DNA of 64,000 bases, from positions 1 to 64,000 of the forward strand of contig CAXXVO010000009.1 of assembly GCA_963422645.2 (NCBI GenBank), written 5' to 3'. This stretch comes from Alphaproteobacteria bacterium (lineage in GTDB: Bacteria; Pseudomonadota; Alphaproteobacteria; UBA828). How positions within the stretch are numbered: position 1 is the stretch's first letter; each line of letters begins with the position of its first letter. Under the pieces are notes generated by a model. That model had not been told where the DNA came from, made no database searches, and saw only the letters and a program-made list of their open reading frames with translations. Made by a program: the position numbers and the translations under genes. Below are positions 1-64,000 of the stretch, piece by piece.

Positions 1-591
<591 letters not shown>

Positions 592-1438
592 TCGAAAAGA
601 TTGACGCCCGGATTGTCGACCTGCTGCATCGAGTAGTTGATGTGTGCGCCCGAGCGCCAGTCGCCGGTAGTGGGCTTGGGCATGTAAGTAACGAAGAGGC
701 CCTGCTGCTTGGCGACCTCCTTCAGCAGCACACGCAGAAATACCAGCCGGTCGGCCATGCCCAGGAGATCGGTGTAGCCGAAATCGAGCTCGAACTGCGA
801 ATACGCACCCTCGCAGACCACGTCCTTCAAGCCCCAGCCGAGATCCTCGAGTATGTCGATGACCGCACCGAGGAAGCCCATGGAATCGACGGTGTACTCT
901 ATGTCGTAGCCGAACGCCTGACGCCTCGGGCGCACGCCTTCACCGGGTAGCGGATCGCTGTCGAACGCTTTGACCGGCCGCCCGTCATGCCACCGCATCA
1001 CGATGAACTCCGGCTCGATGCCCGCGTACCCTACAAACCCCTTCGCCGCGGCGTCCTGCATCGCGCGCCTCAGCGCCTGCCGTGGACACAGGTTGTAGGG
1101 TGCGTCTTCCCACCAGAGATCCGCAATCATCCAGGCGCAGGTCGGGTCCCATGGGCAGATGATCAGGGAGTCGAGGTCCGGCACCGGATCTGGTCGGAAT
1201 CGGCCGCCCCCAGCTCAGGCACAAAGGAGATCGAGTGCACGGCGAACTGCGGCCCCCTGCCCTTGCACAGGTTCTCGAAGTCGCTGATCGGCACCGGCTT
1301 GGTCTTGGGCAATCCGTGCAAGTCGATCCAACAGGAAAGCACATAGCGGACGCCCGCCTCGGCGAGCCTCGCTTGCTCCTCGCGGACGCGTTCAATGGGG
1401 GGGAACGTCTCGGCCATGCTCCAAGGTATCGCAGTCAT
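592..1438 (-). pseudogene. Glutamine synthetase-family protein (GlnT/gamma-glutamyl-amine ligase-like), frameshifted ~1183 and 3'-truncated by the IS3
   Basis: WIDLHGLPKTKPVP, GIEPEF, EGAYSQFE and YMPKP...SGAHINYS motifs across ORFs 1163..1438 and 516..1184. AAGGAGG RBS upstream. The reading frame runs into the IS end at 591. Confidence 0.85.
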
Positions 1439-1509
1439 CGAGTGTTTGCCTCCTTACGTGCCGATGTTTGGGATAACGAATTCGCACAAAGACTCGCACG
1501 AGAAGAAAG

Positions 1510-3008
1510 AGGCCTCTTGCAAAATAGCTGAGGGGAGCGGCTTTTTTTGCCTGATCGAGGCACTTGCGGTGGGACCGGCCCACCCTCCCCTGTATCATGT
1601 GCTGTCGCTAAACCACCACACGAGAGCCAAGGTGGAGTGGAGCCGTGTCCCTGCGCGAGATGCTATCTGATTATTGGTACGCCTTTCAACTGGAGTTGCT
1701 CCCGGGGCTGGAGAGCGAGCTCGGCCCGATGGGCGAGCGCTACGAGTTCTTCGTCACGGTTCTGGAGTTGGTTCGGGTAGAGGCTCAGCTGCCCTACTTC
1801 CACGGCCAGGTGGGACGGCCGCTGGAAGACCGCGCCGCATTGGCGCGTGCCTTCCTGGCCAAGGCGGTGTTCGACATGCCGACGACACGGGCGCTGATCG
1901 AGCGTCTGGAGGTTGACAGGCGGCTGTGCCGTCTTTGCGGCTGGAGCAGCGTTGGCCGGCTTCCGAGCGAGGCGACGTTTTCGCGTGCCTTTGCGGAGTT
2001 CGCCGAGAGCGGCCTGGCGGGCCGGCTGCATGAGGCGCTGATTGCGCGGACGATGCAGGACCATCTGGTGGAGCACATCTCGCGCGATGCGACGGCGGTC
2101 GAGGCGCGGGAGAAGCCTCAGCGCAAGCCGGGGAAGGCGAAGAAGCGGAGCAAGCGGGGGCGTCCACGCAAGGGAGAGGAGGGCGCGAAGGAGCCGAGCC
2201 GGCTGGAACGTCAACTGACGATGACACTGCCGCAGATGCTGGCGGACTTGCCCAGGGCCTGCGATGTCGGCACCAAGCGAAACGCCAAGGGCCACACCAT
2301 CTCCTGGATCGGCTACAAGCTGCACATCGACACGGCCGACGGCTGCATCCCCATCAGCTGCGTCATGACCTCGGCGTCGACGCATGACTCCCAGGCGGCC
2401 ATCCCGTTGGGCACCTTGACGGCCGGGCGGGTCGAGAACCTCTACGACCTTATGGACTCGGCCTATGATGCGATCGAGATCTGGGCCCACAGCATATCGC
2501 TGGGCCACAAGCCGATCATCGACGTCAATCCGCGCCGCTCGAGCGAAATGAAGGAGGCGTTGAAGCTGGAGAGGAAGGCGCGGCGGACGCTCGGTCTCGT
2601 CTTTCCCGAGGAGCATCGCTACGCCGGGCGCTCGACGGCAGAGCGGCTCAATGGGCGGCTCAAGGATGAGTTCGGCGGCCGCCACGTGCGCGTTCGCGGT
2701 CACGACAAGGTCTTCGCTCACCTGATGTTCGGCATCACCGCGCTGGCGGTCAGCCAACTCATGCGTCTGATCATCCCGCCAATCTAGTCCGGCTCATCTC
2801 CTTCGCCGACACGGCAGTTGGGCATCCTGAGAGATCGAGCGGACAACTGCGCCCGAAACTCGACGAAAACGCCGACTCGGCGGTCTTGCCTACGCAAATG
2901 CGCCCAGAGTCGCCGTCGAAAAATGGGAAATTGCTATGCGCCGCACCCGATGCTAACCAAGGAGTTCTTGCCCGTTCCGAATCCCTCAGCGATTTTGCAA
3001 TTGATACC
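1510..3008 (+). mobile_element. IS5/IS1182-like insertion sequence
   Basis: Inverted repeat TTGCAAAATAGCTGAGGG (1517-1534) / CCCTCAGCGATTTTGCAA (2983-3000), 17/18 match, around one transposase gene. Outer ends uncertain by a few bp; no TSD seen. Confidence 0.75.
1645..2787 (+). CDS. DDE transposase (DUF772 + DDE_Tnp_1-like; IS5/IS1182 type)
   Basis: PSEATFSR, ISRDATAV, WIGYKLH, LMDSAYD and RSTAERLNGRLKDEFG motifs. Confidence 0.85.
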   Translation: MSLREMLSDYWYAFQLELLPGLESELGPMGERYEFFVTVLELVRVEAQLPYFHGQVGRPLEDRAALARAFLAKAVFDMPTTRALIERLEVDRRLCRLCGWSSVGRLPSEATFSRAFAEFAESGLAGRLHEALIARTMQDHLVEHISRDATAVEAREKPQRKPGKAKKRSKRGRPRKGEEGAKEPSRLERQLTMTLPQMLADLPRACDVGTKRNAKGHTISWIGYKLHIDTADGCIPISCVMTSASTHDSQAAIPLGTLTAGRVENLYDLMDSAYDAIEIWAHSISLGHKPIIDVNPRRSSEMKEALKLERKARRTLGLVFPEEHRYAGRSTAERLNGRLKDEFGGRHVRVRGHDKVFAHLMFGITALAVSQLMRLIIPPI

Positions 3009-3026
3009 AATTGCACGGTCTCAACC

Positions 3027-5387
3027 ATGCCCAGTACCCTCCCAATGTGCCCTCCAGAGGCGGTCTCGATCGGCAACAGCTGCTTCGCCGTCCTGATCTC
3101 GGACGACACCTTCACCTACTTTTCCAACCTCATTCCCTTTGACAGCCACGCCGCCGATGACCGCACGGCCATGCTCTTGCGGATCGGCCGCCTCGCGGCG
3201 ATCAGCGCGGTCTCGCCGCAGGAACTGGCTGACGCTTTCGCTGTCTCGCGCGCGACGGTGCAGCGCGCACGACGGCGCTACCTGGCCGAGGGCGAAGCGG
3301 GGTTCATGAAGCCCCGGCGCGGTCGCGGGCCGTCGGTGTTCACTCCGGAGTTGGCGGAGAAGGCGACGGCGTTGCTGGCATCGGGCCTGAGCGGCTCTGC
3401 GGCGGCCCGGGTTCTCGGCGTGTCAGCGCCATCGGTCAACAAGTGGCGCCGTCAGGGACTGATCGGCAACACGGAGGCGGATGGGGAGCCCGGACGCTCA
3501 GCGCTGGCTGCGCCGCCTGACGCGGGTGCGGCTCCTGAAGGCCGTGTCGATGAAGAGAGTACCGGTGCCCCGGGGCCGGAGACGGCGCCGGGGCTGGAAG
3601 CGCAGCCGCAAACGGATCGCAGCGCGCGCGATCGGCGGGACCGGCAGGCGCCGATGGGGCGTGCGACTTGCGATGTTCCGGCTCGGGTTCTGGCCAGTTG
3701 TGGACAGGCGGGGCCGGTCGAACCGCAGTTCGCCGCCGCCGCCCGCGGTGTCCGCTTCGGCGGCGTGCTCGCCGCCCTGCCGGCCCTGCTGAAGGAAGGT
3801 CTTCTCTCCGAGACCGGTCTCCTGCCATTGCTGCCGAAGGGCTATTACGGCTTGCCTACGATCCTGCTCTTCCTGGCCTTCATGACCTTGGCGCGGGTGC
3901 GCAACCCCGAGAGCCTGCGCTACCAGGCGCCGGGCGAATGGGGCGCCATTCTCGGCCTCGATCGCTGCCCCGAGGTCAAGACGCTGCGCCGCAAGATCGC
4001 TCTCATCGCCGACGACGAGGCCGGCGTGCGGGCGTGGCAGCTCGCCCTTGCCAGGCGCTGGCAAGGCGCCGACGAGCCGGAGCTCTGGGCGACGCTGGCC
4101 ATCGACGGGCACGTCAAGGTCTACTCCGGCCGCAAGGGGCGCTTGCCCAAGCACTTCGTCTCGCGCGAGAAGCTGTGCCTGCCGGCGAGCGCCAGCTACT
4201 GGATCAACGCTCTGGGCGGCAAGCCGCTGCTCTGTCTGCACAAGCCGCTGGACCCGAAGATGGTCGCGGCCATCGAAGCCGACGTGGTGCCGGCGCTGCA
4301 GGAGCTTGGGATCGTTGGCGCCGGGGCGCCGGACCTGACCGCCGAGCATCCCGGCCAGCCGGCGCTCACCCTGGTCTTCGACCGCGAGGGCTGGAGCCCG
4401 GATCTGTTCCGCCGGCTGGCGAGGCGCGGCGTCGCCTGCCTGACCTGGCACAAGAACTTCAGGGGCGAGGACTGGCCGGCCGAGGACTTCGGCGCGATGA
4501 CCGTTCCCATTCACGGACCGGCGGCGGACGGCAGCGCCACCATGCGGCTGGCTGAGAAGCCGGTGACGTTGCCGAACGGCTTCAGGGTGCGCCAGATCCG
4601 CCGCCTGCTCGACAACGGCCGTCAGGTGCCGCTGATCACCACCGATCCGCACAAGCCGATGGCTGAGGTTGCGGGCGCCATGTTCTCGCGCTGGTCGCAG
4701 GAGAACTTCTTCAAGTACATGCGTGACGAGTTCAATCTCGACGCCCTGCCGACCCACGAGCTCGAGCCTCTCGATCCCGCCGCCATGGTCGTCAACCCGC
4801 TGCGGCGGGCCTATGACAAGGCAATCCATCGCCTCGACCGCCAGCTTGGCCGCCTGCGCAACCGCATCGCCGACACGGCCCGGAAGAAGCAGCCGACGGC
4901 GGAACTCAGGAGGGAAGTCAGGGACCTCCAGGATGTCCGCGACATCGTCAGGGCCAGCCGCAGGGAGACGCCCAAGCACTGCCGGGCCGGCGACCTCGAC
5001 GAAGCCGAGCAGCTCGATGCCTTGCCCGCGCGCGAGCGCCTCCTCCTCGACGTCATCCGGATGATCGCCTACCGCGCCGAAACCCGCATGATGCTTCCCG
5101 TCATGCAGGCGCAGGGCCACAAGCCCCATCCCCGGAAACTGCTTCAAGCGCTGCTCACCGCCGATGCCGACATCCTGCCGGATCCTGGCAATGGCCTCCT
5201 GCGGGTCCACATTCTTGGCCTCGCAAACGACGCCTGCGACCGTTGGATCGATGCGGTTCTGAGCGACCTGAACGCCACCGAAACGGTCTTCCCCGGCACC
5301 CGTCTGCGCATAGTCTACGACATCGACGGGGCCTCGGAATCCGCGCGGCTCGTGTCACCTAAAATCAGCAGAGGTCAGGAAGTCTGA
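3027..5387 (+). CDS. Large transposase-like protein with N-terminal HTH domains
   Basis: Two HTH-like segments (ELADAFAVSRATVQRARRRY; SAAARVLGVSAPSVNKW), acidic motifs IDGHVKVY, VFDREG and RWSQENFFKYM. Start set at ATG 3027, just outside the upstream IS end (the track start 2886 lies inside that IS). Confidence 0.7.
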   Translation: MPSTLPMCPPEAVSIGNSCFAVLISDDTFTYFSNLIPFDSHAADDRTAMLLRIGRLAAISAVSPQELADAFAVSRATVQRARRRYLAEGEAGFMKPRRGRGPSVFTPELAEKATALLASGLSGSAAARVLGVSAPSVNKWRRQGLIGNTEADGEPGRSALAAPPDAGAAPEGRVDEESTGAPGPETAPGLEAQPQTDRSARDRRDRQAPMGRATCDVPARVLASCGQAGPVEPQFAAAARGVRFGGVLAALPALLKEGLLSETGLLPLLPKGYYGLPTILLFLAFMTLARVRNPESLRYQAPGEWGAILGLDRCPEVKTLRRKIALIADDEAGVRAWQLALARRWQGADEPELWATLAIDGHVKVYSGRKGRLPKHFVSREKLCLPASASYWINALGGKPLLCLHKPLDPKMVAAIEADVVPALQELGIVGAGAPDLTAEHPGQPALTLVFDREGWSPDLFRRLARRGVACLTWHKNFRGEDWPAEDFGAMTVPIHGPAADGSATMRLAEKPVTLPNGFRVRQIRRLLDNGRQVPLITTDPHKPMAEVAGAMFSRWSQENFFKYMRDEFNLDALPTHELEPLDPAAMVVNPLRRAYDKAIHRLDRQLGRLRNRIADTARKKQPTAELRREVRDLQDVRDIVRASRRETPKHCRAGDLDEAEQLDALPARERLLLDVIRMIAYRAETRMMLPVMQAQGHKPHPRKLLQALLTADADILPDPGNGLLRVHILGLANDACDRWIDAVLSDLNATETVFPGTRLRIVYDIDGASESARLVSPKISRGQEV

Positions 5388-5426
5388 AGCTAGGCGGCTT
5401 GGTGCGTCAATTGACATAACACCAAA

Positions 5427-5451
5427 GAAAAAGGGGGCCGCGCGGCCCCCT
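5427..5451 (-). terminator. Rho-independent terminator of the ABC-hydantoinase operon
   Basis: AGGGGGCCG/CGGCCCCCT inverted repeat followed by a T tract on the minus strand, ~35 bp after the 5485 stop. Confidence 0.75.
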
Positions 5452-5484
5452 CGATCCGTCTAAAGTCCGTGTGACGCGGGCGCC

Positions 5485-7410
5485 CTACTCCGCCGCGGCA
5501 CCGGCCTCGGCGGCCTTGGCTTCGCGCTCCTGCAGGAAGCGCAGCACGCGCCGGTTGAACTCCGGCGGCTTGGGCGGCGCGAGCTCGGTCTCTTCCAGGC
5601 AGCGCGCGCGCAGCTCCTCCACGGTGCCGCCGCGATCGAAGAGCTTCACTTCGCCCCGCGCGTCGCGGAGCTTGTCGCGCAAGGCCGTGGTCGCCTCTTC
5701 GTCGACCATCAGATCGTCCCGCAGCACCACGCCGTAGCGCTCGGCACCGGCGCGCGTGACCAGCCCGCGCTCGACCTCCAGCGCCACCAGGGCCGGATCG
5801 CGCTCCAGGGGATCGCCCCAGCCGCCGCCGCCCCAGGTCTTGAAGAGGAGCAGATCGCCGGCCTCGACCTTCACGTGGTCGCACTTGGAGGGCAGCACCT
5901 CGAAGGAGCCGTCGGCGCGGTGGATTTCCTTCCGGCTGCGCCCGCCCGGCAGGCCGCCGTTGACGCCCCACGGATAGGTGAGCCAGCGGTCGTCGTGCAG
6001 CGACATCTCGCCGGGCTCCAGCGCGCGGTAGCCGATGGTGACGCCGTTGCCGCCGCGATGGAGGCCGGGTCCCCCTGAATCCGCGATGGTCTCGTAGACC
6101 TCGATGCGGAGCGGGAAGTACGCCTCCAGGAACTCGTTGGGGACGTTGGTGAACGAGGGCCAGAGCGAGTGCCCGTCGGGGCCGTCGCCCGCCGGCCGGC
6201 CGGGGATGCCGCCGAAGCCGATCTGGTAGAGCTGGTACCACTCGCCTTCGCTGGAATAGCCCGAATACATGAAGTGCGGGCTGTCGGAGAAGCCGGCCGC
6301 CACCATGAGGTTGGGCGCGCGCTGGCCGAGCAGGCCGCCGAGCACGTCGAAGATCCGGCCCAATGCGTGGGTGCGGGAAGAGAGCGCCGCCGGCTTCAGC
6401 GGCTTGAGCAGGGTCCCCGGTGGAATCTTCACATCCACGTGGTCGTAGAAGCCGTCGTTGAACATGATCTGCGGATCGAAGACGTTGATCATGTAAACGC
6501 CGACGAACATCTTGAACATTTCTTCGTTGAGGAAGAAGTTGATCGAGCTTTCCGACTGCGGATCGGTGCCCTCGAAGTCGAACACCAGCACGTCGCCGTC
6601 GCGCCACATCTTGCAGGCCATCGTGTAGGGGCCCATGCCGAGGCCGTCGTCGCAGATGTAGTCCTCGAAGTAGAGGGTCTCGTCCTCGCCGACGGTGTTG
6701 CGGATCAGGTGCAGCATGGCGCGGCGGTTGCGCTCCAGCAGCTCGCCCATCGCGGCGATCACGGTATCGACGCCAAAGCGATCGCAGAGCTCGTGAATGC
6801 GCTTCTCGGCGAGGCGCACGGCGGCGATCAGCGCGTTGAAGTCGCTCCGGTTCCACTGCGGCATCCTGCACTGATGCAGGATCACCTTGAGCACGTCGTC
6901 CTGCAGCTCGTCGTTCTTGTAGATCTTGACGACCGGGATGACGACGCCTTCCTCGTAGATCTGGTTGGCGTCGGTGGGCAGGCTCCCCGGCACCTTGCCG
7001 CCGACATCGGTCATGTGACCGAACATCGAGGCATAGGCGATGAGGCGGCCGTCGCGATACACCGGCCTCAGGATCAGCCAGTCAGGCGCATGGCTGATCG
7101 CGCCGGCGCAGCTGTAGGGATCCGAGGTGAGGAAGATGTCCCCCTCCTCGATGGTTCCGTCGTACTCGCGCTTGAAGCCGTGGATGAATGAGCCGAACTG
7201 GCCGACGACCATCTTGCCGTCGGGGTTCGCGATCATCGGGAACTCGTCGTGCTGCTCGCGGATTCCCGGAGACATGGCGGTGCGATAGAGCACGGCATCC
7301 ATCTCGTAGCGGGCGCTGCGCAGCGCGCTCTCGATGATGTCGAGAGTGATCGGGTCCATGTCGACCGGCTCGAAGGGCGCGTCGTTGGTCTGGACGATGG
7401 TGACTGGCAT
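5485..7410 (-). CDS. Hydantoinase B/oxoprolinase family subunit (N-methylhydantoinase B-like)
   Basis: DPITLDII, SPGIREQHD, FGHMTDVGGKVPGS, TWGGGGWGDPLERDP. GGGGAG RBS before ATG 7410. Confidence 0.9.
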   Translation of the reverse strand: MPVTIVQTNDAPFEPVDMDPITLDIIESALRSARYEMDAVLYRTAMSPGIREQHDEFPMIANPDGKMVVGQFGSFIHGFKREYDGTIEEGDIFLTSDPYSCAGAISHAPDWLILRPVYRDGRLIAYASMFGHMTDVGGKVPGSLPTDANQIYEEGVVIPVVKIYKNDELQDDVLKVILHQCRMPQWNRSDFNALIAAVRLAEKRIHELCDRFGVDTVIAAMGELLERNRRAMLHLIRNTVGEDETLYFEDYICDDGLGMGPYTMACKMWRDGDVLVFDFEGTDPQSESSINFFLNEEMFKMFVGVYMINVFDPQIMFNDGFYDHVDVKIPPGTLLKPLKPAALSSRTHALGRIFDVLGGLLGQRAPNLMVAAGFSDSPHFMYSGYSSEGEWYQLYQIGFGGIPGRPAGDGPDGHSLWPSFTNVPNEFLEAYFPLRIEVYETIADSGGPGLHRGGNGVTIGYRALEPGEMSLHDDRWLTYPWGVNGGLPGGRSRKEIHRADGSFEVLPSKCDHVKVEAGDLLLFKTWGGGGWGDPLERDPALVALEVERGLVTRAGAERYGVVLRDDLMVDEEATTALRDKLRDARGEVKLFDRGGTVEELRARCLEETELAPPKPPEFNRRVLRFLQEREAKAAEAGAAAE

Positions 7411-7426
7411 GTAGCTTCTCCCCGCC

Positions 7427-9481
7427 TCAGTGGCCGATCGGGTTGATGATGATGTTTCCGTAGCCGTCGACAACGCCGACATGGCCCGGCAGGACCAGCG
7501 TGGTCGAATCCATCTCGGTCACGATCGCCGGCCCCTCGATCCGGTTGCCGGCCTTGAGCTTCGCCCGATCGTAGATGGCGGCCTCCTGGTCGCGATTGTC
7601 GACGTAAACCGTGCCGCTCGCAACCTTGGCCGCTGATGGATCGGCCCCACCCTCGGCCACGTGAGCGGCTTCAACGAAGGTCTCGGCGCCCCGCATGATC
7701 GCGCGCAGTGTCACGATCTCATGCTCGGCGTCGAGGGCGAAGGTGAAGAGCTGGGTGTGCTCGTCGTCGAACTGCTTGGCCAGTGAGGCGAGGCCGTCTC
7801 GCTCGAACTGCTCGGCCGTGAAGCTCACAGGCAACTGCAGACCCTGGCCGTGATAGCGGAGGTCCACCTCGTAATGCACCGACTGGTCTTCGCGCGCGAT
7901 GCCCTCGGCATCGAGCTCCTGGCGGGCGCGCGCCTCGAGGTCGTCGAGGATGCTGCGAACCTCGGCGTCCGATGTCTCGGAGAAGCGCCGCACGAAGCTC
8001 ATGGACGCCTCGTCGGTCACCCGCGTCGTGGCATCGCCGTAGGCGCAGAGCACGCCGGGCGAGGGCGGGATGATGACTGGCCACGAGTTCATCAGCTTGG
8101 CGAGCGCGTTGGCGTGCAGCGGCCCGGCTCCGCCGAAGGCGATCAGCGCGAAGTCGCGCGGATCGAAGCCCTGCTGCACCGAGACCAGCCGGAGCGCGCC
8201 GAACATGTTCTCGTTGACGATGTCGATGATGCCGGCGGCGGCCCGCTTGAGATCGAGGTCGAGCGCCGTGGCGACCGTCTGCACCGCAGTGACCGCCGCT
8301 TCGACATCCAGCTTCATTTCGCCGCCGATCAACTCGCTCGGCAGGTAGCCGAGCACCACATTGGCATCGGTGACGGTCGGCTGGTCGCCGCCCATCCCGT
8401 AGGCCGCCGGTCCGGGATCGGCACCCGCGCTCTGCGGCCCGACGCGGAGCGCGCGGGTGATCTCGGGCACGTGGGCGATGGAGCCGCCGCCCGCGCCCAC
8501 GGTGCGGACGTCGAGGGAGGGCGCGCGCACGGTGACATCGCCCACGGTGGTCTCGCGCCGCTTGCGCGGCACGCCGTCGAGGATCAGCGCGACATCGGTG
8601 GACGTGCCGCCCATGTCGAGTGTGAGAAGGTTCTGGTAGCCGGCCTGCTTGGCGATCCAGAGCGCGCCGGCAACGCCGCCGGCAGGTCCGCTCATCAGCA
8701 CGTTCACCGGCGAGTTGCGGCTGGCCTCGACCGAGGCCAGCCCGCCATCCGAGCGCAGGATGTGAAGGTGGGCGTCGATCTTGCGCTGCTTCAGCTCCTG
8801 CTCGAGGTTGCGGACGTAGACTTGGACCACCGGCGCCACATAGGAGTTGGCGACCGTGGTGATCGCGCGCTCGTACTCGTACATCTCCGGCAAGACCTCG
8901 GAGGAGATCGAGACCGGCAGGCCCGGCATCACCTCGTGGGCGATCTCGCGAATCTGCTCTTCGTGTTTGCCGCCAGCATAGGCGTTCATCAGGCAGACGG
9001 TCAGCGCCTCGATCCCCTTCGTCTTGAGGCCGGTGAGCTTCTCGCGCAGATCGTCCTCGTTCAGCTCTCGGACCACGTCGCCGCGGGCACCGGTGCGCTC
9101 TTTCGCCTCGACGGTCAGCTCCAGCGGTGCCAGTGGCTCGGGCTTGGGCCAGATGATCCAGCCGGCCAGGATGCCGGGCACGAAGGAGCGGGCGATTTGC
9201 AGCATCTGCCCGTACCCTTCCGTGGTCACGATACCGACGCGGGCGCCCTTCCCTTCCAGGATGGTGTTGGTCGCAACCGTGGTGCCGTGCATCACGTGGG
9301 TGATCGAGGCCGGCTCGACGCCCGCGTTATTGCACACCCGCTCGATGCCGTTGAGCACGCCGATCGAGGAATCCTGCGGGGTCGAGGGAACTTTTGCGCG
9401 GTAGGTGCCGCCGCTCGATTCATCGATCAGCAGGAGATCGGTGAACGTCCCGCCGACGTCCACCCCCAAACGAAATGCCAT
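7427..9481 (-). CDS. Hydantoinase A/oxoprolinase family subunit (N-methylhydantoinase A-like)
   Basis: [49 protein letters not shown]. Confidence 0.92.
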   Translation of the reverse strand: MAFRLGVDVGGTFTDLLLIDESSGGTYRAKVPSTPQDSSIGVLNGIERVCNNAGVEPASITHVMHGTTVATNTILEGKGARVGIVTTEGYGQMLQIARSFVPGILAGWIIWPKPEPLAPLELTVEAKERTGARGDVVRELNEDDLREKLTGLKTKGIEALTVCLMNAYAGGKHEEQIREIAHEVMPGLPVSISSEVLPEMYEYERAITTVANSYVAPVVQVYVRNLEQELKQRKIDAHLHILRSDGGLASVEASRNSPVNVLMSGPAGGVAGALWIAKQAGYQNLLTLDMGGTSTDVALILDGVPRKRRETTVGDVTVRAPSLDVRTVGAGGGSIAHVPEITRALRVGPQSAGADPGPAAYGMGGDQPTVTDANVVLGYLPSELIGGEMKLDVEAAVTAVQTVATALDLDLKRAAAGIIDIVNENMFGALRLVSVQQGFDPRDFALIAFGGAGPLHANALAKLMNSWPVIIPPSPGVLCAYGDATTRVTDEASMSFVRRFSETSDAEVRSILDDLEARARQELDAEGIAREDQSVHYEVDLRYHGQGLQLPVSFTAEQFERDGLASLAKQFDDEHTQLFTFALDAEHEIVTLRAIMRGAETFVEAAHVAEGGADPSAAKVASGTVYVDNRDQEAAIYDRAKLKAGNRIEGPAIVTEMDSTTLVLPGHVGVVDGYGNIIINPIGH

Positions 9482-9593
9482 GCTTCCTCCTTCCGATCAC
9501 CGGGGTCGGGTCCGGTCGCAGCCGGGCGAACGCCGCAGCCGCCGGCATCCGATTCGCCCCGGAGCCCGCGTCTGTCCGCGATGGCCGCCCGGT

Positions 9594-10457
9594 CTAGCCG
9601 TCCGATGCCTTCCCGGTTCTCTTTGCGATGTTGAATCCGGCGCCGGTGCGCCGTTTCTGGATGATGTAGACAGCCAAGAAGCTTATGAAAATCACCACGA
9701 GCGAGAACACCGTCGTTATCGTCCCAATGGCGTAGATCGCGGGCGTCGCCGCCAGTGTGAGCGTGTTCACGAGCTCGACCGGGAGCGTGTTGAACTCGCC
9801 CGCCACGGCAGAAGTGCGCGGGAACTCGTCATAAGACAGTGTGAACCCGAAGAGCGCAACGCCGATCAGCCCCGGCAACGTGATCGGTATGATCACATTA
9901 CGGAGCGTTTGCCATTGGGTTGCGCCCTGGTCCTTGGCTGCCTCCTCGAGCCTCGGGTCGAGCCGGCTGAAGACCGCCAGCATGATCAGAACGCCGAAGG
10001 GCAGCGTCCAGCTCAGATGAGCGCCGAGGGCGCCGGACCACCACTGGCTGGTCATGCCCAGGTTGGAGAAGCCGAGCCCGATGCCCAGGCTGATGAGGAT
10101 GGACGGGCAGATCAGGCTAGCAACGACCAGGTAGAAGACCACGATATTTCCGGTGAAGTTCTTGCGGAACGCCAGCCCGGCAAGGAAGGAGATGCCCATG
10201 GTGAGGAACATCACGATCAGGCCCAGGATCAGCGAACGGCCGAAGGGCCAGCGGAAGTCCCCGATATAGGTCGGATCGATTACCTCCTTGAACCAGAAGA
10301 GCGAGAACCCCTGCATCGGGAAGGAGAGCGAGGCGCCGTCGCCCTGAAACGATAGAACCACAATGATGATGATCGGCCCGTACAGGAAGAGCAGGTAGAG
10401 GTAGAAGACCGCTGCTCGCGGCCAATAGCCCGGCGCTCGTCTGGATTCCATTGCCAT
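9594..10457 (-). CDS. ABC transporter permease (PotC-like)
   Basis: Hydrophobic helices, EAA motif LEEAAKDQGA, LSYDEF. Confidence 0.88.
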   Translation of the reverse strand: MAMESRRAPGYWPRAAVFYLYLLFLYGPIIIIVVLSFQGDGASLSFPMQGFSLFWFKEVIDPTYIGDFRWPFGRSLILGLIVMFLTMGISFLAGLAFRKNFTGNIVVFYLVVASLICPSILISLGIGLGFSNLGMTSQWWSGALGAHLSWTLPFGVLIMLAVFSRLDPRLEEAAKDQGATQWQTLRNVIIPITLPGLIGVALFGFTLSYDEFPRTSAVAGEFNTLPVELVNTLTLAATPAIYAIGTITTVFSLVVIFISFLAVYIIQKRRTGAGFNIAKRTGKASDG

Positions 10458-10459
10458 GG

Positions 10460-11329
10460 CTAGAGCTGCTTCCGTACGTCGACCAGGCGCATGATGATGC
10501 CGACGATAATCAAGACCGCCAGCAGCAGGATGATGGCCGAGGCGGACGCCGGCGGATACTGAACATTGTAGATTTGGTTGCTCATCGAGGCCATGACCGT
10601 GCCCACCCGCGCGCCGCTGAGGATGCGGATCGCCGTGAAATCGCTCGCCACGAGCGCGATGACGAAGATCGCGCCGATGGCAAGGCCCGGCTTGCAAAGC
10701 GGAATGATCACATGGATGAGGATCTGGAGCCCCGAGGCGCCGTTATCCCTTGCCGCCTCGATCAGATCGCGATTGATACGCGCCATGACGTTGAAGAGCG
10801 GCGCCATCATGAAGAGCGTAAATATCTGTATGTAAGACAGAAAGACGGCAAATTCCGAGAACAGGAGAAACTGAAGCGGCGTGTCCGATATGCCGACGGC
10901 CATGATCGCCTGGTTGATGATGCCCTCCTTACCCAGGAAGGGCAGCCAGGCCACCATGCGGATGACGCCGGAGGTCCAGAAGGGCACGACGCAGAGCAGG
11001 AAGAGGAGCAGCTTCGTTCTCAGCAGAATAAGGTCGAAAACAAGAAAATAGGCGAGCGTAAAGCCGAGAGCCGTCGTGATAGCCAGCGTAATCGCCAGCA
11101 TCTTCAGCGTCTGCAAATAGTTGTCCAGAGTCAGGTTCTTGGAGAATAATTTAATGTAGTTGGAGAATCTCCAATCTCCCTCCACCATCATGAAGCCGTT
11201 GAAATGCCACAGGCTGATGATCAGGATCACGATCATCGGCCCGATCAGGAAAAACAGCAGCGTGATCAGCAGCGGCGAAATTTGCAGCGCCGTCGCGTAG
11301 CGACCGAAGAACGCGTTTGCCGCTGACAT
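10460..11329 (-). CDS. ABC transporter permease (PotB-like)
   Basis: VPFWTSGVIR and EAA motif LIEAARDNGA. Confidence 0.88.
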   Translation of the reverse strand: MSAANAFFGRYATALQISPLLITLLFFLIGPMIVILIISLWHFNGFMMVEGDWRFSNYIKLFSKNLTLDNYLQTLKMLAITLAITTALGFTLAYFLVFDLILLRTKLLLFLLCVVPFWTSGVIRMVAWLPFLGKEGIINQAIMAVGISDTPLQFLLFSEFAVFLSYIQIFTLFMMAPLFNVMARINRDLIEAARDNGASGLQILIHVIIPLCKPGLAIGAIFVIALVASDFTAIRILSGARVGTVMASMSNQIYNVQYPPASASAIILLLAVLIIVGIIMRLVDVRKQL

Positions 11330-11379
11330 CAGCAGTGACTCTTCGACAATTCAAGCCTACGGGAATCGGAAAAAGAAGC

Positions 11380-11413
11380 GGGGGTGCGGGACGGCACGCC
11401 GCCCGGCACCCCC
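11380..11413 (-). terminator. Intra-operon stem-loop after the binding-protein gene (mRNA stabiliser or partial terminator)
   Basis: GGGGGTGC...GCACCCCC stem with an inner CGGC/GCCG pair, followed by CTTCTTTTT on the minus strand. Confidence 0.55.
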
Positions 11414-11429
11414 AAAATGCGTTCGCCCC

Positions 11430-12737
11430 TTACGCGGCGATGAACTCGTTCCAACGGTCGGTGAGGTACTCGTTCTCGTCCATGACCGAGTTCCACACCG
11501 CGACGCGGCCCATGCGGTTCTTGTAGGAGCCGCCGTCGCGCACCGCGCCCGGCTTCTCCATGAGATCGCCAAAGGGGCTGTAGATGTCGACCGTGGCGGG
11601 CTTGCCCTCGTACCAGAAGTCCCACTCCGCCTCGGGCAGGTGCTTCTGGGTATTGTCGGGCGTCACCACGTAGTAGCCCTGGCGGGCGAAGAACGCCCCG
11701 GCCGGCCCGGAGTGATACCAGGTCACGTAGTCGTAGACGGCGCCGAGCTTCTTGCCCTCGAGGTGGCGCGGCAGCAGGTGCCCGAGCGTCCAGGAGCGGT
11801 AGCCTTCCTTGAGATCCTGGTAGATGCACGGCACGCCCTGCGAACGAACCGCTGTCACCGCCGGCGACCACATGGACTGGATGACGACCTCGCCCTCGAC
11901 CATGAGCTGGACCGACTCGTTGAAGGTCGACCAGAGGGCGCGCCAGTGGCCGGCGTCCTTGAGCTCGATGAGGCGGTCGATCGAGTAGTCGATCTCCTCC
12001 CGCGTCATGTTGCCCTTGTCGCCGTACTCGAGCTCTCCATTGGCCTGGAACGCCTGCGCGGCATCCATCAGACCGATCTGCGGGAAGGCCACGAGCGCCG
12101 ACTGGCCGGCGAACTCGGGATTGATGATCTCGGCCCAGGAATCGATCGGCCGGCCGATCAGGTCGGGTCTGATTCCGAGCGTGTCGGCGTTGTGCAGCAC
12201 CGGGTGGTTGGTGATCCACTTGGTCGAGCCCGCGTCGACGAAGTCGGTCGCCAGATGGTCGGAGGTGTAGGCCACCGTGCTCGGGTTCTGGCCGTCGCCG
12301 AACCAGGCATCCGGCCAGATCTTGCCGGGCGCCTTGTAAAGGTCGACCACCGTATCCCACTCGGGCAGCTTGGTGGTGTCCCAAGCCTGGAAGTTGCCCG
12401 ACGGCCACATGAACTTCATCAGCATGTAGGGCGGCTCGAAGAGATCGGCCGAGTTCGGCTGGGTCAGGCCGCGCGCCTGGATCGACGGGATCTCGGCGGC
12501 CGTCTGGCGCACACCGAAGTCCAGGGCCTCGTTGGCCATGTCCTCGAGCGGCTTCATGTTGGACACCGCCATGCCGACGGTGCGAACGGTGATGTCCTTG
12601 ATGTCCTGTGCCCATACGGTCGGGAAGCCACCACTAAGCGTCGTCGCCGCGGCAGCACCAGCCACAGCGGCCGTCCCCTTAAGGACCGAACGGCGGCTCA
12701 CGCCCGTCTTGCTCTTGTCGCTACTGGTCTTGCGCAT
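11430..12737 (-). CDS. ABC substrate-binding protein (PotD/PotF-like) with Tat signal
   Basis: SRRSVLKG twin-arginine leader, IQSMWSPAV motif, operon position. Confidence 0.87.
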   Translation of the reverse strand: MRKTSSDKSKTGVSRRSVLKGTAAVAGAAAATTLSGGFPTVWAQDIKDITVRTVGMAVSNMKPLEDMANEALDFGVRQTAAEIPSIQARGLTQPNSADLFEPPYMLMKFMWPSGNFQAWDTTKLPEWDTVVDLYKAPGKIWPDAWFGDGQNPSTVAYTSDHLATDFVDAGSTKWITNHPVLHNADTLGIRPDLIGRPIDSWAEIINPEFAGQSALVAFPQIGLMDAAQAFQANGELEYGDKGNMTREEIDYSIDRLIELKDAGHWRALWSTFNESVQLMVEGEVVIQSMWSPAVTAVRSQGVPCIYQDLKEGYRSWTLGHLLPRHLEGKKLGAVYDYVTWYHSGPAGAFFARQGYYVVTPDNTQKHLPEAEWDFWYEGKPATVDIYSPFGDLMEKPGAVRDGGSYKNRMGRVAVWNSVMDENEYLTDRWNEFIAA

Positions 12738-12847
12738 GCTTTCCTCCCTCGCCTGCGTTCCTCGAATGCTCGCCCCGTCGCCGGCCTGGACGAGTCTCCT
12801 CGGTCGATGCAGTGCGACGGCTGCCGGCAGCCGCCAGTGAATAGACG

Positions 12848-13975
<1,128 letters not shown>

Positions 13976-14145
13976 AGCTCCCTGAGTCCCTATTAGCCCA
14001 AATAGGAGTCTCGCCGCTCCCTAGGGGCGCACGTCTTCCATACCAAGACAGATTGACATACCGCCCACGCGTCGCCGCCTCAAGCATTTTCTCGACCAAC
14101 ATGGCGAGATATGCTCGCCGCCCACACATTGGAGGACGGGAGTTG

Positions 14146-15321
14146 ATGGCGATGGCGGACCAAGCCGAGACCATGGACAAGGAGCAGGAAGCGCTGATTC
14201 TCGACGGAATCGAGCGATTCCTGGACCGCGACGTCCGTCCCCACGTTGCCGCGCTCGAGCATGACGACATCTACCCGGAGGACATCGTCGAGAAGATGAA
14301 GGAGATGGGGCTCTTCGGCGCCACCATCTCCCAGGACCATGGCGGCCTGGGCCTGCCGATTACGACCTACGCCAAGATCATCGAGCGTCTCTCCCACACC
14401 TGGATGTCGGTGAGCGGGCTCATCAACTCCCACCTCATCATGGCCGCCGCCGTCGAACGCTTCGGCACCGACGAGCAGCGCGAGTTCTACTTGCCCCGCT
14501 TCGCCAGCGGCGAGCTCCGGGGCGGGCTCGCGCTCACCGAGCCCGACTGCGGCACCGATCTGCAGGCGATCCGAACCACGGCCAAGCGCGAGGGCAACAA
14601 CGCCTACGTGATCAACGGCGCCAAGACCTGGATCACCAACAGCATCCACGGCTCCTGCCTTGCGCTCCTGGTCAAGACCGATCCCAATGCCGAGCCCCGC
14701 CACAAGGGCATGAGCCTCTTCCTCGCCGAGAAAGGCGAGGGCTTCCGCGTCAGCCGCAAGCTCCAGAAGCTCGGCTATCGCGGGATCGACACGGCCGAGC
14801 TTGCCTTCGAGGATTATCGGGTCGATACCGACAAGCTCATCGGCGGGGTCGAGGGCAAGGGCCTGCAGCATGCTCTCAGCGGACTGGAGCTGGGCCGCAT
14901 CAACGTGGCCGCGCGCGGCGTCGGCGTCGCCCAGTCGTGCCTCGACGAAGCTGTTCGCTACTCCCAGGAGCGCAAGACCTTCGGCAAGGCGATCTGCCAG
15001 CACCAGGCGATCCAGATCAAGCTCGCCGACATGGTGACCCGCACGGAGGCCGCGCGGCTGCTCACCGAGCGCGCGGCGCTCGCCTACGAGACCGGGCAGC
15101 GCTGCGACATGGAGGCCGGCATTGCCAAGCTCTTCGCCACGGAGGCGGCGCTCGAGAACAGCATCGAAGCCATGCGCATTCACGGCGGCTACGGGTATTC
15201 CAAGGAGTTCCCGATCGAGCGGATGTACCGCGATGCCCCGCTGCTCTGCATCGGCGAGGGCACCAACGAGATCCAGCGGCTGATCATCGCGCGTCAGCTG
15301 ATCGAGCGTAATCCGGCGTGA
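14146..15321 (+). CDS. Acyl-CoA dehydrogenase
   Basis: LALTEPDCGTD, INGAKTWITN, IHGGYGYSKE, IGEGTNEIQR. Confidence 0.93.
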   Translation: MAMADQAETMDKEQEALILDGIERFLDRDVRPHVAALEHDDIYPEDIVEKMKEMGLFGATISQDHGGLGLPITTYAKIIERLSHTWMSVSGLINSHLIMAAAVERFGTDEQREFYLPRFASGELRGGLALTEPDCGTDLQAIRTTAKREGNNAYVINGAKTWITNSIHGSCLALLVKTDPNAEPRHKGMSLFLAEKGEGFRVSRKLQKLGYRGIDTAELAFEDYRVDTDKLIGGVEGKGLQHALSGLELGRINVAARGVGVAQSCLDEAVRYSQERKTFGKAICQHQAIQIKLADMVTRTEAARLLTERAALAYETGQRCDMEAGIAKLFATEAALENSIEAMRIHGGYGYSKEFPIERMYRDAPLLCIGEGTNEIQRLIIARQLIERNPA

Positions 15322-16559
15322 GCGACGACGTTGCCGCGGCGCCGCCGGCGGCCCCGATCCGGCTTCTCGCGGGACTCACCGTCGTCTCCATCGAGCAGTA
15401 TGGCGCGGCCCCCTTCGGCACCATGTACCTCGCCGACCTCGGCGCGGACGTCATCAAGATCGAGAATCACAAGGCCGGCGGCGAGATGGGCCGCCACGTT
15501 CTGCCCTACGCTGAGGACGGCGACAGCCTCTTCTTCCAAACCTTCAACTGCAACAAGCGCTGCATCGCGCTGGACCTCAAGAAGCCGCGCGGCCGGGAGA
15601 TTCTGGAGCGGCTGGCCAAGCGCGCCGACGCCCTCATCAATAACCTGCGGGGCGACCTGCCGGGCACGCTCGGGCTCGACTACGGGAGCTTCAGCGCGGT
15701 CAACCCGCGCCTCGTCTGCGTGCACCTCTCGGCCTACGGCCGCGACAACGAGCGCGCCGCCTGGCCCGGCCTCGATTACGTGATGCAGGCGGAGGCCGGC
15801 TACCTCTCCATGACCGGGGAGCCCGACAGCGTTCCGACCCGCTTCGGGCTCTCGGTGGTCGATTTCATGGGCGGCCTCACTGCGGCCCTCGCGCTGGTCT
15901 CCGGCGTCATGCGGGCACGCGCGTCGGGCCAAGGCATGGACATCGACACGCCCCTCTACGACGTGGCGATGAACAACCTGAGCTACCCTGCGACCTGGCA
16001 CCTCAACGAAGGCTTCGAGCCCAAGCGCGTGGCGCGCTCGGGCCATCCCTCACTGGTGCCGAGCGAGCTCTACCGCACCGCCGACGGCTGGCTCTTCGTG
16101 ATGGCCAACAAGGCGAACTTCTGGCCCGTGCTCTGCCAGGCCATGGAGCGGCCGGAATGGATTGACGATCCACTGATGCAGGACTTCGCCGCGCGCTACG
16201 AGAATCGGGACGAAGTCATGCGACGGCTGGAGGCGGTGTTCATGACCCGTACCACCGAGGCCTGGCTCGAGCGGCTCGCCGGCGCACTCCCCTGCGCGCC
16301 GGTCAACGACGTGGCCGGCGCGCTCGCCAGCGACTTCGCTGAGTGCCGGCGCATGGTGCAGGAGGTGCCGCATCCCGAACGGGGCACCATGCGCATGGTG
16401 CGCCAGCCGATCACGGTGGACGGCGCCGTCATGCCGCGCCGCGCCGCGCCCGCCCTCGGCGCCGACACCGCCGCCATCCTCACCGAGCTCGGCTACGGTC
16501 CGGACGAGATCGAAGCCCTTGATGCCGACGGCACGGTCCACCGCTCTGAAGACACGTAG
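15318..16559 (+). CDS. CoA-transferase family III (CaiB/BaiF)
   Basis: LADLGADVIKIE, NCNKRCIALDLK, APALGADT. Overlaps the acyl-CoA dehydrogenase stop. Confidence 0.9.
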   Translation: MSDDVAAAPPAAPIRLLAGLTVVSIEQYGAAPFGTMYLADLGADVIKIENHKAGGEMGRHVLPYAEDGDSLFFQTFNCNKRCIALDLKKPRGREILERLAKRADALINNLRGDLPGTLGLDYGSFSAVNPRLVCVHLSAYGRDNERAAWPGLDYVMQAEAGYLSMTGEPDSVPTRFGLSVVDFMGGLTAALALVSGVMRARASGQGMDIDTPLYDVAMNNLSYPATWHLNEGFEPKRVARSGHPSLVPSELYRTADGWLFVMANKANFWPVLCQAMERPEWIDDPLMQDFAARYENRDEVMRRLEAVFMTRTTEAWLERLAGALPCAPVNDVAGALASDFAECRRMVQEVPHPERGTMRMVRQPITVDGAVMPRRAAPALGADTAAILTELGYGPDEIEALDADGTVHRSEDT

Positions 16560-16589
16560 CATCGACGGCCCCGCGGGCCGACTTCCGCA

Positions 16590-16901
16590 TCATGCCGCAT
16601 AGATGGTCTCGGCCGACTCGAGGATGGCCTCTCGGCGCAGATGATTTTGGCTCTGCTCGATTCCGCGCCGGCAGACGAGATCGACCTCGCGTCCGAAGAG
16701 CGTCTTGAGCTCTCCCTCCATGCGAACCATGTCGAAGAGTGTGTGGCGGGCGCTGTCCCCGAACGCGACCAGCACGTCGATGTCGCTGTCCGGCCCGAAC
16801 TCCTCCCTCAGGACGGAGCCGAACAGCGCCAGCTCCCTCACCTGCCAGCGCTCGCAGAAGGCGGCGATTCCCTCGGCGGGCATGGCGATTCGCGCAGTCA
16901 T
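16590..16901 (-). CDS. Minimal nucleotidyltransferase (MntA-type antitoxin family)
   Basis: LFGSVLREEFGPDSDIDVLV (GS...DxD) and LFGREVDLV, 103 aa. Confidence 0.85.
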   Translation of the reverse strand: MTARIAMPAEGIAAFCERWQVRELALFGSVLREEFGPDSDIDVLVAFGDSARHTLFDMVRMEGELKTLFGREVDLVCRRGIEQSQNHLRREAILESAETIYAA

Positions 16902-16927
16902 GCTGGAAGGGCCAGAGCCGTGCCTCG

Positions 16928-18352
16928 TCAGGCGAGACTCAACAGCGCCGCGACCTCCGCCGGCGTCGAGCCCTGGTCGAGAGCCATCACCGCGTCGAGG
17001 GCGCGGTCGGCCCGGTCGGGCGCGAGCGCCATCGCCGCGTTGTCGCGGTACTTGGCGATGATCTCGTCGGCACTCAACGGTCGGGTATCGGCGCCGCGGT
17101 TGACCTGCTCTCGGTGTCGCAGCGTGCGGCCGTCGGCGGTGCGAATCACCACCTCGCCCGAGTAGTAGGTCGGGAACGCCGAGTCGGGATCGACGCGGTA
17201 GCTGACCTTGTCGCAGAGCGCGAGGACTGCCGGGTCGGTGTAGGCCACGGGCTCAAGCTCGGTGAGGGTGAAGCGCCCGCGCGCGAGCACGCTCGCGATC
17301 ATGTAGTGGGCGCTGAACTGGGCCTCGTAGGCGCTTGCCGGGCGGCGCTTGGCGGCTTCGGGCTCGCACACCACGCTGACGCAGCCCTCGCCGATAAGGG
17401 CGTCCACGCTCTCGACATCGGCGGGCATGAGCCCGTGCTCGTCGCGCAGGGCCTGTGCCGCATCGCCCAGCGCGTGAACCAGGTGGCAGGCCGGATAGGG
17501 CTTGATGCCGATGCGCAGCATCTCCCAGTCCTCGCCGAGGCCGGCGGTGCACATCGCCCAGTCGATCTCCGCATCGTGGGCGCCATAGAGCGCATAGAGG
17601 CCGAAGCGCCCCTCGTAGGGCTCGGCCGGCCCCTGGAAACCCTGCTGGGCGAGGGCCGCGGCGCTGATCCCGCCAACCGCTGCCCAGCCGGGGTGCATCC
17701 GTTTGGTCCAGGCACCGTCGTCCAGGAACTGCAGGCTGCCCGAGGCCATGCTGAGCGCGATACCCTGGGCGTGCGCCAGCTGCGCCTCGGTCATGCCGGC
17801 AAGCCGGCCGGCCGCGAGCGTCGCACCGAACACGCCGACCATGCCGGTGGGATGGAAGCCCAAGCGATGGAAGCCGCCCTGTGCTGCGGCGGCGATCCTG
17901 GCCGCGCCCTCGATGGCCGCGAGATAGGCTTCCAGCATCTCGCGCCCCGAAGCGCCGTGCTGCTGGCCGGCGGCGAGCACCGTCGGCACTGCGCTCGTCG
18001 TGGCGTGGATCACACCGCCGACATGGGTGTCGTCATAGTCGAGGCCGTGGATGAGAAAGCCGTTCATCTGCGCGGCATCGCGCAACGGCAGCCTCGCGGG
18101 CATGCCGATGACGGGATAGGCGCCGTCGCCGGCAAGCCCGTGGATGGCGGTCAGCGTCTTGTGGCTGAAGTCGTAGCGGGACGCCGCGAGACCGATGCCC
18201 ACCGCGTCGAGGATGTGCAGCTTGGCGCGCTCGACCACGGCCTCCGGCACGTCGTCGAGCGTGAGTTCGCGGGCGAAGCGCGCAAGCGTGCGCGCGATCG
18301 GCTCGCTCGGCGCGGGTTCGGGCTGTGGGGCGGTCGCTTCGGCGAGGGCCAT
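16928..18352 (-). CDS. MmgE/PrpD family protein
   Basis: HGLDYDDTH, GFHPTG, KRMHPG, IKPYPACH, AQFS. Confidence 0.9.
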   Translation of the reverse strand: MALAEATAPQPEPAPSEPIARTLARFARELTLDDVPEAVVERAKLHILDAVGIGLAASRYDFSHKTLTAIHGLAGDGAYPVIGMPARLPLRDAAQMNGFLIHGLDYDDTHVGGVIHATTSAVPTVLAAGQQHGASGREMLEAYLAAIEGAARIAAAAQGGFHRLGFHPTGMVGVFGATLAAGRLAGMTEAQLAHAQGIALSMASGSLQFLDDGAWTKRMHPGWAAVGGISAAALAQQGFQGPAEPYEGRFGLYALYGAHDAEIDWAMCTAGLGEDWEMLRIGIKPYPACHLVHALGDAAQALRDEHGLMPADVESVDALIGEGCVSVVCEPEAAKRRPASAYEAQFSAHYMIASVLARGRFTLTELEPVAYTDPAVLALCDKVSYRVDPDSAFPTYYSGEVVIRTADGRTLRHREQVNRGADTRPLSADEIIAKYRDNAAMALAPDRADRALDAVMALDQGSTPAEVAALLSLA

Positions 18353-18476
18353 TGGAAATCTCTGTCGTTGTGGGGGATCACCTGGGCCCACTCTACCACG
18401 ACGGCACGCTTCTTTGGGCGCCGCTTCCGCTGTGCAATGGTGGCCGCGCCATGCACCGCCGCCCGGGAAGGAGACC

Positions 18477-19163
18477 ATGACCGCGCAACTCGTCACGCCC
18501 GCGCTCTTCGACTTCCTGCGCGAGCTCGAGCACAACAACGAGCGGCCGTGGTTCGAGGCCAACAAGGCGCGCTACCGGGCCGAGGTGCGCGACCCCATGC
18601 TGGATTTAATTCAAGCCTTCGCCGAGCCGCTGGCGGAGATCAGCCCGCACTTTCGCGCCGATCCACGGGCGAACGGCGGCTCGCTCTTCCGCATCTATCG
18701 GGACACGCGGTTCTCGAAGGACAAGACGCCCTACAAGACCAACGTCGGCGCGCACTTCCGCCACGCCGCCGGCAAGGACGCCCACGCGCCGGGCTTCTAT
18801 CTGCATCTGGAACCCGGCATGTGCTTCGCAGGCTGCGGCGTCTGGCACCCGGACAGCCCGACGCTCGGCAGGATCCGCGACGCCATCGTCGAGAAGCCGG
18901 ACGAGTGGAAACGCATCACCACGGACGGCGCCTTCTGCCAGACCTTCCGGCTGGCGGGCGAGGAGCTCAAGCGCCCGCCGCGAGGCTACGATCCTGAACA
19001 TCCGCTGATCGAAGACCTCAAGCGCAAGGACTTCGTCGTGATCGCCGACGTCGACGAAGCCGAGACGGTCCGCCCCGACTTTCTCGACCGCTTCGCGGCG
19101 ATCGCGCGCGCCGGCGCCGAATTCACCAACTATCTGTGCACGGCCGTCGGCGTGCCCTTCTAG
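18477..19163 (+). CDS. DUF2461 (TIGR02453) family protein
   Basis: NNERPWFEANK and FRIYRDTRFSKDKTPYK. AAGGAG RBS. Confidence 0.87.
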   Translation: MTAQLVTPALFDFLRELEHNNERPWFEANKARYRAEVRDPMLDLIQAFAEPLAEISPHFRADPRANGGSLFRIYRDTRFSKDKTPYKTNVGAHFRHAAGKDAHAPGFYLHLEPGMCFAGCGVWHPDSPTLGRIRDAIVEKPDEWKRITTDGAFCQTFRLAGEELKRPPRGYDPEHPLIEDLKRKDFVVIADVDEAETVRPDFLDRFAAIARAGAEFTNYLCTAVGVPF

Positions 19164-19318
19164 CAGGCGGCAGTCTCAGAGCCGGGCGACGGTCTCCGAG
19201 AATCGATCCCGCTTGAGCAAACGGCCGCGGCCCGACTGCAGGCCCTGGAACTCGACGTCGACGTGGGTATGCACGTCGCAGGCGCCATGACGCTACTCTT
19301 CCACGAGGCGGACCCGCC

Positions 19319-19765
19319 CTACTCTGGCTTGGAAGGCTCGGCCGCGGGCGGCGGCGAGCCCTTGTCAAACACAGGCAGGCCGTCGGGGAATTCGACCCAA
19401 GGATGCTTGCTCTCGTTCCAGACCACGCGCGCAGGCGCGAGCAGGCCGGGCTCGCCGAAGCAGCCCGCCGCGACTCCGTAGTGATCGGGGCGCAGCTCTG
19501 CGGTCCAGTAGACGCTCGTGCCGCACGAAGGGCAGAAGTTGATCGAGACCGTCAGGCCTGAATCCGCCACGCGCGTGTAGACCCCCGGCTCGCCCGCCGG
19601 CGAGACCCTCTCCTTGCGGAAGTATGCACCGACACCGAAGGGGCTGCCGGTACGGCGTTGGCAGGCGATGCAGCTACAGGCGATGACGAGATCGGGATCG
19701 CCCACCGTCGTTACCCGGACCTGACCGCATTGGCACGTCGCCTCGTGGGTGTCTGCGCCCGACAT
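19319..19765 (-). CDS. GFA (glutathione-dependent formaldehyde-activating-like) family protein
   Basis: CQCG...CSCIACQRRTG...FCPSCG zinc motif. Confidence 0.85.
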   Translation of the reverse strand: MSGADTHEATCQCGQVRVTTVGDPDLVIACSCIACQRRTGSPFGVGAYFRKERVSPAGEPGVYTRVADSGLTVSINFCPSCGTSVYWTAELRPDHYGVAAGCFGEPGLLAPARVVWNESKHPWVEFPDGLPVFDKGSPPPAAEPSKPE

Positions 19766-19850
19766 GGGTGTCCTCCGCCGCTCGATCCAATCGGTGCAGC
19801 TTAGCTGCCCGGTTGGCGCTCGCATACCGCCCGGATAGGGTTCTGAAATC

Positions 19851-21932
<2,082 letters not shown>

Positions 21933-22151
21933 CCCGCACCATGGTGCGGTGCAGGAGGCCCGGCGCCTGCGCCAGGATCGCGCCATGCAGCACACGAGCG
22001 AGCCGCCCGCACCTCACGCCATCGCCGCCGCCTGTCCGGGGAAATTCCACTTGTCCCGCTCAATCCCGGCGAATCCCGCATAAAATTTGTGCCTGCGGCG
22101 GTGGGACGCGGAACCGGGCCGCGAGCGCGGCGAGCAATGCGGGCGGACCGC

Positions 22152-22490
22152 TCAGCCGGTCAACGTCGCGAAGGGGTTGCGGCCTTCGGGGTCCTCCACC
22201 TCCACGATCCAGACGTCCGGATCGAAGTCGATCTCGCGCGCAAGCCGTGCCTCGGCCTCTTCCTCCGGAATCCAACCCTCGCCGGTGGCGCGGCGCCAGT
22301 CGAGGTCGCCGTCGAGCGATTGAGCCCGGGCGAAGACCGCCGCCGTGCCGTCGAGCCGGCTGACCTTGACCAGCAGCGCGCCCGCGTCGGCATCGCCGCG
22401 CCGCCTGAGCGCTGCGAAGAGCAGCGCCTGCTGGCAATAGCGGAAGCCCGCCTGCACCAGCACCTCGGTCTTGAGTCGCGCCGCGCTCAC
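22152..22490 (-). CDS. DUF1491 family protein
   Basis: RLKTEVLV...RRGDADAGALLVK...FDPDVWIVEVED. The GTG start overlaps the upstream stop. Confidence 0.8.
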   Translation of the reverse strand: MSAARLKTEVLVQAGFRYCQQALLFAALRRRGDADAGALLVKVSRLDGTAAVFARAQSLDGDLDWRRATGEGWIPEEEAEARLAREIDFDPDVWIVEVEDPEGRNPFATLTG

Positions 22491-22954
22491 GGCCGCTCGA
22501 TCAACGCGTGGCGCAGGCGGTCGCCGGGCGCGATGCCGAGGCGTTGGGCGCTGCCGCCGATCATTTCGAGCACGAAGCGAACCGGCTGGCCGGAGTGTAT
22601 CCGCTTCTCGGAGAGCGGTGTCGTTCGCTCGGCGACGGTGACGATGCGCCCGTCGATCTCGGCGAAGAACATGTCGAGCGAGATCAGCGTGTTCTTCATC
22701 CACATCGTGACCGGCCGCGTGGCCCCAAAGTCGAAGAGCATGCCGCGATCCGGCGCGAGTTCGGTGCGGTGCATGAGGCCGATGCCGCGCTCCTCCGGCG
22801 TGCCCGCAACCTCGACCTCTATGGCGTGGACGCCGGTGCCTGTCTCGATCGTCAGAGGCTCGAGGGGACCGCTCTCCGCCCGGACTGCCGAAGCGAAGAG
22901 AAGCAGACCGAGTGCGAACGCAAGAGTCGTCCTGCGGATACCGGCGATCGTCAT
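22487..22954 (-). CDS. DUF192 family exported protein
   Basis: Signal peptide, GLMHR, GMLFDF, MWMKNTLISLDM, VLE. Confidence 0.87.
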   Translation of the reverse strand: MTIAGIRRTTLAFALGLLLFASAVRAESGPLEPLTIETGTGVHAIEVEVAGTPEERGIGLMHRTELAPDRGMLFDFGATRPVTMWMKNTLISLDMFFAEIDGRIVTVAERTTPLSEKRIHSGQPVRFVLEMIGGSAQRLGIAPGDRLRHALIERP

Positions 22955-24027
22955 GGCACGACCACGATGTTGCCGACGTGACGCTTGTCGATGAAGGCCT
23001 GCTGGGCGGCGCACAAATCGCGCAGCGGATAGGTCGCCGCCAGCACGGGCTCGATCTCGCCCCGCTCGATGTGGCCGACCACGTCCTTGAAGACATGACT
23101 CGGCACCACCGTCGAGCCGGTGAAGGTAAGGTCGCGCAGGTAGAAGGTTCGGAGGTCGAGCGTGACAATGGGCCCGGCGATGGCGCCGGAGCAGGTGTAG
23201 CGCCCGCCACGCACGAGGACGTCGATCAGCGTCGGCCAAAGGGGCCCACCGACGATATCGGCGACCACGGTGACCCGCTCGCCTTCCAGCGCCTCGCTCA
23301 AATTCTCCGGCGCGCGCGGCAGGATGCGATCGGGGCCGAGCCTCGCCACATCGGCGTGCTTGGCTTCGGCTGCCATCGCGATCACCCGGGCGCCGCGGCG
23401 CTTGGCAAGCTGGATCAGCGCACCGCCCACGCCGCCCGAGGCACCCGGGACGAGCACCGTGTCGTTCGCCTCCGCATTCGCGCGACTCAGCATGCCCTCG
23501 GCGGTGGTGTAGGAGCACGAGAATGTCGCGAGCTCGGCATCGGTCAACTCGGAATTGACGACCGCAATGCTGCGCACGTCGCAGGTGGTGTATTCGGCGA
23601 AGCCGCCGTCGATCTCCGATCCGAAATAGACGGCCTTGTCCATGTTCTCGGGCTCGGACCAGTCGCGCTGCCATCCGTCGACCATGACCCGTTGGCCGAT
23701 CAGCCCTGGATCGGCGCTCGCGCCCACCGCGACGACTTCGCCCACCGCATCCGCGCCCTGGATGCGCGGGAAGACGATGGGGCGCCCGCCCCAGGTTGGG
23801 TCGCTGCCACTAGCCTTATCGTGGGCAGCGCCGGTCGTCGCCTCGGTCACGGCCTTCGAGTACCAGCCCGTGCGGGTGTTGACGTCGGTGTTGTTGAGAC
23901 CGCAGGCGCCGACCTTGATCAGCGCTTCCATCGGCCCCGGCTCGGGCATGGGCCAGTCCTCGTGCCACGCGTACTTTTCGAGGCCGCCGTGACCCGTCAG
24001 CACCATCGCCTTCATCGTGCGGCTCAT
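22951..24027 (-). CDS. MDR-family alcohol dehydrogenase/quinone oxidoreductase
   Basis: FPRIQGADAVG, GSEIDGGFAEY, VPGASGGVG. Confidence 0.88.
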   Translation of the reverse strand: MSRTMKAMVLTGHGGLEKYAWHEDWPMPEPGPMEALIKVGACGLNNTDVNTRTGWYSKAVTEATTGAAHDKASGSDPTWGGRPIVFPRIQGADAVGEVVAVGASADPGLIGQRVMVDGWQRDWSEPENMDKAVYFGSEIDGGFAEYTTCDVRSIAVVNSELTDAELATFSCSYTTAEGMLSRANAEANDTVLVPGASGGVGGALIQLAKRRGARVIAMAAEAKHADVARLGPDRILPRAPENLSEALEGERVTVVADIVGGPLWPTLIDVLVRGGRYTCSGAIAGPIVTLDLRTFYLRDLTFTGSTVVPSHVFKDVVGHIERGEIEPVLAATYPLRDLCAAQQAFIDKRHVGNIVVVP

Positions 24028-24149
24028 TCGCCGGTCGCCCCCTCAACCAAGGACCCTGTATGGACTTTCTGCTGGGCTGCGAACAGGTCTTTCGCCTATC
24101 GTGGCAACCGCCCATTCCGCATCTCCCTCAGTGACAAGGATCGACGGGG

Positions 24150-25250
24150 ATGACCGGTCAAGACCCGCCAGCGCCCGTCCGTTCGCTCGACGCCCGCTAT
24201 TACACCGATCCGGCCATCTTCGAGAAGGAGCGGCAGAGCCTGCTCTCCCGCACCTGGCAGTTCGCCGGGCACGAAAGCCAGGCGCGCAATCCCGGCGACT
24301 ACTTCACGTTCGAGATTGCGGGCGAGAGCCTGTTCTGCATCCGCGGTCAGGACGGACTTCTGCGCGCCTTCTACAACGTGTGCCAGCACCGCGCGCATCG
24401 CCTGGTGGAAGATGCCGGCACGACCCGCGCAATCGTCTGCCCCTACCACGCCTGGTCCTACGAGCTGACCGGCGCGTTCCGCAGCGGGCCGAACGTGAAC
24501 TCGGTTCCCGGTTTCGACGGCGCCTCGATCCGCCTGACTGACGTGCGGAGCGAGAGCCTCCACGGCTTCGTCTTCGTCAACCTGGATGACGACGCCGCAC
24601 CGATGGATGCGTGGTACCCGGGCGTGCGGCAGGAGCTCGCCCAGTACGTGCCCGACATCGGGGCGCTAGCGCCGCTGGAATGGTTCGAGGTCCCGGAGGC
24701 ATGCAACTGGAAGGTCTCGGTCGAGAACTACTCCGAGTGCTACCACTGCGTGCTGCGCCATCCGACATTCGCGACCGGCGTGATCCGGCCCGAGAGCTAC
24801 GACATCCAGCCTGCGACGGAGGGCTACGTCCTGCGCCACATGACCGAGTGCCAGGACCTGGAGCTGATGAGCTACCCGATCGACCTGTCGGTCCCGCACG
24901 CCGGCGAATACCGCTCGTTCTTCCTCTGGCCGATGTTCTCGTTCCAGGTCTATCCGGGCAATGTGCTGAACACCTACCACTGGCGCGCCCACGACGTGGA
25001 CACCTGCACCGTCTGGCGCGGCTGGCACACCCCGGGCGGTGCCGAGAGCGCGGTGATTCGGGAGCTTGCCGCGCAGGACCGGCAGACCACGGTCGCAGAG
25101 GATATCCGGCTGGTCGAAAGCGCGGCGAAGGGGCTGAAGAGCCGCGGCTACAGACCCGGTCCACTCGTGCTCGATCCGGCCGGCGGGCTCAACTCCGAGC
25201 ACTCCATCCGAACGCTCCAGCAATGGATGCGGGAGGCGGTGGACGGTTAG
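24150..25250 (+). CDS. Rieske non-heme iron oxygenase alpha subunit (choline/carnitine monooxygenase-like group)
   Basis: NVCQHR...CPYHAW Rieske motif, NWKVSVENYSECYHC...H iron site, AEDI. Confidence 0.9.
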   Translation: MTGQDPPAPVRSLDARYYTDPAIFEKERQSLLSRTWQFAGHESQARNPGDYFTFEIAGESLFCIRGQDGLLRAFYNVCQHRAHRLVEDAGTTRAIVCPYHAWSYELTGAFRSGPNVNSVPGFDGASIRLTDVRSESLHGFVFVNLDDDAAPMDAWYPGVRQELAQYVPDIGALAPLEWFEVPEACNWKVSVENYSECYHCVLRHPTFATGVIRPESYDIQPATEGYVLRHMTECQDLELMSYPIDLSVPHAGEYRSFFLWPMFSFQVYPGNVLNTYHWRAHDVDTCTVWRGWHTPGGAESAVIRELAAQDRQTTVAEDIRLVESAAKGLKSRGYRPGPLVLDPAGGLNSEHSIRTLQQWMREAVDG

Positions 25251-25574
25251 CGCTGCGATGTGGCGCGGACGCTCCGCTTGTTCCGTGGCTGCGTTTCACT
25301 CGGTCGTGCCGTTGAAGGGCCGACGCCGCTTGAAGTCCTCCGCCATCTCGCCCTTGGTGACCATGCGCACACCCGAATGGGCGAGAATATGATCGATGAG
25401 CCGGGATGATACTGCGCCCTCACTCGGCCACCACCGAGCCCATCGGCGACAAGTGGCCAACGACCGGGACGCTTTCCGCCTTCTCTAGTCCCGGTCGTCG
25501 CGCTACCCTCCCGGCAAAGAGGACGGCGGCGGCCGGGCTCTCTGTCATCGCTCCGCAACCGGCGGGAGGACTCT

Positions 25575-26036
25575 GTGACCTTCAATTTGGCGCATATCCA
25601 TCGCTTTCAAGTGGAGGCCGCCGCCACCAGCCGCTGCCGCCTGGAGGCCCGCACCCGCCAGCACACGGTGGTCATCGACGAGCCGGAGATCCGCGGCGGG
25701 AGCGACAGCGCCGCCACGCCGCTGGAGACCATGCTCTCCTCCTACCTGGCCTGCCTCAATGTCATATCGCACCTGATCGCCGACGAGATGGGTATCGAGA
25801 TCTCCGACCTCTCCATGTCGCTCGACGCCGCGTTCGACACGACGGGCGTCCGTAATTCCGAACCCGCGACAGTGCCCTTCCCCGAAATCGCGCTGACCAT
25901 GAACGTCACCACATCTGCCTCGGACGCCGATATCGCCCGGCTCCGCGAAGACCTCGAGAAGCGCTGCCCGGTGACGGTCATCCTCGCCCGCGCCGGCACG
26001 AAGATCGACGCCACCTGGAACGTGACCCGGCCCTAA
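25575..26036 (+). CDS. OsmC family protein
   Basis: IDEP...GG...TPLE...LAC and RCPV cysteine pair. Confidence 0.85.
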   Translation: MTFNLAHIHRFQVEAAATSRCRLEARTRQHTVVIDEPEIRGGSDSAATPLETMLSSYLACLNVISHLIADEMGIEISDLSMSLDAAFDTTGVRNSEPATVPFPEIALTMNVTTSASDADIARLREDLEKRCPVTVILARAGTKIDATWNVTRP

Positions 26037-26298
26037 GCGCGAGGCGAGCGGCAGGGCAGGCAAAAGTGGGAGCCGGGCCGCAGGCCCGGACGGCGCGACC
26101 GCGCCGCGCGCCGAAGGCGCGTAGCGTCGCGCAGCCACGCGCGCGGTACGCACGATCGAGCGGAGCAAGCGCATCGCGCGGTAACGCGCGCATGAGCGCG
26201 CGATGCGACTGAGGGATATGCGCAAGGCAAGACCCTGATATTATCGATGCGGCCGCGAGCGGCCTCCGGCCGACGGCCCCAAGAGATGGAGATGGCCC

Positions 26299-27759
26299 GT
26301 GATGGACGATGCCAGCAGCAGATCCGATAACGGCGGCAGCGAGAGCGCCGCGCCGATCAGCAACCCGAACTCTCTCGGCGCGCGCAACGTGGCCCACGTC
26401 GCCCACGGCTACGGCAACCTCGACGCGCTGGAGAGGACGCCGCCAATGGTCGTCACCCGCGGCAGCGGTGTCTCCATCATCGACGAGGAAGGCCGCGACT
26501 ACATCGAAGGCGTTGCCGGCATGTGGTGCGCCAACTTCGGGTTCAGCGAGAGCGCCTTGGTCGATGCCGCGATCGAGCAGTTCAGGGCTCTCCCCTACTA
26601 CCACTCGCTGATCGACAAGACGACCGAGCCCATGGGCCGCCTCGCCGAGCGGCTGAAGGCGTCGACCCATGTGCCGATGGCGAGGGTCTTCTTCGCCAAC
26701 TCGGGCTCGGAGGCGAACGACACGCTGGTCAAGCTCGCCTGGTACTACCACAACGCCATCGGCAAGCCTGAGAAGAAGAAGATCATCTCCCGCTTCATGG
26801 GCTTCCACGGCGTCACCTGCGGCGCCGCCAGCGTCACCGGCATCCCGCAAATGCATGCGGATTTCGACCTGCCGGTCAACGACCGCTTCCTCAAGACCGA
26901 TTGCCCGCATTTCTATCGTTACGGCGAGCCGGGCGAAAGCGAGGAGGACTACGCCTCGAGGCTCGCCACCAATCTCGAAGAGCTGATCGTGCAGGAGGGG
27001 CCCGAGACCGTCGCGGCCTTCTTCGCCGAGCCGGTGATGGGCGGCGGCGGCTGCATCGTGCCGCCCAAGACCTACTTCGAGAAGGTGCAGGCGGTTCTCG
27101 ACAAGTACGAGATCCTGTTCTTCGCCGACGAGGTCATCACCGGCTCAGGCCGCACAGGCAACTGGCTTGGCTCGGAGACCTTCAACATAAGGCCGGACGG
27201 TCTCTCCCTCGCCAAGGGGTTGGCCAGCGCCTATCAGCCGATCTCGGCGGTCTTGATCAACCAGAAGCTCTACGACGCCATGCTCGCCCAGAGCCGCAAG
27301 TTGGGCTTCTTCGCCCACGCCTTCACCACCACCGGCCATCCGGTGGCAGTCGCCGTCGCGCTCCGCTGCCAGGAGCTGATGGAGGAGCGCGACGTACTCG
27401 GCAACGTGCGCCGCGCAGGCGGTCTCCTGCAGGAGCGCATCCGGGGCTTCGCCGATCACCCGCTCGTGGGAGCCACCCGCGGCGTCGGCATGATGGGCGC
27501 CATCGAGCTGGTGGCGGACAAGGAGACCCGGCGTTCCTTCGACCCCTCCTTCGGCGTGAAGACCTATGCGGTGGACCGCGCCCGCGAGCACGGCCTCATC
27601 ATCAGGAGCGCGCTCGCCGGCGACAGCCTCGCCTTCGCTCCGCCCCTGGTGATGACCGAGGCCGAGGTCGAGGAGATGATGCGCCGCTTCACCCTGGCGC
27701 TGGACGACACCACCCGCTGGATCGAGGAGAACGGCCTCAAGACCAAGCAGGCGGCGTAG
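26299..27759 (+). CDS. Class III (omega-amine) aminotransferase
   Basis: NSGSEAND, FAEPVMG, ADEVITGSGRTG, LAKGL (PLP lysine). Confidence 0.92.
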   Translation: MMDDASSRSDNGGSESAAPISNPNSLGARNVAHVAHGYGNLDALERTPPMVVTRGSGVSIIDEEGRDYIEGVAGMWCANFGFSESALVDAAIEQFRALPYYHSLIDKTTEPMGRLAERLKASTHVPMARVFFANSGSEANDTLVKLAWYYHNAIGKPEKKKIISRFMGFHGVTCGAASVTGIPQMHADFDLPVNDRFLKTDCPHFYRYGEPGESEEDYASRLATNLEELIVQEGPETVAAFFAEPVMGGGGCIVPPKTYFEKVQAVLDKYEILFFADEVITGSGRTGNWLGSETFNIRPDGLSLAKGLASAYQPISAVLINQKLYDAMLAQSRKLGFFAHAFTTTGHPVAVAVALRCQELMEERDVLGNVRRAGGLLQERIRGFADHPLVGATRGVGMMGAIELVADKETRRSFDPSFGVKTYAVDRAREHGLIIRSALAGDSLAFAPPLVMTEAEVEEMMRRFTLALDDTTRWIEENGLKTKQAA

Positions 27760-27801
27760 CCGCCGACGGGTGACGAGGCGGACGCTATCGAGCAACGAGG
27801 A

Positions 27802-27993
27802 TCACGCGGAGTCTTCGCGCGGGTGACTCCCGAACTCCATATCGATCGCCTCAAGGACGCGGCGGTTCTCGTCAGCGAGATCGGACAGCGCTCCGAAGCC
27901 GGCCACCCACGGCGGCTCTTCGTCGTCGACGGTCCTGCCGCCTTGGCATCGGTGAAGCTTCTTTTCGAGCGCGTCGGTCACGTATCTCTTCAA
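27802..27993 (-). CDS. Small hypothetical protein, possibly an antitoxin-like remnant
   Basis: 63-aa ORF with an RHH-like tail (YVTDALEKKL) and PPWVAGFGAL...IDMEF. The start is doubtful. Confidence 0.3.
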   Translation of the reverse strand: MKRYVTDALEKKLHRCQGGRTVDDEEPPWVAGFGALSDLADENRRVLEAIDMEFGSHPREDSA

Positions 27994-28024
27994 TGTGAGG
28001 GCGCGGGCGACAGACCGCCGTCCC

Positions 28025-29437
28025 TCAGCCCGCCGGGCTGAAGCCGTACTCCGACTTGAGGTCTGCCGTCAGCTTGTCGAGGCCGCGGGAGAAGCGGTCG
28101 ATCACGTCGTCCACTTGCGCCGGCGTGATCGAGAGCGGCGGCGCGAACGAGGTCGAGTTGTGGCCGAAGAAGCCGCGCGTGATCAGCTTCTCCTCAAGGC
28201 ACAGATCGAAAAGCCGGTGTGAGCAATCCCACTCCAGGTCGAGCTCTTTCTTGGTCTCCTTGTTGGCCACCAGCTCGATCGCGAGCATCAGGCCGTCGCC
28301 GCGAATCTCGCCCATCAGCGGGTGAGAGCCGACGCGCTCCTCGAGCTGCTGCTTGAAGTAGGCGCCGGTGGACGCGGCGTTCCCCACCATGTCTTCCTGC
28401 TCCATCAGCGCGAGGTTCGCGTTGGCGGCGGCGCAGGCGAGCGGGTGGGCGCTCGCCGTGTGCCCGTGGGCGAAGATCGGGATGTCCTTCGAGCCCTCGT
28501 GCAGCACTTCCCACACGCGGTCCGAGATCACCGAGGCGGAGAGCGGCACGTAGGCGCTGGTGATGCCCTTGGACAGCGTCATGAGATCGGGGTCGAGGCC
28601 GTACTTCTCGGTCGCGAACCAGGAGCCCAGCCGGCCGAAGCCGGTAATCACCTCATCGGCGATGAAGAGCACGTCATGGCGCTTGAGGACCGCCTGGATT
28701 TCCTCGAAGTAGCCCTCGGGCGGTGCCACGCAGGCAGCAGCCCCCATCACCGGCTCGGCGATGAAGCCGCAGACGGTCTCCGGCCCCTCCTGGATGATCT
28801 GCTCCTCCAGCGCGGCGGCCATGCGCTTGGAAAAGTCCCGCTCGCTCTCGCCGGGCTCGCCCTCCCAGAAGTAGTGCCCCTTCTCGGTGTGCAGGAAACC
28901 CGGCAGCGGCAGCCCGAAGGCCTCGTGCATGAGTGGCAGGCCGGAGAGGCTGGTCGCGAACCCGGTCACACCGTGATAGCCCATGCTCCGCGCGATCATC
29001 TTGCGCTTCTCGGGCTTGCCGCGGCAGCGCTGATACATCCAGGCGAGCTTGACGTTGGCGTCGTTCGCCTCCGAGCCCGAGCTTGCGTAGAGAATCCGGC
29101 TCATGTTGTCCGGCAGCAGATCCATGAGCCGGTCGCTCAGCCTGATCTGCTGCTCGTTGGCATGGCCCGCCATGGTGTGGAAGTAGGGAAAGCTCCGGGC
29201 CTGGTCGGCGATCGCCTCGCCAATTTCAGTCCGTCCGTAGCCCGCGTTGACGCAGAAGAGCGAGGCCATCGCGTCGATATAGGTATCGCCCTTGTTATCG
29301 GTGACGTAGATGCCATCGCCGTTGGTGATGATATGCGGGCCGGATTTCTCGTGCTCGTGGATCGGAGTGAAGGCGTGGAGCGTCGTCTCCACATCCATTT
29401 GCTCGAGGCTGAGATTGGTTGCGGCTTGCCCTTCCAT
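28025..29437 (-). CDS. Class III (omega-amine) aminotransferase
   Basis: SSGSEAND, IAEPVMG, ADEVITGFGRLG, LSKGITS. Confidence 0.92.
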   Translation of the reverse strand: MEGQAATNLSLEQMDVETTLHAFTPIHEHEKSGPHIITNGDGIYVTDNKGDTYIDAMASLFCVNAGYGRTEIGEAIADQARSFPYFHTMAGHANEQQIRLSDRLMDLLPDNMSRILYASSGSEANDANVKLAWMYQRCRGKPEKRKMIARSMGYHGVTGFATSLSGLPLMHEAFGLPLPGFLHTEKGHYFWEGEPGESERDFSKRMAAALEEQIIQEGPETVCGFIAEPVMGAAACVAPPEGYFEEIQAVLKRHDVLFIADEVITGFGRLGSWFATEKYGLDPDLMTLSKGITSAYVPLSASVISDRVWEVLHEGSKDIPIFAHGHTASAHPLACAAANANLALMEQEDMVGNAASTGAYFKQQLEERVGSHPLMGEIRGDGLMLAIELVANKETKKELDLEWDCSHRLFDLCLEEKLITRGFFGHNSTSFAPPLSITPAQVDDVIDRFSRGLDKLTADLKSEYGFSPAG

Positions 29438-29645
29438 CGGTCCCTCCCTTCCGCGCTTGGCGCCGGTCCGCCGCGCGGGTCGGCGCAGATGCTAACCGAC
29501 GGGCGGCAGAGAGTCATGGCGCGGCGGGGGGCGCGGTGGGGGGGGGCGCGGTGGGGGCGCTCCCTCTCACGATCTGCTCACGCGCATCGTCGTGCGGTAG
29601 GATGGCAGCTTGGTCTGATTCGCCGATGCGGGCGGGAGGCAAGGG

Positions 29646-29990
29646 ATGAGCCGCGATACGATCAGCGCGATATGCCGGACCTTCCCCGGCGCCGAGGTGT
29701 CGGATCCCTGGGGCGGCGGGCACGACGCCTGGAAGGTGGGCGGCAAGATGTTCGCTTGCATCGGCTCGAAGCTGCCGGGAGTCTCGATCAAGACCGACAG
29801 CATCGCGACCGCCGAGATGCTCATCGAGATGGGCGTCGGCCGCAGGGCGCCCTATTTCCACCGCTCCTGGATCAACCTCCCCTTGGATCTCCCGGAGGAC
29901 GAGCTGCGCCACCGGCTCGCGGACTCATACCGCATCGTGCGCAAGGGCCTGACGCGCAAGGCGCAGGCAAGCCTCGCGCCCTTCGACTGA
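29646..29990 (+). CDS. MmcQ/YjbR family protein
   Basis: WKVGGKMFA, APYFHRSW, SYRIVRKGL. Confidence 0.85.
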   Translation: MSRDTISAICRTFPGAEVSDPWGGGHDAWKVGGKMFACIGSKLPGVSIKTDSIATAEMLIEMGVGRRAPYFHRSWINLPLDLPEDELRHRLADSYRIVRKGLTRKAQASLAPFD

Positions 29991-30098
29991 GAACAACCGA
30001 CGAGCCGCGAACGCGGCGCGCAGCACCTTGCGGCTCGGCAGGTGCTGCCCCACTGTGGCCGCCGCCCAGAGAGCGACACTCCGTAGGAGGTTCCGCCC

Positions 30099-31787
30099 AT
30101 GGACATGGTCACCATGAACATCATCGATTCGACGATGGTGTCCATCTGCCGCGAGATGGGCATCACGATGATGAAGACCTCCTATTCGACCATCTTCAAC
30201 GAGGGCCTGGATTTCACCTGCGGCCTCGGCAACACGCGGGGCGAGCTGATCGGGGTTGCCGAGTTCAACCCCTCGCAGATCGGCGGATTGCCGCTCGTCC
30301 TGCAGACCTCGGCCCAGGAAATTCCCCACGACAAGGTCGAGGAAGGGGACGTCATTGTCCACAACGACCCCTACCGGGGCGGCATGCACACGCCCGAACA
30401 CACCTTCATCAAGCCCGTGTTCTACCGGGGCGAGCTGATGGGCTACGCCGTCGCCATCGGCCATGTGGCGGAGGTCGGCGGCATGGTTCCCGGCGGCTTC
30501 GCCGGCGAGGCCACCGAGATCTTCCACGAGGGCATGCGCGTGCCCCCGGTCAAGATCAAGGAGCGGGGCGAGGACGTGGTCGAGGTGTGGAAGCTCATGC
30601 TCGCGAACTACCGCACGCCCCGCACCAACTACGGCGATTTTCGCGCGCTCATCAGCGCCGTCGACGTCGGCGCCGCCCGGCTCGCCGCGCTGATCGAGAA
30701 GTACGGGCCGGACACCTTCCGCAAGATCGTCGATGACCTGATGGACTACGCGGAGGCGCGGATGCGGGCGGAGCTCTCCGCCTTCCGCGACGGGGTCTAC
30801 AGCTTCGAGGACTACATGGAGGACGACGGCATCGAGGACCGGCCCTACAAGATCCATGTCGATGTCCACGTCCAGGGCGACGAGGTGGTCGTCGACTACG
30901 GCGGCACGGACGGCCAGGCGCGGGGGCCGATCAACGCGGTGCTCTCGGTCGCGTGGTCCTCGGCCTACAACGCGATCCTGCACCTCACCGACCCGTCGAT
31001 CCCCAAGAACTCGGGTTGCTTCCGCCCGATCAAGATCGTGGCGCCCGGCGGCTCTCTGGTGAACGCTGACTATCCGGCCACCTGCGTCGGCGGCAACACT
31101 GAGACCCACATCCGCATCGCCTACACGATCATCGCCGCGCTCGCGCAGTGCGTGCCCGATCGCGCCTTCGCCACCGACGCGGGCACGCACAGCAACTTCC
31201 TCTTCGGCGCCACCGACCCGCGCTCCGGCGACTACGTGGTCTGTTACGACTTCACCTGTGCCGCCTGGGGCGGGCGCCCCTTCGCCGACGGCAACGAAGT
31301 CATCAACTGTATCAACGGCAACTCGCGCATGGTGCCGATCGAGGTGTTCGAGGTGCGCTATCCGTGGATGATCGAGGAGTACGCGCTGCAGCCGGATACC
31401 GCCGGGCCCGGCCAGTACCGGGGCGCCCATGCGTTGGCCAAGATCTTTCGCTGCATGGACACCGAGATCACGGTGAGCTCGGTCTCCGACCGTCACAAGA
31501 TGCGGCCCTGGGGCCTCCTCGGCGGCGGTCCGGGGGCGACGGGCGGGCTCTTCTATCAGGAAGCCGGCGGCAAGGGCTGGCGCCCCTTCACCGAAGCCTT
31601 CGGCAAGACCTCGCCCAGCAAATTCGCTAATGCCACGATCGGGCCGGGCGACCGCGTCCGGCTGATCGCGCCAGGCGCGGGCGGCTACGGCGATGTGGCG
31701 GAGCGCGACCCCGCCATGATCGCCGAAGACCTGAGCGAAGGCTGGATCACGCCGGAAGGCGCGCGGCGCGACTACCGCTACGGCTGA
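30099..31787 (+). CDS. Hydantoinase B/oxoprolinase family subunit (no adjacent A subunit)
   Basis: SYSTIFNEGLDF, NDPYRGGMHTPE, HVAEVGGMVPG, PGAGGYGD. Confidence 0.9.
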   Translation: MDMVTMNIIDSTMVSICREMGITMMKTSYSTIFNEGLDFTCGLGNTRGELIGVAEFNPSQIGGLPLVLQTSAQEIPHDKVEEGDVIVHNDPYRGGMHTPEHTFIKPVFYRGELMGYAVAIGHVAEVGGMVPGGFAGEATEIFHEGMRVPPVKIKERGEDVVEVWKLMLANYRTPRTNYGDFRALISAVDVGAARLAALIEKYGPDTFRKIVDDLMDYAEARMRAELSAFRDGVYSFEDYMEDDGIEDRPYKIHVDVHVQGDEVVVDYGGTDGQARGPINAVLSVAWSSAYNAILHLTDPSIPKNSGCFRPIKIVAPGGSLVNADYPATCVGGNTETHIRIAYTIIAALAQCVPDRAFATDAGTHSNFLFGATDPRSGDYVVCYDFTCAAWGGRPFADGNEVINCINGNSRMVPIEVFEVRYPWMIEEYALQPDTAGPGQYRGAHALAKIFRCMDTEITVSSVSDRHKMRPWGLLGGGPGATGGLFYQEAGGKGWRPFTEAFGKTSPSKFANATIGPGDRVRLIAPGAGGYGDVAERDPAMIAEDLSEGWITPEGARRDYRYG

Positions 31788-31851
31788 CCGGCCGCGCCCC
31801 ACACGACGATCGAATGACGATCTAAGTGTAGTGACGCCGTCGCGCGCAGGC

Positions 31852-32253
31852 CTATGATTGGATGCGCTCGACGCCCGACCTGGCGCACTCCTCGTCCTCC
31901 TCGCCGGTGCCGCCCCCCACACCGCAGGCGCCGATGACCTGGCCGTCGCGGATGATCGGCACGCCGCCCCGACCGAGGATGATGTGTCCGCCGTCGGCCG
32001 CGACGATGCCGCGGAAGGTCGGGTGGTCCGCACGCTCGGTGAGGTCGCCGCTCGGGCGGCCGAAAGCGGCGGACGCGGCGGCCTTGCCCTGGCTGCCGTA
32101 GACGGCGGCCCATATGGCGCCGTCCATGCGTTGAAACGAGACCAGCTTTCCGCCCGCATCGCAAACCGCGACGCAGACCAGGATATCGATGCTCCGCGCG
32201 TGCCTCATCGCGCCGTCGGCGATTTGGTTGGCTTCATCGAGCGTTAGCGTCAT
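31852..32253 (-). CDS. GlcG/HbpS heme-binding family protein
   Basis: VAVCDAGG, RMDGA, GGVPI, GVGGGTGEEDEECA. Confidence 0.88.
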   Translation of the reverse strand: MTLTLDEANQIADGAMRHARSIDILVCVAVCDAGGKLVSFQRMDGAIWAAVYGSQGKAAASAAFGRPSGDLTERADHPTFRGIVAADGGHIILGRGGVPIIRDGQVIGACGVGGGTGEEDEECARSGVERIQS

Positions 32254-32292
32254 GGCAGTTCTCCCCTTTTTCGGCGGGCGTCGGAGGCGCCC

Positions 32293-35937
<3,645 letters not shown>

Positions 35938-35984
35938 GTCGCGATACTCCTGCTATCGAAAGAACGGTGACTGGGCTTCCGCTC

Positions 35985-36764
35985 TCAGTCCACCAGAGCG
36001 ATCTCGTCGCCGGCCTTGACCGGCCCTTCCTTGATGACCGCCGCGTAAACGCCTGCGAAGCCATCGCGCGTGCGGTTGACGTGCTTGAGCAGCGCGGGCG
36101 TGGTCTCGGCGGTCTCGGGGTGGATGGTGATGAACTTGCAGCGGGGGTCGCGCTCCACCACCATCAGCTCGACTGCGTCGCCCACCCTGACCCTACGGCC
36201 CACCAGCTCGTCCTCGTAGAAACCGCCATGCTCCGCCCAGTCGACGTAGAAGTTGGCGCGGAATTGCAGCTTGTGGAGATCGATGCCGGTCTCCTCGGCG
36301 AGCTGGCCCACGGTCTGGAGCGAGAAGAGCGTGACCGGCCGGCAATCGACCAGGCTGCGCTGAGTGAAGCGCAGCGAGAGCGCGCCCTTGGACCTGTCCT
36401 TCAACCCGTACAGGAAGGCCGGGTCCTCGATGTCCACGACCGAGCCGTCGGGGCGCTCGACCGCGACGGCGAAGGCCTCGGCCTCAGGGAAGGGCGCGTG
36501 GACATTGGCGGGATGGCCCATCGCCTCTTTCATGTTGTCGGGCTTGAGCGTGCCGTCGCGCTCCTTGAAGCGCGCCTGGTAGAGCACTAGGTTCTCCTGC
36601 TCCCGCGCAGTGTGCCAGGGGAACGACGCGGGCGCGGCGGTGGACGCGATCGCATAGACCCGATCGCCCATCAGCCCGGTGAAGGCCACGAAGATCTCGT
36701 CGACCTCCTCGCCCCGCATGCTTTTCACCGGATAGCGCCAGATGCTCTCCACCCTGCCCAACAT
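35985..36764 (-). CDS. MOSC domain protein (YcbX/mARC-like)
   Basis: IWRYPVKSMRGE, GDRVYA, FRANF, PRC. Confidence 0.9.
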   Translation of the reverse strand: MLGRVESIWRYPVKSMRGEEVDEIFVAFTGLMGDRVYAIASTAAPASFPWHTAREQENLVLYQARFKERDGTLKPDNMKEAMGHPANVHAPFPEAEAFAVAVERPDGSVVDIEDPAFLYGLKDRSKGALSLRFTQRSLVDCRPVTLFSLQTVGQLAEETGIDLHKLQFRANFYVDWAEHGGFYEDELVGRRVRVGDAVELMVVERDPRCKFITIHPETAETTPALLKHVNRTRDGFAGVYAAVIKEGPVKAGDEIALVD

Positions 36765-36836
36765 TGCTCCGTCCTTTCCCGTTCTCGCGACCGCTGCCGG
36801 CCGTCCCCAACGGCCTTGTGTACACCATTGTAGGGG

Positions 36837-36955
36837 GACGAAAGTCATTGCGAATCCGGAAGATGCCGGGAAGAAGGCGGAAGAGGGCGGACGGTCAAGG
36901 GGTTGGCGGCGTTTCCGGGGTCTGGCGGGCCGGACGAAAGTCTTTGCGAATCCGG
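36837..36955 (+). repeat. Left-end transposase-binding-site repeats (2 copies, 96-bp period)
   Basis: GACGAAAGTCATTGCGAATCCGG (36837-36859) and GACGAAAGTCTTTGCGAATCCGG (36933-36955), 22/23 identical. The first begins at position 9 of the end. Confidence 0.85.
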
Positions 36956-37228
36956 CCCGGAAAGGGCCGTGAATTGGCTGGAAACGGTGATTTTCGGGGC
37001 GTTTCAGGGGTGCTGAAAGGCCTGTATGTCAATCGGCTTTCAATACTGACCCCCGATCGGCGTGCAAAATTGACCCCCCTGAGTGGCACGGCGGAGGTTG
37101 TCCCGGTAGCCAATAGGGGGGACCCGCGCGGCTTCGTGTGGCGCCCTGCGCTACGCGGAGCGAAGCCGCGTGGGGGGTCCCTGTTGGCCCACCGGGGCAA
37201 CCGGGCCGCAAGGGAGGCCGGCGGCGGG

Positions 37229-37957
37229 TCAGGAGCGGTTCTTGAAGCGCCAGCTCTCGTTGCCGGTCTCGATGATCTCGCAATGATGGGTGAGGCGATC
37301 GAGCAGCGCTGTGGTCATCTTGGGGTCGCCGAAGACGGATGGCCATTCGCCGAAGGCGAGGTTTGTGGTGATGACGATCGAGGTGCGCTCGTAGAGCCGG
37401 CTCATCAGATGGAAGAGCAGCTGCCCACCGGCCTGGGCGAAGGGCAGGTAGCCGAGCTCGTCGAGGATGACGAAGTCGCGGCGGACGAGCTGGTCTGCAG
37501 TGCGGCCCTGGCGTCCGGCGCGAAGCTCGGCCTCGAGGAGGTTGACCAGGTCGACGACGTTGTAGCACCGGCCGCGCGCGCCCTTGCGGATGCAGGACCG
37601 CGCGATGGCGACGGCGAGATGGGTCTTGCCGGTACCGGTGCCGCCGACCAGCACGATGTTGCGTTTGCCCTCGAGGAAGCCGCCGCCGGCGAGCTCCTGG
37701 ATCAGGGGCTCGTTGACCGGCGAGGCGGCGAAGTCGAAGTCGGCCAGCTCCTTGACCGTCGGCAGCTTGGCGGAGGCCATCTGGTACTTGATCGAGCGGG
37801 CCCTCTTGTCGGCGATCTCGACCTGCAGCAGCGTACCGATGATCTGTTGCACCGGATGGCGGCGCTTGAGCCCGTCGGCAAGGATGTCGTCGTAAGCGGC
37901 GCGCATACCTGCGAGCTTCAGCTGGGTCATCATCTCCAGCACATCATGACGCTCCAT
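37229..37957 (-). CDS. istB: IS21 helper AAA+ ATPase IstB
   Basis: [42 protein letters not shown]. Confidence 0.95.
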
Positions 37958-39458
37958 GACCGGCCTCCCTCAGGCTGTCGTAGCGCTGACAGTCGGCTAC
38001 CGGCTTGTGGCGAAGCTGCAGGCCCTCGGGCGTCGGGATGATTGCCGGCGGTGCCGGCTGGCGCTGCCGGGCGAGGATGTTGAGCACCACGTCGGCGCTG
38101 CAGGCACCGCAGTCGAGCGTCTCGGCACAGGCCGCCTCAACCGCCTCCAGTCCGTCCTCCAGCACCGCCGCGAGCACCTTGACGAACTGCCGGTCGCCGT
38201 CGTCGTGGCCCGCGAGCCGGGTTCGCAGGCGGCCGAGCGCGTTGGGCAACTGCCAGTCCTTGAAGGGCGCGCCATTGCGTAGCGCGCCGGGCTTCCGCGT
38301 CAGGATCGGCACGTAATGCCACGGATCGTAGACGAACCGGCCGCGCCCGAAGCTGCGGGGGTGCTCGGCAACGGTCTCGCCGTCCTGGCGGATGACGATC
38401 CGATCGGCATAGGCCCGCACGTCCACCGGCCGGCCGACGGCGCGGGCCGCGACGCTGTACTGGTTGTTGTCGAAGCGCACCAGACAGGTCTTCGAGACCG
38501 ACACCTCGCTGGCATGGAAGCCGTCGAAGGGGCCGCGATACGCCATCAGGAAGGGCTGCTCCTCCTCGAACACCTGCCACACCGTCTTGCCCGGGATTGT
38601 CGGATGCGGATGCTTCTTGGCGTCCTCGATGCACCGATCCATCAGCCACTCGTTGATCTCGGCGTAGGAGCGGCCCCGCGGGATGGGCACGAACAGGCGG
38701 CCGCGAAGGTCACCCACCTGCTTCTCGACCTGCCCCTTCTCCCAGCCAGCCCCTGGCGTGCACGCCACAGGCTCCACCAGATGGTGCGAGCACAGCTCCT
38801 GGAAGCGGCGGTTGTAGTCCCGCTTCTTGCCCACGAAGATCGTGCTCACCGCCGTCTTCATGTTGTCGTAGATGCCCCGCCGGCAGACCCCGCCGAAGAA
38901 GCGGAAGGCACGCTCGTGCGCCTCGAAGACCATCTCCTGGCTCTCGCGGGGAAAGATCTGGACCAGATACATCCGGCTGTGGCACAGCCGCATGTGCGCC
39001 GCCTTCACCCTGGTCGTCGCGCCCGACAGACGCGCGTACTCGTGGCTCCAGTCGAACTGGTAGGCCTCGCCGGGATCGAAGATCAGCGGCACATAGGCCT
39101 GCGCCGGCGACAACAGCCGCCACCGGCGCCGCCAGGCCCTGGCATAGCGGCGAACCGCGTCATAGCCGCCCTTGTAGCCCAGCGACACAAGGTCTTCATG
39201 AATCCGCAGAAGAGACAGCCGATCCTTGCGTGCCTTCTTCTCGTTGGCCTTCAGCTGGCGCTCAAGCTCCTCCACCCACAGCCCAAGCTTCGGCATCGGC
39301 TGGATCTTGCGCTCGTAGCTGTGCGAGGTCGCATCGCCCCGCACCACCTTGCGTATCGTGTTCTTGGAAACCCTCAAATCCCGGGCGAGCTTCTTGATCG
39401 GAACGCCCTTCACCAGATGATCCCGACGGATCTTCGCGATCGTTTCCACAACCAGCAT
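37944..39458 (-). CDS. istA: IS21 transposase IstA
   Basis: N-terminal [28 protein letters not shown]. Overlaps istB. Confidence 0.95.
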
Positions 39459-39653
39459 CTCCCCCACCACCCCGTCCGTCCAAACGACGAGGTGTGTTCA
39501 TGGACACAAATCCAAGGGGGTCAATTTTGGACGCCGATCACCCCCAATAGGGGGTCACTTTTCCACGCTTAACAACACGCTCCTTCACGGCCCATGCACA
39601 GGCCGGTTTTTCCAGCCCGATTCAGCCCCGAAAACCAGACGATTTTCCAGGCC

Positions 39654-39696
39654 ATTCGCAAAGACTTCCGGCCGCGATTCGCAAAGACTTTCGGCC
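39654..39696 (-). repeat. Right-end transposase-binding-site repeats (2 adjacent copies, 23-bp period)
   Basis: ATTCGCAAAGACTTCCGGCC (39654-39673) and ATTCGCAAAGACTTTCGGCC (39677-39696), inverted relative to the left-end repeats. Confidence 0.85.
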
Positions 39697-39872
39697 GGCT
39701 ACAACCATTATCGGACCTTCTTCCGGAATGAAGAGAGATGAAGAGGGATGATGCGGGATAAAGCAGGAATCCTGGGGCTATCGAACAGCCTCGCTGAGCG
39801 AAGCGGCCGCGAGTCCACTTGGCAGGGCGCGACCAGCACCCGAAATCTGTGACGCGGGCGCGTCGCCCGACC

Positions 39873-41174
39873 CTAACCGTTACCCGGATCGGTCGGCTTG
39901 TAGGTCAGCGCCACGCTCTTCGGCCGCCCCGGCATGCTGAGTTCCGTCACGGCCGCCGGGGTACGCGCGACGACCTCGCCGCGGCGGATCACCGCGAGCC
40001 GCGTCGCCCGCAGCCGAATCGCTTCGAGCGGGTCTGCGGCCTGCAGCACGACCATGTCGGCGTGGCAGCCGGGCTCCAGCCCGTAGCCGTCGAGGTGCAT
40101 GATCCTGGCGGGGTTCACGGTGATCGCGTCGAAGCAGGCCCGCACCTCGTCTTCCCCGAACATCGCCGTCACGTGCGAGCCCATGTGCGCGACCTCCAGC
40201 ATGTCGGCACTGCCATAGGCGTACCACGGGTCCATCACGCAATCCTGACCGAAGGCCAGTGTGATGCCGGCCTGGTTCAGCTCCGGCACACGCGTGATAC
40301 CGCGCCATTTCGGATAGCTGCCGTCGTTGTCTCCCCACACCGCGATATTGGTGAGCGGATTGGGGATCACGTCGATCTCCGACTCAGCGATAAGCGGGAT
40401 CAGCTTGCTGACAAAGTAGTTGTCCATGACGTGCATGGAGGTCAGATGCGAAGCTGCCACCCGCCCCTGCAGGCCGAGGCGGAGGGTCTCCCTGGAGAGC
40501 ATCTCGATATGGCGCGACATCGGGTCGTCGGTCTCGTCGCAATGCATGTCGACGAGCAGCCCGCGCTCCGCCGCAATCTCCAGCAGCTCGGTCACCGACG
40601 CGGTAACGTCGGCCATGGTGCGCTCGAAGTGCGGAATGCCGCCCACGACCTCGACGCCCATGTCGAGCGCACGCTGGAACAGTTTCTGCGCGTTGGGATA
40701 GCGGTAGTAGCCCTGCTGCGGGAAGGCGATGAGCTGCAGATCGATGTACTGCGCGACCCGGCGCTTGACCTCGAGCAGCGCCTCGACGCCGACCAACCTC
40801 TCATCGCAGACGTCGACATGGCTGCGAATGGCCTGGATTCCCTGGGCGATCGCCATGTCGCAATAGGTCATCGCCCGCTCGACGATCGCCTCCGGAGTCA
40901 GAAGCGGCTTCAACTCACCCCACAGCTGAATGCCTTCGAAGAGGGTGCCGGACCGGTTGGTGCGCGGCAGGCCGCGCGTCAGCGTCGCATCCATATGGAA
41001 GTGGGCATCGACAAAGGGTGGCGTGACCAGCCGGTCCGTGGCATCGATCTCCTGCCCGGCTTCGGCCTGCAGTGCCAGCTCCACAGCGACGATGAGCCCA
41101 TCCCGCACGCCGATATCCACGCCGACGCGTCCATCGGGCAGATTGGCGCCGCGCACGATCAAGTCCATCGTCAT
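39873..41174 (-). CDS. Cytosine/creatinine deaminase-like amidohydrolase
   Basis: FVDAHFHMD, IRSHVD, GGIPHFE, DMHCDE, ASHLTS, FGQDCVMDPWY. Confidence 0.9.
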   Translation of the reverse strand: MTMDLIVRGANLPDGRVGVDIGVRDGLIVAVELALQAEAGQEIDATDRLVTPPFVDAHFHMDATLTRGLPRTNRSGTLFEGIQLWGELKPLLTPEAIVERAMTYCDMAIAQGIQAIRSHVDVCDERLVGVEALLEVKRRVAQYIDLQLIAFPQQGYYRYPNAQKLFQRALDMGVEVVGGIPHFERTMADVTASVTELLEIAAERGLLVDMHCDETDDPMSRHIEMLSRETLRLGLQGRVAASHLTSMHVMDNYFVSKLIPLIAESEIDVIPNPLTNIAVWGDNDGSYPKWRGITRVPELNQAGITLAFGQDCVMDPWYAYGSADMLEVAHMGSHVTAMFGEDEVRACFDAITVNPARIMHLDGYGLEPGCHADMVVLQAADPLEAIRLRATRLAVIRRGEVVARTPAAVTELSMPGRPKSVALTYKPTDPGNG

Positions 41175-41175
41175 G

Positions 41176-42660
41176 TCATCTCTCCCCTTTCTGATCCGCC
41201 CACGGATCTTCCACCCGCGGCCAGTAGGGCTTTGCCAGCTTGGTGTAGGGAATCGCCGCGAAGTCGGGCGCGATGGCGCCGGGCGCCGCAACGTAGAGTA
41301 TATTCTTCGCGATCGGGGCGAAGCCGGCGTGAAAGTGCTGAGTGGATTTCACCACCACGATCTTCTTGCCCGCCGGATCGAGTCCCACGGCGTCGAAAGC
41401 GTCGGGATGGAAGACCTGCGTGCGCACCGTGTTGAGCACGAGGTCGAGGCCCCCTTCCGCGCGCACCCACACTGCATCGCCGATCCTGTTGCGGGCCGCG
41501 CCGAAAGTCTGCGCGGCGCCGGTGACGATTCGTTCGACCGTCACCGCAAGGTCCACCGGATCGCCCGAGTCCGGGCCGCACTTGCCGCCGATGCGGAGCC
41601 GTAGCGAGGCCCCCTCCCCAGCTTCCATGCAGAAGCGCACCGCCACCGGGTCCCAGTAGAGCCCGCTCGCCGCGTCGCCGACGCCGCGCGCGATCAGGCG
41701 CTCCAGGATGAAGGTTGAATCGCTGGGCGCACCGCCGCCGGCGTTATCCGAGACATCCGCCAGCACCACCGGCCCGCCGTCGACCGCCAACGCCCGGTCG
41801 ATGGCGTCGTCGATGCCGACAGCCGTGGGCCGCGTCTCCTCGCGCATCGCCCAGAGCCGGGCGCCGAGATCGGCAGCCAGCGCCGCCGCCTTACCCTCAT
41901 CGCCGTCGGCCACCACCAGGGTCTTGGCGCCTACCTCCACAACATCGCCCCAAGGAAAGCCGTGTCCGAATGATGCGGCAAGGATTCCGTCGCTCCCCTC
42001 GCGCGCCTTCATGTCGTTGACGAAGGTCCGCATCGGCTCATCCGTGGTGCGCCACATGCTGATCATGCGGCAGTCGTGGGCGGCCATCACCGGCCGAGAG
42101 CGCCCGTGGGCCGCGTCGTGGCAGAGCCGGAACAGGTCATCCGCCCGCTCGCCGATGTCGATGTGGGGATACTCCTTGTAGGTGATGAGCGCCGTCGCCG
42201 CCTCCAGCATCAGCGGCGTGATGTGGCAATGCAGGTCGAGCTCGCCGCCGATCACCGCGTCCGAGCCGACGACCGCGCGCAGCCTGGCCAGCAGGTCGCC
42301 CTCGCAGTCGTCGTAGTCCTCCGCCACCATCGCGCCGTGCATGTTGACCAGCACGAGGTCGAGCGGGAGCGCGGCCTCGGCCTGCTCAAGGATGCGATCA
42401 CGATAGCCCTCGTAGACGCGGCGGATCGTCCGCCCCGCCGGCTGGGCGAAGGCACAGAGCCCTTCGATGACCTCGTGCCCCTCCGCCTCGGCGCGCTCAC
42501 GCCAGATGTGCAGGGGCAGGCTGAAGGGATTTGGCGCATGGCGCGTCGCATCGCCGTCGAAGACGGCCGTGTCCCGATACGTCTGCTCGCCCGTCGGCAG
42601 CGACGAGAAGGTGTTGGTCTCGGTCCCGAGACACGCAATGAAGACCCGCATAATCGCCAT
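41176..42660 (-). CDS. M81 family metallopeptidase (MlrC-like)
   Basis: TETNTFS, MHGAM, DCEGD, DLHCH, YPHID, DNAGGG, VVKSTQHF. Confidence 0.9.
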   Translation of the reverse strand: MAIMRVFIACLGTETNTFSSLPTGEQTYRDTAVFDGDATRHAPNPFSLPLHIWRERAEAEGHEVIEGLCAFAQPAGRTIRRVYEGYRDRILEQAEAALPLDLVLVNMHGAMVAEDYDDCEGDLLARLRAVVGSDAVIGGELDLHCHITPLMLEAATALITYKEYPHIDIGERADDLFRLCHDAAHGRSRPVMAAHDCRMISMWRTTDEPMRTFVNDMKAREGSDGILAASFGHGFPWGDVVEVGAKTLVVADGDEGKAAALAADLGARLWAMREETRPTAVGIDDAIDRALAVDGGPVVLADVSDNAGGGAPSDSTFILERLIARGVGDAASGLYWDPVAVRFCMEAGEGASLRLRIGGKCGPDSGDPVDLAVTVERIVTGAAQTFGAARNRIGDAVWVRAEGGLDLVLNTVRTQVFHPDAFDAVGLDPAGKKIVVVKSTQHFHAGFAPIAKNILYVAAPGAIAPDFAAIPYTKLAKPYWPRVEDPWADQKGER

Positions 42661-42912
42661 CCCTCCACGATCGTCTGCGCGGCGAGGCCCTTGCCCTTCG
42701 ACGCCGGAACCCGCCCCGCGCGGGGAGGCTAACCCGCGCGGCTCGAACCCTCCAGGCGCGAGGCGCGGCCGCCACGGTCTCGCTCATGATCGGCGAGCGG
42801 CCAAGTCCAATGCCGGTTTGCAGTACCATTGCTCATTCGACTAGCCTTCGCCTTCCGCTCGCGTATCCGGCTTCGAGAACTCGGGGCTGAGGCCTGACCG
42901 AGTCCGCAGGCC

Positions 42913-44724
42913 TTACGAAGGGGTTGGCAAGCGCCATATGGAACTTCTCGCGGGCGTCGTAGGCGGGCTTGGCCTGTTCATCGTCGGGATGTGGCTCCTG
43001 ACGGAGAACCTCAAGAAGCTCGCGAGCCGGCGGCTGCGCCAGATTGCGCATGGCTGGACCGGAAACCCGTTTGGACGCCCTGAACGCAAAAGGCAACCTT
43101 CGCCTTCGGTGCTGTGGTTGCCGGGTTTCGACGGGTCTGGACCGCCGCCTGGCGATCCCGAGATTGGGATTGAATGGCGAATGGTGATTTTGTCCTCGGT
43201 GACCAACACCTCCTTCACGATGAGCCGGACGATGCGCTGCCGTTCGGCGATGTCCAGGGTTTCGGCGGACGAGTGCAGCCGCGCCAGAAAGCCGGTCAGC
43301 GTCTCGGCGAGCCGGAGATAGGTCTCGCGATCCTTCGCCCGATCGACGGTGGATTGCAGTTCGCGATTCAGAGCCTGATCCTGACGACGGAGCTCGGACG
43401 TTCTGTCGCGCAGTTCATCGATTGTAATCAACTCCTCCTGATAGGCGTTGACCAGGCGGTCGATGCTTTTTCGGACCCGGATCAGACGGTGCCGCAGGTC
43501 GTTCTCGCGCTGCTGGTTTGGATCGGAAGCGCGGGCCGCCTGTAGTCGCCGGTCGATCTCGGCGCCGATCAGTGCTGGATCCTCGAGCAGGCGGACCACT
43601 TCGCCCCAGACGACGTCATCGAGCAAGTCCTGGCGCACCGGCCGACTGTCGCACACCGGTCCGTTGAGATGGCGCCAAGAGTCAGAACCCAGGCAGCGAT
43701 AATAGGAGATCTTGCGGGCACTCGTCTGGGCCGATGTGCGAGACAGCGCGTAGCCGCATTTGCCGCACGAGACCAGTCCCTGGAGCACGCTGGGCGTCTT
43801 CGTGCGACGCGGCGCGTGGATCTTGTTCATCTCCAGCCGCTCTTCGGCCAGGGCGAAGGTCTCTTCGCTGACGATCGCCGGCACCGGGATCTCGATCCAC
43901 TCCTCACGCGGTTTTTCGTGACCGCCGGTCGTGCCGCTGGCCACGCCGCGGCGCAGGCGCAGAGGACGTGTCACACATTTACGCGGCATCTGGCGGGTCT
44001 TGCCGAAACAGGCTTTCCCCTTGTACGCCGGATTGCGGAGCATCGCCCACACCGTCGAGCGTTCCCAGCGCGAGCGCCCGGTGGAGGTGGGTACCGCGCG
44101 CTCATTGAGCCTGCAGGTGATCGCGCCGATGCTCATGTGATCGCAGGTGTAGCAGCGGTAAACCTCGCGAACCACCGACGCCTGCGGCTCGACGATTTCG
44201 TAGAACGCATCGCTGTCCGGGGTTTTCTTGTGGTAGCGGTAGCCATAGGGCGCGCCGCCGAGGACGGCGATTTCGCCGCGTCGCGCCCGATGTCGCTTGC
44301 CGCGCCGGGAACGCTCCAGGATTTGCGCGCGCTCGTATTCCGCAATCATGCCCTGGAACTGGACGAGCAGATGATCTTCCGGGGTTTCCATCGACGGCGC
44401 TCTCAAGAACACGGTCTCGACGCCCTGACGGGCCAGCTCCTCGATGATCAGAACCTGGTAGGCATAGCGCCGGCTCATACGGTCCGGGGCATGGACCAGC
44501 ACCGTGTCGATGCGCCCTTCCGCGGCGAGATCCCTGACCCGCTCGAGCCCCGGGCGTTCGAGAACGGCGCCGGTATAGCCGTCATCTTCAATGATCATGT
44601 CGGGCGCGACGCTGTAACCGTGGTCCTCGGCGTAGGCGATCAGGGCCTCGGTCTGGCTCGCTATCGTGTTGTCATCTCTCTGCCGCTCGCCGGAGACCCG
44701 CGCGTAAATGGCTGCGATCTTCAT
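42913..44724 (-). CDS. Large serine recombinase (resolvase + recombinase + Zn-ribbon/coiled coil); reads through the element end
   Basis: IYARVS catalytic Ser, DDGYTGAVLERPGL, DRMSR, AEYER, PYGY, CGKCG...YYRC...C. AGGAG RBS. Confidence 0.93.
   Translation of the reverse strand: MKIAAIYARVSGERQRDDNTIASQTEALIAYAEDHGYSVAPDMIIEDDGYTGAVLERPGLERVRDLAAEGRIDTVLVHAPDRMSRRYAYQVLIIEELARQGVETVFLRAPSMETPEDHLLVQFQGMIAEYERAQILERSRRGKRHRARRGEIAVLGGAPYGYRYHKKTPDSDAFYEIVEPQASVVREVYRCYTCDHMSIGAITCRLNERAVPTSTGRSRWERSTVWAMLRNPAYKGKACFGKTRQMPRKCVTRPLRLRRGVASGTTGGHEKPREEWIEIPVPAIVSEETFALAEERLEMNKIHAPRRTKTPSVLQGLVSCGKCGYALSRTSAQTSARKISYYRCLGSDSWRHLNGPVCDSRPVRQDLLDDVVWGEVVRLLEDPALIGAEIDRRLQAARASDPNQQRENDLRHRLIRVRKSIDRLVNAYQEELITIDELRDRTSELRRQDQALNRELQSTVDRAKDRETYLRLAETLTGFLARLHSSAETLDIAERQRIVRLIVKEVLVTEDKITIRHSIPISGSPGGGPDPSKPGNHSTEGEGCLLRSGRPNGFPVQPCAIWRSRRLASFLRFSVRSHIPTMNRPSPPTTPARSSIWRLPTPS
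42938..43073 (+). pseudogene. 5' fragment of a Na/Pi-cotransporter family gene cut by the recombinase element
   Basis: MELLAGVVGGLGLFIVGMWLLTENLKKLASRRLR...TGNPF resembles the family's N-terminus. The similarity stops at the element's inverted repeat. Confidence 0.7.
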
Positions 44725-44922
44725 GGTCGTCTCCTATGTCCTGCGCTCGGACCGGGATTTGCCGTGAAACAGATTCTGGCGAGGGACGCGCGGTGACGCT
44801 CCAACCCCGAGGTCACGGCGTTGGCTGAGACCGCCAGGGTCGGCGCGGCGGAGACGAGCGGTGGACTTCCCCGATGTGGTCCGAAGCGGTCCCGCGTAGC
44901 CGGCTGACGAGATGCGGGCCGC

Positions 44923-46173
44923 TCAGGCGGCCTTGAGTTCCGCGCCTACGGGCTCGATGTAGCCGTAGCGGCGGAGCATGCGGATCCACCGAGGAGCGTT
45001 GCGCTTGACCATCAGAGCGTCGTAGTCGGCCGTGCGGTCGTAGTAGGGCCTGCCGGTCTTGAGCACCACATAGATGATGCGCAGCATCTTGTGAGCGCCG
45101 GCGACGATGGCGCGCTTGTAGCCGCGCCGGGCGGCGAGGGCGCGGTGATGAGCCTCGAACTGGCACCCCTTGGTTCGGGCCGCGCCGTGGGCACACTCGA
45201 CGAGGCAGGCGCGCAGGGTCTTGGAGCCCATGCGGGTGCGTGCGTTGCGGCGCTTGCCCCCGCTCTCGTTGTTGCCGGGGCAGAGCCCGGCCCAGGCGGC
45301 GAAGTGCTCCTTGGAGGCGAACACGCCGATGTCGGGGCCGATCTCGATGAGGATGGTCGAGGCGGCGGTGCGGTCGATGCCGGGGATGGTGGTCAGCAGA
45401 CGGAGCTGCTCCTCCCACGGTGTCATCTGCCCGTCGATCTTCCTGGTGTAGGACGCGATGCGCGCCTCAAGCGCGTCATGCTCCTCCAGCAGGTCGTTGA
45501 GCATGAAGCGGTCGTTGTCGCCCAGGCTCAGGGTGAGCGCCTCGCCGAGCCCCTCCAGCTTGTTCGCAACGTGGCTGGTGAGCGAGGCGAGGATGACCTC
45601 GCGCGCCGTCCCCTGCGCCAGGCCGTCGAGGATCTTCCGGCCGTTGACGCCGAAGACGTCGGAGAGGATGCCGCCGATGCGCGCACCGGCGCGGTCGATG
45701 ATCTTCTGCACGCGGTTGCGCACGGCGGAGCGCTGCCTGACCAGGACGCGGCGCTGGCGGCTCAGTGCGCGCAGCTCCCGGAACGGCTCAGGCGGAACGT
45801 GGGAAGGCGTGCAGAGCCCGAACTGGCACACGCAGGCCAGCCACACGCTGTCCGCCACGTCGGTCTTGCGCCCCTTCAACTGCTTCACCTGACGCGCATG
45901 CACCAGGATCGCCTCGAGCCCGGCCGCCTCCAGGGCCGCGAAGGGCGCCTGCCAGTAGACCCCGGTCCCTTCCATCACCGCAGCCTCGACGCCGTGACCG
46001 GTCAGCCACGCGACCATCTCCTCCAGACCGCTCGGCAGCGTGCCGAAGCAGCGCGTCTCCACCACCGGCTCACCCTCGCCCTCACAGAGGCGAACCGTCG
46101 CGGTGATCTCCATCTTGTGCACGTCCAGACCCGCCGCGCGCGGCCGGACGACGTGCAAGCCTTCCGTCTTCAT
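44923..46173 (-). CDS. IS110-family DEDD recombinase, copy 1
   Basis: GLDVHK, VMEGTG, KTDVADS (DEDD), TIPGI, WAGLCPGNNESGGK (catalytic Ser loop). GAGGAGG RBS before ATG 46173. Confidence 0.95.
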   Translation of the reverse strand: MKTEGLHVVRPRAAGLDVHKMEITATVRLCEGEGEPVVETRCFGTLPSGLEEMVAWLTGHGVEAAVMEGTGVYWQAPFAALEAAGLEAILVHARQVKQLKGRKTDVADSVWLACVCQFGLCTPSHVPPEPFRELRALSRQRRVLVRQRSAVRNRVQKIIDRAGARIGGILSDVFGVNGRKILDGLAQGTAREVILASLTSHVANKLEGLGEALTLSLGDNDRFMLNDLLEEHDALEARIASYTRKIDGQMTPWEEQLRLLTTIPGIDRTAASTILIEIGPDIGVFASKEHFAAWAGLCPGNNESGGKRRNARTRMGSKTLRACLVECAHGAARTKGCQFEAHHRALAARRGYKRAIVAGAHKMLRIIYVVLKTGRPYYDRTADYDALMVKRNAPRWIRMLRRYGYIEPVGAELKAA

Positions 46174-46239
46174 CGCCTTCCTCCTCATTTGCGCTCTCGC
46201 CACGGCGGCGTACGATCACGCCGTGGCATCGCCACGGTG

Positions 46240-46415
46240 GAGGCGGGGACAGCGGTCGGAAGAACACGCATCCGACGAGCGGGTGCGGTGCAATTTGCCG
46301 CGCGTCCACGGCCACGGGCCGGGTACAATACGGGGTGCGGAGCCGGCCGCCGGAAGCAGTTTTGTCATCGGGAACTACGTCACCGATATAACGACGCTCA
46401 CACGTCCCCACCTCC
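46240..46415 (-). ncRNA. Putative bridge RNA (also in copies 2 and 3, at +1768 and +3537)
   Basis: Multi-hairpin non-coding region upstream of the IS110 gene with guide-like matches to the target (TGACAAAA, GTATT) and the donor junction (CGCGGCAAA, GTGTT). Boundaries are approximate. Confidence 0.6.
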
Positions 46416-46527
46416 GCCAATACCCATCCTGACACGGCAAATGGGTGCAAGCGCAAGGAAAACGTCAGCCGAACCGCTCCTGTTTCATGCCACGGGGTGG
46501 CTCAGAACCGCGGGGACCATGACTGTT

Positions 46528-48293
46528 TGCCGTGAAACAGATTCTGGCGAGGGACGCGCGGTGACGCTCCAACCCCGAGGTCACGGCGTTGGCTGAGACC
46601 GCCAGGGTCGGCGCGGCGGAGACGAGCGGTGGACTTCCCCGATGTGGTCCGAAGCGGTCCCGCGTAGCCGGCTGACGAGATGCGGGCCGCTCAGGCGGCC
46701 TTGAGTTCCGCGCCTACGGGCTCGATGTAGCCGTAGCGGCGGAGCATGCGGATCCACCGAGGAGCGTTGCGCTTGACCATCAGAGCGTCGTAGTCGGCCG
46801 TGCGGTCGTAGTAGGGCCTGCCGGTCTTGAGCACCACATAGATGATGCGCAGCATCTTGTGAGCGCCGGCGACGATGGCGCGCTTGTAGCCGCGCCGGGC
46901 GGCGAGGGCGCGGTGATGAGCCTCGAACTGGCACCCCTTGGTTCGGGCCGCGCCGTGGGCACACTCGACGAGGCAGGCGCGCAGGGTCTTGGAGCCCATG
47001 CGGGTGCGTGCGTTGCGGCGCTTGCCCCCGCTCTCGTTGTTGCCGGGGCAGAGCCCGGCCCAGGCGGCGAAGTGCTCCTTGGAGGCGAACACGCCGATGT
47101 CGGGGCCGATCTCGATGAGGATGGTCGAGGCGGCGGTGCGGTCGATGCCGGGGATGGTGGTCAGCAGACGGAGCTGCTCCTCCCACGGTGTCATCTGCCC
47201 GTCGATCTTCCTGGTGTAGGACGCGATGCGCGCCTCAAGCGCGTCATGCTCCTCCAGCAGGTCGTTGAGCATGAAGCGGTCGTTGTCGCCCAGGCTCAGG
47301 GTGAGCGCCTCGCCGAGCCCCTCCAGCTTGTTCGCAACGTGGCTGGTGAGCGAGGCGAGGATGACCTCGCGCGCCGTCCCCTGCGCCAGGCCGTCGAGGA
47401 TCTTCCGGCCGTTGACGCCGAAGACGTCGGAGAGGATGCCGCCGATGCGCGCACCGGCGCGGTCGATGATCTTCTGCACGCGGTTGCGCACGGCGGAGCG
47501 CTGCCTGACCAGGACGCGGCGCTGGCGGCTCAGTGCGCGCAGCTCCCGGAACGGCTCAGGCGGAACGTGGGAAGGCGTGCAGAGCCCGAACTGGCACACG
47601 CAGGCCAGCCACACGCTGTCCGCCACGTCGGTCTTGCGCCCCTTCAACTGCTTCACCTGACGCGCATGCACCAGGATCGCCTCGAGCCCGGCCGCCTCCA
47701 GGGCCGCGAAGGGCGCCTGCCAGTAGACCCCGGTCCCTTCCATCACCGCAGCCTCGACGCCGTGACCGGTCAGCCACGCGACCATCTCCTCCAGACCGCT
47801 CGGCAGCGTGCCGAAGCAGCGCGTCTCCACCACCGGCTCACCCTCGCCCTCACAGAGGCGAACCGTCGCGGTGATCTCCATCTTGTGCACGTCCAGACCC
47901 GCCGCGCGCGGCCGGACGACGTGCAAGCCTTCCGTCTTCATCGCCTTCCTCCTCATTTGCGCTCTCGCCACGGCGGCGTACGATCACGCCGTGGCATCGC
48001 CACGGTGGAGGCGGGGACAGCGGTCGGAAGAACACGCATCCGACGAGCGGGTGCGGTGCAATTTGCCGCGCGTCCACGGCCACGGGCCGGGTACAATACG
48101 GGGTGCGGAGCCGGCCGCCGGAAGCAGTTTTGTCATCGGGAACTACGTCACCGATATAACGACGCTCACACGTCCCCACCTCCGCCAATACCCATCCTGA
48201 CACGGCAAATGGGTGCAAGCGCAAGGAAAACGTCAGCCGAACCGCTCCTGTTTCATGCCACGGGGTGGCTCAGAACCGCGGGGACCATGACTG
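46528..48293 (-). mobile_element. IS110-family element, copy 2 (1766 bp)
   Basis: Direct repeat of copy 1, joined by CTG-TTT-GCC. Confidence 0.92.
46691..47941 (-). CDS. IS110-family DEDD recombinase, copy 2
   Basis: Translation identical to copy 1. Confidence 0.95.
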   Translation of the reverse strand: MKTEGLHVVRPRAAGLDVHKMEITATVRLCEGEGEPVVETRCFGTLPSGLEEMVAWLTGHGVEAAVMEGTGVYWQAPFAALEAAGLEAILVHARQVKQLKGRKTDVADSVWLACVCQFGLCTPSHVPPEPFRELRALSRQRRVLVRQRSAVRNRVQKIIDRAGARIGGILSDVFGVNGRKILDGLAQGTAREVILASLTSHVANKLEGLGEALTLSLGDNDRFMLNDLLEEHDALEARIASYTRKIDGQMTPWEEQLRLLTTIPGIDRTAASTILIEIGPDIGVFASKEHFAAWAGLCPGNNESGGKRRNARTRMGSKTLRACLVECAHGAARTKGCQFEAHHRALAARRGYKRAIVAGAHKMLRIIYVVLKTGRPYYDRTADYDALMVKRNAPRWIRMLRRYGYIEPVGAELKAA

Positions 48294-48296
48294 TTT

Positions 48297-50062
48297 TGCC
48301 GTGAAACAGATTCTGGCGAGGGACGCGCGGTGACGCTCCAACCCCGAGGTCACGGCGTTGGCTGAGACCGCCAGGGTCGGCGCGGCGGAGACGAGCGGTG
48401 GACTTCCCCGATGTGGTCCGAAGCGGTCCCGCGTAGCCGGCTGACGAGATGCGGGCCGCTCAGGCGGCCTTGAGTTCCGCGCCTACGGGCTCGATGTAGC
48501 CGTAGCGGCGGAGCATGCGGATCCACCGAGGAGCGTTGCGCTTGACCATCAGAGCGTCGTAGTCGGCCGTGCGGTCGTAGTAGGGCCTGCCGGTCTTGAG
48601 CACCACATAGATGATGCGCAGCATCTTGTGAGCGCCGGCGACGATGGCGCGCTTGTAGCCGCGCCGGGCGGCGAGGGCGCGGTGATGAGCCTCGAACTGG
48701 CACCCCTTGGTTCGGGCCGCGCCGTGGGCACACTCGACGAGGCAGGCGCGCAGGGTCTTGGAGCCCATGCGGGTGCGTGCGTTGCGGCGCTTGCCCCCGC
48801 TCTCGTTGTTGCCGGGGCAGAGCCCGGCCCAGGCGGCGAAGTGCTCCTTGGAGGCGAACACGCCGATGTCGGGGCCGATCTCGATGAGGATGGTCGAGGC
48901 GGCGGTGCGGTCGATGCCGGGGATGGTGGTCAGCAGACGGAGCTGCTCCTCCCACGGTGTCATCTGCCCGTCGATCTTCCTGGTGTAGGACGCGATGCGC
49001 GCCTCAAGCGCGTCATGCTCCTCCAGCAGGTCGTTGAGCATGAAGCGGTCGTTGTCGCCCAGGCTCAGGGTGAGCGCCTCGCCGAGCCCCTCCAGCTTGT
49101 TCGCAACGTGGCTGGTGAGCGAGGCGAGGATGACCTCGCGCGCCGTCCCCTGCGCCAGGCCGTCGAGGATCTTCCGGCCGTTGACGCCGAAGACGTCGGA
49201 GAGGATGCCGCCGATGCGCGCACCGGCGCGGTCGATGATCTTCTGCACGCGGTTGCGCACGGCGGAGCGCTGCCTGACCAGGACGCGGCGCTGGCGGCTC
49301 AGTGCGCGCAGCTCCCGGAACGGCTCAGGCGGAACGTGGGAAGGCGTGCAGAGCCCGAACTGGCACACGCAGGCCAGCCACACGCTGTCCGCCACGTCGG
49401 TCTTGCGCCCCTTCAACTGCTTCACCTGACGCGCATGCACCAGGATCGCCTCGAGCCCGGCCGCCTCCAGGGCCGCGAAGGGCGCCTGCCAGTAGACCCC
49501 GGTCCCTTCCATCACCGCAGCCTCGACGCCGTGACCGGTCAGCCACGCGACCATCTCCTCCAGACCGCTCGGCAGCGTGCCGAAGCAGCGCGTCTCCACC
49601 ACCGGCTCACCCTCGCCCTCACAGAGGCGAACCGTCGCGGTGATCTCCATCTTGTGCACGTCCAGACCCGCCGCGCGCGGCCGGACGACGTGCAAGCCTT
49701 CCGTCTTCATCGCCTTCCTCCTCATTTGCGCTCTCGCCACGGCGGCGTACGATCACGCCGTGGCATCGCCACGGTGGAGGCGGGGACAGCGGTCGGAAGA
49801 ACACGCATCCGACGAGCGGGTGCGGTGCAATTTGCCGCGCGTCCACGGCCACGGGCCGGGTACAATACGGGGTGCGGAGCCGGCCGCCGGAAGCAGTTTT
49901 GTCATCGGGAACTACGTCACCGATATAACGACGCTCACACGTCCCCACCTCCGCCAATACCCATCCTGACACGGCAAATGGGTGCAAGCGCAAGGAAAAC
50001 GTCAGCCGAACCGCTCCTGTTTCATGCCACGGGGTGGCTCAGAACCGCGGGGACCATGACTG
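48297..50062 (-). mobile_element. IS110-family element, copy 3 (1766 bp)
   Basis: Direct repeat, joined to copy 2 by CTG-TTTT-GCC (one extra T). Confidence 0.92.
48460..49710 (-). CDS. IS110-family DEDD recombinase, copy 3
   Basis: Translation identical to copy 1. Confidence 0.95.
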   Translation of the reverse strand: MKTEGLHVVRPRAAGLDVHKMEITATVRLCEGEGEPVVETRCFGTLPSGLEEMVAWLTGHGVEAAVMEGTGVYWQAPFAALEAAGLEAILVHARQVKQLKGRKTDVADSVWLACVCQFGLCTPSHVPPEPFRELRALSRQRRVLVRQRSAVRNRVQKIIDRAGARIGGILSDVFGVNGRKILDGLAQGTAREVILASLTSHVANKLEGLGEALTLSLGDNDRFMLNDLLEEHDALEARIASYTRKIDGQMTPWEEQLRLLTTIPGIDRTAASTILIEIGPDIGVFASKEHFAAWAGLCPGNNESGGKRRNARTRMGSKTLRACLVECAHGAARTKGCQFEAHHRALAARRGYKRAIVAGAHKMLRIIYVVLKTGRPYYDRTADYDALMVKRNAPRWIRMLRRYGYIEPVGAELKAA

Positions 50063-50175
50063 TTTTGTGAGTTTGATCGGGCACCAGGATCGCGTAGGCG
50101 TTGTGGAGTTTGGCGTCGAGCAGACGATCGAAGGCATAAGCGAGGTGAACCGTGGGCCGAGCGCCCAAGCGACGT

Positions 50176-50505
50176 TCAGCCATGCCGATCCGCGTCCGAT
50201 AAAAAGCGTCTCAGCGCCCGCGCGACGATCTCCCCGATGGAGTGGCCGCTGCTCCTGGCGTGGGCTCGCAAGGTCTCCGCCAGAGTGCCTGGAATCTTGA
50301 TGGTGATCGGGATCAGCTCTTCGGTCGGCTCGGCCGGCTGGCCCATGGCGCGCGCGTCCTGGACGTAGCGATAGGACTGACGCTGCGACAGCCCGAAGCG
50401 CTGCGACAGCCGTGCCACGGCTTCGCTCGCCGTGGCGCCCTGGGCGAGCAGCGTGTAGGCGGCATTGAGCCGCTCGACCTTCTGGGATCTTGTTGACCGG
50501 ATCAT
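50176..50505 (-). CDS. Small HTH/RHH-like DNA-binding protein, first gene of the recombinase element
   Basis: LSQRFGLSQRQSYRYV (HTH-like), then ITIKIPGTLAETLRAHA...IGEIVARAL (RHH-like). Lies inside the TIR. Confidence 0.72.
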   Translation of the reverse strand: MIRSTRSQKVERLNAAYTLLAQGATASEAVARLSQRFGLSQRQSYRYVQDARAMGQPAEPTEELIPITIKIPGTLAETLRAHARSSGHSIGEIVARALRRFLSDADRHG

Positions 50506-50602
50506 TTGCCATAAGAATATTACCGTTTGCGGCGCAAGTCAGTCAAGGGACGGTCTCGCCATTCCACAATCTGACGTTCGAAGCGGAAGTTACCTTTTGC
50601 GT

Positions 50603-51868
50603 TCAGGGCGTCAGCGCGCAGCATGCGAGGTAATTTGCGAGGCGCGTGTTGCGCAGGACCGCGACGTTGGCGGCCCTGTACAGCTCGAAGTCGGCTTCAA
50701 GATCGGCGATCGGCGGCGGGCTGACCGCCACCGTGGGCATGATGAGAACGCCGTGCCGCCTGATCCGCGCGTGGAGACGCCCGGCGATCTCGGCAAGACC
50801 CTGCTTGGCCCGGTCGGCGTCGGTTGCTGACATCTGGGCGCCGGAGCGGATGCGCTCCTGGATGGGTGTGTAGACCAGCTCGGGCCGCGACTCGATCACG
50901 TCGTACCAAAGCGCGTGGCATTCGGCGGCGTGATAGGGGCCGAGTCGACCGACCAGCGCCTCGGCCTCATCGAACTCGGGCACCGGCGTCTCGTCGATGG
51001 TGCAGCCGGCGGCGCGCAGGCGCTCGACCGCGCCGCGTGAGGCCGCCTCCACGTGGGGATCCAGCGAGCCCCAGACGAGTGTGGTCGGGAACGCGAAACG
51101 GGTGCGCGAAACTGTGGCGCCTTCGAGGTCGGGCGCCGGGCGGTTGCCGGCGCCGAAGCGCCCGTCGAGCACGGCGAAGAGGGCGGCAGCGTCGGCCACG
51201 TCTTGGGTCAGCGGGCCGACCGTGTCCATGCTGGTGCTGAGCCCCAGCACGCCATCCAGCGGCAGCAGCCCAAAGCTCGTCTTAAGACCGACGAGTTCGT
51301 TCCACGCGGCAGGCACACGCACGGAGCCGCCCGTGTCCGAGCCGATGGCGGCGGCGGCAAGGCCGCGCGAGAGGGAGACGGCCGCGCCCGAGGACGACCC
51401 GCCGGGCAGGCGGGCGAGGGACTCGTCGAAGGGATTGGGCGGCGTGCCCAGCTTGGGATTGAGCCCGAGGATGGAGAAGGCGAACTCGCTCTGGTTGGTC
51501 TTGCCGAGGCAGACCAGGCCTGCGCGGGTGGCGCGCGCTAGAACCGTCGCATCGCGTCGGGCGACGCGGTCCGCCAGAGCCGGCGTGCCGTGGCCGGTGA
51601 TGTCGCCGGCGCTGTCGTAGAGGTCCTTCCACGAGATCGGCACGCCGTCCAGCGGCGATTGTCTGAGGCCGGTCCGGGCACGCCGGTGGGCGGCGTCGGC
51701 CTCGGCGCGGGCGCGCTCGGCGGTGAGGCGCAGGTAGATCGCGCGGTCGCCGTCGGCAGCCTCGATCCGCTCGAGGAAGAACGCGGTCAGCGCACGTGGA
51801 TCGATGGCGCGGCTCCCGATGCCTGCGCCGAGCGCAAGCGCGCTCATCCGATGCCAGTCGCCGCTCAT
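50603..51868 (-). pseudogene. Amidase-signature family enzyme, 3'-truncated by the recombinase element
   Basis: GVPISWKDL, PGGSSSG, IGSDTGGSVRVPA. The ORF ends at CALTP* with the stop inside the element's inverted repeat; the usual C-terminal LP-GL segment is missing. Confidence 0.8.
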
Positions 51869-52121
51869 GGCCGACCGCCTCCCGCCGCTCCCGTCTCCGC
51901 GCCCGCATTTGTAGTCGCTCCCGCGCCCCTATGACAGCCGGCGCTACAGGGCTGGACGGGGGGTGGCGCCCGCTTCCGTCGGATCGTGGGCTTTGCGCGC
52001 TTGCGCCTTCGGCGGCGCCCTCGCTAAACTCTTAACAGCAACCTGAAGATTCGGTCGGCGCGGTGCTCCACCCGTCGGCTGTTGTGCGACCTTCGAACCA
52101 CAAGCAAGGGGAGGCGGCTCG

Positions 52122-53522
52122 ATGGAGTGGTTTCACAAACGGAAGCAGACCAAGAAGCAGAAGTTCGATGAGGAGATCAAAGCCTCTGGCGGAATCGTCG
52201 ATCCGCGCAACCCGTCGCGGCGGGGCTTCATGTCGATGGCCGGCACCGCAGCCATGGGTGCGATGGGCGTGGCCGGGGCCAACACCCTGGTGCAGCTGAA
52301 CGGTGGCGCCAAGGCCGACGGCGAGCCGATCCCTGTCGGCGCCATGCTGCCCTATACCGGATGGGGCGCGGAGGATTCGCGCAACTTCGAGGCCGGCATC
52401 AACTTGGCGGTCGACGAGATCAACTCGTTCGGCGGCGTCCTCGGCCGGCCCCTCGAGGTCCATTTCGAAGACACCAAGGAGATCACCGCCGAGACGGTGA
52501 CCTCGGCCGCGCGGCGCCTGATCGACCGGCACGAGGTGCACGCCATCATCAACGGCTACAACACGTTGTCGGTGCGTGCCGAGTACGACACCGTCGCGGA
52601 TGCGGGGATCCCCTACATCCACGACAACACCCAGTACGGCCACCAGTTTTCGGTCAAGGACAATTTTGACCGCTACTATTGCATCTTCCAGGACGACCCG
52701 TCCGAGTACTATTACGGCTCGGGCCTGATCTACTTCCTGGACGAGCTGGAGAAGCTCGGCAAGTGGAAGCGGCCCAATAACCAGTTCGTGCTCTTCTCGG
52801 GCAGCATCGATTATGCAATCACCATCGCAGCGGCGATCCGCGACACGGCGCCGCAGTTCGGTTGGGATCTCGCGATCGACGATGTCGTGACCCAGCCGGT
52901 CGACGACTGGGGCCCGGCGCTGGTGCGTGCGCGGGAGATCGCCCCCGCCATCATCGCCGCGACCCACGGATTCCCGACCGATCAGACCGGCCTGGTCACC
53001 GGCTTCGCCGAGAACCCGACGAACAGCTTGGTCTACGTGCAGTACGCGCTGCAGCAGCGGGCCTTCCTCGATATCGTCAAGGAGACCGGCGAAGGCGTGT
53101 TCTGCTCGACCACGATCGGCACCCTGCAGGACGAGATCGGCAACGCCTTCTCGCGGAGGATTCGCGATCGCTGGGGTGAGGACATGACCCCGATGGTCGC
53201 GGGCCAAGTTTACGACTCTTACTATCTGTGGGCGATCGCGGCCGCCCGCGCAGGCGGCACGGGCGTGCCCTACGACGGCATCGAGCAGAACAAGAAAGTC
53301 TGCCACTTCCTCCGCGAATCGATCTATCGCGGCGTGGTAGGCACCATCCGCTTCATGTGGGGCCAGGCGGCGACGCCTTATCCGGCGGAGACCAACGACC
53401 CGTCGCTCGGCATGCCGACGATCATGATGCAGTGCCAGGATTGGACCAAGGACGTGGTCTTCGTCGGGCCGTCGCCTTACGATACGGCCGACTGGATGAC
53501 CCCGCCGTGGACCACCGGCTAG
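52122..53522 (+). CDS. Liv/urea-type ABC substrate-binding protein with Tat-like signal
   Basis: SRRGFM leader, IPVGAMLPYTG, AVDEINSFGGVLGRPL. Confidence 0.87.
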   Translation: MEWFHKRKQTKKQKFDEEIKASGGIVDPRNPSRRGFMSMAGTAAMGAMGVAGANTLVQLNGGAKADGEPIPVGAMLPYTGWGAEDSRNFEAGINLAVDEINSFGGVLGRPLEVHFEDTKEITAETVTSAARRLIDRHEVHAIINGYNTLSVRAEYDTVADAGIPYIHDNTQYGHQFSVKDNFDRYYCIFQDDPSEYYYGSGLIYFLDELEKLGKWKRPNNQFVLFSGSIDYAITIAAAIRDTAPQFGWDLAIDDVVTQPVDDWGPALVRAREIAPAIIAATHGFPTDQTGLVTGFAENPTNSLVYVQYALQQRAFLDIVKETGEGVFCSTTIGTLQDEIGNAFSRRIRDRWGEDMTPMVAGQVYDSYYLWAIAAARAGGTGVPYDGIEQNKKVCHFLRESIYRGVVGTIRFMWGQAATPYPAETNDPSLGMPTIMMQCQDWTKDVVFVGPSPYDTADWMTPPWTTG

Positions 53523-53574
53523 CCCCCATCACCCCGGAGGCATAAGAACAAGAGCCGGGATCACGGTCCAGCCG

Positions 53575-54381
53575 ATGGCTTCTGGGGAACGTGTACCGCT
53601 GCTGGCGTGCCGTAACGTCTTCAAGTATTTCGGCGCGCTGGCGGCGGTGAACGACTTTGATCTCGACGTACACGCAGGCGACGTGGTTGGCATCGGCGGC
53701 CCGAACGGCGCCGGCAAGACCACGTTCATCGACGTGATCTCGGGTATCAACCCGGCGACCAGCGGCGAGATCGAATTGGAGGGGCGGGATATTTCGAAGG
53801 TCCGCCCCGACCTCATCTGCCATCGCGGCATGGCCCGTACCTTCCAGCTCAATGCAGGCTTCGACTCGCTCACGATCCGCCAGAATGTGCTGATCGGCTC
53901 GGCCTTCGGGCTCGGCGACCGCGGCGTGCCGGCGGTGACCTTCTCACGGGCGATGCGCGAGCGGGTGGACCGTGCCCTTGAGCTCTGTCGGCTCACCGAT
54001 CGAGCGGAGGCGGTCGCCCGCGACGTGCCCGTGCTGGAGCGCAAGCTGCTCATGCTTGCCAGCGCGGTTGCGACCGACCCCAAGCTGCTCCTCATCGACG
54101 AGCCGGTGGGCGGACTCAACCCGCATGAAGTCGACGACGTGATGGAGATCGTCCAAGGCCTCGCCGCCGAGGGCATGACGATCATCCTGATCGAGCATGT
54201 GATGCGCTTCCTGCTCCAGATTTCGACGCGGGTCGTCATCATGCATCACGGCGAGAAGATTTATGAGGGCAACACCCAGGGGCTGCTGAGCGACCGGCGC
54301 GTCGTCGAGGTCTATCTCGGCGAGGGCACGGCGGATCGCCTGCAGCACATGTTGGCAGACCGGGCGGCCGCCAATGGCTGA
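53575..54381 (+). CDS. Branched-chain-type ABC ATPase (LivG-like)
   Basis: FGALAAV, GPNGAGKTT, MARTFQ, IDEP, IEH, VVEVYLG. Confidence 0.9.
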   Translation: MASGERVPLLACRNVFKYFGALAAVNDFDLDVHAGDVVGIGGPNGAGKTTFIDVISGINPATSGEIELEGRDISKVRPDLICHRGMARTFQLNAGFDSLTIRQNVLIGSAFGLGDRGVPAVTFSRAMRERVDRALELCRLTDRAEAVARDVPVLERKLLMLASAVATDPKLLLIDEPVGGLNPHEVDDVMEIVQGLAAEGMTIILIEHVMRFLLQISTRVVIMHHGEKIYEGNTQGLLSDRRVVEVYLGEGTADRLQHMLADRAAANG

Positions 54382-55090
54382 GCCGCTCCTCGCCGTTCAG
54401 AACCTACATGCGGGCTACGAAGGGCTGAGAGTCCTCAGGGACGTATCCTTCGACGTGCCCGAAGGAGGGCTCATCACTCTCCTCGGCCCCAACGGGCACG
54501 GCAAGACCACACTGCTGCGGTGCATCGCCGGTCTCCTCAGGCCGAGCGCCGGCCGGATTGAGTTAGCGGGACGGCGGATCGAAGGCGCCGAGGCGGAGAC
54601 CGTGGTCGGGCTCGGCGTCGTCCTGATCCCGCAGGGCGACATGCTCTTCCCGGACATGAGCGTCTACGACAATCTCAGGATGGGAGCCTACCTGCCCCGG
54701 GTGCGCAAGACATTCGAGCAGGATGTCGAGAATATCTACACGATCCTGCCCCGGCTGAAGGAGCGCACGACGCAGCTCGCGCGCACCCTCTCGGGCGGTG
54801 AGCGCCGGATGCTTGCCATCGGCCGCGGCCTGCTCTCGGGCGGGCGCATTCTGATGATCGACGAGCCCTCGTTGGGCTTGGCCCCAATCGTTATCGACCA
54901 GATCTACGAGATCATCTCCGACCTCAAGGCGTCGGGGCGCACGATCCTCCTGGTGGAGGAGAATGCGAGCCGGATCATCGACATCGCCGACCGCATCCAT
55001 CTGCTCGACACCGGCACAATCGTCTGGGCTGGTAACGGCGAGGAGCTGCATTCCAACCAGCAGATCCTCGAGACATACCTCGGCGGCTGA
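54374..55090 (+). CDS. Branched-chain-type ABC ATPase (LivF-like)
   Basis: GPNGHGKTT, LSGGERRMLAIGR, DEPSLGLAP, ETYLG. Confidence 0.9.
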   Translation: MAEPLLAVQNLHAGYEGLRVLRDVSFDVPEGGLITLLGPNGHGKTTLLRCIAGLLRPSAGRIELAGRRIEGAEAETVVGLGVVLIPQGDMLFPDMSVYDNLRMGAYLPRVRKTFEQDVENIYTILPRLKERTTQLARTLSGGERRMLAIGRGLLSGGRILMIDEPSLGLAPIVIDQIYEIISDLKASGRTILLVEENASRIIDIADRIHLLDTGTIVWAGNGEELHSNQQILETYLGG

Positions 55091-55108
55091 CGGCATCGGC
55101 GACGCACA

Positions 55109-56002
55109 GTGAACTTCTTTATCCAGATCATCGTCAGCGGCCTCACCTTCGGGGCCATGTATGCGCTGGCCGCAGTTGGGCTCGCCCTCGTCTGGGGCGC
55201 GTTCAACATGCTCAACATGAGCCACGGCATCATCATGACGCTCGGCGCCTATTTCGTGCTCGTCTGGGCCGAGGGGTGGGGATTCCCTCTCTGGTTCGCG
55301 GGCCCCTTCGCGTTCATCGCCGGCGGGCTCCTGGGCGTGGCGATCTATTTCGTCTCGGCGCACTGGATGCTGCGCCAGAAGAATTTCGAGGTGACGATCA
55401 TCATCGCCACCTTCGGCCTCGGCATGGCGCTGGAAGCGGGTCTGATGAAGATCCTGCGCGAGTGGTTCCAGGCCTCGCCCTACGCGCAGCCGCTCTCCAT
55501 GGGCGCCAATTCGTTCCTCGTCGGCGACGTCCCGGTCAGCTATCAGCGCATCATCATCTGGGCTGTGGCCGTGGTGCTCATCGTGCTCGTCGGGCTCTTC
55601 CTGACCCGCACCACTATGGGCCGCGCCATCCGCGCGACCGCGCAGAACCGCGACGCCGCGCGCCTGATGGGCGTCAAGGTCAAGCGGGTCTATGTCATGG
55701 TGCTCGCGCTCGCGAGCGCGCTTGCGGGCGTCGCCGGCATCATGCTGACCTCGTTCAAGGACATCGTGCCGCTGATGGGCCAGACGCCGATGCTGAAGGC
55801 GTTCATCGTCATCGTGCTCGCCGGCCTCGGCAACTTGACCGGCGCGCTCTATGCCGCGCTTCTGATCGGCATGGTGGAGGCGGCGGTCAAGGTGCTTCTC
55901 GCCGACAAGTGGGGCTTCCTCGCCATGCTCGTCGTGGTGGTCATCGCGCTCATCTGGCGCCCCGCCGGGTTGTTCGGCAAGCACCAGATCGCACGGCAAT
56001 GA
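55109..56002 (+). CDS. Branched-chain-type ABC permease (LivH-like)
   Basis: YALAAVGLALVWG...NMSHG, GRAIRATAQN, LKAF. Confidence 0.9.
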   Translation: MNFFIQIIVSGLTFGAMYALAAVGLALVWGAFNMLNMSHGIIMTLGAYFVLVWAEGWGFPLWFAGPFAFIAGGLLGVAIYFVSAHWMLRQKNFEVTIIIATFGLGMALEAGLMKILREWFQASPYAQPLSMGANSFLVGDVPVSYQRIIIWAVAVVLIVLVGLFLTRTTMGRAIRATAQNRDAARLMGVKVKRVYVMVLALASALAGVAGIMLTSFKDIVPLMGQTPMLKAFIVIVLAGLGNLTGALYAALLIGMVEAAVKVLLADKWGFLAMLVVVVIALIWRPAGLFGKHQIARQ

Positions 56003-56012
56003 CGGCAGCACG

Positions 56013-57071
56013 ATGAAGAACCGCGACTACATCCTCTTCGCCATCCTGCTGGCGTTGGCGGCGGCGTTCCCCTTCATGGGGATCCCCCGCTACATCATCG
56101 CGAGCGCGCTCCTGCTCTTCTGCTACGCGACCGTGGTCAGCCAGTGGAACCTGGTGTTCGGCGTCGCCGGCATCTTCTCCCTGGCGCAGCTCGCGATCTT
56201 CTCCTTCGGCGCCTACACGACGGCGCTGATGGGCCGCTACCTGGACTGGAGCCTGTGGCCCACCTTCCCCGTGGCCGGTGCCGCCGGAGTCGTCTTCAGC
56301 ATCTTCATCGGCCTCGCCTGCCTGAGAATGCGGGGCATCTATGTGGCGCTGCTGACACTCGCCATCTCGCAGACCATGTTCGTGCTGATCCAGACCGATT
56401 CCAACTGCAGCGCGCTCAACAAGGCGATCAATCCGTCAACCTGCGTCTCGTTCACCGGCGGCGCGCAGGGGTTGGGAGACTTCGGCACCTTCGGCTGGCG
56501 CGAGGTGCTGGGCGGGCGCAACTGGATGATAGGCGACTACTACTCCATGCTGGGCCTGCTCATCGTCGCACTCGTCTTTACGGTGGCGATGACTCAGAGC
56601 CGCATCGGGCTTGCCTTCAAGGCGTTGCGCGACAATGAGGAGCTGGCCACCTCGCGCGGCGTGAGCGTCTTCAAGTACCAGCTCATCGTCTTCGCCGCCT
56701 CGTCCTTCCTGACCGCCATGGCGGGCAGCTTCTACGCGGCGCACTTCGGCTCGGTCGGCTCCAACCTCGTGGCCTTCCCGCTCCTTCTCTTCCTGATCTC
56801 GATGCTCGTGGTCGGCGGCATCGGCCGCACCTGGGGGCCGCTGCTCGGCGCAGGGCTGCTGATGGTCGCCGACGAGTTCTTCAAGGAGTTCTCCGACCTG
56901 CGCAATGTCGGCCTCGGGCTTGTGGTCCTGATCTTCATGATCTTCCTGCCGGAGGGTGTCGCCGGCGCGATCGAGTCGGTCAGCAAGTTCCTCCAGAGAC
57001 AGGCGTTCGTCCAATACATCCAACGGCGATTGGCCGGGGCCCCGCGACGAGACTCGGCCGCGCCTGACTAG
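56013..57071 (+). CDS. Branched-chain-type ABC permease (LivM-like)
   Basis: WNLVFGVAG, LRMRGIYVALLT, SRIGLAFKALRDNE, VVGGIG. Confidence 0.9.
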   Translation: MKNRDYILFAILLALAAAFPFMGIPRYIIASALLLFCYATVVSQWNLVFGVAGIFSLAQLAIFSFGAYTTALMGRYLDWSLWPTFPVAGAAGVVFSIFIGLACLRMRGIYVALLTLAISQTMFVLIQTDSNCSALNKAINPSTCVSFTGGAQGLGDFGTFGWREVLGGRNWMIGDYYSMLGLLIVALVFTVAMTQSRIGLAFKALRDNEELATSRGVSVFKYQLIVFAASSFLTAMAGSFYAAHFGSVGSNLVAFPLLLFLISMLVVGGIGRTWGPLLGAGLLMVADEFFKEFSDLRNVGLGLVVLIFMIFLPEGVAGAIESVSKFLQRQAFVQYIQRRLAGAPRRDSAAPD

Positions 57072-57092
57072 ACTCACCGCGGAACGGACGCG

Positions 57093-58745
57093 ATGGCGCG
57101 CCGACAGACCCGCATATACCTCACCGCGACGTTTCTGGGCTTGCTCCTGTGGGCAGGAGAAACAGTCGGCGCCGGAGCCGGCGACCCGCAAACCCCACGC
57201 TTCGTCGATATCGCCGCCGCGGCTGGCATCGAGCACGCCTATACCGGCGACTGGACGCACTACGTGGGCGGCGGAGTCGCCGCCTTCGACTGCGACCTCG
57301 ACGACGACCCGGACCTCTTCTTCGCGGGCGGCGCCACGCCGTCCAAGCTCTATCGCAACGACGGCAGCCCGGGTGCGCTTCGCTTCTCCGCTCTAGCCGA
57401 CAGCGAACTCGTCGAGATCGGCGTGACCGGCGCCTATCCGCTCGACATCGACGGCGACGGCCACATGGATCTTGCCGTGCTCCGGCTCGGCGCGAATCGG
57501 CTCTACCGTGGGCTCGGCGACTGCCGCTTCGCCGACGCAGGCGAAGACTGGAGAGTTCCCGGCGGCGACGGCTGGACCACCGCCTTCAGCGCCATTTGGG
57601 AGGGAGACAACCGCCTGCCGACACTCGCCTTCGGCAACTACGTCGATCGCGACATGTGGGCAGCCATGCACTCGCCCTTCGGCGATTCGGCGACCGGCGC
57701 GGCACCGACCCCGGCGTGCCCGGACAATGTCCTGTTCCGACCGGCGAGCACCGAGGCGGCGACGTACGGGCCGGCGGTGCGCCTCAGCCCCGGCCATTGC
57801 CCACTCTCGATGCTGTTCTCCGACTGGAGCCGTGCGGGACGCCCGGACCTGCGCGTCAGCAACGACCGCTTCTATCACGAGGACACCGGCGAGGAGCAGC
57901 TCTGGCACCTGGGCGCCGAGCCCCGGCTCTACGGCCGCGCCGACGGCTGGTCGCGCCTCAGGATTTGGGGCATGGGGATCGCCAGCCACGACCTCACCGG
58001 CGACGGTCTGCCTGACTACTTCCTCTCCAACATGGGGACGAACCGGCTGCGGACTCTCGCGCCCGGCAGCACCGGCGGGCCCGAGTTCCACGAGATCGCC
58101 TTCGAGCATGGCGTCGAGGCCACCCGCCCCCATGCCGGAGACGACGAGCGGCCGTCGACGGCCTGGCACTCGCAGTTCGCCGACGTGAACAACGACGGCT
58201 GGATCGACCTTTTCGTGGCTAAGGGCAATGTGGAGAAGATGGAGGAGGCCGCGGCGGACGACCCGAACAACCTGCTCTTAGGCCGTCCCGACGGGTGGTT
58301 CCGCGAGGCCTCGGTGGAGGCGGGTGCTGCCAGCATGCGGCGGAGCCGCGGCGGCGCCGTGATCGACCTCGATCTCGACGGCCTGCTCGATATCGTCGTC
58401 GTGAACCGCATGACCAACGTCGAGATTTTGCACAACCGAAGCTCCGTCAGCGGCCACTGGCTTCAAGTGATGCTGCGACAGGACGACGCCAACCGAAACG
58501 CCATCGGCGCCTGGATCGAGGTGCGTGCCGCCGGCCGCACTCAGCGCCACGAAGTGGTGGTCGGCGGCGGCCATGTCAGCGGGCAGGCCGGTTGGATTCA
58601 CTTCGGCCTGGGCGCGGCAGAAGCGGTGGAAATTCGGGTCCAATGGCCGGACGGGACCTGGAGCCCGTGGCGGCAAAGCGCCAGCAATCGCTTCCTACTG
58701 ATCGAGCGTGGGCGTAGAGTGGCTGCCTCGCGTCGGACTGGATGA
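57093..58745 (+). CDS. Secreted CRTAC1-like protein (FG-GAP/VCBS repeats + ASPIC/UnbV)
   Basis: Signal peptide, repeated DxDxDGxxD motifs, C-terminal NRNAIGAWIEV...HFGLG...VQWPDG. Confidence 0.87.
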   Translation: MARRQTRIYLTATFLGLLLWAGETVGAGAGDPQTPRFVDIAAAAGIEHAYTGDWTHYVGGGVAAFDCDLDDDPDLFFAGGATPSKLYRNDGSPGALRFSALADSELVEIGVTGAYPLDIDGDGHMDLAVLRLGANRLYRGLGDCRFADAGEDWRVPGGDGWTTAFSAIWEGDNRLPTLAFGNYVDRDMWAAMHSPFGDSATGAAPTPACPDNVLFRPASTEAATYGPAVRLSPGHCPLSMLFSDWSRAGRPDLRVSNDRFYHEDTGEEQLWHLGAEPRLYGRADGWSRLRIWGMGIASHDLTGDGLPDYFLSNMGTNRLRTLAPGSTGGPEFHEIAFEHGVEATRPHAGDDERPSTAWHSQFADVNNDGWIDLFVAKGNVEKMEEAAADDPNNLLLGRPDGWFREASVEAGAASMRRSRGGAVIDLDLDGLLDIVVVNRMTNVEILHNRSSVSGHWLQVMLRQDDANRNAIGAWIEVRAAGRTQRHEVVVGGGHVSGQAGWIHFGLGAAEAVEIRVQWPDGTWSPWRQSASNRFLLIERGRRVAASRRTG

Positions 58746-58749
58746 CAGG

Positions 58750-59715
58750 ATGGACGACTGGATCGCCCGCAAGGACCTGATCGAGGCGCGGCGGCTCAAG
58801 GCGCTGTCGCGGCGCTCGGACCTCCTGGGCTGGTTCCAGGTGCTGAGCCAGCTCGGCGCTGCAGGGATTACCGGCTACGCGATCCACGTGCTGTGGGGGA
58901 GTTGGTGGGTCGCACCGCTCTTTGTGGCCCAGGGCGTGATCCTCTGGGGCTTCTGCTACGCGGGCCAGCACGAACTCGGGCATTGGACGGTCTTCCGCAA
59001 CCGGACCCCCAACGACGCCTTCGGCCACCTGGCGAGCTTCCCCCGCTTCTATGCCCACAACTATCAACGCTTCTTCCATTTCGCCCACCACCGACACACC
59101 AAGGTCGCCGGTCACGATCCCGAGCTCCTGGTCCAGAAGCCGTGGACATTCGTGGCCTATCTCAACTTCGTGGCCGGTCTGACCCTTTGGATTGCCCTAA
59201 TTCGCAACGTCGTGGAGCACGCCTGCGGTCATGCGCCCGAGACCTTTCTCCGGGAGAAGGAGCAGCGCATCGTGATCCGCGAAGCGCGGCTCTATCTGCT
59301 TGGCTATGCGGCGGTCGCCGTGCTCTCGGTCTACTTTGAGAGCTGGGCAGCGCTCATCTGCGTGTGGGGACCGATGATCGTCACCACGGCCTTCTATCGT
59401 CTGTATGTGGCGGCCGAGCACCACGGCCTGCCCAACGGGTGCGGCGTGATCGGGGGCACGCGCACGACCCGCGCCGGGCCGATCCTGCGCTGGCTGATGT
59501 GGCAGATGCCCTACCACACCGAGCACCACCTCTTCCCCGGCGTGCCCTTTCACAAGCTGGGCGCGCTGAGCCGGGAGCTGCGGGAGCGGCCGGACTCCAA
59601 GCTCGCCGGCATCAACAAGGTGGCGCCCGGCTACATCGCCGTGAACCTCAAGCTCCTCGCCATGCTATGGCGCGGCGAGGATCCCACCTTCCTGGCCGAA
59701 GCGGGGCGGGCTTAG
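58750..59715 (+). CDS. Fatty-acid-desaturase superfamily membrane di-iron enzyme (MocD-like)
   Basis: His boxes HELGH, HFAHHRH, AEH, YHTEHHLFP. Confidence 0.85.
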   Translation: MDDWIARKDLIEARRLKALSRRSDLLGWFQVLSQLGAAGITGYAIHVLWGSWWVAPLFVAQGVILWGFCYAGQHELGHWTVFRNRTPNDAFGHLASFPRFYAHNYQRFFHFAHHRHTKVAGHDPELLVQKPWTFVAYLNFVAGLTLWIALIRNVVEHACGHAPETFLREKEQRIVIREARLYLLGYAAVAVLSVYFESWAALICVWGPMIVTTAFYRLYVAAEHHGLPNGCGVIGGTRTTRAGPILRWLMWQMPYHTEHHLFPGVPFHKLGALSRELRERPDSKLAGINKVAPGYIAVNLKLLAMLWRGEDPTFLAEAGRA

Positions 59716-59737
59716 CGAGCGGCAGGGAGGGCCCCTT

Positions 59738-60694
59738 GTGAGCGGAACCGACACGGCGGTTGGCGTGCGCACCATTCACGCCGGCCATCAGCACATGACC
59801 TGGGACAATGCGCGCGAGCCGGCGGCCACGGTCGCGCCGGGGGAGACCGTAGCGTTCGCGGAGGTCGATGCGGTGTGCGGGCAGATTGCCCCGGACTCCA
59901 CCGCAGACGCGATCGCCAACCTCGACTTCGACCGGGTCAACCCCATCGCCGGGCCGATCTACGTGGAGGGCGCCGAGCCCGGCGACACCATCAAGGCGAC
60001 CCTGGTGGATCTCGCGCCCTCGGGCTGGGCATGGACGGCGATCGTACCGGGCTTCGGCCTGCTGGCTGACGACTTCCCGGAACCCTCGCTCAACATCTGG
60101 TCCTACGACACGAGCTTTCGCGAGCCCGCCGCCTATTCCAGCATCGCACGCGTGCCGCTCAAGCCCTTCTGCGGCACCATCGGCCTCGCCCGCGCGGAGC
60201 CCGGCGGCTTCAGCACCGTGCCGCCCTACGAGAGCGGCGGCAACATGGACATCCGCGACCTCACCATCGGCGTGGACCTCTATCTGCCGGTGCAGGTGCC
60301 GGGCGGGCTCTTCTCGATCGGCGACCCTCATTGCGCGCAAGGAGACGGCGAGGTCTGCGGCACAGCGATCGAATCGCCAATGGCGCCGGTCGTCCGCCTC
60401 GACCTGATCAAGGGCGAAGGGCTGCGCTTCCCGCGCTTCGAGACGCCGGGCCCGGTCTCACGCCATCTCGACGCCAAGGGTTACGAGGTCACCACGGGGA
60501 TCGGCCCGGACCTGATGGAGGCGGCGCAGAACGCCGTGCGCGGCATGATCGACCGGCTCGGCGCCTCACGGGGCTTGAGCGCGGCGGAGGCCTACATGCT
60601 GTGCAGCGTCTGCGCGGACCTGCGCATCAGCGAGATCGTCGACCGGCCCAACTGGGTCGTATCCTGTTATCTGCCGCGTATCGTCTTCGAGTAA
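59738..60694 (+). CDS. Acetamidase/formamidase family protein
   Basis: GPIYVEGAEPGD, GGNMD, LYLPV, GDPHCAQGDGEVCGTAIE, AYMLCS. Confidence 0.92.
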   Translation: MSGTDTAVGVRTIHAGHQHMTWDNAREPAATVAPGETVAFAEVDAVCGQIAPDSTADAIANLDFDRVNPIAGPIYVEGAEPGDTIKATLVDLAPSGWAWTAIVPGFGLLADDFPEPSLNIWSYDTSFREPAAYSSIARVPLKPFCGTIGLARAEPGGFSTVPPYESGGNMDIRDLTIGVDLYLPVQVPGGLFSIGDPHCAQGDGEVCGTAIESPMAPVVRLDLIKGEGLRFPRFETPGPVSRHLDAKGYEVTTGIGPDLMEAAQNAVRGMIDRLGASRGLSAAEAYMLCSVCADLRISEIVDRPNWVVSCYLPRIVFE

Positions 60695-60739
60695 GGGAGT
60701 CCGGCGCGGCCCGGGGATCTCAGCGAAGGGAGGAGCAAG

Positions 60740-61144
60740 ATGAAGGTGGACGGCGCCTGCTTCTGCGGGCAAATCACCTACGAGGCGGAGCTCGACACGG
60801 ACCGAATCCTGATCTGCAACTGCACGGATTGTCAGACGCTCTCGGGCTCGGCGTTCCGCACGGTCGCCTTCACCAAGGAGGACGCCTTCACCCTGCTCAC
60901 CGGCGAGCTCAAGGTCTACGTCAAGGTCGCGGACAGCGGCAATCCCCGACAGCAATCATTCTGCGGGAACTGCGGCTCGCCCATCTATGCGACCTCGGAC
61001 CCGGCCGGACCCTTCTACGGCCTCCGTGTCGGCTCCATCAAGCAGCGCGACCAACTGGTGCCGAAGGTCCACATCTACAACCGCTCGAAGCAGCACTGGC
61101 TCGACCAGATCCCCTCGCTCCCCACCATCGAGGAAATGCCCTAA
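60740..61144 (+). CDS. GFA family protein
   Basis: GACFCG, CNCTDCQ, FCGNCGSP. Confidence 0.88.
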   Translation: MKVDGACFCGQITYEAELDTDRILICNCTDCQTLSGSAFRTVAFTKEDAFTLLTGELKVYVKVADSGNPRQQSFCGNCGSPIYATSDPAGPFYGLRVGSIKQRDQLVPKVHIYNRSKQHWLDQIPSLPTIEEMP

Positions 61145-61212
61145 CTCCGCGCCGCGGTCATCGACGCAACAGCGCCGCGCCAGCTAGTTCCCGCCAGTTG
61201 CAAGGCACCGCC

Positions 61213-61845
61213 ATGTCCGCGCCCATCGCTTTCTACACCAACCCGATGTCGCGCGGGCAGATCGCGCGCTGGGCGCTGGAGGAGACCGGTGCCGCGTACG
61301 AGACCGTGATCGTCGAATACGGCGCCGACATGAAGGCTCCGGCCTATCTCGCGATCAACCCGATGGGCAAGGTGCCGGCGATACGGCACGAAGGCCAGGT
61401 GGTCACCGAAGCGGCCGCCGTCTGCGCCTATCTCGCCGAGGCCTTTCCTGAAGCCGGGCTGGCGCCCACGGCAGAAGAGCGCGCCGCCTACTGGCGCTGG
61501 CTCTTCTTCGCCGCCGGGCCACTGGAATATGCGATTGCCTTCAAGTTCATGGGCCCGGAGGTGCGGGAGGAGCAGACTGCCAGGATCGGTTTCGGCACCT
61601 ACGACGATGCGGTCGGCGCCGTCGATGCCCTGCTCGAGCGGAACGACTACGTCTGCGGGCGCCGCTTCACCATGGCCGACGTCTTCGTCGGCAGCCATAT
61701 CGAATGGGGCCTCGAATTCGACACCTTGCCGAAGCGCCCGGCCTTCGAGGCCTATGCCGCACGGATCGCGACGCGCGACGCCCGCCAGCGCGCGCGGGAA
61801 ATCGACCGGACCCTGATCGCCGAGCGGGAGGCCGCGAAGGCCTGA
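61213..61845 (+). CDS. Glutathione S-transferase family protein
   Basis: PMSRG, INPMGKVPA, TEAAAVCAYL, FTMADV. Confidence 0.9.
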   Translation: MSAPIAFYTNPMSRGQIARWALEETGAAYETVIVEYGADMKAPAYLAINPMGKVPAIRHEGQVVTEAAAVCAYLAEAFPEAGLAPTAEERAAYWRWLFFAAGPLEYAIAFKFMGPEVREEQTARIGFGTYDDAVGAVDALLERNDYVCGRRFTMADVFVGSHIEWGLEFDTLPKRPAFEAYAARIATRDARQRAREIDRTLIAEREAAKA

Positions 61846-61866
61846 ACCGAGCGAGCGACGTTCGCA

Positions 61867-63243
61867 TCAGCCGGCGAAGCGCTCGTCGATTACCGTGAGC
61901 GAGGCGTCGAGCGCATCCGTCGCGGTGTCGATCTCCTCCTGGGTGATCGTGAAGGGCGGGCCCACCTTGATCGTGTTGGGCGAGAAGCCGCCTAGATAGA
62001 CCCCGCGCTTCGCGTTCTCGGCCGCGACGATGACGTTGGGGTGCGTGTTGAGATCGCCGGTAAAGGGCGAATAACGATCCTCGGGCACGATCGGCTCGCC
62101 GTTCCCGTCGACGAGATCGAGGGTGTAGAAGAGCCCGCGCCCTGACACGCGGCCGACGCAGGGGTGCCCCTTGTTCAGCGCGTCGAGGCGCTCCTTGAGG
62201 TAAGCGCCGCGCTGGCGCACTTGCTGCATGATGTCGTTGGCGAGCATGTATTCGAGGTTGCCGACGATGGTGGCGCAGAGCAGCGGGTGGCCGTCCCACG
62301 TGCTGCCGGTCCACCAGCGCGCCTTCTCGAAGTGATCGGCAATGGTCTTGCTCGCGATCACGGCACCCACCGGCAGCGCCGAGCCGTTGATGCCCTTGCC
62401 GGCGGCCATCAGGTCCGGCTTGACCCCCGGCCAGTGCATGTAGCCGAACCATTCGCCGAGCCGCCCGAAGCCCGTGATCACCTCGTCGTCGATCCAGAGG
62501 AAGCCGTACTTGTCGCAGAGCGCGCGGAGCCCCGGCAGGTAGTCCATGTGCGGGAGCGTGCCGCCTGCGCCGAACATGGGCTCGCTGATGACGGCGGCGA
62601 TGTTCTCAGACCCCACCGCACGGACGATATGCTCCGTCGCGTCGAGCGAGGGCAGAGGCCCCTCCCCTGCCCAGTCCTCGTGCTCCGGCGGCGGGATCGG
62701 GATGTAGCCGTGCGGCGGGAAGCCCGGCACGTCGGCAACGTCCGCGAAGCCGCCCTCGGTCGAGATGTTGTTGCGGTAGCCGCGCATCATGGTGGGCCCC
62801 ACGGTCATGCCGTGGAAGGAGTGGGCCTGGGTCAGGATGACGCTGCGCCCGGTGTAGAGCCGCGCCATCATGATGCAGCTGTCGACCGCCTCGGTACCGG
62901 AAGGCAGGATGCGCAGCCTGCCGGCCCAACCCTCCTGCCCGAGGATGTCCGCGATCACGAGCTTCGCGGCGCGGGCGCGATACTCGTTCGCCATCGTATA
63001 GGTGACGTGGCCGTAGCGCTCCATGGCCTCGGCCAGCGCGCCGTGGATCGCCGGATGCCGGTGGCCCAGGTTGTCGGAGATCAGCTGGCTCATGAAATCG
63101 AGCAGCCGCGTGCCGTCGGCAAGCGTCAGATAGTTGCCGTCGGTGCTGTCGACCGCCGTGATGCTGAGCTCGTCCTCGGCCTGGAGGCCGTGCAGGTAAT
63201 AGGCCCGGTCCCAACGCTCGAGTTCGTTCCAATCGCGTGCCAT
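61867..63243 (-). CDS. Class III aminotransferase
   Basis: SGTEAV, SFHG, ISEP, DDEVITGFGRLG, AGKGING. Confidence 0.9.
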   Translation of the reverse strand: MARDWNELERWDRAYYLHGLQAEDELSITAVDSTDGNYLTLADGTRLLDFMSQLISDNLGHRHPAIHGALAEAMERYGHVTYTMANEYRARAAKLVIADILGQEGWAGRLRILPSGTEAVDSCIMMARLYTGRSVILTQAHSFHGMTVGPTMMRGYRNNISTEGGFADVADVPGFPPHGYIPIPPPEHEDWAGEGPLPSLDATEHIVRAVGSENIAAVISEPMFGAGGTLPHMDYLPGLRALCDKYGFLWIDDEVITGFGRLGEWFGYMHWPGVKPDLMAAGKGINGSALPVGAVIASKTIADHFEKARWWTGSTWDGHPLLCATIVGNLEYMLANDIMQQVRQRGAYLKERLDALNKGHPCVGRVSGRGLFYTLDLVDGNGEPIVPEDRYSPFTGDLNTHPNVIVAAENAKRGVYLGGFSPNTIKVGPPFTITQEEIDTATDALDASLTVIDERFAG

Positions 63244-63406
63244 GACGTCTCTCCCCGGCCGGTCGCGCAACCCGGTCAGACTAGCCCACCCGCACGGATC
63301 ACCCTACCCGCCGCTGCCCCGCCGCCGGTTTGACCCGAGAGGCCGGCTGCCTATCATGCGCGCCGTCCGGGCGCGGCCCGCAGCAAAGCAATAGGGAGAT
63401 GGAGGA

Positions 63407-64000
63407 ATGGCCAAGGGTAAGGCGGTCGTCGTCGGCGGCCTCGGTATGATCGGGCGCAACATCATCCAGGCTCTCGAGGCCGAAGGCGGGTGGGATATCG
63501 TCGGGCTGTCGCGGCGGCCGGCGAATTTCGAGACCAAGGCCACCTTCATCTCTGTCGATTTGCTGGACGACGCGCAAGCCAAGGAGAAGCTCTCCGGCCT
63601 CACCGACGTCACGCACATCTTCTACGCGGGCCTTTCCGGCGGCGTCGAGGCGGAGAACGTCGAGGGCAACCTCGCGCTCGTGGTCAACTCGGTCGGCGTG
63701 ATCGAGCCGAACTCGCCCACGCTGGAGCGCGTGATCCTGGTGCAGGGCGGCAAGTACTACGGCGTCCACCTCGGCCCGCACAAGACACCCTCCAAGGAGA
63801 CCGACCCGCGCCACCTGCCGCCCAACTTCTATTACAACCAGCAGGACTTCATCACCGGGCTGCACGAGGGGAAGTCCTGGCACTACACCATGCTGAGGCC
63901 CGAGGCGGTGGTCGGCTTTGCCGAGGGCATCCCGCTCAACACCGCCTCGCTGGTCGCGGTCTACGCCACCGTGTGCAGGGAGATGGACGTGCCCCTCAAT
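63407..64000 (+). CDS. SDR oxidoreductase (PRISE/5-beta-reductase-like); runs off the window end
   Basis: Translated by hand: MAKGKAVVVGGLGMIGRN...IVGLSRR...QGGKYYGVHLG...PNFYYNQQD...LRP. GGAGG RBS. Confidence 0.85.
   Translation, partial: MAKGKAVVVGGLGMIGRNIIQALEAEGGWDIVGLSRRPANFETKATFISVDLLDDAQAKEKLSGLTDVTHIFYAGLSGGVEAENVEGNLALVVNSVGVIEPNSPTLERVILVQGGKYYGVHLGPHKTPSKETDPRHLPPNFYYNQQDFITGLHEGKSWHYTMLRPEAVVGFAEGIPLNTASLVAVYATVCREMDVPLN

Follow-up and report, generated by a model that had tools for sequence, protein, structure and literature searches.

The window, i.e. the whole analysed stretch of 64,000 nucleotides, contains two nested elements between a MOSC-domain gene and an amidohydrolase gene (Table 1). 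The outer element, with TGTAG...CTACA tips that were read directly, occupies positions 36829-39703. At its left tip, TGTAGGGGGACGAAAGTCATTGCGAATC begins directly after a copy of ACCAT, 65 bp from the start codon of the MOSC gene, and its right tip (...GATTCGCAAAGACTTTCGGCCGGCTACA) stops directly before a second copy. A repeat search recovered a 29-nt terminal inverted repeat at the outer tips (86% complementary), two 24-nt left sites at positions 36836 and 36932 (96 nt apart, 96% alike), and two 23-nt right sites at positions 39651 and 39674 (23 nt apart, 91% alike). The 17-mer GAAAGTCTTTGCGAATC, with at most three mismatches, matched the 64-kb window four times (36840+, 36936+, 39669- and 39692-), against 0.05 matches expected by chance, and none of 100 shuffles got to four. 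Only two sites were recognizable at each end. The preliminary description of this DNA had reported two widely spaced left sites and two adjacent right sites, which agrees with the spacings of 96 versus 23 nt. It was also right that a terminal segment precedes the first site, but the length of this segment is 7 nt by the 24-nt repeat unit rather than 8 bp. As had been noted as well, the insertion between the amidohydrolase and MOSC genes does not adjoin glmS or a tRNA.

Table 1. Features of the insertion locus and its flanks, with positions in the window.
Feature	Position	Strand	Details
MOSC-domain protein, flanking host gene	35985..36764	-	259 aa; domain annotation
Left target-site duplication copy	36824..36828		ACCAT; direct read; single ACCAT at orthologous site in 7/7 relatives
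Left arm of Mu-like element, subtype 'LA'	36829..37026	+	198 bp; tip TGTAGGGGGAC
Site L1	36840-36856		left arm
Site L2	36936-36952		left arm; 96 nt from L1, start to start
IS21-family insertion sequence	37027..39577	-	2551 bp; TGTCAATCGG...CTTAACAACA; replaces interior of outer element
istB	37229..37957	-	242 aa; IstB_IS21, E 3e-75
istA	37944..39470	-	508 aa; rve + Mu-transpos_C_2
Right arm	39578..39703	-	126 bp; tip TGTAGCCGGCC as read on - strand
Site R2	39653-39669		right arm; 23 nt from R1, start to start
Site R1	39676-39692		right arm
Right target-site duplication copy	39704..39708		ACCAT; direct read; single ACCAT in relatives
Amidohydrolase, flanking host gene	39873..41291	-	472 aa; domain annotation

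We read the orthologous locus in seven same-genus relatives. All seven had an empty site (...TGTGTACACCAT followed by TATCGG...), in which one ACCAT is directly joined to the right flank of the window and no insertion is present. The flank on the MOSC side is kept in the relatives at 86-92%. Because all seven relatives carry a single ACCAT without an insertion, the two copies of ACCAT are a real transposition footprint. The check that had been suggested for the proposed insertion of a transposon whose ends are intact and flanked by a 5-bp duplication, namely whether relatives rejoin at a single ACCAT, was thus passed, and together with the tips and the ACCAT pair it bears the proposal out. The same result refutes the idea that the motifs are regulator-binding sites, or derivatives of the IS21's own ends, without any separate mobile element. 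IS21-family ends do also start with TGT and carry repeated sub-terminal sites, but the entire 2.9 kb is missing from the relatives, and the termini of IS21 show no sequence relationship to the outer arms. In addition, 58 copies of IS21 were found without these arms, and most of the arms are free of IS21. We therefore give this idea practically no credence.

The interior of the window copy holds only the IS21 element and none of the Mu-type virion genes (gp27/DUF3486, portal, F), in line with the earlier statement that the outer element has no transposition genes of its own. The assignment to the IS21 family rests on istA (DDE) followed by istB (IstB ATPase) between TGT...ACA ends. The encoded IstA (rve + Mu-transpos_C_2) and IstB (IstB_IS21) proteins, the termini starting with TGT and the repeated sub-terminal GACCCCC blocks all resemble this family. 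The genome contains 58 full-length copies of the element, which are 99.9-100% identical.

Searching the whole genome for the 17-nt sites gave 173 matches, representing 89 ends: 24 of left subtype LA, 20 of left subtype LB, 40 right ends and five others. All 89 ends have the same tips, and the end pattern of the family is TGTAG-N6-GAAAGTCNTTGYGAATC. The left sites are spaced by 96 nt in subtype LA and by 116 nt in subtype LB, and the right sites by 23 nt. Among 23 neighbouring pairs of left and right ends that we examined, 20 had identical 5-bp flanks. These 20 duplication-flanked pairs all lie at different, unrelated sites, and they span 893 bp to 22.7 kb. The left arms of three other copies match that of the window copy with 99.5-100% identity over 198-201 bp. 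Furthermore, the last 16 nt of the left arm of the window copy match 28 other places in the genome; in 24 of these, the arm goes on (AATCGG...) in the direction of a Mu F gene. In other copies, the right arm leads on to a 330-aa ORF and to a gene for a J-like tail fibre. The window copy is one of about forty relics in this genome.

A Pfam/PHROGs scan of the ORFs from six copies was used to describe the gene content of the family. In the larger copies, the genes that read toward the left tip are those for phrog_286, an HNH nuclease, an endolysin, Mu gp27 (PF11985, 4e-28), a large terminase (Terminase_6N/6C), a portal protein (Portal_Mu, 7e-78, in LB copies; phrog_10963 in LA copies) and Mu F (PF04233). 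Reading toward the right tip are a gene for a central tail fibre J (phrog_31, 8e-84 and 3e-87) and small ORFs. None of the scanned ORFs from the six copies was a tnsA/B/C, tnsD/tniQ, tni or Cas gene. The presence of phage genes in the larger copies, combined with insertions at many unrelated sites, implies that the parent was a Mu-like transposable phage.

The preliminary description had instead classified the element as a mini-transposon of the Tn7-like, CAST or Tn402/Tn5053 type, with ends recognized by TnsB or TniA and with its tns or tni genes lost. TGT/ACA tips, asymmetric multiple sub-terminal sites and a 5-bp duplication are common to these families, and the element fits them in its tips, in the asymmetric spacing of its sites and in its duplication. 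MuA, TnsB and TniA are members of one DDE superfamily, which is why the end anatomy looks Tn7-like; for the window element, the likeness would extend to the transposase superfamily. However, the annotated larger copies all contain phage head, lysis and tail genes, of which the head and tail genes are of Mu type, and none contains tns, tni or Cas genes, so that the ancestral content was phage structural genes. Moreover, the 20 duplications occur at 20 different sites, without a common attachment site. The label was therefore not upheld, and we consider this origin, already largely refuted, to be very improbable.

The resemblance to phage Mu and other saltoviruses, which encode a MuA DDE transposase and a MuB AAA+ ATPase, includes TG/CA tips, a 5-bp duplication, several sites per end with a wide spacing at one end and abutting sites at the other, near-random targets, and the Mu-type gp27, portal and F genes of the larger copies (Mu properties as described in PMC3145075, PMC5977238 and PMC12486242). 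The ends of Mu contain several MuA sites with different spacings, of which L1, R1 and R2 are sufficient according to PMC3145075. The duplicated pentamers fitted NYSRN, the Mu-type target consensus given in PMC12486242, in 11 of 20 cases, compared with 19.5% of the pentamers in the genome (binomial P 4.6e-4), in a small, GC-rich sample of pairs that were picked for having a duplication. There are also differences. No A or B genes survive in this family, and its siphovirus-type tail has a J-like fibre. Its gene layout also differs from that of Mu, with the packaging, portal and F genes reading outward to the 'left' tip and the tail genes outward to the 'right' tip. Finally, one genome contains about 40 insertion sites rather than a single prophage. 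Mu has three transposase sites per end, whereas we recognized two.

Two viral records come closest to the parent phage: G062, an IMG/VR provirus record of 43 kb, and G063, a virus record of 41.7 kb. The portal proteins of the family are 52% and 49% identical to those of G062 and G063, respectively, the Mu F proteins 41% and 37%, and the J fibres 29-33%; gp27 is homologous as well. G062 shares the divergent layout: gp27, terminase, portal and Mu F have homologues in it that read to one end, and J and the 277-aa ORF have homologues that read to the other. Its centre contains an rve protein of 628 aa and an AAA_22 ATPase, so that the transposase is placed mid-element. We looked for the ends of G062 and did not locate them. 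G063 encodes a clear MuA, a transposase with Mu-transpos_C, HTH_Tnp_Mu_1 and rve domains, followed by a TniB/AAA_22 protein. Its end anatomy is like that of our family, with TGT tips, spaced sites at one end and three abutting sites at the other. Its sites, however, have a different core (TTTTGCAC), and the 17-nt family site was not seen in either record. Judging from the end anatomy and these relatives, the ends described here were probably recognized by a MuA-type enzyme.

No MuA or MuB gene was found in the window copy, in any other copy or anywhere else in the genome. The profiles PF02914, PF09299 and PF09039 (DDE_2, Mu-transpos_C, HTH_Tnp_Mu_2) gave no matches in the genome, which is weak evidence because the controls were also silent in 14 of 14 control genomes. 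A search with the rve profile yielded 113 matches, attributed to repeated IS-type frames or short fragments, part of which were annotated individually, and two rve proteins that we took as possible phage-type transposases were not MuA-like by Pfam. When the genome was searched by tblastn for the A and B proteins encoded by G062 and G063, nothing was returned at E <= 1e-3. One candidate, a 544-aa gene at 64.4 kb of contig C22, was rejected as IS21-like: it has the domain set of IstA, which also includes Mu-transpos_C_2, and it lies more than 40 kb from any end. The AAA_22 search led to an element of ~5.2 kb with about 24 copies, whose genes for an HTH protein, an rve protein of 536 aa and an AAA_22 ATPase would suit a Tn7-like origin of the family. 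This element, which also carries DUF3991/Toprim, was rejected as the A/B module of the family: it has sharp boundaries of its own (TGAGCGCGC...) and no 17-nt site, and its copies are 99.8-100% identical. Likewise, no tni module was found between family ends, and the two rve plus ATPase modules of the genome have other boundaries and DUF3991/Toprim partners.

Walking inward from unpaired ends did not yield a complete phage. From the best right end, the DNA becomes single-copy and chromosomal-looking (by ORF composition only) beyond about 5.5 kb, and the copy at the best left tip stops at an IS21 insertion 9.5 kb in. Because no MuA or MuB gene was found between ends or elsewhere in the genome, we filed the family as relics and not as a phage.

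Among 60 relatives, none contained the 17-mer with at most one mismatch, and one genome (G012) had a solo, diverged left arm beside housekeeping genes. A 17-mer scan of public genome contigs returned at least 89 stretches; among the matches listed, most looked like chance, except those of one MAG. In the viral collection the 17-mer had eight matches, all without end context, and the 28-nt end pattern matched no viral contigs and one metagenome sequence, which lacked a second site. The phage collection yielded only Microcystis phage Mae-JY22 (portal 52%), a record that seems cut at an arbitrary point.

In a second alphaproteobacterial genome, G061, at least six non-coding elements of 0.9-1.5 kb have a right end and left arms homologous to those of our family. 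The 5-bp duplications are exact in four of them, and the flanks of a fifth match at 4/5 bases. Elements at different sites, compared in pairs, are 92.6-95% alike over their whole length or most of it (e.g., L132 and L143, 93.3% over 1291 bp), which indicates that they moved as small units. Long candidates in the same genome were rejected as intact elements, being chromosomal genes next to short relics. G061 thus shows, for these ~1-kb relatives, the pattern expected of MITEs, i.e. one short non-coding structure at several sites with duplications of its own. This pattern lends some support to the suggestion that the window element entered its site as a MITE-like unit of ~324 bp mobilized in trans, with IS21 inserting afterwards. 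Laboratory mini-Mu(LR) elements, as described in PMC3145075, likewise need only their ends, with MuA and MuB supplied in trans. In the genome studied here, however, the MITE-like pattern was absent. No IS21-free junction of the two arms was found in it, and even the shortest of the 20 copies with a duplication measures 893 bp. Internal deletion junctions were never shared between two copies, and the retained left-arm lengths all differ (217, 224, 361, 530, 567, 744, 930, 974 ... bp), which indicates independent decay. Moreover, a MITE origin would require the deletion junction to lie exactly at the IS21 insertion point, which is an IS21 target in two other copies. The MITE alternative of the preliminary description therefore lacks support in this genome, and we regard it as unlikely. 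Its other alternative, the hollowed remnant of a larger transposon, is supported by the larger copies with the same ends, which carry phage genes. The outer element is very probably a relic of a Mu-like transposable siphophage that was hollowed by IS21 and is immobile unless a cognate MuA is provided in trans.

The IS21 element showed a marked preference for inserting into the sub-terminal arms of this phage family: of 141 IS21 termini, 14 fall less than 400 bp inward of a family tip, compared with 0.6% of the genome, an enrichment of about 16-fold. In two other copies IS21 sits at the same left-arm position, with different DNA on its far side. The IS21 in the window has no direct repeat at its flanks (..GGCCTGTA on one side and CGCTCC.. 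on the other). This absence was considered as proof of two insertions followed by recombination, an argument that we dropped: 53 of the 58 full-length copies are without a flanking direct repeat of 3-10 bp, so that a missing duplication does not tell the hollowing routes apart, and of 71 left termini, just 7 could be paired with a matching right one anywhere. The scarcity of direct repeats and the enrichment in Mu-like arms set this element apart from other members of the IS21 family.

We propose the following course of events for the phage relic. A MuA-type DDE transposase would have bound the 17-nt sites, two spaced at the left end and two abutting at the right end, cut at the TGT/ACA tips, and joined these tips to the target with a 5-bp stagger. 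The phage would thereby have landed between the amidohydrolase and MOSC genes, duplicating ACCAT. Later, an IS21-family element would have removed the entire interior, either by recombination between two IS21 copies, one per arm, or by intramolecular transposition of IS21 from arm to arm. The presumed product, consisting of 198 bp, IS21 and 126 bp, is without MuA and MuB and would not be self-mobile. It keeps the tips and L1, L2, R1 and R2, and a trans-supplied cognate transposase could in principle move it like a mini-Mu(LR). The window copy resembles mini-Mu(LR) in having only L and R ends and no transposition genes. In contrast to the laboratory construct, it is natural and arose by decay, it has IS21 as cargo, no helper was found in its genome, and its mobility is putative.

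For annotation, these findings mean that ORF-based pipelines would report only the IS21 at this locus, whereas the outer arms reveal an insertion sequence inside a prophage shell. About 84 similar ends are traces of earlier phage insertions and likely recombination substrates across this IS-laden genome. The preference of IS21 for sub-terminal arms bears on target choice. Mu is the textbook case of transposition tied to lytic growth. A broader and more tentative idea, which we hold to be possible but rather doubtful, is that transposable phages can seed non-autonomous transposon families as natural 'mini-Mu' elements. A full-text literature search gave no title or abstract about bacterial families of natural mini-Mu elements or of MITEs derived from phages, and such reports may exist in print. 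If the idea is true, at least two related Mu-like phages reached about 40 chromosomal sites in a surviving lineage, and the phage would have acted as an intragenomic transposon, not as a host killer. The ~1-kb units of G061, which have no resident transposase, would then have been mobilized in trans, perhaps by infecting phages, and the window copy would be a still-mobilizable member with an IS21 passenger. The dozens of duplication-flanked relics from two mosaic lineages with one set of sites, together with the small movers in G061, suggest that ends of phage origin can survive and spread in the manner of transposons, and the ends of this family provide concrete sequences with which such spread may be tested.

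The termini, binding sites and ACCAT duplication given in the preliminary description agree with the sequence as read directly (see table). The 17-mer GAAAGTCTTTGCGAATC, with up to three mismatches, matched four times in the 64-kb window, every time within the two arms, whereas 0.05 matches were expected by chance and none of 100 shuffles gave four. A repeat search found site spacings of 96 nt in the left arm versus 23 nt in the right arm, and a terminal inverted repeat of 29 nt. Relative to its neighbours, the element is inserted downstream of an amidohydrolase gene and 65 bp upstream of a gene for a MOSC-domain protein.

Features of the window element
Feature	Coordinates	Strand	Sequence or content
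Target duplication, left copy	36824-36828		ACCAT, then TGTAGGGGGACGAAAGTCATTGCGAATC
17-nt sites, left arm	36840, 36936	+	GAAAGTCTTTGCGAATC with up to 3 mismatches
IS21-family element, between the arms	37027-39577		IstA (rve and Mu-transpos_C_2 domains) and IstB (IstB_IS21, 3e-75)
17-nt sites, right arm	39669, 39692	-	GAAAGTCTTTGCGAATC with up to 3 mismatches
Target duplication, right copy	39704-39708		ACCAT, directly after ...GATTCGCAAAGACTTTCGGCCGGCTACA, which ends at 39703

The region of the element, together with its flanks, was searched against the 20 other genomes of the genus. Several of these have the left and right flanks 38-166 bp apart, with no DNA between them. All seven loci that were fetched read ...TGTGTACACCAT followed directly by TATCGG..., i.e. 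one ACCAT and then the window's right flank, and at two of the seven the local alignments of the left and right flank share exactly five bases. The expectation that relatives rejoin at a single ACCAT was therefore borne out, and the empty site also rules out that the motifs are regulator sites present without any insertion. The window element is a real insertion.

The same ends recur throughout the window's genome (5.9 Mb, 23 contigs), where 173 site matches yielded 89 ends starting with TGT. They comprise 24 ends of left subtype LA (TGTAGGGGGAC, second site at +96), 20 of left subtype LB (TGTAGACGGAC, core GAAAGTCGTTGTGAATC, second site at +116), 40 right ends (TGTAGCCGG[A/C]C, second site at +23) and five others, and the family occupies about 40 insertion sites. 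We extracted 23 adjacent pairs of left and right ends, of which 20 had matching 5-bp flanks, each pair at a different place; two of the 20 pentamers coincide, but on separate contigs. These 20 copies range from 893 bp to 22.7 kb. The three pairs left out for unlike flanks are C9:628068-628868, C14:56507-63015 and C6:164266-158241. For some ends the partner pentamer was located on another contig, as expected after recombination between copies, and this indicates rearrangements between them. The pattern NYSRN, the Mu-type target consensus according to a passage in PMC12486242, was found in 11 of the 20 duplicated pentamers versus 19.5% of genome pentamers (P = 4.6e-4; the sample is small, GC-rich and selected for duplications). 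Copy-number profiles revealed more repeat families, with roughly 110, 70, 57, 48 and 28 copies; this genome is unusually rich in mobile DNA.

The larger copies contain phage genes, which we told from spurious high-GC ORFs by codon-position composition. The best copy (C6:363749-351607) carries, in order toward its left tip, phrog_286, an HNH nuclease, an endolysin, a small terminase/Mu gp27, a large terminase, a portal and the head-morphogenesis gene Mu F, about 270 bp from the tip. LB copies have an equal order (Terminase_6C; Portal_Mu, 7e-78; Phage_Mu_F, 2e-22). An ORF of 1157-1508 aa reads toward the right tip and resembles the lambda-J-like central tail fibre (phrog_31, 8e-84 and 3e-87); between it and the tip come two to three small ORFs and then about 170 bp. 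The terminases of LA and LB are 40% identical and their J proteins 44%, while blastp gave no match between their portals or their Mu F proteins. Since the genes differ and the sites and layout are the same, end sites and layout are common to at least two mosaic phage lineages. Modules were exchanged behind conserved transposase sites in the LA and LB copies L009-L011 and L026. Copy L009 has an insertion of about 2.16 kb (C13:166500-168660) between gp27 and the terminase gene, encoding a 619-aa DDE_Tnp_1 (IS4-like) transposase; this insertion sequence also occurs within copy C8:597273-583393.

Relatives of the LA Mu F protein were found on five IMG/VR contigs. In the provirus record G062 (43 kb), the homologues form two outward-reading groups. 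Those of gp27, terminase, portal (52%) and Mu F (41%) point to one end, with Mu F as the last recognisable phage gene ahead of host DNA, and those of J (29%) and the 277-aa ORF point to the opposite end. In the middle, the tail-gene strand encodes a capsid protein, a 425-aa AAA_22 ATPase and a protein of 628 aa whose rve match is weak. This is the layout deduced from the relics. The virus record G063 (41.7 kb, rated 98% complete) encodes a 752-aa transposase with Mu-transpos_C (9e-17), HTH_Tnp_Mu_1 and rve domains, with a TniB/AAA_22 protein next after it. Both its extremes carry about 50-75 bp of other DNA and then TGT tips (L177-L179); the spacing of sites with core TTTTGCAC is about 105 nt at one end and 21-22 nt, among three sites, at the other. 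G063 is a clean case of Mu-type end asymmetry, with early genes reading outward to the end. The relevant passages of PMC3145075 describe three MuA sites per Mu end, spaced differently at the two ends, of which L1, R1 and R2 suffice, and mini-Mu units of ends alone that are complemented in trans; the roles of MuA and MuB are treated in part of PMC5977238. Given the anatomy of G063 and G062 and its match to Mu, the window element most likely descends from a Mu-like transposable siphophage. By analogy, the window element would work mechanistically like Mu, through a transposase that we infer. The Tn7- or Tn402-like label of the preliminary description, or a CAST-like identity, does not hold: the ORFs scanned from six copies include no tns, tni or Cas genes, there is no fixed target, and the ancestral content consists of phage genes.

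Searches for the parent's transposase point to none surviving in the window's genome. Pfam DDE_2, Mu-transpos_C and HTH_Tnp_Mu_2 had no matches there, a result of little weight because the controls likewise gave none, and tblastn with the transposase and ATPase of G062 and G063 found nothing at E <= 1e-3. The 113 rve matches, about 67 of which belong to the window's IS21 type, were attributed to insertion sequences or fragments, and one gene, at C22:64.4 kb, combines the same domains as IstA. A further share of the rve matches comes from a ~5.2-kb element with about 24 copies (99.8-100% identical; L184, C9:31300-36500, and about 23 other places), which encodes a 214-aa HTH, a 536-aa rve, a 292-aa AAA_22 ATPase and a 310-aa DUF3991/Toprim protein. 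It was rejected as the transposase source, as it is not bounded by 17-nt sites and has sharp ends of its own (left end TGAGCGCGCGCGG...). The single-copy locus L183 (C22:60000-72000), a possible integrative element akin to the 5.2-kb element, encodes a tyrosine integrase, a 544-aa IstA-like transposase (Mu-transpos_C_2, rve and HTH), a 540-aa protein (P-loop-like N-terminus, DUF3991/Toprim), a serine-recombinase fragment and an SSB.

With 58 full-length copies that are 99.9-100% identical, the IS21 element seems to have undergone a very recent burst. Fourteen of 141 IS21 termini lie within 400 bp inside a family tip, DNA that makes up 0.6% of the genome. At the window's left-arm position (after ...GGCCTGTA), IS21 also sits in two other copies, in reverse orientation and with other DNA beyond, and in 24 of the 28 places that match the final 16 nt of the arm, the sequence continues intact past that point. 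The retained arm lengths vary between copies, so the copies decayed independently. IS21-free copies with other duplications had been proposed as a check; an IS21-free junction of the two arms is absent from the window's genome. We conclude that the interior was presumably deleted through IS21. Recombination between IS21 copies, one in each arm, would remove it, as would intramolecular transposition of IS21 from one arm into the other. The window's IS21 has no duplication around it, which fits both routes and proves neither, because direct repeats of 3-10 bp are missing around 53 of the 58 full-length copies. Of 71 left termini, just 7 have a right-terminus flank anywhere that matches. Palindromic flanks also occur (e.g. 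C21:16472/19022), which suggests insertion into hairpin-like targets. IS21 also repeatedly adjoins another repeated sequence, ending ...GTCGCGCCCGAG (e.g. C8:682532, C8:772852, C9:505712, C12:54272 and C18:216002), and is apparently drawn to the ends of other mobile elements.

Outside this genome, the 17-mer with at most one mismatch was found in none of 60 relatives searched, 20 of them of the same genus. One genome of the genus, G012, contains a left arm that stands alone (L167/L168, C6:~3817389), with variant core GAAAATAACTGCGAATC and a second site about 95 nt inward; its first inward ORF (299 aa) lacks a Pfam match, and the recognisable genes beyond are only of housekeeping type (transport, amidohydrolase etc.). 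Among the matches listed from species-representative genomes, one alphaproteobacterial MAG, G061, had at least about 24 ends; the others were single and chance-like. None of the viral contigs scanned had the end pattern, and the one metagenome contig found was chance-like. G061 holds at least six non-coding elements of 0.9-1.5 kb with Mu-like ends (L129-L132, L143, L151; right end TGCAGCGGGAC...), and in five of them the left arm aligns with that of the window over ~200 bp at 70-76% identity. Their 5-bp duplication is exact in four of six, agrees at four of five bases in one and is unmatched in one. Between separate sites, the elements agree at 92.6-95% along most of their length or the whole of it, and the MAG has a single rve fragment. 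These elements are genuine non-autonomous derivatives and moved as small units.

The laboratory mini-Mu is the closest analogue of the window element. Full-text searches of the open literature listed natural mini-Mu or phage-derived MITE families in no title or abstract. By membership the element is classed as a relic, since it lacks the defining transposase, and the window copy on its own is an unremarkable shell of a decayed prophage. More unusual is the family, with about 40 insertion sites, one set of end sites common to two mosaic lineages, an arm-homing IS21 and genuine non-autonomous derivatives in G061.

Follow-up and report, generated by a model that had tools for sequence, protein, structure and literature searches.

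Head-to-tail arrays of an IS110-family element with junctions of two lengths in an alphaproteobacterial genome

The closest described systems are IS621 and the other bridge-RNA elements of the IS110 group, reportedly described by Durrant et al. and Hiraizumi et al. in 2024. Arrays of the kind analysed here are already known for the IS110 family. Preprints of 2026 report tandem whole-module IS110 duplications (n = 437) together with half-match recombination, and multi-copy head-to-tail IS110 modules are described there as growing in place at one site, which the authors credit to the resident recombinase acting at half-matches. Their definition of an array, namely at least two complete modules on the same strand, adjacent and at least 95% identical, covers the array described below. 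Our arrays are alike in consisting of head-to-tail modules that grow at one site and differ in that the left junction remains a match to the empirical target, and in that an unexpanded element forms six pure arrays whose junctions have two lengths. IS621 is reported to insert when the partner DNA offers a single half-site. In an excision assay with CazIS110-1, tandem cargo repeats are reported for 3 of 96 colonies (bioRxiv 10.1101/2025.10.25.684509). There, too, an element was tandemly repeated while the recombinase system was active; however, the repeats of that assay were lost again by reversion and described as transient by-products, whereas up to five copies are fixed at six loci in the present genome.

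Reactive tandem dimers are also formed by IS21- and IS911-type elements, which share with IS30 DDE transposases, inverted-repeat junctions and unstable dimers. For IS30, a reactive tandem dimer is described in which the abutted copies are an active transposition substrate (PMC9333248). An end-to-end junction from two abutted copies is likewise what we find here, although the IS21 element of the present genome forms no tandem pair (0/67).

In the window, by which we mean the whole 64,000-nucleotide stretch of DNA analysed, an exact-string search found a body of 1765 nt (GCCGTG...ATGACTG) three times between 44761 and 50062, always on the minus strand: copy 1 at 44761..46525, copy 2 at 46529..48293 and copy 3 at 48298..50062. 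Repeat analysis places the starts of the three IS110 copies at 44758, 46526 and 48295, a spacing of 1768 and 1769, with a pairwise identity of 100% over 1771-1773 nt when the shared T runs are counted. Three exact copies of 1.77 kb cannot be chance. The identical modules are separated by only 3 and 4 nt. Internal junction 1, CTG-TTT-GCCG (46526..46528), corresponds to the canonical RE-core-LE donor junction with 3 T, and internal junction 2, CTG-TTTT-GCCG (48294..48297), to the same junction lengthened by one T. On its left the array is bounded by a TTT run at 44758..44760 (in transposase orientation the RH junction, CGGC-AA-A(T)) and on the right by a TTTT run at 50063..50066 (the LH junction, ACAAAA|CAG). 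The preliminary description had reported three head-to-tail copies of 1766 bp with no spacer and the junction strings GGGA-TTT-GCCG, CTG-TTT-GCCG, CTG-TTTT-GCCG and CTG-TTTT-GTGAG. All four strings match exactly, a short T run alone stands between the 1765-nt bodies, and the length agrees with a 1766-nt element (the body plus one adjoining T) and the 2-nt core implied by the empty sites discussed below. At the level of sequence we regard the array of three head-to-tail IS110 copies as confirmed to be genuine, with the support against assembly error being indirect.

Each copy carries the same recombinase gene of 416 aa on the minus strand (44923..46173 in copy 1, 46691-47941 and 48460-49710 in copies 2 and 3). 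Its Pfam matches, DEDD_Tnp_IS110 (PF01548, 1.9e-23) and Transposase_20 (PF02371, 4.6e-21), bear out the earlier assignment of the unit to the IS110 family and give the domain order of the group, an N-terminal DEDD RuvC-like domain followed by a C-terminal Tnp domain with the catalytic serine. The translation shows GLDVHK at the N-terminus, and alignment with the IS621 transposase 8wt6 (E 6.3e-16) brings the motifs ME-GTG, KTDxxD and ESG into register. The element ends, CAGTCATGG... and ...TTTCACGGC, are without inverted repeats, as the IS110 group requires, and a short duplicated core and a sequence-specific target were found as well. Both the assembly and a 52-nt contig from sequence run X15 contain the RE-core-LE junction sequence, contigs being unable to separate a circle from a tandem copy. 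The element thus resembles IS621 in its two protein domains and 8wt6 match, in its short duplicated core and RE-core-LE donor, and in an upstream non-coding leader with one segment matching left target plus core and another matching right end plus core.

This leader comprises 352 nt upstream of the recombinase gene, with one block conserved in 10 relatives. In copy 1 the conserved non-coding region, as delimited by the ten-relative alignment and RNAalifold, lies at 46181..46426 on the minus strand and is repeated at +1768 and +3537. We read it as a putative bridge RNA with a left target guide and a left donor guide. The candidate left target guide, GACAAAAC (46359..46366, minus strand), has the same letters as the 5' flank followed by the first element base, agrees with the target logo, and changes with the target as expected of a bridge RNA: the segments GACAAAAC, CACCAAAC, ACGCAAAC, ATCTAAAC, GCAAAAAAC and ATATAAAC each agree with the 5' flank of their own element, and guide-to-own-flank matches reach 6-9 of 9 positions in 11 elements while cross pairs average 5.4. 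The candidate left donor guide, CGGCAAAT (46293..46300, minus strand), matches right end and core, again as in a bridge RNA, its first 7 nt CGGCAAA corresponding to the right end CACGGC plus AAA. Because this motif (invariant in 10/10 aligned relatives) and the right ends are both conserved, the match is one of identity without covariation. RNAalifold predicts 58 pairs in the leader, with compensatory change in only 3, and an Rfam scan returned nothing above threshold (the best, P10, scored 22 bits where 37 are required). Inspection by eye of the relatives' alignment gave no clean complementary segment for the right target and right donor guides; the candidates GUAUUGUAC and GUGUUC were dropped for a register that was inconsistent across relatives.

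Empty paralogs at four of four independent sites show that insertion adds 3 T, which we read as a 2-nt core plus one element base; those of the host element read GGGA-TTTT-GTGAG. Judged by these comparisons, the element is 1766 nt long with a 2-nt AA/TT core and a target of 5'-(G)ACA|AA|R. When 32 unique sites are combined, the target logo is ACAAAA|AAR and carries 1.4-2 bits per position in the 5' ACAAAA and, on the 3' side, AA, A/G and little more. The guide GACAAAAC matches the left junction GACA-AA-ACAG at 8/8 positions at 16 of the 32 sites (G at -7), and the site of the window array itself has C at -7, so that it matches at 7/8. On the right flank the 4-nt run is TTTT at 35 of 36 loci and TTTC at the remaining one. 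Whereas the target of IS621 is a longer REP sequence, the present one amounts to about 6-7 informative bases in an A run, and the guide match, unlike that of IS621, extends into the element's own first base. Given the 3 T added per insertion, the TTT junction is the canonical donor junction; the preliminary view of the internal junctions as chromosomal copies of the donor site therefore stands for TTT and fails for TTTT, which has one T too many.

The array lies inside a 2.2-kb serine-recombinase element present as five copies. The left terminal inverted repeat of this host (43074..43103, 30 nt, 90% complementary) is where paralogy begins, and the right one was located by repeat analysis and paralogy at 50583..50612. 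The large serine recombinase (42913..44724, minus strand; Pfam Resolvase, Recombinase and Zn_ribbon_recom) is oriented like the IS genes, its start codon being 33 nt away from the array. The five host copies carry 0, 0, 1, 2 and 3 IS copies at one same site, a series that fits the earlier suggestion of expansion and contraction in place.

Across the whole genome, an exact-string search found 47 exact IS copies at 36 loci, with no difference among them over 83 kb in total; the element, which we take to be active, is in a recent burst here. Seventeen of the 47 lie in six head-to-tail arrays (2, 2, 2, 3, 3 and 5 copies), one of which is the array in the window, and all six sit inside long contigs, away from contig ends. 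Among the 11 internal junctions, five have the TTTT form. The junction order is 3,3,4,4 in the pentamer and nested (4 / 4,3) in other arrays; the three arrays with a 3-T flank have junctions 4; 4; 3,4, and those with a 2-T flank have a 2-T junction in 0/7 cases. No head-to-tail full-length array was found among 57 related loci from other genomes, one of which, L044, has a further partial match some 260 nt upstream, and the junction pattern, searched in 49 genomes of the order, matched the source genome only.

Arrays of another IS110 element occur in independent assemblies of congeners. In the closed congener genome G004, a different IS110 element is present as 47 full copies, of which 26 form at least 10 arrays. 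There is a 2-nt (AG) junction variant, the off-register form reads AGAGC, and partial units with recurrent breakpoints (query 138-1707, and a 1-142 fragment) adjoin full copies. These partial units point to events that would be site-specific rather than homologous.

We lean, if only slightly, toward the view that the recombinase of the element itself built the array by adding copies where resident ones end. The anatomy, the target, the guide, the canonical junction, the number of arrays and the differences in copy number between paralogous sites are observed, while the enzyme responsible for the junctions and any effect of arrays on activity are inferred. An excised circle would recombine with a resident copy at its end, or two sister copies would recombine, the left junction of one with the right junction of the other; both routes would leave an RE-core-LE donor junction between copies. 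Integration of a multimer, as proposed in the preliminary description, is a further candidate route, and the self-amplifying reservoir proposed there is a hypothesis. Nearly all target information lies in the left target and core, so that every inserted copy keeps a target-like site at its left junction, which would make the element prone to such events, and each copy carries donor half-sites at both ends. Copy number could later change by unequal homologous exchange. By a rough count, resident copies account for 11 of the 43 events that the 32 unique sites and 11 junctions make up, while the 36 occupied left junctions are about 3.6% of the 987 ACAAAR sites in the genome, an enrichment to be read knowing that used sites are proven good sites and that unequal exchange can multiply one founding event. 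Some points speak against an origin by the recombinase. If RecA integrated a circle into a resident copy, the junction would be identical; the 4-T form is not produced by a precise 2-nt-core reaction on the observed flanks; and a few tandem pairs occur for IS66 and for the Transposase_29 element as well, so that a generic tandem route exists in this genome. As for the extra T, shifted-register insertion at the right junction, other core positions and a 3-nt core were each rejected because they predict a flank run one base off at C8, C10 and C19, and shifted-register sister exchange fits the 3-T-flank arrays and fails for the C11 array with its 2-T flank. A strong junction promoter was likewise dropped: IS621 is described as rebuilding one (Nature 2026, PMC13626964), whereas here a sigma-70 scan gave 0 sites in 46000-48500 and a lenient scan at most 7/12 matches for both junction forms.

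The foremost alternative, which we hold to be possible though rather unlikely, is that RecA joined a resident copy to an excised, double-stranded circle of the IS by recombination at any point along the 1.77 kb. The resulting dimer would contain the circle junction, and unequal sister exchange would then have made trimers and pentamers. Homology is ideal for such a reaction, all 47 copies being identical, its predicted product is the observed product, and the 3,3,4,4 order of the pentamer and the nested patterns can come from unequal exchange. The IS66 dimers of this genome, which have the same 8-bp duplication at left, middle and right, show that a tandem route outside IS110 exists here. However, head-to-tail neighbours are far from evenly spread, with 11/47 for the IS110 element against 0/67 for IS21 and 2/89 for IS66 (6/82 for the Transposase_29 element), and the fixed-breakpoint partial units beside full copies in G004 are unlike products of homologous exchange. 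In addition, the circles of IS621 are mainly single-stranded according to one preprint.

We give very little credence to an assembly artefact, in which circles or repeat-rich reads led to extra tandem copies being written and the difference between 3 and 4 T is a homopolymer error. This draft genome consists of 23 contigs and is very rich in repeats, and among the matches listed from four sequence runs, searched as Logan contigs (assembled, not raw reads, so that missing forms were not counted as absence), the only contig across a junction is the 52-nt one of X15, which spans the TTTT form with 22 and 29 letters per side, short of the 31-letter bridging rule. No 3-T bridging piece was among these matches, and the Logan contigs of runs X17 and X19 include none with the inserted T, which we do not take as absence. 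Yet word depth in X15 is 19 on the 4-T contig against 139 on the IS body, where 5 of 47 copies would predict about 15. The position of all six arrays within long contigs, the low base-level error implied by 47 copies without a difference, and junction lengths that differ within one array also argue against an artefact, as does the same architecture formed by another element in the closed G004 genome, whose AG variant is not a homopolymer error. Equally improbable is duplication without any recombinase, by slippage or illegitimate exchange between the flanking T runs: TTT and TTTT flanks in two registers would yield exactly the 3 or 4 T seen, as in the 3-T-flank arrays, but 2-4 bases of homology are very weak, the 2-T-flank arrays lack a 2-T junction, and 11 junctions far exceed those of other IS families, whose duplications are longer.

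A broader conjecture, which we consider quite unlikely, is that IS110 elements whose guide is confined almost wholly to the left target rebuild their own site with each insertion and are intrinsically array-forming; the present element and the unrelated one of G004 would be examples. The arrays would then be live donor sites driving bursts and large rearrangements, and off-register junctions (TTTT, AGAGC) poor donors that lock an array against resolution.

IS110 recombinases are in development as programmable genome editors, and the frequency and junction form with which an adjacent copy is added bear on safety and yield. At one and the same site, the host element provides a natural series of 0, 1, 2 and 3 copies in which two junction lengths occur, and the genome illustrates how a small element rose to 47 identical copies within a single bacterium. 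The simple rule that it suggests, that a target read mostly on the left is regenerated by insertion, contradicts a statement in a recent preprint.

JGI metagenome contigs gave 0 matches to the two junction patterns. Sequence run X1 contains a relative of 95-99% identity with other flanks.

The array on the minus strand at 44758..50066 consists of three head-to-tail copies of an IS110 element and is a real, well-defined case of a structure lately described for this family. A repeat search of the window placed the copy starts at 44758, 46526 and 48295 (spacing 1768 and 1769), direct comparison found 1771-1773 nt identical among the three copies, and exact-string matching located a 1765-nt body at 44761-46525, 46529-48293 and 48298-50062, all on the minus strand. 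In order, direct comparison gives the junction strings GGGA-TTT-GCCG, CTG-TTT-GCCG, CTG-TTTT-GCCG and CTG-TTTT-GTGAG; the preliminary description, which is partly supported overall, had the three directly joined copies and all four strings exactly right. Each copy encodes a 416-aa protein on the minus strand that matches Pfam DEDD_Tnp_IS110 (1.9e-23) and Transposase_20 (4.6e-21) and the IS621 transposase (PDB 8wt6; E 6.3e-16), to whose E, D..D and ESG motifs it aligns.

At 32 unique sites in the genome, read in transposase orientation, the element is preceded by 5'-ACAAAA and followed by AA(A/G), with little information further 3'. For four independent sites the genome also contains empty paralogs, and these show that insertion adds three T (4/4), the T run being 7 when filled and 4 when empty at three sites, and 6 and 3 at one site (66 empty copies). 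Because one site has the 3-T empty form, one A of the 5' run is assigned to the element. On the simplest reading, the element is thus 1766 nt (ACAG...CGGC) with an AA core and the target (G)ACA/AA/R, and the donor junction is therefore CGGC-AA-ACAG, or CTG-TTT-GCCG on the plus strand. The earlier proposal that both internal junctions are chromosomal copies of the donor site holds for the first, which is the canonical donor junction, while the second carries one extra T.

A 352-nt non-coding leader lies 5' of the recombinase gene, and it was aligned with those of ten relatives from other genomes. Within it, the segment GACAAAAC reproduces the conserved 5' flank exactly and covaries with that flank in relatives, where ATCTAAAC, CACCAAAC, ACGCAAAC and GCAAAAAAC each fit their own flank (6-9/9 matches for own pairs, against a mean of 5.4 for cross pairs, n=102). 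A second segment, CGGCAAA, corresponds to the right end (CACGGC) followed by AAA and does not vary in the alignment. These two segments are what a bridge RNA should carry as its left target and left donor guides. No right-side guides were identified in the leader and its ten aligned relatives, no Rfam family scored above its threshold for the leader, and the predicted fold shows compensatory change in only 3/58 pairs. Near the left end, the subterminal segment GGCATGAAACAG (46479-46490) forms an imperfect inverted repeat (10/12) of the right-end tip (44761-44772); both have counterparts at the corresponding positions of copies 2 and 3, and the segment is kept in nearly all aligned relatives.

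Throughout the assembly (23 contigs, 5.9 Mb), the element has 47 exact copies, distributed over 36 loci. At six of these the copies form head-to-tail arrays (2, 2, 2, 3, 3 and 5 copies), which together hold 17/47 copies; their 11 internal junctions have 3 T in six cases and 4 T in five. One further copy (C16:23527-25256), about 2 kb away from that contig's three-copy array, lacks 20 nt internally and has one mismatch. Arrays of the same element thus do exist at other loci of this genome, as had been suggested might be sought in related genomes, but among 49 genomes of the order its junction pattern was found here alone, and a search of JGI metagenome contigs gave no match to it. Head-to-tail neighbours number 11/47 for IS110 compared with 0/67 for IS21, 2/89 for IS66 and 6/82 for a Transposase_29 element. 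The genome is packed with insertion sequences besides IS110: at >=95% identity, full-length copies number 82 for Transposase_29 (PF21804), 67 for IS21 (IstA/IstB) and 89 for IS66 (examples of abundant elements at 3001-5387 and 37027-39578 of the window and at C10:83094-84981). The IS66 dimers (C9:406466-410252, locus L095, and C8:518888-522541) have the same 8-bp duplication GAGAATGA at left, middle and right, and the six same-strand Transposase_29 pairs are spaced 128-132 nt apart.

The array lies in a host element (43074-50612; about 2.23 kb without the array) with 30-nt inverted repeats at 43074-43103 and 50583-50612 that begin GACGCCCTGAACGCAAAAGG. Coded in the host element are a large serine recombinase of 603 aa, whose reading frame crosses the left inverted repeat and continues into the flank, and a 157-aa ORF without any Pfam hit. 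Its five copies, 99.9-100% identical in unrelated flanks, constitute a natural IS copy-number series at a single site: besides the three-copy version in the window, two are empty (C6:198685-200919 and C8:633549-635782), one carries one IS (C19:32282-36286) and one carries two joined by TTTT (C8:727381-733151). By one SNP, the two-copy and three-copy versions go with one empty copy and the one-copy version goes with the other.

How such arrays arise is best considered from the target. Since target information lies nearly all in the left target and core, the left junction GACA-AA-ACAG of each inserted copy still fits the empirical target; the guide matches it at 8/8 positions for sites with G at -7 (16/32 sites), and at 7/8 in the window, whose own site has C at -7. 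Donor half-sites are present at both ends of a copy. The inserted copy would therefore remain target-like on its left while its ends supply donor half-sites, and the recombinase could add copies there. Published work on IS621 states that one half-site is enough for insertion, and an IS110 excision study reports tandem cargo repeats in 3/96 colonies (bioRxiv 10.1101/2025.10.25.684509). Of the 987 ACAAAR sites in the genome, the 36 occupied left junctions account for about 3.6%, yet by a rough count 11/43 events took place at resident copies. On these grounds we modestly favour the IS110 recombinase as the maker of the arrays. Recombination of a circle into a resident copy by RecA, which would give the same product, is the less probable route, and slippage between the T runs at the flanks is a weak third possibility that we consider very improbable. 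Precise reactions were tested against the flanks as the source of the extra T (5/11 junctions), and none fits. Beyond the literature consulted are the evidence that insertion of this IS110 element may leave a usable target, and the two junction lengths of 3 T and 4 T.

It is highly doubtful that the array is an assembly artefact. The read-level check rested on Logan contigs, in which a 52-nt contig of run X15 spans the extra-T junction at word depth 19 (139 for the IS body; about 15 expected for the 4-T junction, 5/47 copies), with sides of 22 and 29 letters that fall under the 31-letter bridging rule; no piece spanning the 3-T junction was among the matches listed. The indirect support is stronger. 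The arrays sit within long contigs, and all 47 copies are error-free, yet junctions vary inside one array. In addition, G004, a closed congeneric genome, carries 47 full copies of a different element, IS110 by Pfam (1704 nt, AGC junction; C1, loci L013, L014 and L087-L093), 26 of them in at least ten arrays and with 5' flanks that are all TGTTGTTAAGC or nearly so. One junction there reads AGAGC instead of AGC, and the same extra AG occurs at one array's right flank; off-register junctions therefore occur more than once and cannot be put down to homopolymer errors in sequencing. Full copies in that genome are adjoined by partial units whose breakpoints recur (query 138-1707; 1-142 fragment).

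As to the proposal that the array may act as a self-amplifying reservoir, promoter scans of both junction forms gave no sigma-70-type promoter, and no terminator was found between copies; read-through from one copy into the next copy's leader is possible. One report states that IS621 excision needs transcription through the element (PMC13626964).

Close relatives of the element (88-98% nucleotide identity) are found, each as a single copy, in MAGs that bear the labels Thalassobaculaceae, Alphaproteobacteria and Candidatus Binatia; by label (L017-L064), identity is 94-98% for Alphaproteobacteria and Thalassobaculaceae, 88% for Candidatus Binatia and 89-91% for Gammaproteobacteria (partial). Such near-identical or close copies in MAGs labelled as different phyla suggest recent horizontal spread. 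The 89% relatives are retargeted to the repeated sequence CATATAAA/ACCGGACAGCAGTGGAC. In one relative (L034, about 5895-5935), the right end's last 12 nt plus AAA stand twice in tandem, CTGTTTCACGGC-AAA-CTGTTTCACGGC-AAA, followed by the flank.

What the first reader, a model, noticed from the sequence alone, without database searches (positions are those of the whole stretch)
46240..46415. Candidate bridge RNA whose guides match both this insertion site and the donor junction
On the recombinase (minus) strand the rebuilt target is tcacAA-AA-tccc and the donor is cacggcA-AA-cagt. The non-coding end reads, 5' to 3': TGACAAAA (46367-46360; 7/8 to target left+core), a hairpin, GTATT (46331-46327; 4/5 to the reverse complement of core+right target), then CGCGGCAAA (46302-46294; 8/9 to donor left+core, the mismatch being a G:T wobble), the hairpin GCACCCG/CGGATGC, and GTGTT (46267-46263; 4/5 to donor right). 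This is the target-loop-then-donor-loop order described for IS621 bridge RNA. An AA core explains the 3-T and 4-T outer junctions. Inference: a programmable recombinase with an AA core and a preferred target near TGACAAAATAC. The matches are short and an alternative hairpin pairing is possible.
Basis: partly seen in the sequence, partly recalled or inferred. Interest (0 to 1): 0.8.

Follow-up and report, generated by a model that had tools for sequence, protein, structure and literature searches.

The report
Bridge RNA of a multicopy IS110

Summary
Window 44761-50062 (minus strand) holds three head-to-tail copies of a 1.77-kb IS110-family element. The genome carries 48 copies at 37 loci.

- **Confirmed guides.** Both change together with the left flank and with the right IS end across about 22 orthologue variants. 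The first also matches the consensus of 33 distinct insertion sites in this genome.
- **Relocated right target guide.** It more likely lies upstream of the left target guide, at UCGUUAU (46394-46388), the 5' side of an internal loop. No right donor guide was found.
- **Fold.** Compensatory changes support an outer stem, a target loop, then a three-way junction carrying the donor guide.
- **Architecture.** The RNA sits in the left end as in IS621. Its target-guide order matches the one reported for IS1111 seekRNAs, and the element has a 6-9-bp subterminal inverted repeat.
- **Not shown.** Expression of the RNA was not demonstrated.

Verdict: partly supported; a new variant of a known kind.

The parts
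44761..46525 (-). IS copy 1. The left end starts CAGTCATGG at 46525. The right end stops ..TTTCACGGC at 44761. AAA at 44758-44760 precedes the right flank TCCC.
46529..48293 (-). IS copy 2, identical to copy 1. It is joined to copy 1 by AAA (46526-46528).
48298..50062 (-). IS copy 3, identical. It is joined to copy 2 by AAAA (48294-48297). The left flank reads ..ACTCAC AAAA (50063-50066).
44923..46173 (-). Recombinase gene of copy 1 (416 aa from the ATG at 46173). It carries DEDD_Tnp_IS110 and Transposase_20 domains.
   Evidence: Pfam E 1.8e-23 and 4.5e-21. Distant match to the solved IS621 and ISCro4 transposases, E 6e-16 and 3e-15, with the ..ESG.. stretch aligned.
46240..46414 (-). Core of the proposed bridge RNA (175 nt), closed by outer stem P1 (46414-46405 with 46249-46240).
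   Evidence: RNAalifold and pair counts on 22 orthologues: 5 of 10 P1 pairs change on both sides.
46395..46399 (-). P2 5' strand, GAGCG. It pairs with UGCUU at 46358-46354 and closes the target-binding internal loop.
   Evidence: G-C / U-A / A-U exchange in 10 of 22 sequences and A-U / G-C in 8 of 22. A fourth type, C-G, occurs in L094.
46388..46394 (-). Proposed true right target guide, UCGUUAU. It is the 5' side of the target loop and is hypervariable among orthologues.
   Evidence: Its reverse complement matches the right flank in L059 (ATGCGG), L092 (ACCTTC), L094 (AAAACG), L039 (AAAGGA), L089 (ACCGC), L062 (AAAGG) and L058 (ATTC). Permutation: observed 36, mean 16.0, 0 of 5000.
46367..46387 (-). 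P3 hairpin of the target loop (CGGUGA .. UCCCG) with short flanks.
   Evidence: A-U / G-C exchange in 10 of 22 sequences.
46360..46366 (-). Left target guide, GACAAAA. It is the 3' side of the target loop.
   Evidence: It equals the consensus of 33 own-genome left flanks. It covaries with left flanks in orthologues, with at least 3 non-A bases matched in 18 of 22 variants. Permutation: observed 73, mean 18.4, 0 of 5000.
46343..46352 (-). P4 5' strand. It pairs long-range with 46259-46250 (CCGACCGCUG).
   Evidence: CGGCGG/CCGCUG here, GACCGG/CCGGUC in L055 and GGACCG/CGGUCC in L058. 3 of 5 pairs change on both sides.
46327..46331 (-). It lies in the single-stranded junction 5' of hairpin P5. 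It varies, but its role is unknown.
   Evidence: No relation to right flanks or to the start of the left end.
46303..46327 (-). P5 hairpin, UGUACCCGGCC..GGCCGUGGACG. It is nearly invariant in sequence.
   Evidence: 7 of 9 pairs never vary, so there is no covariation evidence either way.
46294..46302 (-). Left donor guide, CGCGGCAAA, directly 3' of P5.
   Evidence: It follows the right IS end..CACGGC here, CACAGC with AGCAGCAAA, and ACACAAC with CACAACAAA at 9/9. The variable base is identical in 29 of 29 sequences.
46267..46287 (-). P6 hairpin, CGCACCCG .. CGGAUGCG.
   Evidence: Compensatory variants: CGGGUGC in L038, GCAUCCG in L047, GCAUCGG/CCGAUGC in L076, CCGCGCCC/GGGCGCGG in L055. 5 of 7 pairs change on both sides.
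46263..46267 (-). It overlaps the end of P6 and the following junction.
   Evidence: Chance-level in the window. No covariation. L031 has GUGUCC with an identical start of the left end.
46479..46486 (-). Left arm (TGAAACAG, approximate coordinates) of a subterminal inverted repeat. The right arm is CTGTTTCA, 4 nt inside the right IS end (about 44766-44773).
   Evidence: The arms change together in orthologues. Observed mean length 6.64, permuted 5.94, 0 of 500.

Best explanation
The 352-nt left end of this IS110-family element encodes a bridge RNA whose conserved core is 46414-46240 on the minus strand.

**Proposed layout, 5' to 3' (inferred from covariation)**
- Outer stem P1.
- A target-binding internal loop, closed by P2 and capped by hairpin P3.
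- A three-way junction (P4, P5, P6).

**Target loop**
[quoted passage not shown] **Donor junction**

The DEDD/serine recombinase bound to this RNA would join the circular or tandem junction CACGGC-AAA-CAGT to sites of the form (G)ACAAAA(T/G), crossing over inside the A run.

**Shown**
- Guide-to-DNA covariation for three of the four guides.
- The fold.
- The target consensus.
- The A-run bookkeeping: 4 A in the target plus 3 A in the donor give 4 A at the left junction and 3 A at the right.

**Inferred**
- That the region acts as an RNA.
- That the recombinase binds it.
- The exact core register.
- How the start of the left end is recognised.
For: **Family**
- IS110 recombinase domains are present.
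- The long non-coding end lies upstream of the gene.

**Left target guide**
- 33 distinct insertion sites give G17 A29 C33 A32 A33 A33 A33 immediately left of the IS.
- Orthologues with other left flanks carry the matching guide: ATCTAAA, ATATAAA, CACCAAA, ACGCAAA, CGCTAAA, GTTGAGAAA, CCACAAA, GTTGAAA, CTCCAAA, GTCTAAA, GACTAAA, ATCAAAAA, TTGGAAA.
- L088 carries GTATAAT, where the third A of the run is T in both the guide and the junction.
- Permutation over 22 variants: 0 of 5000 reach the observed score.

**Right target guide**
- Permutation: 0 of 5000.

**Left donor guide**
- The variable base is identical in 29 of 29 sequences.

**Fold**
- 90.9% of cells are paired, against 38-49% when partners are slid.
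- 18 pairs change on both sides, and 0 of 500 shuffles reach this.

**Target reconstruction and activity**
- Empty paralogous sites confirm the reconstruction at three of five loci. The other two need a G-to-A change or a 3-nt loss.
- 48 identical copies point to recent activity.

**Mechanism**
- The mechanism is experimentally established for IS621 and ISEc21 (PMC11208160 and PMC11187229, passages read).
Against: - **No right donor guide.** None of seven segments tested beat permutation.
- **Patchy right-flank pairing.** At least 3 bases beyond the A run match in only 6 of 22 variants, 2 bases in 4, and 0-1 in 12. In this genome only a T (14 of 33, binomial 2e-3) and a lack of C (3 of 33) follow the A run.
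- **No promoter consensus.** No sigma-70-like promoter was found at the right-end/left-end junction.
- **No Rfam match.** Nothing reached a family's gathering score in the region searched, and the below-threshold hits were unrelated families.
- **No direct RNA evidence.** There is none for this genome. The metatranscriptome contigs belong to relatives at 90-99% identity, may contain DNA, and show neither ends nor strand.
- **Imperfect donor match.** The left donor guide differs from the right IS end at one base here (G for A), and at one base in each of L065, L070 and L086.
- **Non-independent orthologues.** They form two main clades, so the permutation counts overstate independence.
Confidence: 0.85

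Rival explanations
1. One reading: an IS621-like bridge RNA in which each loop carries the left guide first. The order would be TGACAAAA, a local hairpin, GTATT, then CGCGGCAAA, a hairpin, GTGTT.
For: - All four strings are present.
- The order 'target then donor' holds.
- The GUU of GUGUU could pair with the invariant AAC of the donor in this element, in L094 and in the 60%-identity clade.
Against: - Both pentamers are at chance frequency.
- The GTATT column gives observed 12 against a permuted mean of 14.8 for the right flanks.
- Identical GTATT or GTACT columns occur with different flanks and different left-end starts.
- L031, L036 and L038 have GUGUCC, which lacks the UU, with the same or similar left-end starts.
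- The 'hairpin' between the target guides is one strand of the covarying long-range helix P4.
Confidence: 0.07
2. The internal copies of the target-left and donor-left words act as DNA sites, for example protein-binding or synapsis sites in the left end, and not as RNA guides. On this view the conserved fold belongs to an mRNA leader that controls recombinase expression.
For: - No expression data exist for this genome, and no promoter consensus was found.
- The conserved region runs up to the ribosome-binding site.
- A subterminal inverted repeat suggests structure at the DNA or single-strand level.
Against: - A DNA site would not need to follow each orthologue's foreign flank base by base.
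- One flank is matched in sense and the other in antisense, overlapping at the core. That is the signature of the RNA mechanism shown for IS621 and ISEc21.
- Helices P1-P6 carry compensatory changes.
Confidence: 0.05
3. The matches are chance or carry-over of flanking sequence, with no function.
For: Each long match alone is only p about 0.02 within the window.
Against: - Covariation across about 22 variants, with 0 of 5000 permutations reaching the observed score.
- 29 of 29 identity at the variable base of the donor guide.
- 33 independent sites share the guide's sequence.
Confidence: 0.01

Closest known systems
IS621 bridge RNA and recombinase (Durrant et al. 2024, PMC11208160; Hiraizumi et al. 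2024, PMC11208158; solved structures 8wt6-8wt9)
   Same: - The RNA is encoded in the long left end, upstream of a DEDD/serine recombinase.
- A target module precedes a donor module.
- The left guides read like the top strand and run into a 2-nt-type core.
- The core RNA is of similar size: 175 nt here and 177 nt there.
   Different: - The recombinase is only distantly related (E 6e-16) and is 416 aa against 328 aa.
- The right target guide lies 5' of the left target guide, where IS621 has it 3'.
- An outer stem encloses both modules.
- The donor guide sits in a three-way junction and not in a simple internal loop.
- The core lies in an A run (AA), against CT as given for IS621 in the passages read.
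- The effective target is only about 7 nt.
- No right donor guide was found.
IS1111-type seekRNAs (ISEc11, ISPa11, ISKpn4; Siddiquee et al. 2024, PMC11187229)
   Same: - By that paper's wording (passages), the segment complementary to the top strand lies 5' of the segment complementary to the bottom strand, as here.
- Subterminal inverted repeats of several bp are present.
   Different: - Those RNAs lie downstream of the recombinase gene, in the right end; this one lies upstream.
- Here the left arm of the inverted repeat sits about 35-40 nt inside the left end.
- Their strand convention could not be checked, because figures are not held.
ISEc21 seekRNA (IS110 type; same paper)
   Same: The non-coding region lies upstream of the gene, and the guide RNA matches both strands of the target.
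   Different: In ISEc21 the top-strand match is 3' of the bottom-strand match, the opposite of this element.
Tandem and expanded IS110 loci and half-match recombination (preprints 10.64898/2026.08.14.744561 and 10.64898/2026.08.31.748434; passages read)
   Same: There are head-to-tail arrays of complete IS110 modules. The left junction keeps a full left-target match, so it can serve again as a one-sided target.
   Different: Here up to 5 complete copies stand in one array, and there are two junction types (AAA and AAAA).

Membership tests
IS110 family insertion sequence (IS110 group) | Recombinase with DEDD (RuvC-like) N-domain and Transposase_20 C-domain | tested here: met
   Pfam PF01548 E 1.8e-23 and PF02371 E 4.5e-21. 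Matches to the IS621 and ISCro4 transposases.
IS110 family insertion sequence (IS110 group) | Long non-coding end upstream of the gene, with a shorter one downstream | tested here: met
   Left end 352 nt (46525-46174). Right end 162 nt (44922-44761).
IS110 family insertion sequence (IS110 group) | Site-specific insertion without a target duplication beyond the shared core | tested here: met
   The empty site has 4 A. The filled site has 4 A on the left and 3 A on the right, and the donor junction has 3 A.
Bridge RNA (IS621 type) | Left target guide identical to the top strand of the left flank plus core | tested here: met
   (0 of 5000 permutations).
Bridge RNA (IS621 type) | Right target guide complementary to the top strand of core plus right flank | tested here: met
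The pairing is weak or absent in 12 of 22 variants.
Bridge RNA (IS621 type) | Left donor guide identical to the right IS end plus core | tested here: met
   (29 of 29 at the variable base).
Bridge RNA (IS621 type) | Right donor guide complementary to core plus the start of the left end | tested here: inconclusive
   No segment beats permutation. Only contiguous pairing anchored at the core was tested, whereas IS621 pairs discontiguously.
Bridge RNA (IS621 type) | Within each loop, the left guide on the 5' side and the right guide on the 3' side | tested here: not met
   The segment that follows the right flanks lies 22 nt or more upstream of the left target guide.
Bridge RNA (IS621 type) | Transcribed as a small RNA from a promoter rebuilt at the right-end/left-end junction, and bound by the recombinase | not testable with these tools
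   No sigma-70 consensus. Contigs from RNA libraries cover the left ends of relatives in 3 of 4 runs laid, but show no ends or strand.
IS1111-type seekRNA element | Guide RNA encoded downstream of the recombinase gene | tested here: not met
   All guides lie upstream of the gene.
IS1111-type seekRNA element | Subterminal inverted repeats of 7-17 bp | tested here: inconclusive
   A 6-9-bp inverted repeat with compensatory changes exists, but its left arm is about 35-40 nt inside the left end.

The most novel reading that the evidence does not exclude
This clade would be an intermediate between the two known guide-RNA layouts of the IS110 family. It is left-end-encoded like IS621, yet it has the IS1111-type order of target guides and a covarying subterminal inverted repeat. 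The start of the left end would then be recognised not by a fourth RNA guide but through the folded junction: the repeat arms would present the donor junction of a circular or tandem copy in a roughly 50-nt loop. With only about 7 nt of effective target recognition, the element would be a naturally promiscuous, very active bridge recombinase.
Probability: 0.2. Interest if true: 0.75.

Novelty: new variant of a known kind. Interest (0 to 1): 0.55.

Why it matters
Bridge recombinases are being developed as programmable tools for inserting DNA, and nearly all rules come from IS621 and a few relatives.

This element is evidently very active: 48 identical copies at 33 distinct sites. It has a short A-rich core and a different arrangement of guides.

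If that arrangement is confirmed, the order of guides within the target loop is not fixed within left-end-encoded bridge RNAs. That links the IS110 and IS1111 layouts.

It also warns against annotating guides by short string matches, since the true right target guide was not where an IS621 template places it.

For genome biology, it explains the many insertions and tandem arrays in this genome.

Tried and rejected
**Single-sequence folding.** Folding the left end gave z-scores of -0.48 and -1.08. This is uninformative in G+C-rich sequence.

**Rfam.** Only sub-threshold hits appeared, to Pseudomonas sRNA P10 inside the gene and to a prion pseudoknot. I take them as chance.

**Tandem Repeats Finder.** It found nothing because the period exceeds 500.

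**Metagenome scan.** The recombinase query gave only 6 loci.

**Searching five orthologue genomes for more copies.** This added one new 72%-identity group and one partial copy.

**All-against-all column pairing**. The result was swamped by the two-clade phylogeny and was not used.

**Right donor guide.**
- Column-wise mutual information.
- Exact reverse-complement matches.
- Seven segment-wise permutation tests.
- None gave a consistent signal.
- A partial match of CCGA(C/G)(C/G)G at the P4 3' strand is best in L076 (GGCCGUU). I judged it structural.

**Closing stem for the donor module.** I considered pairing the junction 5' of P5 with the sequence after the donor guide, and also an alternative helix with the P6 3' strand. 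Neither is conserved in the 60%-identity clade.

**P3 extension.** The pairs at A1 columns 83-84 with 108-109 are unpaired in 15 and 10 of 22 sequences, so I dropped them.

**Covariance model R1.**
- No match in relatives at 37-45% protein identity: Alicyclobacillus, Variovorax, Streptomyces, Rhodococcus and Cupriavidus.
- A weak match in Caballeronia, E 0.012.
- No match in 150 other genomes of the class.

**RNA runs.** Contigs of run X16 cover the gene but not the left end. This is no evidence of absence.

**Core register.**
- AA one base to the left needs none, but then the guides overrun the core.
- I could not decide between them.

**The AAAA tandem junctions** (5 of 11). I could not derive them from any single register. 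Slippage in the A run, or a 4-A circle, remains a guess.

**Invalid row.** The L096 row is invalid, because that locus was not re-oriented in the script.

Full report
**What is there**

On the minus strand, window 50062-44761 holds three identical head-to-tail copies of a 1765-nt element.
- Each copy starts CAGTCATGG and ends TTTCACGGC.
- The copies are joined by AAAA (48294-48297) and AAA (46526-46528).
- Each copy encodes a 416-aa protein with the two IS110 recombinase domains.
- That protein is distantly related to the solved IS621 and ISCro4 transposases.
- The non-coding left end is 352 nt and the right end is 162 nt. This is the IS110-group layout.

**Copies and targets in the same genome**

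- The assembly has 23 contigs and 5.9 Mb. It holds 48 full-length copies: 47 at 100% identity and one at 98%.
- The copies occupy 37 loci with 33 distinct flank pairs.
- Six loci are arrays: one of five copies, two of three, and three of two.
- Of the 11 internal junctions, 6 are AAA and 5 are AAAA.
- The left flanks read G17 A29 C33 A32 A33 A33 A33 (of 33) just before CAGT.
- After CACGGC the right junction reads A33 A32, then A24/G8/T1.
- The first base after the A run is T in 14 of 33, G in 16 and C in 3. Genome G+C is 67%, and the binomial for T is 2e-3.

Five sites have empty paralogues in the same genome.
- The window's own site reads ..ACTCACAAAATCCCGG.. (2 copies).
- A second reads ..GGAACAAAACGCTTC.. 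(23 copies).
- A third reads ..GAACAAAGTGCATG.. (66 copies).
- These three confirm that the donor contributes three A.
- A fourth paralogue, GACAAGACGC, implies a G-to-A change.
- A fifth shows a 3-nt deficit at the right junction.

I could not fix the core register.
- In those sites the left junction keeps the donor's A and the right junction keeps the target's G or T.
- That is what transfer of the top strand alone would give. This is an inference, in line with preprint 10.1101/2025.10.25.684509, of which I read the abstract.

**Orthologues**

- A scan of one genome per species found 57 loci with 42-97% protein identity.
- The metagenome scan added 6 loci, and two handles added 4.
- I located the IS ends in most of them.

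**Left target guide**

- In every alignable left end the segment between CCCG and CUG(C/A/U/G) ends in AAA, or AAU in L088.
- It is preceded by about four variable bases that equal that orthologue's left flank.
- Over 22 guide variants, at least 3 non-A bases match in 18, two in 2 and one in 2.
- The summed score is 73 against a permuted mean of 18.4 (maximum 41; 0 of 5000).
- In the window this segment is GACAAAA, 46366-46360.

**Left donor guide**

The segment after GUGGACG follows the right IS end.

| Right IS end | Guide | Where |
|---|---|---|
| CACGGC | CGCGGCAAA | this window |
| CACAGC | AGCAGCAAA | L055 group, L062 |
| CGCAGC / CCCAGC | UGCAGCAAA | L056 / L054 |
| ACACAAC | CACAACAAA | L079, 9/9 |

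- L065, L070 and L086 each show a single mismatch.
- The variable base is identical in 29 of 29 sequences.

**Right target guide**

A hypervariable 7-10-nt segment upstream of the left target guide does follow them. Its reverse complement reads:

| Locus | Reverse complement of the segment | Right junction |
|---|---|---|
| L059 group | ATGCGGA | AATGCGGGC |
| L092 | ACCTTCA | AACCTTCC |
| L094 | AAAACGA | AAAACGGCG |
| L039 | AAAAGGAA | AAAGGAGA |
| L089 | ACCGCAG.. | AAACCGCC |
| L062 | AAAGGTGA | AAAGGGCG |
| L058 | ATTCGGA | AAATTCAA |

- Scoring only bases beyond the A run, the sum is 36 against 16.0 (maximum 34; 0 of 5000).
- The signal is uneven: at least 3 bases in 6 of 22 variants, 2 bases in 4, and 0-1 in 12.
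- Many variants have only one known site.
- In the window this segment is UCGUUAU, 46394-46388. Its complement ATAACGA fits only the T that is enriched after the A run.

**Right donor guide**

- GTGTT is a chance-level pentamer.
- Close relatives with the same left-end start have GUGUCC.
- None of seven segments, including this one, beats permutation.
- A GUU after hairpin P6 could pair with the invariant AAC in part of the family, but that cannot be tested by covariation.
- The fourth guide remains unidentified.

**Fold**

RNAalifold and pair counting on 22 sequences support six helices.
- P1: 46414-46405 with 46249-46240.
- P2: GAGCG with UGCUU. Three pair types exchange in the 22-sequence alignment, and a fourth (C-G) occurs in L094.
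- P3: a hairpin.
- P4: 46352-46343 with 46259-46250. This is long-range, with three fully compensated versions.
- P5: a hairpin that is invariant in sequence, so it is neither supported nor contradicted.
- Overall, 90.9% of cells are paired against 38-49% for slid partners. 18 pairs change on both sides, and 0 of 500 shuffles reach this.

The target module is therefore an internal loop, with the right guide on its 5' side and the left guide on its 3' side. The donor guide lies between P5 and P6 of a three-way junction.

**Comparison with what is known**

- ISEc21 has the same order (PMC11187229).
- The same paper states that IS1111-family seekRNAs, which lie downstream of the gene, have the top-strand complement 5' of the bottom-strand complement.
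- The present element has the upstream location together with the latter order.

It also has a subterminal inverted repeat whose arms change together.

| Locus | Right arm | Left arm |
|---|---|---|
| window | CTGTTTCA (4 nt inside the right end) | TGAAACAG (about 39 nt inside the left end) |
| L059 | ATTTCA | TGAAAT |
| L079 | AGTTACA | TGTAACT |
| L065 | ACGTTTCAT | ATGAAACGT |
| L094 | ACTTTCA | TGAAAGT |

- The mean longest repeat is 6.64 against 5.94 permuted (0 of 500).
[quoted passage not shown] I could see neither their figures nor their supplements, so this order may already have been drawn for some IS110-group element.
- My searches for ISHne5/ISAar29 and for tandem/head-to-tail found no text describing it.
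- Tandem arrays of complete IS110 modules, and one-sided ('half-match') recombination, are already described in 2026 preprints.
- The left junction here keeps a perfect left-target match. Re-insertion there would give the AAA junctions, which is an inference.

**Expression**

- No sigma-70-type promoter or terminator consensus was found around the junction.
- I laid four metatranscriptome runs from four studies.
- Contigs 90-99% identical to the element cover parts of the left end in three of them.
- One 823-nt contig runs from the left end across about 163 diverged letters into a right end. That is a circle or tandem junction of a relative.
- These are contigs and may include DNA. They show neither ends, strand nor abundance, so I count them only as a weak hint.

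**Distribution**

- A covariance model of the core recovers family members down to roughly 42% protein identity.
- It does not recover relatives at 37-45% identity on plasmids of Streptomyces, Variovorax and others.
- It finds none in 150 other sampled genomes of the class.

**Verdict**

- The finding is real and the general interpretation (a bridge RNA) is very likely correct.
- Two of the four guide assignments are confirmed, one is relocated, and one remains open.
- The element is a new variant of a known kind.

Noticed in passing
window 44758-50067, and own genome C5, C8, C11, C16: There are head-to-tail arrays of 2-5 complete IS copies at 6 of 37 loci. Of the 11 internal junctions, 6 are AAA and 5 are AAAA. 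The same chromosomal site occurs with 1, 2 and 3 copies on three contigs (C19, C8, C10).
   Followed up: partly
window 42913-44724 (-): A large serine recombinase gene (Resolvase, Recombinase and Zn_ribbon_recom domains) starts 33 nt downstream of the IS array's right junction. The carrying sequence is repeated in the genome, with the IS site filled in 3 copies and empty in 2.
   Followed up: partly
own genome, many contigs: The genome is crowded with other repeats.
- A word ending ..CCTGGGCAGTTAC occurs at many places with unrelated sequence after it, like the end of another mobile element.
- Two other repeat families, with 103 and 66 empty copies, contain target-like words that this IS has hit once each.
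- Reported contamination is 8.48%, so some duplicates could come from a second strain.
   Followed up: no
own genome C3:21996, C5:178577, C15:27109 (minus-strand script coordinates): Three insertions lie in members of one short repeat family (..GCCGTGAGCGACAA.ACGC..AGAGCG..), reminiscent of the REP targeting known for other IS110 elements.
   Followed up: no
own genome C6:66372: One insertion has the right junction CACGGC-ATATCG. Compared with 103 empty paralogues (..GGACAAGGATATCG..), 3 nt are missing. This looks like an aberrant event.
   Followed up: no
own genome C8:774879 and C21:59024: The right flank of one copy is the reverse complement of the left flank of another. Both abut the ..GGGCAGTTAC repeat. 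This could be an IS-mediated inversion, or two insertions beside copies of that repeat.
   Followed up: no
window 46189-46234 (-): A roughly 40-nt hairpin lies between the RNA core and the ribosome-binding site (GUGGCGAUGCCACGGCG..CGCCGCCGUGGCGAG). It is absent from L036, L070 and the 60%-identity clade. In two RNA-library contigs it is replaced by 6-11 other letters.
   Followed up: no
L039, L051, L082: Traces of repeated insertion at IS ends appear in other genomes.
- L082's left flank is the right end of a sister element (..GTTACACAAC AAA).
- L039's left flank is ..GCACGGCTAAA, which resembles a right end.
- L051 has a duplicated right-end tip.
   Followed up: no
L041 group and L088: In two orthologue groups the right-flank pairing fits only if one target base just after the first paired flank base is bulged out (AAAC-C-GGA and T-G-AAGC). 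This may be coincidence, or it may hint at discontiguous pairing.
   Followed up: no
window 46479-46486 and about 44766-44773: There is a covarying subterminal inverted repeat, TGAAACAG / CTGTTTCA. In a circle or tandem junction it would enclose the donor junction in a loop of about 50 nt.
   Followed up: partly
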